From contig NC_013926.1 of NCBI RefSeq assembly GCF_000025665.1, forward strand, positions 30,001 through 62,000: a stretch of 32,000 nt of DNA, given 5' to 3'. Position numbers and translations under genes: made by a program. Below, one piece after another: positions 1-32,000 of the stretch. This DNA is from Aciduliprofundum boonei T469 (GTDB lineage Archaea > Thermoplasmatota > Thermoplasmata > Thermoplasmatales > Aciduliprofundaceae). The notes beneath the pieces were generated by a model. It made no database searches. It was not told where the DNA came from and worked only from the letters and a program-made list of their open reading frames with translations. How positions within the stretch are numbered: the stretch's first letter is position 1; each line of letters opens with the position of its first letter.

Positions 1-704
1 GTTGAATTTCCCAAAGGAGGAGTGAGCATAGTCAATACCTTCGATTTTACAGAGAAATTATTAGATTGGGTAAGCACATAGGTCAAATTCTGCAAAAGTG
101 GCTCAATCTTACCCATACCAGTTTCATTTGAAGATGGTTTAGAGAACATCAAAAGAACTATGTCTTTTGCATCATCTCTTATATCTGTAGCATTTTCGTA
201 AATATCCCTGTAATCACTCATAACAGAGTTCATCATCCTCATGGGTATAAGGGCAACTGTGAAATTAAGACCCTTCATCTCAGCGCTCATATTTTTAAGC
301 AATTCAGTAAGTTTATTTTCAAAATTAAGAGTTATATTACCCATTATAATGATATCCGCGGGGGATATTATACTCTCGCTCGGAGAGTTTGGAGTTCTCA
401 AATTCTTGGATATAATGCTATCATTTTGCAAATTCTCCTCAATTGTAAGCATATCCATCAAGGATGATTTAGAAAGCGTGTTATTTGATACAACTATAAC
501 CTGAACAATATCCGTATCACCGAAATTCTCACTCACTTTCATCTGGGCCTTAACCATTTCATCATTTGGAAGGAAAGTACTAAGATCTGCACTCATCTGC
601 ATCTGGGCAGTATAGAATCCAAATATGGATGTTATGAGAAGTATTACTATTATCGTAGCCACGGGCCTCTTACTTACCAAATTTCCAAGAGCTCTCAACT
701 CCAT
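1..704 (-). CDS. RND-superfamily (MMPL/COG1033-like) predicted exporter, N-terminal part; gene continues past the left window edge
   Basis: Absent from the ORF track because it is open at the edge. My translation of the minus strand from ATG 704-702 gives MELRALGNLVSKRPVATIIVILLITSIFGFYTAQMQMSADLSTFLPNDEMVKAQMKVSENFGDTDIVQVIVV..., with no stop down to nt 1. It has a basic N-terminus, one TM helix and then a large soluble loop, as in archaeal RND-type exporters. GGTGG (710-714, minus) lies 5 nt upstream of the ATG. Confidence 0.6.
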   Translation of the reverse strand, partial: MELRALGNLVSKRPVATIIVILLITSIFGFYTAQMQMSADLSTFLPNDEMVKAQMKVSENFGDTDIVQVIVVSNNTLSKSSLMDMLTIEENLQNDSIISKNLRTPNSPSESIISPADIIIMGNITLNFENKLTELLKNMSAEMKGLNFTVALIPMRMMNSVMSDYRDIYENATDIRDDAKDIVLLMFSKPSSNETGMGKIEPLLQNLTYVLTQSNNFSVKSKVLTMLTPPLGNS

Positions 705-817
705 GCCAACCACCTTATTGAGAGTATTTAGAGCAGATATTTAAATTTTTGGAATTACATAACCAAATTTATCAATATTTTTAACTTATAATAACATTTT
801 ATTGCTTTTTTTGGAAA

Positions 818-828
818 TTTTTATATAT
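818..828 (+). promoter_or_regulatory. TATA-box-like element (TTTTTATATAT) for the 851 gene
   Basis: AT-rich TATA-like element centred about 26 nt upstream of ATG 851. This spacing fits an archaeal promoter producing a leaderless mRNA. Confidence 0.45.
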
Positions 829-850
829 CAATTTTCCCATATCCTGTTCT

Positions 851-1888
851 ATGAAACTCAATGATGTTGAGAAGAGAATCATCTGTGCCCTGTGTAAAAA
901 TCCCGATATGTCGGCGAGAGAACTTGCAGAATTTTTAGATTTAAATTATTGGACAGTATACAAAAGCATTAATAAGATGAGGGGAAAAGGAATATTCAAA
1001 GAAACAATAATTCCAAATTTTAAAGCCCTTGGATTTGAGCTTTTAGTTATTGGATATGGAAGTTTAACAAAAAAGAAGATGGACGTGCTACAAGAGGTCA
1101 AAACTCTAAAAACGAATCTTAAATTCTCTTCTGGTGTATTTTATTCATTTGCGGAATCTTACAGAGGATTCGTGCTCGCCGTGTCCAAGAACTATACAGA
1201 GGTTGTAAAGGGATTGATTTATGCAGAGAGATTGATTCGTGTTAGGGAATTTCTTAAAGGGGAGAACACAGAGATGGTAATACTGCCCTTTGAAATAACA
1301 GAAATTCCATTATTTTTTGATTATTCAAATCTCATATGCAAAGAATTCAAGTTGGATTTAGAAAAGAGAGGTGAGAGGAAGGAAAGAATGAAAAAACTCA
1401 GTATGAAAAATGCTAAAGTCATGATGGAGATTGTTAAGAATCCCGAAGCAAAAATTTTACATATTGCCAAGAGATTAAATATGGCTCCCCAAAGTGTCTC
1501 AAAAATCAAAGATAGATTATTTGCAGAAGGTTATGTATCTAAAAAAATAATCCCAAACCTTCCCTTGCTTGGATACGATGTGCTGGTATTCGCTCACTGG
1601 AATTCAAATCCAGAAGTTATGGAAAAAATGCAAAATATAAAAATAGAGGCTCTCGGATATGACATGTCAAATGTAATCTTTACGGCTTACAATTCCCTCG
1701 AAGGTGTTGCCATAGCACCTTTCAAATCCCTTAAAGAGAGCAGAGATATAGTATCTTTCTTTGAAAATTTCGGTGAAGAGACCGGAGTGCTAACTAAAGA
1801 GCCAAATATCCTATTTCTTTCACTTCAAGAGGGAGTTGCAATGCGGGATCACGAGTACTATCCAATTTTAGCCTCAATTTTTAAGTAG
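851..1888 (+). CDS. Transcriptional regulator with two tandem winged-helix (Lrp/AsnC/MarR-like HTH) modules
   Basis: 345 aa. Residues ~1-70 (VEKRIICALCKNPDMSARELAEFLDLNYWTVYKSINKMRGKGIFKETIIPNFKALGFELLV) and ~183-250 (NAKVMMEIVKNPEAKILHIAKRLNMAPQSVSKIKDRLFAEGYVSKKIIPNLPLLGYDVLV) align with each other and have the HTH-plus-IIPN..LG layout of Lrp-type regulators. Confidence 0.6.
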   Translation: MKLNDVEKRIICALCKNPDMSARELAEFLDLNYWTVYKSINKMRGKGIFKETIIPNFKALGFELLVIGYGSLTKKKMDVLQEVKTLKTNLKFSSGVFYSFAESYRGFVLAVSKNYTEVVKGLIYAERLIRVREFLKGENTEMVILPFEITEIPLFFDYSNLICKEFKLDLEKRGERKERMKKLSMKNAKVMMEIVKNPEAKILHIAKRLNMAPQSVSKIKDRLFAEGYVSKKIIPNLPLLGYDVLVFAHWNSNPEVMEKMQNIKIEALGYDMSNVIFTAYNSLEGVAIAPFKSLKESRDIVSFFENFGEETGVLTKEPNILFLSLQEGVAMRDHEYYPILASIFK

Positions 1889-3031
1889 TTCGATAGCCAT
1901 ATTTACCTCAAATGCCACACCGTAAATAAGGGCACTCTCATCCACATTGAATCTTGGATTGTGATGTGGATAGATTATTCCCTTCCCCTCGTTTCTAGTA
2001 CCTAAGAATGCAAACAAGCCGGGTATAATACGAGCATATTCAGAGAAATCCTCACCACCCATATCGGGCTCTTGCTCTACAACATTCATTATCCTGACCG
2101 CCACTTTTCTTCCAATTATAGCTAAGCGCTCATCATTAACAGTTGCATAATTCAGATGCCTGTACTCAATTTTCCCCTTTGCTCCAAAAGCCCTAGCTTC
2201 ATTATCAATTAACTCCTTTATTCTATTTTCAATCAAATTATGAACATCCTCGTCAAATGTGCGCACAGTACCCTCAAACTCCACCTCCTCTGGAATTATG
2301 TTAAAAGCCGTGCCACCATTTATTTTTCCCACTGTAATAACTGCACTCTTCATAGGATCCACATTTCTGCTCACTATGCTTTGCAAGGACGATATAATGT
2401 AAGAGCTTGCCACAATGGGATCCATCGTCTCGTGGGGAGATGCTCCATGGCCTCCTTTTCCTTCAATAACAACACGGAACAAATCAACATTGGCGAGCAC
2501 AGGACCGGAAGAGATTGCTATGTTTCCAGAGGGCAAATTCGCCCAAACATGAAGCCCGAAAATTGAATCCACTCCATCTATTGCGCCCTCTTCCACCATC
2601 TTCCTTGCTCCATTCAAACCCTCTTCCGCTGGTTGGAAGATAAAGCGTATATTTCCTTCAAATTCCATCCGGCTTAAAATTTTGGCGGTAACTAAGAGCA
2701 TGGCTGTATGGGCATCATGGCCGCATGCATGCATCTTTCCCGGATATATAGAGCGATAAGGAACATCATTTTCCTCATTTATTGGCAGAGCATCCATGTC
2801 CGCTCGGATTGCGATTCTCTTGTTTCCTCCATTATTTATTTCCCCAACCACACCTGTTTTTGCCATAACCCTTGTTTCTATACCTAAATCATTAAGATAA
2901 TCCCTGACAATTCCAGAAGTTCTATTCTCTTCGAATCCAAGTTCAGGATGCATGTGAAAATCTCTTCTTAGCCTTATAACCTCATCCTCATATTTCTTAA
3001 ATTCTGCAAGTTCCATAATTTGATATCGCAT
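1874..3031 (-). CDS. M20-family amidohydrolase (N-acyl-L-amino-acid amidohydrolase / aminoacylase type)
   Basis: 385 aa with RRDFHMHPELGFEE, IRADMDALP and MHACGHDAH motifs typical of M20D amidohydrolases. The start may instead be ATG 3016 (MELAEF...), because a TATA-like element (TATAAA, 3039-3044, minus) sits about 25 nt upstream of it. Confidence 0.8.
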   Translation of the reverse strand: MRYQIMELAEFKKYEDEVIRLRRDFHMHPELGFEENRTSGIVRDYLNDLGIETRVMAKTGVVGEINNGGNKRIAIRADMDALPINEENDVPYRSIYPGKMHACGHDAHTAMLLVTAKILSRMEFEGNIRFIFQPAEEGLNGARKMVEEGAIDGVDSIFGLHVWANLPSGNIAISSGPVLANVDLFRVVIEGKGGHGASPHETMDPIVASSYIISSLQSIVSRNVDPMKSAVITVGKINGGTAFNIIPEEVEFEGTVRTFDEDVHNLIENRIKELIDNEARAFGAKGKIEYRHLNYATVNDERLAIIGRKVAVRIMNVVEQEPDMGGEDFSEYARIIPGLFAFLGTRNEGKGIIYPHHNPRFNVDESALIYGVAFEVNMAIELLKN

Positions 3032-3092
3032 CTATCCTATAAATTATTTCCCTGTGCAAAAAAGATTTATACAAGTTGAAGCATTGTGAAAT

Positions 3093-3674
3093 GTGGGATT
3101 ACTCAACGAACTTGAAGAGATAAAGCGGAAGGAGAAGGAGAGAAAGAAAGAGTTGCAAAAATTGAAAAGGAATTTTTATGAAGATGTAATAAAAAAAATT
3201 GATTCTTTTAGGGTAGAAGCGAGGATATATGTAGAGAAAATGGACATAGAAAGAGCAGGCAGGATTATGGATGAAATAAAGAAGATTGAAAAATCGTTGG
3301 ATGAGATAATAGCCCTGCGTGTTAGAAAAATTCTTCTATTCACCATTTGGAAGGATGAGAGAGATGTGAAAAATTTAACAAAGGAGGAGGAATTGCTCTA
3401 TAGAGAGGTAAAAGAGGCAATTGAGCGTCATAAAAATATGATATATGGAAGAGAAGAGATTCAGCAGGTGGAAAGAAAGATCGATAAAAATGTGGAAGAG
3501 GAAAAGGGGGAGAAAATAGAGGAGTATGTCTTGGCTAGGGTCAAAGCCCCAAGTTTGAAAATTGCTCTACCCGATAGGAATTTAATTCTCAGAAAAGAAG
3601 ATGTTTTGCATATGCCAAAGAAAATTTACGAAATTCTTTTAAAGAGCGATTATGTTGAAGAGATCAAGCTCTGA
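3093..3674 (+). CDS. Probable GINS subunit (Gins51/Gins15-like) of the replicative helicase complex; otherwise a coiled-coil hypothetical protein
   Basis: 193 aa with a GTG start. The layout matches my recollection of archaeal Gins51: an N-terminal L..L....FYED helix, ALRVRKIL, NLTKEEE..Y..V..AI, and a C-terminal beta-domain EEYVLARVKAPSLKIALPDRNLILRKEDVLHMPKKIYEILLKSDYVEEI. No search was done. Confidence 0.5.
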   Translation: MGLLNELEEIKRKEKERKKELQKLKRNFYEDVIKKIDSFRVEARIYVEKMDIERAGRIMDEIKKIEKSLDEIIALRVRKILLFTIWKDERDVKNLTKEEELLYREVKEAIERHKNMIYGREEIQQVERKIDKNVEEEKGEKIEEYVLARVKAPSLKIALPDRNLILRKEDVLHMPKKIYEILLKSDYVEEIKL

Positions 3675-3687
3675 GAACGAAATACTC

Positions 3688-3694
3688 TTATATA
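3688..3694 (+). promoter_or_regulatory. TATA box (TTATATA) of the eS19 operon
   Basis: CTTATATAGG lies about 32 nt upstream of ATG 3725. The same decamer also precedes the KaiC-like gene at 18711-18720. Confidence 0.45.
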
Positions 3695-3724
3695 GGTAAT
3701 GTATAGGGCGGTTTGGCGATTGAG

Positions 3725-4177
3725 ATGGTCACTGTGTATGATGTTCCACCAGAGAAGCTAATTGCGAGCGTGGCTGAAAAATTGAAAGAGGAGAAAATAG
3801 AGCCTCCAGAGTGGAGTAGATGGGTTACAACGGGAGTGCACAAGGAGAAGGGCCCAGAGCAGGAGGACTGGTGGTATATACGCCTTGCCTCCGTGCTACG
3901 CAAAATATACATTATGGGCCCAATAGGTACATCAAGGCTTGCAGCAGAGTACGGTGGTAAGGAGGACAGGGGCTCAAAGAGATACAAAGCTAGAAAAGGA
4001 AGCCGCGCGATAGTGCGCAAAGCACTACAGCAATTAGAATCATTGGGTTATGTGAAGAAGGATAAAAAGGGAAGGGTAATAACCCCGAAGGGCAGGTCCT
4101 TCATGGATAATGTTGCTCACGAAATAATGAAAGAATTAGTTAAGGAATCTCCTGAATTGGAGAAATACACGAAGTGA
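3725..4177 (+). CDS. rps19e: Ribosomal protein eS19 (S19e)
   Basis: MVTVYDVPPEKLIASVAEKLKEEKIEPPEWSRWVTTGVHKEKGPEQEDWWYIRLASVLRKIY... is a classic eS19 sequence. The track start (TTG 3713) probably lies upstream of the transcription start, so ATG 3725 is preferred. Confidence 0.93.
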   Translation: MVTVYDVPPEKLIASVAEKLKEEKIEPPEWSRWVTTGVHKEKGPEQEDWWYIRLASVLRKIYIMGPIGTSRLAAEYGGKEDRGSKRYKARKGSRAIVRKALQQLESLGYVKKDKKGRVITPKGRSFMDNVAHEIMKELVKESPELEKYTK

Positions 4178-4183
4178 GGAGGT

Positions 4184-4519
4184 ATGGACGATAAGGAGCT
4201 AGAGGAAATAAAGCGAAGAAAGATGCTGGAACTAATGCAGCAGCAGGTTCTAGCTCAAGAAAATAATGATGAGCAAAAGAGGTTGGAGGAAGAAGCTGCG
4301 AGGCAGGCCATACTTAGGCAGATATTGGAACCGGAGGCGAGAGAGCGCCTCGCAAGGTTGAAACTCGTAAGGCCTGAACTTGCAAATGCGGTGGAAAATC
4401 AGCTCATACTCCTCGCTCAAAGTGGAAGGATTGGAAGAATGATAACCGATGAGGAGTTAAAAAGTATATTAAGCAGATTGACATCTCAAAGAAGAGAGAT
4501 AAGGATAGAGAGGAGATAA
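4184..4519 (+). CDS. PDCD5/TFAR19-like double-stranded-DNA-binding protein (COG2118 family)
   Basis: 111 aa. [51 protein letters not shown] is the conserved PDCD5-like core. GAGGAGG precedes the ATG. The position between eS19 and eL39 is conserved in archaea. Confidence 0.85.
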
Positions 4520-4521
4520 AA

Positions 4522-4677
4522 ATGGCAAGAAATAAGCATGTTGCAAGAAAAATGCGATTGATAAGGAAAATGAACTCAAATAGGAGAGTTCCTGCTTGGG
4601 TGATGATGCGCACAGATAGAAAATTCACCCAGCATCCTCATAGGAGAAATTGGCGCCGCAATAAGTTGAAGGTTTAA
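4522..4677 (+). CDS. rpl39e: Ribosomal protein eL39 (L39e)
   Basis: Not in the ORF track (51 aa). My translation is [51 protein letters not shown]. It lies in the canonical position between the PDCD5-like and eL31 genes. Confidence 0.9.
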
Positions 4678-4688
4678 GGGTGATGTAA

Positions 4689-4952
4689 ATGGCAGAGAAA
4701 GAGATGATATTTAATGTTCCATTAAGAAAGGCGAAGATGGTTCCTAGAACTAGGAGGGCAAATTACGCAATAAAACTTCTTAGAGCCTATATTTCAAGGC
4801 ATATGAAGGTGCCTATAGAGAATGTTTGGATTGATAATCAGGTAAATGAGGCTATATGGAAGAGGGGGATACAAAAGCCTCCAAGCAAGATAACGGTAAA
4901 GGCAATAAAGTTTGAAGAAGAGGATACTGTGGAAGTACTGATGCCTGAATGA
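4689..4952 (+). CDS. rpl31e: Ribosomal protein eL31 (L31e)
   Basis: FNVPLRKAKMVPRTRRANYAIKLLRAYISRHMKV...VWIDNQVNEAIWKRGIQKPPSKITV is a typical eL31 sequence. Confidence 0.92.
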   Translation: MAEKEMIFNVPLRKAKMVPRTRRANYAIKLLRAYISRHMKVPIENVWIDNQVNEAIWKRGIQKPPSKITVKAIKFEEEDTVEVLMPE

Positions 4953-5605
4953 TCAAGAAAATATCCATAAACGGCAGTCCATTCGTGGGAGTTTACGCTT
5001 CTTGCAATAATAGCATTGCGGTTCTCCCGAATATTGAGATAAACGAGGATATTTTCAAAAAAACTCTTAATGTGGAAACATTTAAAACCACTCTTGGTGG
5101 CTCTCCCTTAATTGGAAGTTTGATGGTTATGAATTCAAAGGGAGCGGTAGTAACGAATTTTGCCTCGGATGAAGATGTGAGCTTTCTTTTTGATAGGATA
5201 AATGTGTTTTTCGTAGAAGATAAAATAAATGCCATAGGAAATGACATTCTTGCTAATGACAAAGCTGCCTTGGTGCATGTGGATTTTGACAAAGAGACGA
5301 TAAAGTACATTGAAGACGCGTTAGATGTTGAGGTTGTAAAGGGAGAGATAGGAGGCATAAAAACCGTTGGCTCGGCAGCTGTAGTCACAAACAAAGGTAT
5401 GCTTGTGCATCCAAATGTGAAAGATGAGGAGATAGAATTTTTGAAAAACCTGTTTGGTGTGCCCGTATATATATCCACAGCAAACTATGGAAGTTTGTAT
5501 GTTGGGGCTAGCATAGTCGCAAATGATTATGGGGCAATAGTGGGAGATAAGACAAGTAATGTAGAAGTTGATAGAATAGAAAATGCCTTGGATATCATCG
5601 AATAA
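4949..5605 (+). CDS. eif6: Translation initiation factor 6 (aIF6)
   Basis: 218 aa. The INGSPFVGVYASCNN... sequence and pentein-repeat pattern fit aIF6. The ATGA start overlaps the eL31 stop, and this is the conserved archaeal gene order. Confidence 0.9.
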   Translation: MIKKISINGSPFVGVYASCNNSIAVLPNIEINEDIFKKTLNVETFKTTLGGSPLIGSLMVMNSKGAVVTNFASDEDVSFLFDRINVFFVEDKINAIGNDILANDKAALVHVDFDKETIKYIEDALDVEVVKGEIGGIKTVGSAAVVTNKGMLVHPNVKDEEIEFLKNLFGVPVYISTANYGSLYVGASIVANDYGAIVGDKTSNVEVDRIENALDIIE

Positions 5606-6230
5606 ATACCCAAACTTGAGTTTCCCTAGGCAAATCTTCTTTTGTGAAATTTATCGAATTTCCGACATGCTCTACTTTATCCTCTGGAAAATAGGAGATA
5701 AAAGGATCCAGAGGTTGGATACCGAGAGTCATACCAGAAACTTTGTAGTGCATGGGAATGACGACCTTTGGTTTTAAGAGTTTAACATTCTCATATGCTT
5801 TTTTAGCATCCACTGTATAAACTCCTCCAACGGGGGTAAAGAGGATATCTATCTTTCCAATCTCATCCAGCTGCTCAGAGGTGAGTACATGACCAAGGTC
5901 CCCGACATGCAATAATTTTATACCTTCATTTTCAATTTTGTACATGGTGATTTGCCCTCTTTTCTTTCCATATTGCTCATCGTGATAAGCAGGTATTCCC
6001 TTGATATGCACATCTCCCATCTCATACTCGCCTGGCGAATCTATAACCTTAAAATTTCCCTTTACAACTCTCACTGCATCATGGTCAAAATGGTGATGAG
6101 TGATTAAAACAACATCTGCCTTTACAACTGGAGCTTTTATACCCAGGGACCTGCCATCGTGGGGGTCAATAACTATTTTTGTGCCTTCTCCAATCTCAAA
6201 GCACGAGTGCCCATGCCATTTTATCTCCAT
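5595..6230 (-). CDS. UPF0173-type metal-dependent hydrolase (metallo-beta-lactamase fold)
   Basis: 211 aa. MEIKWHGHSCFEI...IVIDPHDG...VLITHHHFDH are hallmarks of this family. Confidence 0.8.
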   Translation of the reverse strand: MEIKWHGHSCFEIGEGTKIVIDPHDGRSLGIKAPVVKADVVLITHHHFDHDAVRVVKGNFKVIDSPGEYEMGDVHIKGIPAYHDEQYGKKRGQITMYKIENEGIKLLHVGDLGHVLTSEQLDEIGKIDILFTPVGGVYTVDAKKAYENVKLLKPKVVIPMHYKVSGMTLGIQPLDPFISYFPEDKVEHVGNSINFTKEDLPRETQVWVFIR

Positions 6231-6283
6231 TCACATCACCTTTATCGAAATTATAATGTATTATGCAAATATAAACATTTTCA

Positions 6284-6817
6284 GTGGAGGTATATCCAGT
6301 ATCAGAGGACACTTTACTAATGCTAGATAACATAAGATGTGGAAAAAAGGTGCTAGAAGTAGGCACGGGTAACGGAGCAATTGCAATTGAATGTGCAAAA
6401 TCAGGCAGTTCTGTTCTAGCCGTGGATATAGACAAAGAGGCGGTTAAGAGATTGAGAGAAGAGGCAAAGATTAAAAATTTAAAAATTGAGACAAAAGTTT
6501 CAGACCTATTTGAAAATGTAGATGGAAAATATGACACCATCATATTCAATCCCCCTTATTTGCCCGGGAATCCAAAAGATTTGAAAGATTTGCAGTGGGC
6601 AGGTGGGGGAAAATACGGAGATGAGGTCATTTTAAAATTCTTGGATGTTGCTTGGAAATATTTAGCCGATGATGGAGAAATATATATAATTCTCTCCTCA
6701 TTCAATAGATTGAACAAAATCTTTGAAATGCCCTATAAATTCGAAAAAATAGCCCAAAAGAAGTTCTCCTTCCACGAAATTTATCTTTACAGAGCAAAAA
6801 AGATTAAAGAACGATGA
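6284..6817 (+). CDS. HemK/Mtq2-like SAM-dependent methyltransferase (putative release-factor glutamine N5-methyltransferase)
   Basis: 177 aa with a GTG start. It has VYPVSEDTLLMLD, a VLEVGTGNGAIAI SAM motif and an IIFNPPYLP (NPPY) catalytic motif. Confidence 0.7.
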   Translation: MEVYPVSEDTLLMLDNIRCGKKVLEVGTGNGAIAIECAKSGSSVLAVDIDKEAVKRLREEAKIKNLKIETKVSDLFENVDGKYDTIIFNPPYLPGNPKDLKDLQWAGGGKYGDEVILKFLDVAWKYLADDGEIYIILSSFNRLNKIFEMPYKFEKIAQKKFSFHEIYLYRAKKIKER

Positions 6818-7083
6818 AATTTTCACCTATGGAAATAAAAGAGGCACAAAAAATAATAGAGGAGGTTTATGGAGAAAAAGATAGGGAAAGAGGTGTATAT
6901 GCGGATTTGGTGTGGCTGGGGGAAGAATTGGGTGAGCTTTTCAAAGCCGTGCGAGAGAATAAAAGTATAGAAGAGGAAGTTGCAGATGTATTTGCATGGC
7001 TTCTCTCAGTAGCCAATGTTCTGGGCATAGATGTGGAAGAAGCATTCAAAATGAAGTATCTCACATCTCAAGGTCCTCCCTAG
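6814..7083 (+). CDS. MazG-like nucleotide pyrophosphohydrolase (single small domain)
   Basis: 89 aa. LGEELGELFKAV....EEEVADVFAWLLSVANVLGIDVEEAF is the EExxE...E..D MazG motif set. The ATGA start overlaps the upstream methyltransferase stop. Confidence 0.7.
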   Translation: MKFSPMEIKEAQKIIEEVYGEKDRERGVYADLVWLGEELGELFKAVRENKSIEEEVADVFAWLLSVANVLGIDVEEAFKMKYLTSQGPP

Positions 7084-7642
7084 TTAAATTCCTTAAATCA
7101 AGGATATCATCCGCAAATGTTGTCACCTGACTAAATTCTACCTCTTCAAGCTCTTTATCTAGCATAAAGATTATTCCTACAAGGCCATAGAGTCGTATCT
7201 CGTTAGTTATCATCCTTAGAAATCTTATGAATGATTGATAAGTGTTGTATGCTAAGAAAGTGCTGATGGATTCAATATAAACAAAATTCCTCTCGCCTTC
7301 CAACACTTTTAATCCATGTCTTATTGCACCCTCAAGTAACATAGCAGAAGGCTCATTAAGATAAATAACATTATTTCTCTCCTCAGGGGTTTTTATTGAA
7401 GCTGTAATGCAATCCACAAAGAAAAGCTTTGAGGGGTCTGCCCCCATCCTCCTTATTCGCTTTTCCACAGATGTATGGGGAATGTTCAAAGCCACATATA
7501 GTCCTTGGGTGTTATCATCCTTTAATAAATGAGCAACTATGGTATATCCTAACAATGCTCTAAGCTCTGCCTTTGTGAGCACCATCACTATTTTAGAGTC
7601 GTCTAACATCTCATCTATTATCTCTTTCAAATTGACGCTCAT
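7061..7642 (-). CDS. KaiC/RecA-like domain protein lacking a Walker A P-loop (inactivated paralog of the upstream ATPase)
   Basis: 193 aa and colinear with the 243-aa neighbour. VMVLTKAELRALLGYTIVAHLL replaces ISLVVGPSGIGKTILSVQWLAEGV, and FVYIESIS replaces RLVLDSLT. The ATGA start overlaps the upstream stop (7639-7642). Confidence 0.6.
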   Translation of the reverse strand: MSVNLKEIIDEMLDDSKIVMVLTKAELRALLGYTIVAHLLKDDNTQGLYVALNIPHTSVEKRIRRMGADPSKLFFVDCITASIKTPEERNNVIYLNEPSAMLLEGAIRHGLKVLEGERNFVYIESISTFLAYNTYQSFIRFLRMITNEIRLYGLVGIIFMLDKELEEVEFSQVTTFADDILDLRNLTREDLEM

Positions 7643-8370
7643 AGGATTATTCCCTCTTCCCTAATGTGGAAAGGTGTCCAATATGTTGGATGGTTAAACC
7701 CATACCTCTTCACTATCTTCAATGCTCTCATATGCATATTCTGATGCTCCATGAAATCCATAAGAATCGTGGCCTCGCTAAAATTTCTCATTTCCCCCAT
7801 CTTTTTTCCATCCTCATCCATTTCTTCAATTAACATAGTTGAAATCTTGTTATCATGGAAGAACCTTATCCAAGTGGCTCCGAGATATCTGAACATTGAA
7901 ATATCACCGACAATTTTCTCAATAGTAGTTAAGCTATCCAGCACTAATCTATCAATGGGCTTTTTCAAATTCAACTGTTCATCAAAGAAATCTGGCATAA
8001 CCTTATGAAAAATCTTCAAAATTTTCTCCTTTGTAAATGGTATCAAATCCTTCGGACTTATGTACATATCATACCAGTGTATTTTATCAACCGCATCCTT
8101 CAGCAATTTCATATCTCCATAGTACGCTATAACAGCCTCGGAGGGTAGAGTAGTTGAGATATAAACACATGTCTCACCATTCCTAACCCCCTCTGCTAGC
8201 CATTGTACTGAGAGTATCGTTTTACCTATTCCAGAAGGACCAACCACTAGCGAGATTCCATTTCTGGGAAAACCACCGCCAAGCGCTTCATCCAATTTTT
8301 TTATGCCAGTAGGCGCTACAGAAACTGTCATAGTTGGGCATTCTTGAATTGTGCATTTAAATTTTTTCAT
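7639..8370 (-). CDS. Single-domain KaiC-like (RecA-superfamily) ATPase
   Basis: 243 aa. It has TGIKKLDEALGGGFPRNGISLVVGPSGIGKT (Walker A), RLVLDSLT (Walker B) and an acidic LIEEMDE segment. Confidence 0.8.
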   Translation of the reverse strand: MKKFKCTIQECPTMTVSVAPTGIKKLDEALGGGFPRNGISLVVGPSGIGKTILSVQWLAEGVRNGETCVYISTTLPSEAVIAYYGDMKLLKDAVDKIHWYDMYISPKDLIPFTKEKILKIFHKVMPDFFDEQLNLKKPIDRLVLDSLTTIEKIVGDISMFRYLGATWIRFFHDNKISTMLIEEMDEDGKKMGEMRNFSEATILMDFMEHQNMHMRALKIVKRYGFNHPTYWTPFHIREEGIIL

Positions 8371-8426
8371 CTGATTATCAACATTGAAAACAAAAATTTT
8401 TAGAGATAGAAGAGATACAATAAGGA

Positions 8427-9146
8427 ATGATAGTGATTAATGAGCATCTTGAAGAACTTGAAAAATACTGTATTAAAGATCCCACTCTCCACCCGTTCAC
8501 CCTATGGGATTTGAGAAACGAGAGAGAAGAAACAGATTTCTATGTGGATTGGGATAATGGTATAAGGGGATATATGCTTATTTACCGGGGAGCTGCAATA
8601 CCCAGCGTTATACTCCATGGCTCAAAGAGCTCAATGGAAAATCTACTCCAATATTTTGATGAGGAAAAAGCGATAATTCATCTTCCTTGGAATAGACGGG
8701 ATATTTGGAAAAGAGATGATAAAATTTACAAAATTTATATTATGGCAGCAACTCCAAAATTCTATTTCCTTGATGGTGAGGTAAAAGAGGTAAAAGATTC
8801 TAAAATCCTTTCGTATTTATTTGAAAATCCAGAATACCTGGTAGAGAAGGCAAAAACATACGCAATAATAAAGGATGGTTTTGCTATAAGCTCAGCCTCT
8901 GCGCTAGTTTATCTTCCAGAAGTTTGGGTTTTAGGTGCAGTTATAACAAAAAAAGAATATCGCAATATGGGATTAGCGAGTAGAGTTATCGGACATTTTA
9001 TGAGCATGGCATATCAGAGCACAAAGAATGTGGCTCTTTGGGTGAGAAGCGATAATCATATTGCCATTCATCTCTACGAAAAGTATGGATTTAAAGTAAA
9101 AAGAGAGGATGCTTGGATAAATGTTAGTGTGGATATTCTTCCATAA
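8427..9146 (+). CDS. GNAT-family N-acetyltransferase with an uncharacterised N-terminal domain
   Basis: 239 aa. The C-terminus VLGAVITKKEYRNMGLASRVIGHFMSMAY...VRSDNHIAIHLYEKYGFK matches GNAT motifs A and B. Confidence 0.65.
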   Translation: MIVINEHLEELEKYCIKDPTLHPFTLWDLRNEREETDFYVDWDNGIRGYMLIYRGAAIPSVILHGSKSSMENLLQYFDEEKAIIHLPWNRRDIWKRDDKIYKIYIMAATPKFYFLDGEVKEVKDSKILSYLFENPEYLVEKAKTYAIIKDGFAISSASALVYLPEVWVLGAVITKKEYRNMGLASRVIGHFMSMAYQSTKNVALWVRSDNHIAIHLYEKYGFKVKREDAWINVSVDILP

Positions 9147-9223
9147 TGTATGCTTTTTGTCATATTCCATAATTTTCAATTTTATGCGGTAAAATGGTAA
9201 TTTTTCACGAAAATTTTAAATAG

Positions 9224-9252
9224 TTGTTAGTCATATAATTGTCTGACAACAA
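9224..9252. promoter_or_regulatory. Imperfect palindrome TTGTT(A)GTCA-N10-TGACAACAA overlapping the predicted transcription start of the 9272 ORF
   Basis: Read directly from the sequence. A TATA-like TTTTAAATA lies at 9214-9222, so the dyad sits where archaeal repressors commonly bind. Confidence 0.3.
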
Positions 9253-9271
9253 TATGACAGGAGGGTTAAAG

Positions 9272-9469
9272 ATGGGAAATGAAATTCCAAAAATGCCGAA
9301 AAATGTGGAGAAATGGTTGAAGAAACATACGGTTGAAGACCTTGAAGCTGCACTCTGGGAGCTTAAGGGTAAGAAGGCGGAGGCCCTTGCTGAAATACTT
9401 AGCATTCTTTACGAGATAAATGATGATCTTCTCGGTACCGAGATACCTGAAATAAAAGCCCTAGCGTAA
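9272..9469 (+). CDS. Small hypothetical protein (65 aa, helical, acidic C-terminus)
   Basis: ATG 9272 is preceded by AGGAGGG (9259-9265). It is in frame with the track ORF 9239..9469. I recognise no family. Confidence 0.45.
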   Translation: MGNEIPKMPKNVEKWLKKHTVEDLEAALWELKGKKAEALAEILSILYEINDDLLGTEIPEIKALA

Positions 9470-9533
9470 TTTTTCCTTTACTTTTTATTTAGAAATATTT
9501 TTGTAGTGGAATTTCATAAGGGCATTGTACCAA

Positions 9534-9606
9534 GCCACCGTAGCTCAGCCGGTGGAGCGCCACCTTGGTAAGGTGGAGGTCCCGGGTTCGATTCCCGGCG
9601 GTGGCT
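9534..9606 (+). tRNA. tRNA-Thr (anticodon GGU)
   Basis: I folded a 73-nt cloverleaf by hand: acceptor GCCACCG/CGGTGGC, D arm GCTC/GAGC, anticodon stem CCACC/GGTGG with loop TTGGTAA, T arm CCGGG-TTCGATT-CCCGG, discriminator T. There is no encoded CCA and no intron. Confidence 0.93.
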
Positions 9607-9609
9607 CTG

Positions 9610-10266
9610 ATGTTCAAATCAAAGAAGGAGAAGGAGGCAATCGAGAATTATAGGAAACACGCTTCTGTTGCCCTCCAATGTATGGATCTTTTCATAAAAG
9701 AAGTTCAGGCACTTTTGGATGATGACTGGGAAGAAATGTCAAAATTAGAGAGAGAAATATATGAAAAGGAGAGGGAAGGGGATGCTTTGAGAAGAAAAAA
9801 TGAATACCTCTTCTCTGAGGGGTTGCTATTCCCTGCGGATAGAATGACTTTCATAAACCTCTCAGAGCAGATAGATAAGGTGATTGATAAAATTCAGCAA
9901 GTTAGCAGAATAATCGGTTTAAGAAAACCATCTAAAGAGGCAATTGAATTTCTTAAAAATAGCCAAATTATGGATTATCTAAAAGTAACTCAAAAAAGCG
10001 TGAAAACTATGTGTGAATCTGCAATATCTCTTCTTGATAATGTTCACAAAGCCGTAGAAAAGGCGCATGAAGTGGAAAAATACGAGAGTCAAGCGGACGA
10101 ACTTAAATTAGAACTTTTAAGGAAATTATACGGAGAGGAAAACAGTATAGATGTGCTCTCCATCCTTCAGCTTGAAAAGATGATTCTGTGGATAGATGCC
10201 ATAAGCGACAAGGCAGAAGATGCTTCGGATGTTATAATTCTCATAACCGCTAAAATGCACCCATGA
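9610..10266 (+). CDS. DUF47 / PhoU-like putative phosphate-transport regulator
   Basis: 218 aa counted from ATG 9610. The track start at 9565 would read through the tRNA. YEKEREGDALRR and ISDKAEDASDVI match the two E..D repeats of the PhoU_div/DUF47 family. A PiT transporter is adjacent. Confidence 0.7.
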   Translation: MFKSKKEKEAIENYRKHASVALQCMDLFIKEVQALLDDDWEEMSKLEREIYEKEREGDALRRKNEYLFSEGLLFPADRMTFINLSEQIDKVIDKIQQVSRIIGLRKPSKEAIEFLKNSQIMDYLKVTQKSVKTMCESAISLLDNVHKAVEKAHEVEKYESQADELKLELLRKLYGEENSIDVLSILQLEKMILWIDAISDKAEDASDVIILITAKMHP

Positions 10267-11167
10267 GTAGATAGGCTACCCCAAATGCCAACATAGGGGC
10301 AAGAATCCAAGAGAGAGCAAGATTCTTTATTGTATTCTTGTTTATTTCCCTATATCCTTTAACAAACCCTGTACCCACAATTCCACCTATAACTGCCTGG
10401 GTCATGGATACTGGAAGATGCAGTTGAGTGAAAAGTTCTACTATTAAAGCACCCCCAAGCAAAGCGGCAAATGCTCTTGGTGGATCCAAATATGTTATAT
10501 TTTTCCCCACTGTTCTAACAGTTCTTTTACCAAACAGAAGTGTACCAAAGAACGCAGATATTCCTGAGATTACATATACATAATAATTTGCAGTTAAGGA
10601 GGCAATTAGTCCAATGGTATTTGCTCCAAGGGTGTATGCGATGAATGCAGCACCGAAGTAAAGAGAGACGGTATAGAACTTACTCAGGGAGAATAGATGC
10701 ATACCCTCTGCCACTCTTACTATTATGTGGTAAATTATGTATGCAAAAATAAGTCCTGCAAGAAAGGTTATTATCCAAGAAAAAACCACTAAAGATAGAA
10801 ATGGGTAATTTATAACAAGACTATAAAATAAAGCAACACCTATAACCGCTCCGACCATAATCTGGGAAGCAGATAGGGGCATTGATAAATAGGTGAAAAC
10901 AAATAGGAGAATTAATGTGGTTATGAGAACAATTATAGACATAAAAGCGCTTAGCTCTCCTTCAATTATGCCTCCCCCGATGGCTCCACTCATCTTCCAT
11001 CCTTCTAAAATAACACCAAGCATAACAAAGGTTCCAGAGATTATGGCGGCTTTATTATATGAAGTAATATCAGAGCCATACAGAGCACCTACACTATTGG
11101 CAGAGTTATTTGCAGCGATTATAAAGCTAACGAGTGCCGCCAAGAAAATGTAAATCCACGCAAACAT
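10250..11167 (-). CDS. PiT-family inorganic phosphate (or sulfate) transporter
   Basis: 305 aa and polytopic. The N-terminal AANNSANSVGALYGS resembles the GANDVAN signature of PHO4/PiT. It partners with a DUF47 gene. Confidence 0.75.
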   Translation of the reverse strand: MFAWIYIFLAALVSFIIAANNSANSVGALYGSDITSYNKAAIISGTFVMLGVILEGWKMSGAIGGGIIEGELSAFMSIIVLITTLILLFVFTYLSMPLSASQIMVGAVIGVALFYSLVINYPFLSLVVFSWIITFLAGLIFAYIIYHIIVRVAEGMHLFSLSKFYTVSLYFGAAFIAYTLGANTIGLIASLTANYYVYVISGISAFFGTLLFGKRTVRTVGKNITYLDPPRAFAALLGGALIVELFTQLHLPVSMTQAVIGGIVGTGFVKGYREINKNTIKNLALSWILAPMLAFGVAYLLMGAF

Positions 11168-11200
11168 TTCCCAAAGGAAAGAAGTTTTGATATTTCAACT

Positions 11201-12022
11201 TTATGAATCTTTAACGAAGAACATAACATACTCGTGCTTGAAAATATAATAACCATCCTTAAGGGCACGATAGCGCCACAGTGCATACTGTCCCCTCTTC
11301 CCCCTGTTTTCTTCTATATTTTTCACAACTATGCTCTTAAGTTTAAAACCATTTTTCATAACGGAATTCATACAATAGAATCCAAGAGGTACCCATTCTC
11401 CCTTGCTGTACTTATCTCCAATTACGAGCACAAGGTATCTTCCTTCATCCAAATGTTGAGATGATAAATAAACGACTCTTTCAAATCTCTCCAAAAACTC
11501 GTTAAGTGTTTTGGAGTTTGATAGGTCCCCATTATTTTTAGAAAACTTTATTATATCCCAGTACGGTGGATGTATAATTACCATCTGAAAATTTGGGAGA
11601 TCTTCATATGTCTCCTCTTTTGTAGAATCTCCGATGATAATATCAGTATAAACATTGTAAGGGTTCTCCTCCTGTTCAATAAGTTCTCTTGCCATATTTG
11701 CGGTATTCTCATCGATTTCAATCCCTATTGCGTTTCTTCCAAGCCGCTTTGCTTCAATTAGAGTTGTCCCAAGGCCCGCAAAGGTATCCAAAACCCATTC
11801 CCCGCGCTTTGTAAAACGGAGCATGGCTTGACGAGGAATTTGCGGTATAAAATTACCATGATACTTTGGGGTATGCATACCCGAATTATCTCTCGAGGGA
11901 AAGAGCCAAAGGGAATCCGTTATAATTTCATCGTAATTTTTCCAATTCCTCAAATCCAAATCGTTGATCTTCACAAATGCAGAATATGTAGGGTGGATAA
12001 AAAATTTTATGGGTAAATCCAA
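11201..12022 (-). CDS. N6-adenine/N4-cytosine-type (D/N/H)PPY SAM-dependent methyltransferase; nucleic-acid substrate unknown; no restriction partner
   Basis: 273 aa. TDSLWLFPSR..H..FIPQIPRQAMLRFTKRGEWVLDTFAGLGTTLIEAKRLGRNAIGIEID (motif I, FxGxG) precedes VIIHPPYWD (motif IV). Confidence 0.65.
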   Translation of the reverse strand: MDLPIKFFIHPTYSAFVKINDLDLRNWKNYDEIITDSLWLFPSRDNSGMHTPKYHGNFIPQIPRQAMLRFTKRGEWVLDTFAGLGTTLIEAKRLGRNAIGIEIDENTANMARELIEQEENPYNVYTDIIIGDSTKEETYEDLPNFQMVIIHPPYWDIIKFSKNNGDLSNSKTLNEFLERFERVVYLSSQHLDEGRYLVLVIGDKYSKGEWVPLGFYCMNSVMKNGFKLKSIVVKNIEENRGKRGQYALWRYRALKDGYYIFKHEYVMFFVKDS

Positions 12023-12936
12023 GTACCTGTTTTTCCATCTAAGGCATCTTGAACTTTCTCTGGCGAGGTTATAAGTACCTCTTTTCCACCATTATCGAGA
12101 TAAAGGACGGAAGCGAGAATCTTTGGATACATACTTCCCTTCTTGAAATGCCCCTCTTCCATATACTTCTTCGCTTCTTGCACACTCATCTCATCTATTC
12201 CTCTCTGCTCTGGCTTTCCAAAATTCAAATACACTTTTTCAACGCTTGTAAGAATAATTAATCTATCCGCCCCTATGTCCCTAGCAAGAACTGCAGAGGC
12301 AAGATCCTTATCTATGACCCCTTCCACTCCAAAGAGCTTTCTACCTTTCCTTATAACGGGTATCCCTCCACCCCCAACAGCTATGACACCAAACCCCTTC
12401 TCCAAGAGCTCCGCTATTACATCCTTTTCAACAATCTCCAGGGGCATGGGAGATGGTACAACGCGCCTCCATCCTCGGCCAGAGTCTTCAATAACATGCC
12501 AACCTTTCTCTTTTGCTAATCTCTTCGCCTCTTCCTCCGTATAGAATGGACCAATGGGCTTTGTGGGGTTCTCAAATGCAGGGTCATTCTCATCAACGAT
12601 GACTCTGGTAAGTACTGTTGCAATATCTTTGTTTACACCTTTCTCCTCTAAAACATTCTGAAAACTCTGCTCAAGCATATATCCTATTTCACCCTGGCTC
12701 ATAGCACCACATATATCAAGGGGCATTGGAGGAACTACATTCTTAGCAGTCTCATTCTGGAGAAGTATAGCACCAACCTGAGGACCATTACCATGGGTAA
12801 CAACAACCTTGAATTTTTGAAATAGGGGATAAATATTCTCAGCAGTTTGCCTGGCACGAAGCATTTGCTCTTCAGCAGTACCTCTATCTCCTGGCCTTAG
12901 AAGAGCATTACCACCAACTGCAAGCACTACTTTCAT
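12007..12936 (-). CDS. arcC: Carbamate kinase
   Basis: 309 aa. MKVVLAVGGNALL...VVVTHGNGPQVG...IAVGGGGIPV are canonical carbamate kinase motifs. Confidence 0.9.
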   Translation of the reverse strand: MKVVLAVGGNALLRPGDRGTAEEQMLRARQTAENIYPLFQKFKVVVTHGNGPQVGAILLQNETAKNVVPPMPLDICGAMSQGEIGYMLEQSFQNVLEEKGVNKDIATVLTRVIVDENDPAFENPTKPIGPFYTEEEAKRLAKEKGWHVIEDSGRGWRRVVPSPMPLEIVEKDVIAELLEKGFGVIAVGGGGIPVIRKGRKLFGVEGVIDKDLASAVLARDIGADRLIILTSVEKVYLNFGKPEQRGIDEMSVQEAKKYMEEGHFKKGSMYPKILASVLYLDNGGKEVLITSPEKVQDALDGKTGTWIYP

Positions 12937-13078
12937 AGCAGGGGAAAAGCGGCGATTTATATTAATTTTTCACATTAAATAAACACTCCAACGATGCTTT
13001 ATGCTTAATTCTGATTATATTTCATTACAAAAAATTTTATATTCATTAAAGCTCTTTATTCTAAGAGGTGAGCCAAAA

Positions 13079-13414
13079 ATGAAAAGAAAGGTGATTTTGC
13101 TAGATATAATATGGCTCTTAATATCCGCTTTCCTAATTTATATGGCTTTAGAAATAGACGCTGCCCTCTCATTCATCATTTCTCTATTCTTCTTTGGTGC
13201 TTCCTATCTATTTTCTGGAATCTCCGATTATGGTAGAGGAAATCCATATAAGGGAATGATGCTGAGTCCGCAACCCAATGAAATTGAGTATTCATCCTAC
13301 AAAATGGCATATGAAAAAGAGATGGGAAAAAAGAATAAGGGAAAAGTAAACTGGCTAATACTCATCTTGGGTGTAATCACTTTCGTATTTACCTTTTACT
13401 TGATACTCTTTTAA
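13079..13414 (+). CDS. Small hypothetical membrane protein (3 predicted TM helices)
   Basis: ATG 13079 is preceded by AGAGGTGA. The product MKRKVILLDIIWLLISAFLIYMAL... has hydrophobic segments at both ends. I recognise no family. Confidence 0.45.
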   Translation: MKRKVILLDIIWLLISAFLIYMALEIDAALSFIISLFFFGASYLFSGISDYGRGNPYKGMMLSPQPNEIEYSSYKMAYEKEMGKKNKGKVNWLILILGVITFVFTFYLILF

Positions 13415-13416
13415 AT

Positions 13417-14361
13417 CTACAACTTTTCAAGCACACTTGTAATCAGGAGAGGAAGTAGAACGGTCGCATCTCCCTCAACAGTAACATATTTTGCATCCTC
13501 TCGCACCTTACCCCAGGAAACTGCCTCTCGCACCCTCGCTCCGCTAAGAGAGCCGTCCCATTCAACTGCGGTAGTAATATAAACTGCATAATCAAGCCCA
13601 TCGCGAAACTGATTCCACCAGATTGTATGGTGCTTGCTTATTCCTCCTCCTATCATTAACGCTCCCGTTTTCTTCGCATCAAATATTATATCAGCAAGCT
13701 CGTGCTCGTCCTTCAAAACATCCACACGAAAATCTGGATGCATCTCTCTGAAAGACCATAATTGAGAGCCAAATGAGCCATCTGTTATTCCGGGCACATA
13801 TATCGGAATTTTGTTCTTGTGGGCCCAATAGAGAATTGAATCCTCATTGTTCATTCTCTTTGCAAATTCATCAATGAGCTCTCTTCCACCCCATTCTTTC
13901 TTCTCCTTGTAGAGTTCTTCGAGTATGGGCATCATAAAATTCTCCATTACAACCCCATAGGATTCATTTGGAACCAAGACATTGCCAAGGCGATTTACAC
14001 CTTCTCTATGCAAAGCGGTATCATCCATAAGAAATGAGCCATGATAGTAATTTTTGAAACTTCTGGCGATATCATGGTCAAGCATACCACATGTGGTAAT
14101 AATAACATCAACCAGTTTTCTCCTTACTATCTCTTTAATAACTCCCCTCGTACCGGTGGCAATTATGCAAGCTGGAAAGGATAAAAAGGTTGTATTTTCC
14201 TCTTTGAACATCTTTAATAGAATCTTCTCTGCCACAGCGAGATGCTTAGCCACAAATCCACCAGAGCTGTAAAGCTCGTCCATCAACTCTCCAGCAGTCA
14301 TACCCTCATGAATTTTTATATCCTTCACAGGAATATGCTCCTCAATATTCATTTTATCCAC
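13417..14361 (-). CDS. dys: Deoxyhypusine synthase
   Basis: 314 aa. FLSFPACIIATGTRGVIKEIVRRKLVDVIITTCGMLDHDI and GGGISKHH are typical DHS motifs. Confidence 0.88.
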   Translation of the reverse strand: MDKMNIEEHIPVKDIKIHEGMTAGELMDELYSSGGFVAKHLAVAEKILLKMFKEENTTFLSFPACIIATGTRGVIKEIVRRKLVDVIITTCGMLDHDIARSFKNYYHGSFLMDDTALHREGVNRLGNVLVPNESYGVVMENFMMPILEELYKEKKEWGGRELIDEFAKRMNNEDSILYWAHKNKIPIYVPGITDGSFGSQLWSFREMHPDFRVDVLKDEHELADIIFDAKKTGALMIGGGISKHHTIWWNQFRDGLDYAVYITTAVEWDGSLSGARVREAVSWGKVREDAKYVTVEGDATVLLPLLITSVLEKL

Positions 14362-15365
14362 CCCAAAGCCCTCGGTATATCATCGTTCTTCTCAATATAA
14401 TCACGAATGGGTTTTAAAATTCTAATTAACTCATTAGCAACTGCGTTCTTCAAATCCATCGGATGAAGTTCGCCCTCCCCATATATTTTTTCAAGTTCTT
14501 CGTAAGAGTTTATAACCAAATCTCCACCCCATTTTTCTGGGCGAGGTATCACAAGCTTCTCAATGTAATAGGCGAAGAGAACATGCTTGGCAATTTGCAA
14601 AACAGGATTACCCTCAATTTCAGGTGGACAAAACGCTTTTTTCATCTTTCTTCTTATATCATCCTCGGTATCTTCAACAAATATTGCGCTGCCTTCTTTA
14701 CTCTTGCTCATCTTCGCCTCAGCGGGGTCCATTCTACCAGCACCTTTCAAACTTGCAAGAAGAACTGTATGAATTGCTACCGGCTTCTTGTATCCTAATT
14801 TATCCGCCAAGTCCCTTGCCAGCATATGTGCATGTCTCTGGTCCATACCTCCAAGAGCAATATCAAGCTCCATATCAAAAATGTCCGAGACCTGCATAAA
14901 TGGATAGATTATTTTGGAAGAATCAAGCTCAGCTTCATCCTCTTTGCGCCCCATAATTGTCATCGCTCTCTTCACTCTCTTTAATGTGGTCTTCTTTGCA
15001 ACCCTGATAACCTTTTCCCAGTACTCTTTTTTGCTAACGAGTTCATCAGCCCATATGTACCTTGGTCTAATACCCAATGCTGAGAAAACTCCTTTCATAT
15101 ACTCTCCTGCCAACCTGATCTTCTCAATATCTCCCCCGAACTTATCGTTAATCATGGCATGCCAATCCGCCAAAAAAACAATCATGTCTACTCCATTATC
15201 CATCAAATCCTTAACCTTGTTTCCTATAATCAACCCAGTGCCAAGATGAACCCTGCCAGAGGGCTCAAGACCCACATACCCCTTAGGATTCCCCTTTAGG
15301 GCATTTTCAAATTCCTCAAGAGTTATAACTTCCTCCACATTGCGCATAATTTCCCAAGAGAGCAT
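14349..15365 (-). CDS. tyrS: Tyrosyl-tRNA synthetase (archaeal short type); TrpRS is the less likely alternative
   Basis: 338 aa class I aaRS. YVGLEPSGRVHLGTG sits in the HIGH-region position, and ADWHAMINDK and KMSKSK are present. The size and KMSKS fit TyrRS. Confidence 0.72.
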   Translation of the reverse strand: MLSWEIMRNVEEVITLEEFENALKGNPKGYVGLEPSGRVHLGTGLIIGNKVKDLMDNGVDMIVFLADWHAMINDKFGGDIEKIRLAGEYMKGVFSALGIRPRYIWADELVSKKEYWEKVIRVAKKTTLKRVKRAMTIMGRKEDEAELDSSKIIYPFMQVSDIFDMELDIALGGMDQRHAHMLARDLADKLGYKKPVAIHTVLLASLKGAGRMDPAEAKMSKSKEGSAIFVEDTEDDIRRKMKKAFCPPEIEGNPVLQIAKHVLFAYYIEKLVIPRPEKWGGDLVINSYEELEKIYGEGELHPMDLKNAVANELIRILKPIRDYIEKNDDIPRALGWIK

Positions 15366-15435
15366 AAAAGGGCGATGAATTAAAGATATAAAGAATTTGT
15401 GAAAAGTATATTTGCTCTTGGTCCATGTGGAATTT

Positions 15436-16143
15436 ATGCAGATTCATATTGTATTCGTTGAGCCACAATTCACAGGCAATATAGGATTCTTAGCTCGCAC
15501 AATGGCCAATTTTGGATTCAAGAATTTAATATTGGTAAATCCTCCAGAGTTGGATGAGGACGCTTATCGTTTTTCAAAGCACGCAAGATACATAATTGAA
15601 AATGCGGAGATATTGAACAACTTTGAAGAATTGAGGAGATCTCTTGATTATTTAGTTGCTACAAGTGGAGTTAGTACAAAATCACCTAAAAAATTTAAAA
15701 GGATAGCCCTAACACCCAGGGAATTTGCCCAGAAGGTTTGGAATTTCTCAGGGAATATTGGGATAGTGTTTGGTCGCGAGAATTATGGCCTTTACAATGA
15801 GGAGATTGAAAAATGCGATTCATTAATCACTATTCCAACCAGCGAGGAATATCCAATCATGAACATCACACATGCGGCAGCCATTATTCTCTACGAGATT
15901 TTTATGGAGAAGAGGGAGGAAGAAGGTATGCCCTTGGCGGAGGAATTTGAATTAAATCTCTTAAATGAGAGATTCTCAGAGCTTTTAGGACTCATAAATT
16001 TCCCAGATCATAAAAGGAAAAATACAGAAGTTATGTTCCGCAGGATAATTGGCAGAGCGATGCTTACAAAATGGGAGTATCACAGCATGATGGGGGTTAT
16101 GAAGAGAATAATTTACGCCATACAAGCCAAGGATGATTATTAA
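15436..16143 (+). CDS. SpoU/TrmH-family RNA 2'-O-methyltransferase (TrmJ-like)
   Basis: IVFVEPQFTGNIGFLARTMANFGFKNLILVNP, IVFGRENYGL and the ITIP....PIMNITHAAAIILYE knot motifs are present. I prefer ATG 15436 over the track's TTG 15412. Confidence 0.8.
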   Translation: MQIHIVFVEPQFTGNIGFLARTMANFGFKNLILVNPPELDEDAYRFSKHARYIIENAEILNNFEELRRSLDYLVATSGVSTKSPKKFKRIALTPREFAQKVWNFSGNIGIVFGRENYGLYNEEIEKCDSLITIPTSEEYPIMNITHAAAIILYEIFMEKREEEGMPLAEEFELNLLNERFSELLGLINFPDHKRKNTEVMFRRIIGRAMLTKWEYHSMMGVMKRIIYAIQAKDDY

Positions 16144-16148
16144 AATCT

Positions 16149-16172
16149 AAATATTAATTCGCATTTGTGTAA
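16149..16172 (+). promoter_or_regulatory. Promoter/operator copy 1: AAATATTAATTCGCATTTGTGTAA (TATA-like part plus conserved downstream box)
   Basis: This 24-mer ends 3 nt before ATG 16176 and is identical to 17343-17366. The TATA-like AAATATTAA lies about 25 nt upstream of the ATG, implying a leaderless mRNA. Confidence 0.6.
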
Positions 16173-16175
16173 AAA

Positions 16176-17321
16176 ATGACAAAAAATGAAGTGTTTGAGT
16201 ATGGAGAGCGTATTGCTAGAAATGTAACAACAATAACTTTAATACTGGCCATATTAAAATTCATAGTTGCATATTACACTCACTCGGTATCCATACTCGC
16301 AGATTCTTACCACAGCTTCGCAGATTTAATCCCAATCTCCGCCGCATGGATAGGTTTAAGAATAGCCCAGAGACCGAGAAGCGAGAAATTTCCATACGGG
16401 TACTATAAAGCCGAAAACCTGGCTGCGTTTATCGCCAGCATTTTCATTTTCTTACTCGCTTATGAGATAATCACAAAAAGTATATCTACCTTCTCAAGTA
16501 AAAACACAGTAGAGCATTCAATTGCGGGTTTAATCCTAACAGCAATTTTTGTTCTCATTTCATATATCTTATACATATACCAACTAAAAGCTGCAAAGAT
16601 TTCCAACTCTCAAGCCCTTATGGCAAACGCAAGAGAGACAAAAATGGATATATTTTCATCTATCGCCGTATTCATAGGATTTTTCGGCTCCAGTATGGGT
16701 TATCCTTGGATTGGTGGCATTGTGGGATTTCTAATAGCAATTCTGGTTATCCATGCAGGGTATCAGAGTATCCGTGATTCTGTACTATCACTCATGGATG
16801 CGGGATTACCTAAAGAAGATATAGAAAAAATAAGAAAAATTATTCTCTCAACGCCAAGGGTCAGGGAGGTAAAGAAAATTTACACAAGACGCTCTGGACC
16901 ATTCATCATGGTAGAAGTTGAAATTTCTGTACCTGAAAAGCTAAATGTTAAACAGGCGCATGAGATTGCTTCTGAAGTTGAAAAGAGAATAATGCAGATA
17001 AAGCAGGTTGACCATGCATTTGTTCATGTTGAGCCGCCCACGAAGAGTAGAAAGATTATAGCAATACCAGTAAATAAAGACCATTCCCCCAGCCCCACCT
17101 TCGGCTCTGCTCCTTATTTTGAGATATACCAAGTGGAAAAAGATGAGAAAAAATTGATAAAAACAGTAAAAAATCCAGGTGCAAATCTGGAAAAGAAGAG
17201 AGGAGTTAAGGCCGCACTTTTCTTAATAGAGCAAGGTGTGGATGAGGTCCATACAAAAAATATTGGAGAAGATAGCAAAAAGATACTGGAAGATGCCGGG
17301 ATAAAGATAAAATTTAAATAA
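16176..17321 (+). CDS. Cation diffusion facilitator (CDF) metal transporter with an additional C-terminal NifX/NifB-type (dinitrogenase FeMo-cofactor-binding family) domain
   Basis: 381 aa. CDF motifs are SILADSYHSFADL, FPYGYYKAENL and a cytoplasmic ZT-dimer-like VREVKKIYTRRSGPFIMVEVEI...HAFVHVEP. Then residues ~292-381 (nt ~17049-17318), KIIAIPVNKD..SPTFGSAPYFEIYQV....LIKTVKNPG.....GVKAALFLIEQGVDEVHTKNIGEDSKKILEDAGIKI, match the NifX-like fold pattern. Confidence 0.8.
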   Translation: MTKNEVFEYGERIARNVTTITLILAILKFIVAYYTHSVSILADSYHSFADLIPISAAWIGLRIAQRPRSEKFPYGYYKAENLAAFIASIFIFLLAYEIITKSISTFSSKNTVEHSIAGLILTAIFVLISYILYIYQLKAAKISNSQALMANARETKMDIFSSIAVFIGFFGSSMGYPWIGGIVGFLIAILVIHAGYQSIRDSVLSLMDAGLPKEDIEKIRKIILSTPRVREVKKIYTRRSGPFIMVEVEISVPEKLNVKQAHEIASEVEKRIMQIKQVDHAFVHVEPPTKSRKIIAIPVNKDHSPSPTFGSAPYFEIYQVEKDEKKLIKTVKNPGANLEKKRGVKAALFLIEQGVDEVHTKNIGEDSKKILEDAGIKIKFK

Positions 17322-17335
17322 TCGCTTTTGTGCAA
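17320..17335 (+). promoter_or_regulatory. Degenerate extra copy of the downstream box (AATCGCTTTTGTGCAA)
   Basis: It resembles AATTCGCATTTGTGTAA and lies 30 nt upstream of that box in the second promoter, overlapping the CDF stop codon. Confidence 0.3.
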
Positions 17336-17342
17336 AATCTTT

Positions 17343-17366
17343 AAATATTAATTCGCATTTGTGTAA
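17343..17366 (+). promoter_or_regulatory. Promoter/operator copy 2: AAATATTAATTCGCATTTGTGTAA
   Basis: This is an exact 24/24 repeat of 16149-16172. It is followed by GGTGA (17371-17375) and ATG 17381. Confidence 0.6.
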
Positions 17367-17380
17367 TATAGGTGATTGGA

Positions 17381-17605
17381 ATGCCTTATGGAGATTGCAC
17401 AGGACCGGATGGTAGAGGACCGAGAAGGAGAAGATTCGCAATTTACCAGAACTATCCACAGGACTACTATCCTCGGAGAGGTACATTTACAGGGTTCTTC
17501 CGAAGGCTATTTAGTCCCATGAATTATGGGCAGAGAGGATACGGCCAAGGAATGGGCTATGGAAGAGGCAGAGGGGGTAAAAGAGGACGCAGAGGTGGAT
17601 GGTAA
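17381..17605 (+). CDS. Small Arg/Gly-rich protein with a DUF5320-like N-terminal motif (74 aa)
   Basis: MPYGDCTGPDGRGPRRRR...GYGQGMGYGRGRGGKRGRRGGW has 15 R and 18 G of 74 residues by my count. The N-terminus resembles my recollection of the DUF5320 start (MPxGDxTGPxGxGP). ATG 17381 is preferred over GTG 17372. Confidence 0.6.
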   Translation: MPYGDCTGPDGRGPRRRRFAIYQNYPQDYYPRRGTFTGFFRRLFSPMNYGQRGYGQGMGYGRGRGGKRGRRGGW

Positions 17606-17818
17606 ATGCCTCGCTACGGATATGGTAGAGGTTACAGGGGCTCAGCGTTGAGCTTATACAGCCTGGTAGATATAGCAATAATTGCAGGGATCATATACCT
17701 GCTCATCTCTCTGTTTATGGTAGCAGCAGGATATGTAATAGCATTGATTGTGCTAATCTTGCTTAGGGAATTCCTAAGGGGAAGGTTTAATTGGAGAAGA
17801 ATGTATGTATGGAGGTGA
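17606..17818 (+). CDS. Small membrane protein with an R/G/Y-rich N-terminus (70 aa)
   Basis: MPRYGYGRGYRG is followed by about 40 hydrophobic residues (LYSLVDIAIIAGIIYLLISLFMVAAGYVIALIVLILL) and a basic tail. The ATG directly abuts the upstream TAA (17603-17605), and AGAGGTGG lies upstream. Confidence 0.55.
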   Translation: MPRYGYGRGYRGSALSLYSLVDIAIIAGIIYLLISLFMVAAGYVIALIVLILLREFLRGRFNWRRMYVWR

Positions 17819-17824
17819 TGAGAA

Positions 17825-18196
17825 ATGTATAGATATTACGGATATGGATACTATGGCCCTGGCTTTGGCTGGGGTCGTGGAAGAGGAAGAGGCTGGGGAA
17901 GAGGATTTGGCCGTGGGTTTGGAATGGGTAGAGGATACGGTGCCACACTCGGTTATTGTCCTTGGACCGGGTTACCCAGGGGATGGAGATGGAACTATCC
18001 CTATGGATATGGTACAAGCGTATCCCCATATTATCCAAGATACTACCCACAATACTATGGGTTAAATCCCTATGCCCAATATTACCAGCCATATCCCCAA
18101 GCTAATGAGAGAGAGTTATTAGAAAATGAAGCCAGGAATTTGGAAGAGAGATTAAGGGACATAGAAAGAAGAATAAGGGAGATAAAGGGTGAATAA
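17825..18196 (+). CDS. Gly/Tyr/Arg/Pro/Trp low-complexity protein with a C-terminal coiled coil (DUF5320-like, 123 aa)
   Basis: MYRYYGYGYYGPGFGWGRGRGRGWGRGFGRGFGMGRGYG...PYYPRYYPQYYGLNPYAQYYQPYPQ is followed by ERELLENEARNLEERLRDIERRIREIKGE. GGAGGTGA (17811-17818) lies 6 nt upstream of the ATG. Confidence 0.65.
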   Translation: MYRYYGYGYYGPGFGWGRGRGRGWGRGFGRGFGMGRGYGATLGYCPWTGLPRGWRWNYPYGYGTSVSPYYPRYYPQYYGLNPYAQYYQPYPQANERELLENEARNLEERLRDIERRIREIKGE

Positions 18197-18197
18197 A

Positions 18198-18671
18198 ATG
18201 CGTGTAGCCATAACTGCCGATGCACCAGATGAAAACTCTCCCATCTCCCCGATTTTTGGAAGATGCGCATACTATGCAATATACGACACTGCCACCGATA
18301 AACTAGAGTTCGTGCCCAATGCCTCTGCAATGTACGCAAGGGGGGCTGGAGTGCAAGCAGCACAGCAAATTGCAAATTTAGGAGTTCAAACAGTGATAAC
18401 TTCTGGAATCGCTGGACCAAACGCATCAATGGTCCTCGCACAGGCGGGTATCCAGGTAATCAACTCATTTCAAGGAACAATTAGAGATGCAATTGAGGCC
18501 GTTAAATCGGGAAGAATTTATTCAGAGCCACCGAGGGCTTTTCCACCACCACAGCCGCCATATCCGCCAATAAGCAAGGAGGAAGAACTCAGGATGCTTG
18601 AGGAAGAAAAAGAATACATTGAAAAGAGATTAGAAGAGATAAAAAAGAAACTTGAAGAGCTAAAAGAGTGA
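18198..18671 (+). CDS. NifX/NifB-type (dinitrogenase FeMo-cofactor family) domain protein with a Pro-rich linker and C-terminal coiled coil
   Basis: MRVAITAD....ISPIFGRCAYYAIYD......FVPN.......GAGVQAAQQIANLGVQTVITSGIAGPNASMVLAQAGIQV is the NifX-like pattern. It is followed by PPRAFPPPQPPYPP and EEELRMLEEEKEYIEKRLEEIKKKLEELKE. ATG 18198 lies 1 nt after the upstream stop; the track's GTG 18189 is an alternative start. Confidence 0.75.
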   Translation: MRVAITADAPDENSPISPIFGRCAYYAIYDTATDKLEFVPNASAMYARGAGVQAAQQIANLGVQTVITSGIAGPNASMVLAQAGIQVINSFQGTIRDAIEAVKSGRIYSEPPRAFPPPQPPYPPISKEEELRMLEEEKEYIEKRLEEIKKKLEELKE

Positions 18672-18692
18672 TTTTTCCTTATTTTCTTTTTT
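18672..18692 (+). terminator. Oligo-T tract (TTTTTCCTTATTTTCTTTTTT) after the operon
   Basis: T-rich run immediately after stop 18669-18671, of the archaeal oligo-T terminator type. Confidence 0.45.
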
Positions 18693-18711
18693 AATAATCA
18701 CTGCACAAAAC

Positions 18712-18718
18712 TTATATA
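18712..18718 (+). promoter_or_regulatory. TATA box (TTATATA) for the KaiC-like gene
   Basis: Centred about 25 nt upstream of ATG 18740, which would make the mRNA leaderless. Confidence 0.45.
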
Positions 18719-18739
18719 GGCAAGAAAGATGATTTTACG

Positions 18740-19447
18740 ATGCGAATTAGAACTGGCATACCTGGATTTGATGAGTTAGTTCAAGGTGGTTTAGTTGCCC
18801 AGAGGGTTTATATTATAGCGGGTCCTCCAGGCTCTGGAAAAACCACATTTGGCATACAATTTCTTCTTCAGGGTGCGAAGGAGGGGGAGCGTGGACTCTT
18901 TGTATCTCTAACTGAGGACCCAAAAACGATAATTGAGGATATATCCACATTCAATCTGAGCTTGAAGAGATATGCGTTATCGGGCCACATACTATTTGTG
19001 GATATGGGACCATTGAGCATTCAAAATTTGAATGGTGTAAAATCTCCCGAGAGTATTAAGAGTGCATATGCTCAAGAGGTCTTTAGAAGAATATACGCTA
19101 TTGTGAAAGCAAAGGGCATAAAGAGATTGGTTATTGATTCTGTTCTAACCCTAAAATATGGAGAGAAAAGCTTAGAGGATGAAAGCAAAGAGATCGCAAG
19201 ATTCTTCAGAAGCTTGAAAGATTTGAAAATCACAGTACTAATTCTTTCAGAAATGACTGATTTATCAAACTACACTCCCGAGCATTATATGGCCCATGGC
19301 CTTATCTTTCTCCATAATTTTCTAAACGGGCACACTATGACAAGGGCAATACAAATAATAAAGATGAGAGGCACAGCTCACGACTGCGATATGCACAAGA
19401 TGGAGATAACCCAAAATGGAATTAGGGTTTATTCCACGAAGGTGTGA
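18740..19447 (+). CDS. Single-domain KaiC-like (RecA-superfamily) ATPase
   Basis: 235 aa. It has TGIPGFDELVQGGLVAQRVYIIAGPPGSGKTTFGIQFL (Walker A), RLVIDSVL (Walker B), and the IIKMRGTAHD tail typical of KaiC/RadA-like proteins. Confidence 0.82.
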   Translation: MRIRTGIPGFDELVQGGLVAQRVYIIAGPPGSGKTTFGIQFLLQGAKEGERGLFVSLTEDPKTIIEDISTFNLSLKRYALSGHILFVDMGPLSIQNLNGVKSPESIKSAYAQEVFRRIYAIVKAKGIKRLVIDSVLTLKYGEKSLEDESKEIARFFRSLKDLKITVLILSEMTDLSNYTPEHYMAHGLIFLHNFLNGHTMTRAIQIIKMRGTAHDCDMHKMEITQNGIRVYSTKV

Positions 19448-19450
19448 GCT

Positions 19451-20113
19451 ATGAAATGCCCAATTTGTGGCTCAACAAATGTTACGAAACTTAAAACTGG
19501 AAGCTATAGATGCAATGATTGCGGTTTTGTGTTTTACCCTACTCGAGAGGTAATAATAGATATGCGAGACCTTCTAACTGGAGATGAATTAACAGAGGAG
19601 GAGATAAATGAATTAGGAGAAAAGATAAAGGAGCAAACTGAGAATGTGAGTGAGAAAATTTTTGGAAAGAGTGCCAAGAATGTTTTCAGAGCATTAAGCT
19701 CTCTGGATGAGATTTTAGCTCAATATAATGAAGATGATAGGGTGTTTGGCATATTTGCCGATTTTTCAGGAAGTGTTAAAGGCACTGTTATGATAATGGT
19801 TCAAGAGAACGAAATTGACATAATAAAGAAAATTTACAGAAAAAAAGAGGTTATAGAAGCACTAAAACAACTGGGAAAAGAAACGGCAGAAGGATTTAAA
19901 GAGATATTTCAAGATGATCTATTTCTTGAGGGAGTGGATATTGCCTACGATACCATACCCTCCATTATAAATTATCTAATTTCAGAGATCGCTGGGGAAA
20001 GAAATATGATTTTAAATGTAAAAATGATCGTGGATAAAGCACCAAAGGGAGAAATAATATTTGTTCCTCAAAAAGATAGCATAAAATATTTAAAGAGTGT
20101 GCTTGGGAACTGA
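19451..20113 (+). CDS. Zinc-ribbon protein with an uncharacterised C-terminal alpha/beta domain (partner of the KaiC-like ATPase)
   Basis: 220 aa. The N-terminus is MKCPICGSTNV...YRCNDCGFVF (CxxC...CxxC). The rest matches no family I can name with confidence; a weak CheC/CheX-like impression is unverified. The start is 3 nt after the KaiC-like stop. Confidence 0.55.
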   Translation: MKCPICGSTNVTKLKTGSYRCNDCGFVFYPTREVIIDMRDLLTGDELTEEEINELGEKIKEQTENVSEKIFGKSAKNVFRALSSLDEILAQYNEDDRVFGIFADFSGSVKGTVMIMVQENEIDIIKKIYRKKEVIEALKQLGKETAEGFKEIFQDDLFLEGVDIAYDTIPSIINYLISEIAGERNMILNVKMIVDKAPKGEIIFVPQKDSIKYLKSVLGN

Positions 20114-20271
20114 TTTATGTACATTATTGTAATAGTCCCCGAGCATCCTTGTTGATTCTCTTTCCATCTTTTCATCGTATATCTTTATCCAGGTAACTTT
20201 ATCATCCTTCATAGTTAAAGATGAGAGAAAAGAGAATTTAAATAAACCGCTGTGAAAATCTAAGGTTGTAA

Positions 20272-20625
20272 TCAAAAATGATATCGTCTCTTTAAAAATC
20301 TTGGAAGAGAAAGGGTCTTTATTCTCCTATCCTGTCTTCTTATTGCTCTGATCATTGTTCTCTCAGCCCTGATATTCACACTTATATCTTCCACAGGGAT
20401 CTCCTTGCCTTCCGTTATTTCATAGCTTCTAGCTTTCCTGCTATCCTCTTTTCCTCTTCTGTAAACTTCCCATAACTCGTACTCTATTCCCTCTTCCTTA
20501 GCAAGAGATTCCAATTTTCTAAGTTCTCTTCTAACCCATCCAATTGATTCATAGTGTCCATAGTAGCCAACTTCATACCCCAAGAGGTACGCCCTTTTTA
20601 GGATATCTTCCTTTTTCTCACTCAT
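20272..20625 (-). CDS. Hypothetical protein (117 aa, basic C-terminus), translationally coupled to the archaellin-like gene
   Basis: GGAG follows immediately after the upstream stop and lies 5 nt before ATG 20625. I recognise no family. Confidence 0.5.
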   Translation of the reverse strand: MSEKKEDILKRAYLLGYEVGYYGHYESIGWVRRELRKLESLAKEEGIEYELWEVYRRGKEDSRKARSYEITEGKEIPVEDISVNIRAERTMIRAIRRQDRRIKTLSLPRFLKRRYHF

Positions 20626-20634
20626 TTTTACTCC

Positions 20635-22287
20635 TCAGTATATTTGCACATATCTATTTAACATTACTGGCGGAATGCTTATCACCTTGTAGATGGGGAT
20701 TCCAAGCCCCGGTATTATCTTCATTGTTAACTTTGTTTGAGGTGTCAGTGTTAATCCCACATCCCTGGCATTTATGTACATGACAATAATCGCACCTTCT
20801 TCAAGTATATAACTCTGCGTGAACTCTCCGGATGGGTCATTTATCACACTTACACCATAATGGGTAGCATCTGCTGCTTCCACCCCAAAACCACTGGAAT
20901 TGAGTTTTAAAGATGCTTCAACTTTGCCATCCGTAAGCTCTACAATCACAGTATTGAAATCAACGGGTTTAGAACCTGGACCTAAAGAAAGTTTTATTTG
21001 CAACACCTGAATTGAATTTTGGGGTACTATAATCTGACCATAATGGGACGCATTATCCACTGGAACCACAAGATAATAATATGTCTGGTAGGGCATATAT
21101 CTATAATCATTGAAACTCGTGGTATTGACTATGGCATAGGGCTTAGTGTTGAAAACTTCTGTAGTGGAAACATCAAGATAATTTGTAGAGCGATAAATGT
21201 AATATGCTTTAATCCCGCTCTGGTTATCCTTAGCCGCACTCCATTCAAGATGTATATAATATTGCGAGGTTTCGGCCCTTAAACCGCTTATGGAAGATGG
21301 CTTTGTGGTATCCACACGGGTAACATTCACACCTGATGTTTTTGTTATAAATCCTACATTTCCTGCCTTATCAACTACGAGTATAGCATAGTACCAAGTG
21401 CCCTTTGCAGGTGGATAATCCATATAAGCTGTAACATTAGGGCCTACAGTAGCAACTAAAGTTGCGTTATTGATAATTTTCTTGGTATAATTTACATCAG
21501 ATTGGGTTATCTCATTATTTGATCTATATATCTTCTGGTATGCAATTCCACTTCCACCAGTATCACTGGCAGTCCAAGAGAGCATAACACCATATCCTGC
21601 AGGGGTTATGGAATTAATACTCCCTGTTGGAGCAGATGTATCTGGCGTACCTGTACCTGTATAAACAGTTTGATTCACAGCAGAATAGAGGACATAATTC
21701 CCGACTCTATCGTAGCCGATTATTGCATATCCATAATACTTGCTAGCATTCACACCGTAATCCACATATACCCTATCATTTCCAAATCCAGAGGTGAAAG
21801 TGGCAACCAAATTTCCTACAGCTTTTATGTAATTCACATCCTTAACTATATACTTTACAGCGGTAAAACTATCACCGCTAACTCTATAAAGCTCCTCTTT
21901 CCACATGCCGCTTTCCCAATCTACAGCTGAGTTCCAAACTATTTTTACAGATAGAGGATTTGTGCTATTTACACTCACATTTAATATAACTCCTCCCCTA
22001 GGAGGCTGAGTGTCACTATGAATGGGCGCCTTAACACTCACAACGGAGGGGTCTTTTCCATCTATATCCCTATCCCCAAGGATATTTAGAATCCGCAGTG
22101 AGCTTGTAATCTGCGAGGTCACATCTGATGCCACCTTTTCTCCTTGCTCTCGCAAAGTCACACCCACATATATGATTAGGGAGGATGCAATAGCGGCCAC
22201 TATGATTATCGCTATGAAAAGTATCAAGGTTGCAATGCCTATATCACCCTCTTCTTTTCTGTATATCTTTTTCATATTTTCAACCAC
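20635..22287 (-). CDS. Archaellin (FlaB/ArlB)-family protein with three FN3-like domains inserted
   Basis: 550 aa. A class III signal-peptide-like N-terminus (KEEG-DIGIATLILFIAIIIVAAIASSLII) is followed by LREQGEKVASDVTSQITSSLRILNILG. The archaellin-type C-terminus is LSLGPGSKPVDFNTVIVELTDG...MKIIPGLGIPIYKVISIP. Three repeats of about 100 aa lie between them. An alternative start is ATG 22275 (MKKIYRK...). Confidence 0.7.
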   Translation of the reverse strand: MVENMKKIYRKEEGDIGIATLILFIAIIIVAAIASSLIIYVGVTLREQGEKVASDVTSQITSSLRILNILGDRDIDGKDPSVVSVKAPIHSDTQPPRGGVILNVSVNSTNPLSVKIVWNSAVDWESGMWKEELYRVSGDSFTAVKYIVKDVNYIKAVGNLVATFTSGFGNDRVYVDYGVNASKYYGYAIIGYDRVGNYVLYSAVNQTVYTGTGTPDTSAPTGSINSITPAGYGVMLSWTASDTGGSGIAYQKIYRSNNEITQSDVNYTKKIINNATLVATVGPNVTAYMDYPPAKGTWYYAILVVDKAGNVGFITKTSGVNVTRVDTTKPSSISGLRAETSQYYIHLEWSAAKDNQSGIKAYYIYRSTNYLDVSTTEVFNTKPYAIVNTTSFNDYRYMPYQTYYYLVVPVDNASHYGQIIVPQNSIQVLQIKLSLGPGSKPVDFNTVIVELTDGKVEASLKLNSSGFGVEAADATHYGVSVINDPSGEFTQSYILEEGAIIVMYINARDVGLTLTPQTKLTMKIIPGLGIPIYKVISIPPVMLNRYVQIY

Positions 22288-22376
22288 CCAAGTTTCTTAT
22301 TTAAATAATTATATGTGATTATCAAACGATAAAATCACTTGAGAAATAAATTTAATATTGGCACCCATGTCCATCT

Positions 22377-23327
22377 ATGAAGATATTTCTTACGAGAAAA
22401 ATACCAGATGATGGAATTAAAATCTTAAAAAATGCAGGATTGGATATTGAGATTTTTCCCTATGATAGAATTCCAAAGAAAGAGGAGATAATTGCAGGGA
22501 TAAAAGATGCAGATGCTTTAATATCCCTTCTGGCAGATAGGATAGATAAAGAAATAATTGACTCTGCACCAAAATTAAAGGTCATAGGCAATTATGCTGT
22601 GGGATACAACAATATAGATGTAGAGTATGCAAAGAAAAAAGGAATAATTGTTACTAACACTCCTGGAGTGCTAACAGACGCAACAGCAGACCTCACATTT
22701 GCACTGATTTTAGCGGCAGCCAGAAGAGTCGTTGAGGGTGATAAATTTATGAGGCAGAGAAAATTCAAAGGCTGGGCACCAACGCTCATGCTAGGCAAGG
22801 ATGTATGGGGAGCAACAATAGGTATAATAGGTGCAGGACGCATAGGACAAGCAGTAGCAAAGAGGGCAAAGGGATTCAACATGCGCATCTTATACTATTC
22901 TCGCAAAAGAAAAGAAGAAATGGATGGGTTAGGAGCAAAATTCGTTTCTTTGGAAGAACTGCTAAGAGAATCGGATATAATAACTCTCCATGTTCCATTC
23001 ACACCCGATACAAGACACTTGATAGATTATGAGGAATTTGAAATTATGAAGGATGGGGCAATATTGATAAACACAGCAAGGGGAGAAGTTGTGAATGAAG
23101 AGGTAATGCTCAAAGCCCTAAAATCCGGGAAATTATTCGCAGCAGGACTTGATGTTTTCTACAATGAACCAAAAGTCAATCCAGAGCTATTTAAGCTGGA
23201 TAATGTTGTTCTCACCCCCCACATAGGAAGTGCAACCGAGAGAACCCGCAGAAAAATGGCTGAGATGGTATGTAGCGATGTAGTTAGAGTGCTGAGAGGA
23301 GAAGAGCCGATGAATAGGGTGGTGTAA
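22377..23327 (+). CDS. D-isomer-specific 2-hydroxyacid dehydrogenase (glyoxylate/hydroxypyruvate reductase type)
   Basis: 316 aa. It has a GIIGAGRIGQAVAKRAKGF NAD-binding motif plus NTARG and TPHIGSAT catalytic motifs. Confidence 0.85.
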   Translation: MKIFLTRKIPDDGIKILKNAGLDIEIFPYDRIPKKEEIIAGIKDADALISLLADRIDKEIIDSAPKLKVIGNYAVGYNNIDVEYAKKKGIIVTNTPGVLTDATADLTFALILAAARRVVEGDKFMRQRKFKGWAPTLMLGKDVWGATIGIIGAGRIGQAVAKRAKGFNMRILYYSRKRKEEMDGLGAKFVSLEELLRESDIITLHVPFTPDTRHLIDYEEFEIMKDGAILINTARGEVVNEEVMLKALKSGKLFAAGLDVFYNEPKVNPELFKLDNVVLTPHIGSATERTRRKMAEMVCSDVVRVLRGEEPMNRVV

Positions 23328-23497
23328 GACAAAAAATATGATAACTTTTTATTACAAGATTATATACGCTATCTGGCGAGATTTCCAAGATACCTTGGAA
23401 TTCTTCGTTCTAAGAATCCACTAAGATTCGGAGGTGAAGAGATGGCTGATAAAAAGAAAAACTGATATCTACCAAAACTCTGGTTAAAACGAGAGCT

Positions 23498-23746
23498 TTG
23501 CTCTCTACTACGCTTCTGGTTGATGTTATAATTCTCGTTTTTACCGGCATAAAACTTCTATTTTCCCCTTCTCGCAAAGAGGGAATAGAAGCAAGTTGGC
23601 GTCTCCTTGGCGTGAAACTCACCACGCTTGAACTTATACATGTTGTAGCAGGGTTCTTGATGGCCGGACTTGTGATTATACATTTCGCTTTAAACTACAC
23701 CATGTACAAAAACGAGATGAAAATGTTATTTAGTTCCAAGAAATAA
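23498..23746 (+). CDS. Small membrane protein (DUF4405-like C-terminal helix); 5' end uncertain, see finding on 23442
   Basis: 82 aa from TTG 23498. There are two hydrophobic helices, and HVVAGFLMAGLVIIHFALNY resembles my recollection of the DUF4405 pattern. The best SD plus ATG (23442) is in another frame. Confidence 0.45.
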   Translation: MLSTTLLVDVIILVFTGIKLLFSPSRKEGIEASWRLLGVKLTTLELIHVVAGFLMAGLVIIHFALNYTMYKNEMKMLFSSKK

Positions 23747-23777
23747 TTTAATTATGCACATCATCTCATAATAATTT

Positions 23778-25025
23778 TTATTTTTCAATCACTTCCTTCA
23801 ACTCCCCTATTTTCACATTTCTCTGCTCTCCACTCTCCATATCCTTCAGTGCAACTTCTCCATTTTTAATTTCCTCTCCCACTATAATCGTATATTTCGC
23901 ATTTATCCTGTGCGCATATTTCAACTGTTTCCCTATGCTCCTCCTGCTCAGATCTATATCCACAACACAGCCGCTTCTACGAAGCTCCATAGCTATCTCA
24001 ATTGCCTCTTTTCTAAATCCAGGAATTATGGCAATAAAATAATCAACCTCAATTTTCTCTTCAGGCCAAACACCTTCTCGGCGCATTAAGAGCTCCAAAA
24101 CTGCATCACCCATACCAAAACCCACTGCGGGAGTTGGCTGCGCACCAAATAATTCAACTACCCTATCATACCTGCCTCCACCAAGCACTGCTCTAAACTC
24201 ACCATTCGCGTCATGAACCTCAAAAACAACCCCTGTGTAATAGGCCAAGCCACGAACTATTGATAAATCAAGAGTAGCAGTTTTTCCATAAGCCTTTAGC
24301 AGATCTTTCAAAGATGCCAAAATTTCACTTCTCTCAAAGTGCTCAAATTTTGAAAGGATTGTATCAACATCCCCACTCAATTTTAAAAGAGAAATTAACG
24401 AGTCAACATTTTCCTCGCTCGTTATCTTTAGCATCTCCTCGTAAAACCTCTCCTCCGGAATTTTATCCTTTTTATCTATGATCCTGAAGGCCTCTTCAAT
24501 TTTTTCTATGTTCAAAGAACGAAGAAGCTCCTCCATCAAAATTCTATCGCTAAATTTCATAACATACTTTCCTTTAAGGCCAAGAGAATCAAGTATTTCC
24601 ATAGCAAGGGCCATAACTTCCGCATCTGCAGTTATATTGGCAACTCCAAATATATCAGCATTAAATTGATAAAATTCCCTCAATCTCCCGCTCTGGGGCT
24701 CTTCATATCTCCACATTTTGGGAAATGAGAACCATTTCACGGGCTTAATCAAATCCTTGCGAGCCGCAATCATTCTTGACACGGATGGTGTTAGCTCAGG
24801 GATAAGAGTTATCTCCCTTCCTCCCTTATCCACAAAGCTGAATGTTTGCTTAACAATCTCCTCCCCACTCTTTATGCGAAATAAATCCAGAAGTTCTACA
24901 CTTGGAGTATCAACCTCATGAAATCCAAAGCTACGAGCAACTGAGCAAATTTTATCAAAAACTATTCTTCGGGCACGCATATACTCAGGATACATATCTC
25001 GAAACCCACGCAATCTTTGCAGCAT
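23778..25025 (-). CDS. hisS: Histidyl-tRNA synthetase
   Basis: 415 aa class II aaRS. It has RGFRDMYP, FRYEEPQSGRLREFYQ and GGGRYD motifs plus an anticodon-binding C-terminus. Confidence 0.92.
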   Translation of the reverse strand: MLQRLRGFRDMYPEYMRARRIVFDKICSVARSFGFHEVDTPSVELLDLFRIKSGEEIVKQTFSFVDKGGREITLIPELTPSVSRMIAARKDLIKPVKWFSFPKMWRYEEPQSGRLREFYQFNADIFGVANITADAEVMALAMEILDSLGLKGKYVMKFSDRILMEELLRSLNIEKIEEAFRIIDKKDKIPEERFYEEMLKITSEENVDSLISLLKLSGDVDTILSKFEHFERSEILASLKDLLKAYGKTATLDLSIVRGLAYYTGVVFEVHDANGEFRAVLGGGRYDRVVELFGAQPTPAVGFGMGDAVLELLMRREGVWPEEKIEVDYFIAIIPGFRKEAIEIAMELRRSGCVVDIDLSRRSIGKQLKYAHRINAKYTIIVGEEIKNGEVALKDMESGEQRNVKIGELKEVIEK

Positions 25026-25093
25026 ATATGCTTTATCTTTCCACTTTATAAAAAATTTACTTTGGCAAAATTTATCTACTCAATTACTATTGT

Positions 25094-26434
25094 ATGAATG
25101 TGCAATTGAGGAGGATCGTGTTAAAACTTGCAATTCCTGCCGTTATCTCAAATCTGCTTTACACATTTCAAAATATTGTGGATGCTATGATGCTTGGAAG
25201 ATATGGAAATCCTGCAATCAGCTTAAGCGCTGCTGGAATTGGTGGAATGCTGTATTTTCTAACATTTCCTCTCATAATGGGCCTAGCCACTGGAGGAGTT
25301 GCAATAATGGCAAGAAGATGGGGCGAGAAAAATTACAAAGAGGCAAAATTCACATTTGAAAATCTCTATATACTTCTCATCCTCATCTCCATTCCAATCT
25401 CTCTATTCGGCGTGTTTTTAGGATGGACCCTCCCCACGGCACTTGGAGCTGATAAGGCAGTTATAAACGCTTCATATCATTACATAATGGGGATTTTCAT
25501 ATTCTATCCCTTTGCCGTATTCTTGGCAGTTTACAACTCAGCAATGAGAGCTGCAGGAGATACCAAAACTCCCATGATCGTGGATATATACGCAAATTCC
25601 TGGAATGTGTTCTGGAACTACACTCTAATATTCGGCAATTTTGGATTTCCAGAACTCGGAGTAATGGGTGCAGGCATTGCAACCGGCTCATCATACCTCT
25701 TTGCCTCTTTAATTTACCTGATTATGCAAAATCGTGGAAAATTGATAATATCTCCAAACTTGCTATCAAGGGAGAAGGGAGATGTAAAAATGATGAAAAA
25801 AATTTTCAGAATAGGCATTCCCGCAGGAATCGAGAGAGGCATGTGGGCAATTACATCCTTTATTTACACATTCCTTATTTTTCTTGCTTCTGGCCCTATC
25901 GGTTATGCTTCATTCCAAGTCGGACTTAAGGCGGAGAGCGTAGCCTATATGCCCGCATTCGGATTTTCCATAGCTGCTACAACACTCGTTGGACAATATC
26001 TAGGTGAGAGAAATATAGAAAAAGCGAGAAGTGCCGCGATTGAAGCAACTAAGATGAGCATGCTATTTATGGGGATAGCAGGTGCATTCATGGTTTTCTT
26101 CCCAAAATACTTGGCAGAACTCTTTACAGGTGATGCAGAGATAATTCACCTTGCATCTATATACCTATTATTAATGGGAATGACAGAGCCAGCTCTTGGA
26201 GCGCTCTTTACCCTTGCCGGAGGGATGAGAGGAGCAGGTTATACAACAATGCCAATGATAATAAACTTAACTGGACTTATGGGAGTTAGATTAGGGATAG
26301 CAGTTCTTTTAGCATTTCCACTAGGAATGGGGTTAATAGGCATATGGCTTGGAATGTTTGTAGAGACATTCATTAGAGCAATTTGGATGTTCTTGGAATT
26401 CAGAAGAGGAAAATGGGCAAAGGTAAAGGTATAA
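25094..26434 (+). CDS. MATE-family multidrug/sodium efflux transporter
   Basis: 446 aa with about 12 TM helices. LAIPAVISNLLYTFQNIVDAMMLGR and the duplicated 6-TM layout are typical of MATE. Confidence 0.85.
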   Translation: MNVQLRRIVLKLAIPAVISNLLYTFQNIVDAMMLGRYGNPAISLSAAGIGGMLYFLTFPLIMGLATGGVAIMARRWGEKNYKEAKFTFENLYILLILISIPISLFGVFLGWTLPTALGADKAVINASYHYIMGIFIFYPFAVFLAVYNSAMRAAGDTKTPMIVDIYANSWNVFWNYTLIFGNFGFPELGVMGAGIATGSSYLFASLIYLIMQNRGKLIISPNLLSREKGDVKMMKKIFRIGIPAGIERGMWAITSFIYTFLIFLASGPIGYASFQVGLKAESVAYMPAFGFSIAATTLVGQYLGERNIEKARSAAIEATKMSMLFMGIAGAFMVFFPKYLAELFTGDAEIIHLASIYLLLMGMTEPALGALFTLAGGMRGAGYTTMPMIINLTGLMGVRLGIAVLLAFPLGMGLIGIWLGMFVETFIRAIWMFLEFRRGKWAKVKV

Positions 26435-26474
26435 CCAAAAAATTTTATATGGCTCATTCTTTTCTCCTCTCTAA

Positions 26475-26548
26475 GGGCCGGTAGATCAGCCCGGAAGATC
26501 GCCACCTTGGCATGGTGGAGGCCGCGGGTTCAAATCCCGCCCGGTCCA
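26475..26548 (+). tRNA. tRNA-Ala (anticodon GGC)
   Basis: I folded a 74-nt cloverleaf by hand: acceptor GGGCCGG/CCGGTCC including the G3:U70 Ala identity pair, anticodon stem CCACC/GGTGG with loop TTGGCAT, T arm GCGGG-TTCAAAT-CCCGC, discriminator A. There is no encoded CCA. Confidence 0.93.
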
Positions 26549-26550
26549 TT

Positions 26551-26599
26551 AAGCCCCTTTCTTAGGAAGAAAGCGGCTTTACCCGGAAAGAAATTTTTT
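26551..26599 (+). terminator. 13-bp hairpin (one C.C mismatch, AGG loop) followed by a T6 run, downstream of tRNA-Ala
   Basis: AAGCCCCTTTCTT-AGG-AAGAAAGCGGCTT (26551-26579), then TTTTTT at 26594-26599. Confidence 0.35.
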
Positions 26600-26703
26600 A
26601 GGTTAAGTAATAGGAGAAACAAGCAATAAAAGTGCTGCTGCCCGCCAAGAATGACCTAAAGATAAGAGTAAAAGGAAGTTCTAAAATAAATAAAAAAGAT
26701 GAG

Positions 26704-27846
26704 TTATCCTACTAGAAGATATACTCCGCCATAGACCGAGGAAATGTTCTGGATCTTTTCCTTTAGTATTTTGCGGGTCTCCTCCTTTAACCAAGGCTCT
26801 GAGAGGTCTAAAAGTATCACCGGCTTGTATACCTGCTCCAGCAGAGATGTTATTATAAACCCTATCATCTCCATATGCTCCTTATTTTCTGGATTTAACC
26901 TATTCTTGCCCCCTTCTTTGCTTATCTCGTAAATAGATGTATTTTTCAGGCCATGCTTTTTCTTGAAATCCTCGGCATTCTCAGATATGAAAGCAACACC
27001 CGTATTACCAGATTTCACCAGCAACATGAATTTATGATACGCCTCATCTTTTTTCATTTCGTATATTCCCATATCTGGCATCTCTTCACTCTCAACAGCT
27101 TCTTCTTGAACAGGTGCTACCAAAAATAGCCTGTATCTATGCACAGTGTATATGACGAACAAGCCAAATATTGAAAATGCAAGTGTATTTAGGGGATACA
27201 TATTTATATTCATCATAGTTGGGACAAAGGATGTAAAAACGACCATAAAGAACATTATTAGGAATCCAATGAGAGTTATAATGATTTGATTTTTTATTAT
27301 ATACATATCCACTCCCTTTAGTTTCATTACGAGGATACCTATCATTATCAAAGCAGCTATAAAATCCCATGTTGCAAAGAACTTATGCAATACTGACGAT
27401 TCTAATCCCCAAATAATTATACCAAGAGCATTGTAAGGGCTTACACCTCTGATTACTATATTCCCAAGTAAACTATTGAATGGTATGAGTGCTATTCCAA
27501 CAAAAGAGAGAATATAAACTGCATATAGAATGTACTTGCGAGTTGATGCTTTCATTTTTATTCTATACGGATAATCTATCGCAAAATGTATCAATCCCGC
27601 AGGAGTTATAAATATTCCAACACAGAGAGTTAAGGCCCCCAAATAAGCAAGAGTTTCATCAGCGGGAGGGGGTCCAGCAATTCTCTCAAGTAGTTCTCCA
27701 AAGCTCCATATTAAAACTCCCAAAAACATCACAAAAGCGGCAAGGTTACCTGGTTTTTTAATATTCGCTTTAAGTATAAGATACACTAGGACTGCGCTTA
27801 TCACAGTGGCCACTAAAGATATAGAAGAGGCATATGTGAACCACAT
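26704..27846 (-). CDS. Membrane protein with a 7TM N-terminal domain and a C-terminal DUF835 (P-loop-less KaiC/RecA-like) domain
   Basis: 380 aa. About 7 hydrophobic helices span residues 1-245. The cytoplasmic tail is GVAFISENAEDFKKKHGL....IYEIS......L.P.....M...I..LLEQVYKPVILLDLSEPWL. The PVILLDLS segment aligns with FVYIESIS of the 7061-7642 protein. Confidence 0.65.
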   Translation of the reverse strand: MWFTYASSISLVATVISAVLVYLILKANIKKPGNLAAFVMFLGVLIWSFGELLERIAGPPPADETLAYLGALTLCVGIFITPAGLIHFAIDYPYRIKMKASTRKYILYAVYILSFVGIALIPFNSLLGNIVIRGVSPYNALGIIIWGLESSVLHKFFATWDFIAALIMIGILVMKLKGVDMYIIKNQIIITLIGFLIMFFMVVFTSFVPTMMNINMYPLNTLAFSIFGLFVIYTVHRYRLFLVAPVQEEAVESEEMPDMGIYEMKKDEAYHKFMLLVKSGNTGVAFISENAEDFKKKHGLKNTSIYEISKEGGKNRLNPENKEHMEMIGFIITSLLEQVYKPVILLDLSEPWLKEETRKILKEKIQNISSVYGGVYLLVG

Positions 27847-27958
27847 AAGGATTAATAGAAATAAACCTTAATAAATTTTCCTTATAAAATATCAAATCAC
27901 CGCAAGTTTTTTTATATATCCCGTAATACCTACCAAAAACCAAAGGAGGATGTGAAAA

Positions 27959-28210
27959 TTGAGTGAACAAAAAGCAAAGCCTCCTAAAAAGAGAGGCAAG
28001 GTTACAATAGATGAAAAGAGATGTAAAGGATGCTGGTATTGCATTGAATACTGCCCTACAAAGGTTCTTCAAGTATCTGAGCATCTAAATGAGAAGGGCT
28101 ATCATCCACCAAAACTTGTGGAAGAGCCGCCAAATAAGGTTTGTATTGCTTGCCACCTTTGCGAGCTCTATTGTCCAGATTTTGCAATAATTGTGGAGGA
28201 GATAAAATGA
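27959..28210 (+). CDS. 2-oxoacid:ferredoxin oxidoreductase, delta (2x[4Fe-4S] ferredoxin) subunit
   Basis: 83 aa with CKGCWYCIEYCP and CIACHLCELYCP cluster motifs. TTG start with AAAGGAGG upstream. Confidence 0.8.
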   Translation: MSEQKAKPPKKRGKVTIDEKRCKGCWYCIEYCPTKVLQVSEHLNEKGYHPPKLVEEPPNKVCIACHLCELYCPDFAIIVEEIK

Positions 28211-29325
28211 AGCCTGGTTATTATTTCTGGAGTGGTGATATAGCTGCAGCCGAAGGGGCAATTGCAGCGGGATGTAGATTCTATGCAGGATATCCAATAA
28301 CTCCAAGTAGCGAGATAGCGGAAAGAATGGCACTTAGATTACCTCAAGAAGGAGGTAAATTCATAGAGATGGAAGATGAAATAGGTTCTATCGCAGCTAT
28401 AATAGGTGCTTCTTGGACTGGAAAAAAAGTTATGACTGCAACAGCAGGTCCCGGAATATCACTTATGAACGAAAATATTGGATTGGCTGCAATGACAGAG
28501 GTACCAATAGTTGTGGTAAATGCTATGAGGGGTGCACCTTCCACTGGATTACCAACACTCATAGGTCAGGGAGATTTAATGCAGGCTAAATGGGGCTCCC
28601 ATGGGAGCTATGAAATAATTTCTCTGTATCCAGATAGTGTGCAGGAAACATTTGATCTGATGATTGATGCTTTCAACTATGCTGAGAAATACAGGGTTCC
28701 TGTAATGTTTCTGATAGATGCTATGTTGGCCCATATGTATGAGAAAATCTATGTTCCACCAGATGATGAGATAGTTAGAATTGAGAGAAAGAGACCAACA
28801 ACTCCTCCAGGAGAAACATTGATTTACAAGGCGGATGATGATTTAATTCCACCTATGCCAAGAATTGGTGAAGGGTACAAGATACACGCTTCTGGGTTAA
28901 CACATAATGAAAAGGGCTATCCTGAGTTGACTCCTCAAGCCCAAGAAAAGTTGGTAAAAAGATTGAATGACAAAATAAGAAAGCATGCAGAAGAAATTTG
29001 GAAGGTAGAAGAGTACAAAACAGATGATGCGGATGTTATAGTAATTGCCATGGGAAGTGAATCAAGGAGTGTTAGATTTGCAGTAGACCTTGCAAGAAGA
29101 GAAGGAATAAAAGCAGGTATGCTTCGCCTAATAACTATCTGGCCATTTCCATACAAATTCATAGAAAAATACAATGTTCATTACATTGTGGCTGAGATAA
29201 ATTACGGACAAATTTATCATAAAGTTAGAGAGTACACAAAGGATGTTGAGCTCCTTCCGAAGATGGGCGGAGAGATACACAAACCTGAAGAGGTTCTAAA
29301 AGCAATAAGGAGGGGAGTACAATGA
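28207..29325 (+). CDS. 2-oxoacid:ferredoxin oxidoreductase, alpha subunit
   Basis: 372 aa from ATG 28207, which overlaps the delta stop as ATGA; the track's 28141 start would run through the delta gene. AAAEGAIAAGCRFYAGYPITPSSEI is the typical alpha-subunit N-terminus. Confidence 0.88.
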   Translation: MKPGYYFWSGDIAAAEGAIAAGCRFYAGYPITPSSEIAERMALRLPQEGGKFIEMEDEIGSIAAIIGASWTGKKVMTATAGPGISLMNENIGLAAMTEVPIVVVNAMRGAPSTGLPTLIGQGDLMQAKWGSHGSYEIISLYPDSVQETFDLMIDAFNYAEKYRVPVMFLIDAMLAHMYEKIYVPPDDEIVRIERKRPTTPPGETLIYKADDDLIPPMPRIGEGYKIHASGLTHNEKGYPELTPQAQEKLVKRLNDKIRKHAEEIWKVEEYKTDDADVIVIAMGSESRSVRFAVDLARREGIKAGMLRLITIWPFPYKFIEKYNVHYIVAEINYGQIYHKVREYTKDVELLPKMGGEIHKPEEVLKAIRRGVQ

Positions 29326-30158
29326 ATCCAATGGAAGAGATGAGAAAAGAGCAAGAAAAACTTTTGCGCACTGACAGGTTGCCACATGTTTGGTGTCCTG
29401 GCTGCGGGATAGGTATAGTTTTAAACGCATTTTTGAGGGCTTTCATTAGATCAAAAATGGACCCAAATAAACTTGTAGTGGTATCGGGCATAGGATGCAC
29501 TGGTAGAGCAGCAGGCTATGTAAATGTAGATTCATTCCATACCACACATGGAAGGGGTATACCATTCGCAGTGGGTATAAAATTTGCAAGACCGGATTTG
29601 AATGTAGTTGTATTCAGCGGAGATGGAGACCTATTTGCCATAGGCGGCAATCATTTTGTGAATGCTGCTCGTAGAAACCATGATTTGCTCATAATCGCAG
29701 TTAATAACTTCACATATGGAATGACTGGCGGACAGCATGGACCCACTACACCTACAGGCGCATATACAACTACCACGCCTTATGGAAACCCTGATAGACC
29801 ATTCAACATACCCCATCTAGCCATATCCCTAGGGGCACCCTATGTAGCAAGATGGACTACCTATCATGTGAATCAGATACAGAATAGTATATACCATGCA
29901 TTGCACAAAAAAGGATTTAGAGTTATAGAGATCATATCCCAATGCCCAACTGTGTATGGAAGAAGAAACGATATGAAAACACCCTTGGAGATGATGCACT
30001 ATTTCCAGAAAAACTCTGTAAGAAAAGATGACGCCTCCTTTGAAGAACTAGAATTGAGCTATAATGGAAAAATCGTAGTAGGCGTGTTTAGAGATGTTCA
30101 GGGCATACCCACTTACGAGGAAAGATATGAAGACATAATAAGGAGGGCTCGAAAATGA
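29322..30158 (+). CDS. 2-oxoacid:ferredoxin oxidoreductase, beta (TPP-binding) subunit
   Basis: 278 aa with WCPGCGIG, SGIGCTGR and the GDGD...N TPP motif. Confidence 0.88.
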   Translation: MNPMEEMRKEQEKLLRTDRLPHVWCPGCGIGIVLNAFLRAFIRSKMDPNKLVVVSGIGCTGRAAGYVNVDSFHTTHGRGIPFAVGIKFARPDLNVVVFSGDGDLFAIGGNHFVNAARRNHDLLIIAVNNFTYGMTGGQHGPTTPTGAYTTTTPYGNPDRPFNIPHLAISLGAPYVARWTTYHVNQIQNSIYHALHKKGFRVIEIISQCPTVYGRRNDMKTPLEMMHYFQKNSVRKDDASFEELELSYNGKIVVGVFRDVQGIPTYEERYEDIIRRARK

Positions 30159-30700
30159 GAATAGAAATAAAATTCGGTGGTTTGGGTGGTCAAGGTATAA
30201 TCACTGCAGGATACATAACCGCCAAGGCTGCTGCGATTTATGACGGAAAGGAGAGCGCATTTACTCAAGATTACAGCGCAGAAGCAAGAGGAGGAGCAAG
30301 TACGAGTGAGGTAATAATTTCCAATGAGAAAATTACATACCCTCAGGTTCTAAACGCTGATTACCTCGTTCTAATGAGCCAGAGCGCTTACAGAGATTAC
30401 CTCGATAAATTAAAAGAAGGAGGTACATTGATAATTGATGAGGACTTGGTGAAACCGGATGAGAAGGCAAAGAATTTCAAAATATACAAAATTCCAGCAA
30501 CAAGATTTGCAGAAGAAATCGGAAATTCTATCGTGGCAAATATTGTGATGCTCGGATTCTTCACCGCAATAACAGGAGTCGTATCTAAAGATGCTATGTG
30601 GAAATCCATAGAGGAGAGAATACCAAAGAGATTTCTGGAACTCAACGAAAGGGCGTTCCTGAAGGGCTATGATTACGGAGAAAAAATGAAAAAAGAATAA
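30155..30700 (+). CDS. 2-oxoacid:ferredoxin oxidoreductase, gamma subunit
   Basis: 181 aa. FGGLGGQGIITAG is the gamma-subunit signature. As I recall, the delta-alpha-beta-gamma order is the arrangement of 2-oxoglutarate-type enzymes in Thermococcales. Substrate cannot be read from the sequence. Confidence 0.85.
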   Translation: MRIEIKFGGLGGQGIITAGYITAKAAAIYDGKESAFTQDYSAEARGGASTSEVIISNEKITYPQVLNADYLVLMSQSAYRDYLDKLKEGGTLIIDEDLVKPDEKAKNFKIYKIPATRFAEEIGNSIVANIVMLGFFTAITGVVSKDAMWKSIEERIPKRFLELNERAFLKGYDYGEKMKKE

Positions 30701-30702
30701 AT

Positions 30703-32000
30703 TTATTTTACAAGTTCTAAAAATTTATATGCTTCAACACCTTCATTGAAGCAGTAATGGATGGTGTTGAACTCTTCTTTTAATTCTTTTACATCTTTCT
30801 TCACACCTTCTATATCTCCATCCACTGCAACTCTCTTTATCAACTCTGCTACATATTTCATTTCATTCTCTTTCATACCTAAACGGGTTAATTCCTGCAC
30901 CCCGAGCCTTATCCCGCTTGGATTTCTAGGCTTCTTTGGATCATCATAGGGCAATAGATTGTAATTACAGATAATATTTGCCTTCTCTAAATCCTCGGCA
31001 ACCTTTCTTCCACCACCTTGAGCCACCACATCCACAAGTACCGTATGGCTCTTCGTAAATCCATTTTTCTCTCCAAGCACCTTGAATCCAAGCTCGTACA
31101 ATTCTTGAGCCAATGTTTGAGCATTCTTCACAACTTGCTCTGCATACTGCTTTCCAAATTCGATATGCTCAGCAAGGGTTATGGCCAGAGCAGCCATATG
31201 GTGCAAATGATGATTGCTTATCACTCCCGGAAAAACGCCCCGTTGAATTTTCTTCCAAAACTTATCCCTTTTCTCCTCATCCCCGGGAGGATTTGCCAGT
31301 ATCATTCCCCTCTGCGGTCCGGGAAGAGTTTTGTGGGTACTTCCCGTCATAACATGAGCTCCCTCCCTCAAAGGATCTTGGAACTGTCCACCCGCGATTA
31401 ATCCAAGAACATGGGCTCCATCATACCATACCGTCGTGCCTGCTTCTTGGAAAGCATCTTGCAATTCTTTTAAAGGTGCGGGGAATAGAAAAACGCTCAT
31501 TCCAAACAGGGCTACCTTGGGTTTTACTATTTTTATCAGCTTCGCACTCATATCAACATCTATGTTCATCTCCTCCACATCAAATGGATACTCTATCTTG
31601 TGAACTCCTCTCATTCCCACAGCTCCAAATTTTGCACTGCTTATATGGGCCCCACCTTGCAATGGAGGACCTGTTATAACATCTCCCGGCTTTGTTAATG
31701 CGAAGAGTACTGCTTGATTTGCATTTGTTCCACTTATTGGGCGAACATCGGCATAATCCACCTTGAACAACTTTTTTGCAAGCTCTGTGGTTAGTTCTTC
31801 AATCTGATCAACATAGATATTGCCCTGATAATAACGCTTACCTGGAAGTCCTTCAGCATATCTGTTATGCAAATCCGATATCAAGAATTCTTGAGCCATA
31901 GGACTTATTAAATTCTCAGAGGCAATCATCGGAAGCGAGTCACGAAACCACTCTGTATGCTTTTTAACAAGCTCTTTTATTTTTAGGGCATCTTCTAGAC
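30703..32000 (-). CDS. glyA: Serine hydroxymethyltransferase, N-terminus beyond the right window edge
   Basis: IASENLISP...RYYQG...GSTHKTLPGPQRG (the PLP lysine motif) is present. The frame stays open upstream of the track's M at 31929 (...LEDALKIKELVKKHTEWFRDSLPMIASEN) to the window end. Confidence 0.9.
   Translation of the reverse strand, partial: LEDALKIKELVKKHTEWFRDSLPMIASENLISPMAQEFLISDLHNRYAEGLPGKRYYQGNIYVDQIEELTTELAKKLFKVDYADVRPISGTNANQAVLFALTKPGDVITGPPLQGGAHISSAKFGAVGMRGVHKIEYPFDVEEMNIDVDMSAKLIKIVKPKVALFGMSVFLFPAPLKELQDAFQEAGTTVWYDGAHVLGLIAGGQFQDPLREGAHVMTGSTHKTLPGPQRGMILANPPGDEEKRDKFWKKIQRGVFPGVISNHHLHHMAALAITLAEHIEFGKQYAEQVVKNAQTLAQELYELGFKVLGEKNGFTKSHTVLVDVVAQGGGRKVAEDLEKANIICNYNLLPYDDPKKPRNPSGIRLGVQELTRLGMKENEMKYVAELIKRVAVDGDIEGVKKDVKELKEEFNTIHYCFNEGVEAYKFLELVK

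Follow-up and report, generated by a model that had tools for sequence, protein, structure and literature searches.

The window analyzed here, a stretch of 32,000 nucleotides from Aciduliprofundum boonei T469, contains five plus-strand genes at 16176-18671 in the ORF listing, which form two transcription units. The first unit is a single gene (16176-17321, 381 aa) coding for a CDF transporter with an additional NifX-like domain (CDF-NifX), and the second comprises p74 (17372/17381-17605, 77/74 aa), p70 (17606-17818, 70 aa), p123 (17825-18196, 123 aa) and NifX-cc (18189/18198-18671, 160/157 aa). The starts at ATG 17381 (MPYGDC...) and ATG 18198 (MRVAIT...) are fixed by homologs in five relatives. 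The junctions within the second unit read TAA directly followed by ATG (17605/17606), TGA-6 nt-ATG (17818/17825) and TAA-1 nt-ATG (18196/18198), and the corresponding starts are preceded, in order, by the RBS-like sequences GGTGGA, GGAGGTGA and GGGTGA. Every element of this layout described in an earlier note on this DNA, i.e. the genes, units, junctions and RBSs, was recovered at the same coordinates. Oligo-T tracts end archaeal transcription, and the T-rich tract TTTTTCCTTATTTTCTTTTTT at 18672-18700 of the plus strand is probably the terminator of unit 2. The dN/dS values between the window and the related locus L006 were 0.26 for p74, 0.05 for p70, 0.10 for p123, 0.05 for NifX-cc and 0.11 for the CDF gene. 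Values for the L008-L010 pair were similar (overall ranges of 0.20-0.26 for p74, 0.05-0.14 for p70 and 0.09-0.10 for p123), with synonymous sites saturated in distant DHVE2 pairs; the small unit-2 ORFs, with dN/dS of 0.05-0.26, are genuine coding genes under purifying selection. The window contains no nif genes, and Pfam searches with its remaining ORFs of at least 100 aa returned only housekeeping functions, in agreement with the earlier claim that nitrogenase genes are absent.

An exact 25-mer, TAAATATTAATTCGCATTTGTGTAA, precedes both units on the plus strand (16148-16172 and 17342-17366; 2 matches versus 0.00 expected from 100 shuffles). It consists of a TATA-like box (TAAATATTAAT in copy 1) followed by a 14-nt box B (TCGCATTTGTGTAA), located respectively at 16159-16172 and 17353-17366. 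The earlier note had given this shared promoter element as 24 nt; it is real and conserved in five genomes, and a pattern search uncovered a third copy of the 14-nt box that had been missed. This copy, box A (TCGCTTTTGTGCAA, plus strand, 17322-17335), begins at the first base after the CDF stop codon, shortly before the TATA box of unit 2, the box pattern TCGCNYTTGWGYAA having 3 matches versus 0.17 expected. A Shine-Dalgarno-like GGTGAT (17370-17375) occurs between promoter copy 2 and ATG 17381. At unit 1, box B ends 3 nt before the ATG and hence its mRNA is probably leaderless; the TATA-to-start distance is about 26 nt, which would be in line with standard archaeal promoter geometry. Five DHVE2/Aciduliprofundum genomes have the TATA and 14-nt boxes conserved at these three positions. 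Box A is kept in the promoter of unit 2 in 5/5 DHVE2 genomes, L007 having it in its unit-1 promoter as well, and the TATA box with box B is near-invariant across the ten promoters of the five genomes despite the saturation of synonymous sites in distant pairs. No exact copies of the box were found elsewhere in about 1 Mb of other compared loci. These features suggest that the two units are co-regulated.

The CDF-NifX protein combines six TM helices and a cytoplasmic ZT_dimer with an extra C-terminal NifX-like domain at residues ~292-380 (Cation_efflux PF01545, 1.6e-44; ZT_dimer PF16916, 2.6e-22; Nitro_FeMo-Co PF02579, 2.9e-14; all above the gathering score). Thus, the domain assignments of the earlier note hold up in Pfam searches, including that of PF02579 in both genes 1 and 5. 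The AF2 model has a mean pLDDT of 83 (83-91 in the NifX-like part), and its best Foldseek match is YiiP. Among NCBIfam models the protein scores 235.7 bits with the CDF model TIGR01297 (cut-off 82), and its CDF core gives the highest scores with models of the Fe/Mn branch, with MamB (161 bits), MntE (152) and FieF (150) far above ZitB (68), each below the cut-off of its own equivalog. Alignment to FieF/YiiP places the transport site at H46/D50 and E154/D158, an H-D-E-D arrangement that does not by itself specify the metal. CDF-NifX thus shares with the Fe/Mn-branch exporters (FieF/YiiP, MntE, MamB/MamM) the six helices, the ZT_dimer, the YiiP-like fold and a four-residue site on TM2 and TM5. 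It differs from them in its NifX-like domain, in having H-D-E-D rather than D-D-H-D at site A, in reaching no equivalog cut-off, and in lacking site B of YiiP, which is replaced by the family-wide motif FPYGYYKAE. Judging from these affinities its substrate would most likely be Fe2+ or Mn2+. CDF proteins export metals from the cytoplasm, an activity compatible with detoxification and not with storage, which weighs against the storage side of the explanation proposed below.

Of the three small proteins, p74 is soluble and polycationic (74 aa, with 15 R, 18 G, 14 aromatic residues and a net charge of +13). Its N-terminus, MPYGDCTGPDGRGPRRR, carries the motif MPxGDxTGPxGxGP and matches the N-terminal module of DUF5320, albeit below the Pfam threshold, and its last residues (...GRRGGW) are similar to those that close the cis tails in NifX+R/G-tail proteins of other archaea. 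Orthologs of p74 are encoded at five DHVE2 loci and in Aciduliprofundum sp. MAR08-339. By hydropathy and charge p70 has a single long hydrophobic segment (residues ~13-53) between a cationic N-terminus (MPRYGYGRGYRGS) and a cationic R/W C-terminus, and is predicted to be a membrane-anchored R/G/Y protein; among the surveyed loci it has homologs only in the DHVE2 clade and MAR08-339. The third protein, p123, is a member of DUF5320 (PF17253, 2.2e-8, 35.6 bits versus a cut-off of 27). Its residues 1-92 constitute an R/G/Y/W/P low-complexity region (10 R, 23 G, 29 aromatic residues, 10 P, 1 C and zero acidic) with the core GYGATLGYCPWTGLPRGWRW conserved in relatives, and residues 93-123 a four-heptad coiled-coil helix, as read from the sequence. 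We found no functional literature on DUF5320, published mentions being only in passing.

In NifX-cc, a NifX/ORP-type domain (residues 1-108) is joined by a Pro-rich linker (SEPPRAFPPPQPPYPPI, with P at 9 of its 17 positions) to a coiled-coil helix that forms the C-terminus and is homologous to the C-terminus of DUF5320 (PF02579, 2.3e-19; C-terminal part of PF17253, 6.8e-6). In the DHVE2 clade the parts of DUF5320 are split over separate genes, with the C-terminal helix, matched by both p123 and NifX-cc, moved onto the NifX protein. The AF2 model (pLDDT 87.9 overall, ~50 in the linker and ~90 in helix 127-156) recovers ORP (PDB 2WFB) in Foldseek with a TM score of 0.82, rmsd of 1.6 A and 37% identity, and the same entry is the best PDB match by sequence (3.5e-15). 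The window domains share their fold and PF02579 with the FeMo-cofactor carriers NifX, NafY and the C-terminal domain of NifB, which bind anionic Fe-S-based cofactors. Unlike these, they have no nif context and belong to another branch near ORP, MTH1175 and TM1290, the NifX model TIGR02663 giving only 13 bits against a cut-off of 112. Homologs of NifX-cc show every intermediate architecture: P0178/P0179 (49% identical to NifX-cc) have NifX, Pro and a (GGWGRG)n/WGR tail with no coiled coil, P0180/P0181 have NifX, R/G, Pro and a coiled coil, and NifX+DUF5320 fusions of ~197 aa recur among the best 120 of 4347 profile-search matches. Tail and coiled coil are thus interchangeable modules among these homologs.

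A survey of same-strand genes within 5 kb of 82 non-redundant archaeal CDF-NifX loci bore out the association of CDF-NifX with NifX-like and R/G/aromatic or DUF5320 genes across archaea. A stand-alone NifX gene is present in 63/82 loci, an Orp3/4-like MinD-ferredoxin ATPase (MinD-Fer4) in 51/82, often with an Mrp/ParA gene, and an R/G/aromatic or DUF5320/coiled-coil ORF in 41/82. The density of R/G/aromatic ORFs is raised 11-fold in the 2 kb around the CDF gene, and in 52/82 loci a NifX, MinD-Fer4 or R/G gene lies at most 60 nt from CDF-NifX. The stand-alone NifX neighbors in other phyla bear tails like that of IssA (see below) with Trp within the last residues (...GGRW, ...RRWQQ), and p74 and p70 likewise end with Trp in their last residues. 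In other lineages R/G modules within these clusters occur in fusion with the HTH domain of DUF134 and with zinc ribbons. Neither the window nor the DHVE2 loci contain a MinD-Fer4 or Mrp gene. The CDF-NifX module also occurs in DHVE2, DPANN groups, Bathyarchaeia and Thermoplasmata MAGs, lineages most of which, to our knowledge, lack MCR and F430. The coupling of the two units proposed earlier is backed by their shared conserved promoter; however, it is facultative. In the cultured Aciduliprofundum sp. MAR08-339 the four-gene operon, AciM339_0047-0050, has a single promoter copy and no CDF-NifX at the locus, which makes the pump facultative, and L009 has CDF-NifX with neither operon nor box. The MAR08-339 promoter is a hybrid, its upstream half resembling unit 1 of L006 and its downstream half unit 2.

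Aciduliprofundum lives at vents as a thermoacidophile and reduces both S0 and Fe(III). In Pyrococcus furiosus IssA (SipA, PF2025) is described as storing Fe-S in thioferrate nanoparticles, and consists of a 109-aa IPR003731 domain, a Pro-rich stretch, with 9 P among 23 residues, and a tail, its 70-aa C-terminal region having 7 cationic and 14 aromatic residues, 15 Gly, 11 Pro and 1 Cys (PMC5524996). This tail has been proposed to bind thioferrate, (FeS2-)n, electrostatically (PMC5524996), which agrees with the earlier suggestion that the R/G/Y proteins may be polycationic binders of polyanions. The genes that S0 induces most strongly in Palaeococcus include homologs of IssA/SipA, neighboring NifX-like genes and genes for CobQ-type Fe-S ATPases (PMC6981617), and FeS2-grown Methanococcus voltae up-expresses IssA homologs and displays thioferrate-like EPR signals (PMC8516115). 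In Pyrococcus without IssA, however, thioferrate-like iron still forms, with more crystalline particles (PMC8219758), so that storage is itself only a proposed role of IssA, a point that weighs against the IssA-type reading below.

Based on these observations we propose, with about an even chance of being right, that the cluster represents an IssA-type Fe-S storage or detoxification system in a split form specific to this lineage, and that it is paired with a metal-export pump which is facultative and shares its operator. With similarly balanced confidence, we envisage a co-regulated response to iron and sulfide overload in which Fe-S is sequestered on an IssA-like scaffold and metal is exported. 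High intracellular iron and sulfide would act through a putative DNA-binding protein at the 14-nt boxes, with box B between the TATA box and start of each unit and box A upstream of the unit-2 TATA box, resulting in transcription of both units. The NifX/ORP-type domain of the 157-aa protein may then nucleate or bind Fe-S in an anionic form, for example thioferrate or a different Fe-S polyanion, which the Arg/Gly/aromatic segments (p74, the p70 termini and p123 1-92) would wrap and neutralize, as proposed for the cis tail of IssA. In this process p123 could pair with NifX-cc via their homologous four-heptad coiled coils and p70 could tether the Fe-S material to the membrane. The CDF-NifX pump would rid the cell of surplus divalent metal, Fe2+ or Mn2+ being the likeliest, and the NifX-like domain on its cytoplasmic side may sense the Fe-S load or dock on the particle.

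It is unlikely, but deserves consideration, that the locus is instead involved in ORP-type metalloprotein assembly. Like Orp8 and MrpORP, the NifX-like proteins would then hold a discrete heterometallic or Fe-S cluster and serve, for instance, in cluster delivery or in cell division. Their partners would be MinD-ferredoxin ATPases whose genes lie elsewhere, with the R/G/Y proteins as adaptors and the CDF handling the partner metal. The Desulfovibrio ORP complex has the same protein types, namely the NifX-like Orp8/ORP (2WFB), the MinD-ferredoxin proteins Orp3/Orp4 and MrpORP (PMC6345978), and the MinD-Fer4 genes beside archaeal CDF-NifX point in the same direction. That 2WFB is the closest solved structure also counts against the IssA-type reading, as ORP binds a Mo-Cu-S cluster and not thioferrate. 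Nevertheless, the partner ATPases are missing from the window and DHVE2 loci, and this alternative leaves unexplained the polycationic Gly/aromatic proteins for which the IssA model accounts. Since no biological role is established for the ORP complex, this alternative overlaps with our preferred explanation rather than excluding it. We regard as quite improbable that the 25-nt identity is mainly a structural scar, left by a CDF gene that was inserted, or is deletion-prone, between direct promoter copies and encodes a generic metal-resistance pump. The single hybrid promoter of MAR08-339 exactly at the CDF position and the box-less CDF gene of L009 favor it, and the dispensability of the pump also weighs against the IssA-type reading. 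Yet, five genomes whose CDF proteins are only 67-91% identical have retained the two promoter copies in both places, CDF-NifX is operonic with NifX, MinD-Fer4 or R/G genes in 52/82 loci of other archaeal phyla, and the pump itself has a NifX-like domain. About as doubtful is the possibility that the R/G/Y proteins are RGG-type nucleic-acid-binding or condensate proteins for regulation or RNA handling, their position by metal genes reflecting regulation. Their RGG/Tyr-rich composition and the fusions of the N-terminal module and R/G stretch to the predicted HTH of DUF134 and to zinc ribbons, possible pointers to nucleic-acid binding that run counter to an IssA-type role, are offset by the direct fusion of such tails to NifX-type domains in many lineages, the proposed thioferrate-binding role of the IssA tail (PMC5524996), the membrane anchor of p70 and linkage to transporters and Fe-S ATPases rather than RNA-processing genes. 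Finally, a nickel/F430 or other cofactor shuttle, with the CDF in Ni uptake and the NifX-family protein as F430 carrier, is highly improbable: it draws on an ANME-2a module of a CDF, two 4Fe-4S proteins, a NifX-family protein and a P-loop NTPase linked to MCR, an in silico proposal giving no experimental support (PMC12622379), and both the spread of the module in non-methanogens, which argues strongly against it, and the exporter nature of CDF proteins contradict it.

Of the characterized systems, the ORP complex offers the nearest solved structure to the NifX-cc domain, is likewise specific to anaerobes, and shares its Orp3/4-like and Mrp-like ATPases with most other archaeal CDF-NifX loci. 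It differs from the window locus in these ATPases, absent from the latter, in being under sigma54/OrpR in bacteria instead of an archaeal TATA box and 14-nt box, and in listing, as published, no CDF and no DUF5320-type R/G proteins (PMC6345978). The likeness to IssA, as judged from its published description, lies in architecture and composition: both have an IPR003731/PF02579 domain (109 versus 108 aa) directly followed by a Pro-rich linker, a cationic, Gly/aromatic-rich, acid-free segment with a single Cys (as in p123 1-92), and an anaerobic S0-reducing vent archaeon as host with no nif context. In contrast to the cis tail of IssA, the tail-like segments here are distributed over a soluble protein, a membrane-anchored one and a third whose coiled coil matches that in which NifX-cc ends; Tyr is the dominant aromatic residue, Trp being named among the key residues of the IssA tail; and a CDF-NifX transporter is attached to the module. 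The earlier view that no function has been established for such genes must accordingly give way, as two studied relatives exist in IssA (PMC5524996) and the Desulfovibrio ORP complex (PMC6345978), and with its parts matching those of Pyrococcus IssA (PMC5524996) the system is in part already characterized.

The five plus-strand genes claimed by an earlier note were found in the layout that it had described. Unit 1 is a single gene (16176-17321) encoding CDF-NifX, a 381-aa protein that matches the Cation_efflux (1.6e-44), ZT_dimer (2.6e-22) and PF02579 (2.9e-14) models, all above Pfam gathering scores. Unit 2 (17381-18671) encodes p74 (17381-17605), with a net charge of +13, 15 Arg and 18 Gly; p70 (17606-17818), with an R/G/Y cationic N-terminus, a hydrophobic segment some 40 residues long and a C-terminus rich in R/W; p123 (17825-18196), which matches DUF5320 (2.2e-8); and the 157-aa NifX-cc (18198-18671), in which a Pro-rich linker joins a PF02579 domain (2.3e-19) to a helix that matches the DUF5320 C-terminus (6.8e-6). 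The four small ORFs retain their order and frames in five DHVE2 loci (the window, L006, L007, L008/L001 and L010), with indels only in multiples of three, and the encoded proteins share a conserved p74 N-terminus (MPYGDCTGPDGRGPRRR), a conserved p123 core (GYGATLGYCPWTG(L/M)PRGWRW) and C-terminal endings of the form ...RRW or ...GRW. In unsaturated pairs the Nei-Gojobori dN/dS lies at 0.05-0.26 in the four small genes and at 0.11-0.15 in the CDF gene; the purifying selection on which the earlier note had made its hypothesis depend is thus present, and the small ORFs are genuine genes. Two alternative-frame ORFs overlap the R/G/Y genes (17787-18092 on the minus strand, 101 aa; 17805-18065 on the plus strand, 86 aa and acid-rich), and are shadows of the GGN/CGN-rich coding frame, the acid-rich one being cut short in relatives. 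The window derives from an Aciduliprofundum/DHVE2 archaeon (Thermoplasmatota): its CDF protein shares 91% identity with the counterpart in the MAG Aciduliprofundum sp. S145_39, and NifX-cc is 84% identical to AciM339_0050 of the cultured Aciduliprofundum sp. MAR08-339.

The NifX-like assignments survived HMM search: the CDF C-terminus and NifX-cc score 53.5 and 69.9 bits, respectively, against a PF02579 cut-off of 26.3, and both domains are members of this family. NifX proper (TIGR02663) does not include them, the score being 13.2 bits against a cut-off of 112, and the window is free of nif genes, as had been claimed, its remaining ORFs being housekeeping genes. The alpha/beta fold of the family is borne out by Foldseek matches of NifX-cc to 2WFB, 1RDU, 1O13, 2YX6, 1EO1 and NafY (1P90). 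For the stand-alone domain the best match is the orange protein ORP of Desulfovibrio gigas (2WFB), both by sequence (3.5e-15) and by structure (TM 0.82, rmsd 1.6 A, 37% identity), followed by TM1290 in both comparisons and then by MTH1175 in sequence and TM1816 in structure. In the AF2 model of NifX-cc the domain and a single 30-residue helix are predicted with confidence, while the Pro-rich linker is disordered (pLDDT ~50); four canonical heptads can be read from the sequence in this helix and likewise in the C-terminal helix of p123. Against the DUF5320 profile (PF17253, gathering score 27), p123 scores 35.6 bits over profile positions 8-98 and the NifX-cc tail 27.6 bits over positions 47-99, both above the cut-off, and p74 has the N-terminal motif but at 12.1 bits is not a member by score. 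A sequence search of the PDB with p123 gave no significant match, and the two mentions of DUF5320 found in the searched literature are incidental.

The product of the first gene is a cation diffusion facilitator (CDF) transporter, with scores of 152.5 bits for PF01545 (cut-off 26.6), 79 for PF16916 (26.7) and 235.7 for TIGR01297 (82.35), and its core is YiiP/FieF-like by sequence and in the YiiP-like AF2 model. CDF proteins have a tetrahedral transport site formed by (H/D)xxxD motifs on TM2 and TM5. Here H46-x3-D50 and E154-x3-D158 align with YiiP D45/D49 and H153/D157, so that the site is present in a variant form with Glu in place of His/Asp at one position, and YiiP site B is replaced by a family-wide motif, FPYGYYKAE. 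None of the NCBIfam equivalog cut-offs is reached (MamB 161 bits against 350; MntE 152 against 500; FieF 150 against 420; MamM 135 against 350; ZitB 68, also below its cut-off); the Fe/Mn branch of MamB, MntE and FieF scores best, and the protein resembles FieF, MamB, MamM and MntE while being a member of none. At least 184 species-representative genomes carry the fusion, almost all of them labelled as archaeal; among them are DHVE2, Methanobacterium, Methanosarcinales/ANME-2, Bathyarchaeia, Thermoplasmata, Aenigmarchaeota and other DPANN groups. No analysis of a CDF-NifX transporter was found in the literature searched.

Among 82 non-redundant CDF-NifX loci, a stand-alone NifX gene lies on the same strand within 5 kb in 63, a MinD-type ATPase with a ferredoxin insert (Orp3/4-like) is nearby in 51, and a small R/G/aromatic or DUF5320-coiled-coil ORF in 41; only 13 of the 82 have none of these. 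The gap between the CDF gene and a NifX, MinD-ferredoxin or R/G gene is at most 60 nt in 52/82 loci. Within 2 kb of the CDF gene the density of R/G/aromatic ORFs is 11 times higher. These linkages indicate a module in which IssA-like proteins and a dedicated transporter are joined with gene types known from the Desulfovibrio ORP complex (PMC6345978). The cluster might be an ORP-type cluster-handling complex, an explanation that overlaps with the one we prefer and that we consider unlikely. The Orp3/4-like ATPases beside CDF-NifX in other archaea speak for it, whereas the defining components of the ORP complex, namely MinD-type ATPases (Orp3/Orp4) carrying ferredoxin inserts and, encoded together with them, an Mrp-NifX protein, are absent from the window and the other DHVE2 loci. 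The DHVE2 version is accordingly pared down, with no MinD-Fer4 or Mrp gene nearby, and adds the membrane-anchored p70, which is clade-specific among the surveyed loci.

Some neighbours in other lineages deserve mention in their own right. In other archaeal phyla the equivalent clusters also encode 55-90-aa proteins with an R/G stretch and a CxCPxCG...CPKCG zinc ribbon (L011, L051, L056, L067, L071, L072, L026 and L028). In three loci (L021, L035 and L083) longer proteins join DUF134, a predicted HTH domain, to the DUF5320 N-terminal motif, an R/G stretch and the same ribbon; such proteins may be regulators or sensors of the module in those lineages. A Bacteroides iron study that appeared to offer a lead on DUF134 was a false match, the domain there being DUF1349. 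In Methanococcoides and its relatives among the Methanosarcinales/ANME (L005/L054, L033, L042, L044, L053, L066 and L076), CDF-NifX lies directly 3' of a gene for a 640-aa protein, and these loci also adjoin genes for NifX, MinD-Fer4 and CGGC-domain proteins. In L005 the 640-aa protein has the NIR_SIR and FrhB domains of F420-dependent sulfite reductase (Fsr), and its counterparts elsewhere, of equal size and position, are probably Fsr too. An Fsr-type neighbour links the module to sulfite/sulfide metabolism.

The promoter-proximal sequence common to both units, given as 24 nt in the earlier note, is an exact 25-mer at 16148 and 17342 (0.00 expected by chance). A putative 14-nt operator box (TCGCATTTGTGTAA) is present in both promoters as box B (16159-16172 and 17353-17366), and a third related copy, box A (17322-17335), lies immediately 3' of the CDF stop codon, giving 3 matches to the pattern against 0.17 expected. 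Ten aligned promoters, two from each of five genomes, have a near-invariant TATA box (TTTAAATATTA) followed by box B (TCGCATTTG(T/A)GTAA). In unit 1 the start codon comes 3 nt after the end of box B, with the TATA centre about 26 nt upstream, a spacing that points to a leaderless mRNA; in unit 2 GGTGAT and then the ATG come after box B. In the unit-2 promoters of all five DHVE2 genomes, and additionally in the unit-1 promoter of L007, box A (TCGCnyTTGTGCAA) lies 5' of the TATA box. The 14-nt box occupies the same three positions in each of the five genomes, and no exact copy was found in the other fetched loci (~1 Mb). As synonymous sites are saturated between the distant genomes, this conservation indicates constraint, and the promoter element, judged as sequence, is functional-looking DNA rather than a chance occurrence. 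Archaeal repressors that block polymerase recruitment classically bind between the TATA box and the start. An RNA element was considered and rejected: the promoter/leader regions match no Rfam family at E <= 1 and the two leaders fold no better than their shuffled counterparts (z = -0.04 and +0.77), which makes a DNA operator the better reading. A scan for sigma70-type promoters and intrinsic terminators gave matches no more frequent than in shuffles and is uninformative for an archaeon.

The sole obvious transcription factor in the window (851-1888, 345 aa) has two winged-helix domains (HTH_24/TrmB and MarR) and a weak N-terminal match to Fe_dep_repress, the iron-dependent repressor family; lying 15 kb from the cluster and showing no link to it, it was set aside as its regulator. 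In DHVE2 two genes always come after the operon, one for a single-domain KaiC-like ATPase (18740-19447) and one for a 220-aa protein that begins with a zinc ribbon (19451-20113), a pair seen in the window (18690-20113), L007, L008, L010 and L086. Their promoter region is conserved (TTTTAATAATCACT(G/A)CACAAAACTTA(T/A)ATA) and contains the core of the 14-nt box in inverted form, TTTTGTG. The pair was excluded from the system because its synteny is confined to DHVE2 and it has no linkage to CDF-NifX elsewhere.

In the complete genome of MAR08-339 the same neighbourhood is found, with deoxyhypusine synthase, TyrRS, SpoU, the four-gene operon (AciM339_0047-0050, the numbering being inferred from AciM339_0050), the KaiC-like ATPase and the zinc-ribbon protein, but CDF-NifX is missing from the locus, and no orthologue on the 1.437-Mb contig was among the top CDF matches. 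A single promoter copy lies between SpoU and the p74 homologue (L086 4100-4170), and it is a hybrid whose upstream half resembles the unit-1 promoter of L006 and whose downstream half resembles that of unit 2. In the window the two copies are direct repeats 1194 bp apart on either side of CDF-NifX; the hybrid is the pattern expected from recombination between such copies, so that the pump may have been lost or gained through the repeats. The opposite case is L009, where a 67% identical CDF-NifX occurs with neither the operon nor the 14-nt box. The pump is thus facultative. That the promoter repeat is a mere recombination scar and the pump an unrelated resistance gene is a reading that draws on the MAR08-339 hybrid; the constrained promoters and the linkages in the survey stand on the other side, and we regard it as very unlikely.

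The reading we prefer, to which we give about an even chance, is that the cluster is a co-regulated response to iron/sulfide overload. NifX-cc, p123, p74 and p70 would sequester Fe-S as an IssA-like polyanion-protein material, partly at the membrane, and CDF-NifX would export excess divalent metal, with its NifX-like domain serving for sensing or docking. In this scheme the metal transported, the ligand, the pairing of the coiled coils and the inducer are all putative. A bolder form, which we think quite unlikely as it stands, is that the R/G/Y proteins and an inorganic Fe-S polyanion make up a protein-organised, membrane-tethered Fe-S body, a mineral or condensate store devoid of a lipid envelope, which the NifX domain would nucleate, the coiled coils hold together and p70 anchor, with CDF-NifX docking via its own NifX domain; DUF5320 would then be a general 'tail' family of such bodies in anaerobic archaea and bacteria. 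The R/G/Y composition would also suit RGG-type nucleic-acid or condensate proteins, a highly improbable identity in our estimate. A Ni/F430 shuttle, proposed in silico for ANME-2a in the only relevant paper found to treat NifX and CDF together (PMC12622379), is contradicted by the wide distribution of the module in non-methanogen lineages and is scarcely credible here.

Three further genes of the window are recorded here. A second KaiC-like ATPase (7639-8370, within 7061-8370, minus strand) adjoins an unannotated 193-aa ORF, and a 550-aa protein (20635-22287, minus strand) has an N-terminal archaellin-type domain as its sole domain, so that, with 18740-19447, the window holds two KaiC-like genes near an archaellin-like gene. 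A 380-aa membrane protein (26704-27846, minus strand) lacks a kinase domain, although its N-terminal region is of the HisKA_7TM type and its C-terminus is a DUF835.

Storage and detoxification of iron and sulfide in strict anaerobes are poorly understood; the searched literature on Fe-S storage in these organisms rests mainly on IssA, the Pyrococcus furiosus storage protein, whose necessity is debated. The locus suggests that the IssA principle is modular, pairing a NifX-type nucleator with a polycationic Gly/aromatic wrap that may be a separate DUF5320-family protein or membrane-anchored. If confirmed, this would provide a first function for DUF5320 and for the CDF-NifX fusion and connect the IssA and ORP literatures. 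The locus offers a cultured relative (MAR08-339), a natural contrast between presence and absence of the pump and a sharply defined 14-nt operator.

Most of the earlier interpretation stands, but the system has precedents, being a variant of the IssA/ORP kind. What is undescribed in the searched literature is the splitting of the tail onto DUF5320-type proteins, a membrane-anchored tail protein and a CDF-NifX under the same operator. IssA has a 109-residue NifX-type domain (IPR003731), a Pro-rich stretch (9 P in 23 residues) and a tail proposed to wrap an anionic thioferrate chain into Fe-S particles of 20-300 nm, the 70-aa C-terminal region as a whole having 7 cationic and 14 aromatic residues, 15 Gly, 11 Pro and a single Cys (PMC5524996). 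Two caveats apply to the reading we prefer: IssA is not needed for the formation of thioferrate-like iron in Pyrococcus (PMC8219758), and the ligand of ORP is a Mo-Cu-S cluster rather than thioferrate. Consistent with that reading, the genes most strongly induced by S0 in Palaeococcus include IssA/SipA homologues, CobQ-type Fe-S ATPases and an adjoining NifX-like gene (PMC6981617), and FeS2-grown Methanococcus voltae shows upregulated IssA homologues and thioferrate-like EPR signals (PMC8516115). A place for NifX-cc in the IssA (or IssX) clade of the IPR003731 tree is conceivable on indirect evidence, namely its 49% identity to the IssA-like proteins P0178/P0179 and its match to MTH1175, the template on which IssA was modelled; homology searches with NifX-cc returned no Thermococcales proteins.

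Beyond the shared domain, fused tails recur among relatives. A cis R/G/aromatic tail, judged apart from the published numeric screen (pI >= 9, < 5 Cys and >= 20% Gly over the C-terminal 40 residues; PMC5524996), is present in two homologues 49% identical to NifX-cc in the domain (P0178/P0179, with NifX, Pro and a (GGWGRG)n tail) and in the NifX genes of L003, L011, L050, L062, L064, L083 and L084. Two others (P0180/P0181) combine NifX, R/G, Pro and a coiled coil and share the SKEEEL..L junction of the window's protein, and NifX+DUF5320 fusions of about 197 aa recur in the best 120 of 4347 profile-search matches. Both p74 and p70 end in ...GRW or ...RRW, and cis NifX tails beside CDF-NifX in other phyla likewise have a Trp within their last residues. 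The fuller ending ...R(R/G)(G)RW, with Trp last or within the last three residues, occurs in p74 and p70 (17588-17602 and 17801-17815) and on the NifX tails of L003, L011, L050, L062, L083 and L084; on detached and cis tails alike it could be a docking or capping motif.

The likeness to IssA extends to the 108-aa domain of NifX-cc (residues 1-108), to its linker, with 9 Pro in 17 residues as against 9 in 23, and to a 92-residue segment of p123 that lacks acidic residues and has 10 R, 29 aromatic residues, 23 G, 10 P and 1 C. Unlike IssA, NifX-cc has no cis tail, its last 32 residues forming an acidic/basic coiled coil devoid of Gly, and the tail-like segments are instead encoded by the three genes upstream of it. 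We infer that this coiled coil is a remnant of a NifX+tail fusion and lets the detached p123 rejoin the NifX domain.

Follow-up and report, generated by a model that had tools for sequence, protein, structure and literature searches.

The locus and its genes

Three open reading frames lie in tandem on the + strand of the 32,000-nucleotide stretch of Aciduliprofundum boonei T469 DNA analysed here (the window, within which all coordinates are given), at 17381-17605 (ORF1), 17606-17818 (ORF2) and 17825-18196 (ORF3), and the ORF list thus reproduces exactly the three mini-protein genes of an earlier, first-pass annotation. The residue counts given there hold as well. ORF1 has 74 aa, of which 15 are R and 18 are G (binomial p of 7e-12 for R+G); it opens with the DUF5320-type N-terminal motif MPYGDCTGPDGRGP, continues into an Arg/Gly/aromatic tail ending GGW, is identical to WP_008085399.1 ('hypothetical protein') and has orthologs in 11 loci. 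ORF3 has 123 aa, and G, Y, R, P and W make up 68 of its first 90 residues, against a background of 21.6% in 20 other proteins of the window (p of 1.5e-27). Between the two lies ORF2 (70 aa, Aboo_0045), which encodes a small membrane protein: its short N-terminus is of RG/Y type, and a long hydrophobic helix leads from there to a basic C-terminus. It had been described as MPRYGYGRGYRG followed by a hydrophobic hairpin; the leading segment and a hydrophobic stretch of about 41 residues are present, but a membrane hairpin is not supported by the AlphaFold model, which has a single continuous helix instead (residues 17-69, with a pLDDT of 94 at residues 21-50). ORF2 has no DUF5320 match in a Pfam scan. 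ORF1, ORF2 and the proteins encoded on either side of the trio are exact matches to A. boonei T469 proteins.

Two neighbouring genes supply the NifX-like domain (IPR003731/PF02579), which is absent from ORF1, ORF2 and ORF3. Downstream, at 18198..18671 (+), the last gene of the operon encodes ADD07859.1, 157 aa, in which a NifX-like domain (Nitro_FeMo-Co, 2.3e-19) is followed by a Pro-rich linker and a DUF5320-type coiled coil (DUF5320 profile positions 47-99, 27.6 bits); its nearest solved structures are ORP 2WFB (E of 3.5e-15), 1RDU and MTH1175 1EO1. Upstream, at 16176..17321 (+), Aboo_0044 encodes a cation diffusion facilitator (CDF) metal transporter that carries a NifX-like domain (Nitro_FeMo-Co) as a C-terminal fusion, with Pfam matches to Cation_efflux (1.6e-44), ZT_dimer (2.6e-22) and Nitro_FeMo-Co (2.9e-14); the nearest NCBIfam models are MamB, MntE, FieF and MamM, all of them under their cutoffs.

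Promoter cassette and limits of the operon

The promoter region of the mini-protein operon, recognised by its conservation upstream of ORF1, spans 17323..17376 on the + strand and consists of a first box CGCTTTTGTGCAA (17323-17335), a TATA-like element TTTAAATATT (17340-17349), a second box CGCATTTGTGTAA (17354-17366) and a Shine-Dalgarno-like (SD-like) GGTGAT (17371-17376). Across relatives, the cassette reads TTTGTGCAAAA, 2 bases, TTTAAATATTA, 2 bases, TCGCATTTG(T/A)GTAA, 3-4 bases, GGTGAT, 4-5 bases and ATG, and it is kept almost base for base in 13 distinct loci, 4 of which have unrelated sequence further upstream, even where the coding DNA is only ~55-60% identical. A nearly identical cassette, AAAATCTAAATATTAATTCGCATTTGTGTAA, lies before the CDF-NifX gene at 16146..16172 (+), the same arrangement precedes the CDF gene in two further loci, and the window has 3 copies of the box CGCNTTTGTGYAA, where 0.22 would be expected. 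The conserved operator-like box TCGCATTTGWGTAA, a putative protein-binding element, suggests regulation, and from the common cassette we read the CDF-NifX transporter gene as co-regulated with the mini-protein operon.

The ORF1 stop codon abuts the ORF2 ATG in 9 of 11 orthologous loci. The SD-like boxes of ORF2, ORF3 and the NifX/coil gene sit within the final codons of the preceding gene, and the four genes are therefore probably translationally coupled. Immediately after the NifX/coil gene, a T-rich run, TTTTTCCTTATTTTCTTTTTT (18672..18692, +), was read from the sequence and likely marks the end of the transcription unit, oligo-T terminators being used in archaea; a separate TATA-like box follows it, ahead of a KaiC-like ATPase gene. 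The transcription unit is accordingly read as ORF1-ORF2-ORF3-NifX/coil, 17381-18671. The KaiC-like ATPase and a 220-aa zinc-ribbon protein, both downstream, are syntenic in all DHVE2-type loci; they were considered as further operon members and dropped because the T-rich run and the separate TATA-like box intervene. An Rfam scan of 16000-19000 returned no match, a bacterial promoter and terminator scan was set aside as uninformative for an archaeal host, and the tandem repeats in the region proved to be merely GRG codons and coiled coils.

The annotated frames are conserved

Such ORFs could in principle be untranslated artefacts of low-complexity, G-rich DNA. Several frames are indeed open across the region, with an 86-aa ORF on the + strand and a 101-aa ORF on the - strand overlapping ORF3, much as the first-pass annotation had warned; gene callers disagree over ORF1, and the exact ORF3 sequence is absent from the protein collection searched. 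Orthologs were aligned from 11 loci with the same trio, all from the DHVE2/Aciduliprofundum lineage (the deep-sea hydrothermal vent group that includes A. boonei), and tested for synonymous bias. Each of the three ORFs stays open throughout the 11 loci in its annotated frame and in no other, and the pN/pS of that frame, 0.1-0.55 against ~0.7-4 in the other sense frames, indicates purifying selection. In ungapped comparisons with close strains, the differences at first, second and third codon positions are 0/0/3, 0/0/3 and 1/0/4 for ORF1 and 0/0/2, 0/0/4 and 1/0/4 for ORF2, so that nearly all of them are third-position and at most one amino acid changes per comparison. Furthermore, each gene has a conserved start and SD-like box, the Pfam match of ORF3 exceeds the curated cutoff, and gene calls on related contigs place a 123-aa gene where ORF3 lies. 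We regard the artefact explanation as already refuted by these comparative data, with a residual chance that is close to negligible, and take the three ORFs as genuine mini-protein genes. The earlier remark that the choice of frame matters has a practical side: several public annotations call a 41-aa or a 107-aa acidic alternative-frame ORF in place of ORF1, which is thus often annotated in the wrong frame.

ORF3, ORF1 and the DUF5320 family

The first-pass annotation had named DUF5320 (PF17253) as the relevant family, and rightly so, since ORF3 matches it with 35.6 bits, above the gathering cutoff of 27, over profile positions 8-98 of 99. Pfam, AlphaFold and hhalign together describe ORF3 (17825..18196, +) as a protein whose residues 1-92 make up a disordered cationic/aromatic/Gly region and whose C-terminal part is a coiled coil. 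The disordered region holds 10 K/R, no D/E, 23 G, 29 aromatic residues and 1 Cys. In the AlphaFold model, residues 1-91 are disordered and residues 95-121 (18107..18187, +) form a helix with a pLDDT of ~88, and the heptad coiled coil claimed earlier is evident as a clean a/d pattern over residues 98-120 (L99, A103, L106, L110, I113, I117, I120). The same heptad register and motif recur at the C-terminus of ADD07859.1, the two segments scoring 68 against 26 +/- 5 for shuffled sequences.

The ORF3 family is small, a search of 1.84 billion proteins giving 70 representatives at E <= 1e-3. An alignment of 23 sequences contains 12 invariant columns within the conserved core GxGxGAxLGYCPWTGLPRGWRW, which a variable Tyr/Pro linker connects to the coiled coil. 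In A. boonei this core is GRGYGATLGYCPWTGLPRGWRW, residues 35-56 (17927..17992, +), and includes the protein's only Cys; exactly one Cys is found in 23/23 members, and the disordered regions of these 23 proteins together have 142 K/R against 9 D/E. The only solved-structure match of the family profile, influenza HA2 (E ~1e-4), was taken as a compositional coincidence; HA2 likewise has a Gly-rich fusion peptide and then a coiled coil.

ORF1 on its own reaches 12.1 bits (E of 0.47) against Pfam DUF5320, over profile positions 1-54 and under the 27-bit cutoff, and 4 of its 11 orthologs reach an E of 1 or lower, with 5e-7 for the strongest of them. Its MPxGDxTGP is nevertheless the N-terminal motif of DUF5320, so that the motif lies on ORF1 and the coiled-coil end on ORF3, as had been noted. 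The proposal that the family is split or expanded here gains direct support from a single chain of 158 aa in which an ORF1-like part is followed by the ORF3 core, and which has a NifX-like gene downstream. We found no published function for DUF5320 in the literature searched.

Homology to IssA-type tails

IssA (SipA, PF2025, Q8TZG9) of Pyrococcus furiosus is an iron-sulfur storage protein, with Fe and S held as anionic thioferrate (Vaccaro et al. 2017, PMC5524996). Its IPR003731 domain of 109 residues is joined to a disordered, Pro-rich tail that turns cationic, aromatic and Gly-rich in its later part, where the protein's one Cys lies; this tail, which is conserved among the Thermococcales, has been proposed to wrap the anionic thioferrate (PMC5524996). 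P. furiosus without IssA still makes thioferrate-like iron, and whether IssA serves storage or detoxification is debated (PMC8219758).

The disordered N-terminal part of ORF3, in which the one Cys (GATLGYCPWTGLPRGWRW) is invariant, and the tail at the C-terminus of Thermococcales IssA-type proteins are homologous. First of all, hhalign aligns the two with a probability of 99.3% and an E of 4e-20, and phmmer connects ORF3 to the Thermococcales-type proteins at an E of 9.6e-10. Second, the Smith-Waterman score of ORF3 against these tails is 200, compared with 55.8 +/- 10.4 for shuffled tails, and none of 2000 shuffles reaches 200; on these alignments, the similarity is ordered and goes beyond composition. 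Third, the Thermococcales-type proteins (~200 aa) run from a NifX domain through a Pro-rich stretch and GRG repeats to GARLGYCPWTG, and their tail, ...GWGRGFGRGWGRGRGFGRGWGRGRGWGARLGYCPWTGQPSRR..., is the site of their single Cys; their identification as IssA is by taxon, architecture and the published description of IssA. The Pfam DUF5320 model does not match the IssA-type tails, and the ORF3 subfamily is therefore the sole bridge between DUF5320 and IssA. In the literature searched we found nothing linking DUF5320 to IssA, nor anything on the motif or on the locus tags Aboo_0044 to Aboo_0047 and their expression. The similarity of ORF1 to IssA-type tails is weak, 3 of 2000 shuffles reaching its score, and its RG tail resembles the tails on other NifX-like proteins.

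The membrane protein extends the correspondence. Homologs of ORF2 are encoded directly downstream of IssA-type genes in four Thermococcales-type loci (in one of which the gene is uncalled), with E values of 5e-13 to 8e-9 in the three scored loci, and next after these homologs comes a NifX-like gene whose product has a short GRG tail with W at its end. An identification of ORF2 with SipB (PF2026) was dropped, the Thermococcus onnurineus SipB being annotated 'ATPase C-terminus' and not adjacent to SipA. Taken together, the comparisons make it very probable that the parts encoded at the A. boonei locus are homologous to those of the IssA gene cluster.

The first-pass annotation had compared the composition with eukaryotic RNA-binding and condensate-forming proteins and called it unusual in archaea. 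Neither point was borne out: the gene context is one of metal and iron-sulfur handling, the same type of tail occurs in archaeal IssA, where it has been published, and similar tails are found on many archaeal and bacterial NifX-like proteins. That interpretation as a whole is partly supported. It does correspond to an alternative in which the mini-proteins are RGG-type nucleic-acid-binding or condensate proteins whose Arg/Gly/aromatic regions bind RNA, DNA or G-quadruplexes and whose coiled coil provides multivalency. The composition fits, ORF3 joins a disordered region to an oligomerising helix, an ORF1-like module is found fused to DUF134, a putative HTH DNA-binding domain, and DUF134 and DUF5320 proteins of Methanosarcina mazei were flagged as candidate G-quadruplex binders in a computational survey that took the RG motif as its basis (PMC7565180). 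However, a Pfam scan finds no RNA- or DNA-binding domain in the operon, its conserved associations are with NifX-like domains, with a CDF transporter and, in relatives, with 4Fe-4S ATPases, and the ordered Cys motif is found also in a tail that has been experimentally tied to an inorganic polyanion. An RNA-binding or condensate role is thus not favoured, and we think it improbable, with the proviso that the two readings are not fully exclusive, since a mineral-templated assembly could resemble a condensate.

NifX-like partners in relatives

We examined gene context in 59 loci, some archaeal and others from bacteria of the groups WOR-3, Hydrothermota, Aminicenantes and Caldisericota. In nearly all of them a NifX-like gene follows the ORF3-type gene, and the partner protein almost always has a C-terminal extension, either a Pro-rich linker with a DUF5320-type coiled coil, a GRG tail with an aromatic end, or both. 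The NifX partner lacks a coiled coil in some Thermoplasmata loci, and heteromeric pairing therefore cannot be general. Among 64 neighbouring proteins from loci that do not belong to the DHVE2 lineage, 17 are MinD/ParA ATPases with 4Fe-4S inserts, and at one locus an ORF1-like gene is followed by a pair of MinD/ParA ATPase genes, of which one encodes 4Fe-4S inserts, and by a pair of NifX-like genes.

These neighbours raise the question of whether the mini-proteins belong, as adaptors or chaperones, to an ORP-like complex for metal-cluster trafficking and deliver discrete Fe-S or Mo-containing clusters instead of storing a mineral. The Desulfovibrio ORP complex contains the NifX-like 'orange protein', the MinD-like 4Fe-4S ATPases Orp3 and Orp4, Mrp, and Orp5, which is described as resembling a [2Fe-2S] protein (PMC6345978). 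An ORP structure is also the best solved relative of the NifX-like domain of ADD07859.1, and relatives of both ORF3 and ORF1 adjoin the 4Fe-4S ATPases. On the other hand, no MinD/4Fe-4S ATPase, Mrp or Suf gene is present in the A. boonei operon or elsewhere in the window, the tail homology points specifically to IssA-type proteins, and the ORP proteins are reported to be without a cationic tail (PMC6345978). We thus consider a trafficking complex of this kind unlikely.

A proposed IssA-like system in separate parts

Our preferred reading, which we hold with a probability of roughly 60%, is that the four-gene operon encodes separately the parts that Thermococcales combine in and around IssA, and serves IssA-like iron-sulfur handling. 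That the system binds iron sulfide is, taken as a claim of its own, only slightly favoured over its opposite. In such a system, the NifX-like domain would nucleate iron-sulfide species, and the cationic, acid-free tails would wrap and neutralise these anionic species, both as proposed for IssA; the coiled coils would join the tails with the NifX-like domain, and ORF2 may tether the assembly to the membrane near the MamB/FieF-like transporter. If the tails do wrap an iron-sulfide polyanion, the low-complexity composition would therefore bind an inorganic polyanion, not RNA. A. boonei itself is an anaerobic, peptide-using thermoacidophile from vents, and is reportedly a sulfur- and iron-reducing one.

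A wider reading, offered tentatively and rather doubtful as it stands, is that DUF5320 proteins are free-standing IssA-type tails, which in A. boonei form part of a membrane-associated apparatus for handling iron-sulfide mineral. This apparatus would combine a CDF transporter of MamB/FieF-like type, itself equipped with a NifX-like domain, the membrane-anchored RG protein, and cationic disordered regions, multimerised by coiled coils, that template or coat an inorganic polyanion. If true, A. boonei would in effect have a protein-mineral condensate, or a biomineralisation compartment of a primitive kind, controlled by one dedicated regulator.

What appears to be new here, judged from sequence comparison, is an IssA-like system whose parts are encoded separately and which includes a membrane partner as well as a transporter under common regulation. 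DUF5320 proteins are widespread in anaerobes, and the link between tail and family provides a testable functional hypothesis for a Pfam family that has had no published function. The locus also offers IssA in a naturally dissected form: should separate parts that coiled coils hold together be enough to build the system, the roles of the domain, the tail and the membrane partner could be studied one by one. The conserved small membrane partner and the co-regulated transporter are additions to the existing picture of IssA.

Comparison with known systems

We compare the locus here with four known systems. First of all, it has in common with eukaryotic RGG/aromatic domains of the FUS type the Arg/Gly/aromatic composition, the predicted disorder and a linked oligomerisation element, but there is no sequence homology, RNA-binding domains are lacking and the gene context is one of metal handling; the Cys motif of ORF3, invariant and ordered, also sets it apart from a domain defined by composition only. 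Second, it resembles the ORP complex in its NifX-like small protein, ADD07859.1, whose best PDB match is an ORP, and in the clustering of ORF3 and ORF1 relatives with MinD-like 4Fe-4S ATPases in other taxa; it differs in that such ATPases are missing from the operon, and in its cationic tail, which is reported absent from ORP proteins. Third, ORF3 agrees with the canonical form of DUF5320 in its GRG region, its Cys and the coiled coil at its C-terminus, and ORF1 bears the canonical N-terminal motif. In the canonical form, however, the MPxGDGTGPxGxGP motif and the coiled coil are in one chain, whereas here they are divided between ORF1 and ORF3, with a membrane-protein gene (ORF2) placed between the two, and in the ORF3 subfamily the N-terminal motif is replaced by GATLGYCPWTGLPRGWRW.

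Finally, IssA is characterised by the binding of Fe and S as thioferrate, by nanoparticle formation and by an iron-dependent induction through elemental sulfur or sulfide; for the system described here, thioferrate binding is a prediction. The domain and the tail of IssA are here on separate polypeptides, each with a terminal coiled coil that is absent from IssA, and there is in addition an RG mini-protein with the MPxGDxTGP motif (ORF1) and a CDF-NifX transporter that is probably co-regulated. The likenesses are in the NifX-like IPR003731/PF02579 domain with its Pro-rich linker, represented here by ADD07859.1, in the disordered cationic/aromatic/Gly tail of ORF3, with a single Cys and an ordered motif in common, and in the small ORF2-like membrane protein that is also encoded beside the IssA-type genes of Thermococcales.

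Regulatory DNA and gene junctions

A putative promoter/operator cassette on the forward strand, in which two CGCWTTTGTGYAA copies flank a TTTAAATATT box, is common to the CDF-NifX gene and ORF1 in the window, where it lies at 16146-16172 and 17323-17376. The cassette is also found 5′ of ORF1 in the related loci L001, L004, L008-L011, L013, L015, L016, L020, L041 and L044, and the coding DNA is far less conserved than the cassette. Further into the operon, ORF2, ORF3 and the NifX gene each have an SD-like box that falls within the final codons of the gene before it (17590-17605, 17808-17824 and 18183-18197), the three preceding genes ending in RGGW*, VWR* and KGE*, respectively. The conserved C-terminal residues at these junctions may thus be constrained in part by the nucleotide sequence itself.

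Gene calls at ORF1 and ORF3

In public gene calls, ORF1 is often replaced by an acidic ORF in an alternative frame, 41 or 107 aa long, located at 17526-17651 in the window, at 5530-5853 in L001, at 2421-2546 in L065, L066 and L068, and at 1384-1509 in L069. Among the places inspected, the 74-aa ORF1 frame is called only in NCBI assembly GCA_013329755.1 (L067). For the 123-aa ORF3 product (17825-18196), an exact-sequence look-up in the protein collection gave no match; the L067 contig, whose DNA is identical, has a 123-aa gene call there.

Neighbouring genes

The window contains two pairs of genes, at 18740-20113 and 7061-8370, each encoding a KaiC-like ATPase and a partner of ~200 aa. The former pair, preceded by its own TATA-like box, is syntenic with the ORF1-ORF3 trio in all DHVE2-type loci. 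A conserved 550-aa protein (20635-22287, reverse strand), whose sole Pfam match is an archaellin-like N-terminal segment of 68 residues, adjoins this pair in the related loci as well.

Comparison with Thermococcales-type IssA loci

Three Thermococcales-type loci, L070 (3468-4886), L072 (2519-4389) and L074 (2517-4334), share a common order, in which an IssA-type gene is followed by a gene for a small membrane protein resembling ORF2. The next gene in L072 and L074 is NifX-like, with a short GRG tail that ends in W, and another NifX-like gene is located just upstream in all three loci. In L074, two genes for MinD-like ATPases with 4Fe-4S inserts also adjoin the cluster. The NifX-like domain encoded by the final gene of the A. 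boonei operon (18198-18671) carries a Cys at residue 23, the FGRC position near the N-terminus. The IssA-type domains of Thermococcales have no Cys at this position, and nearly all lack Cys throughout the domain.
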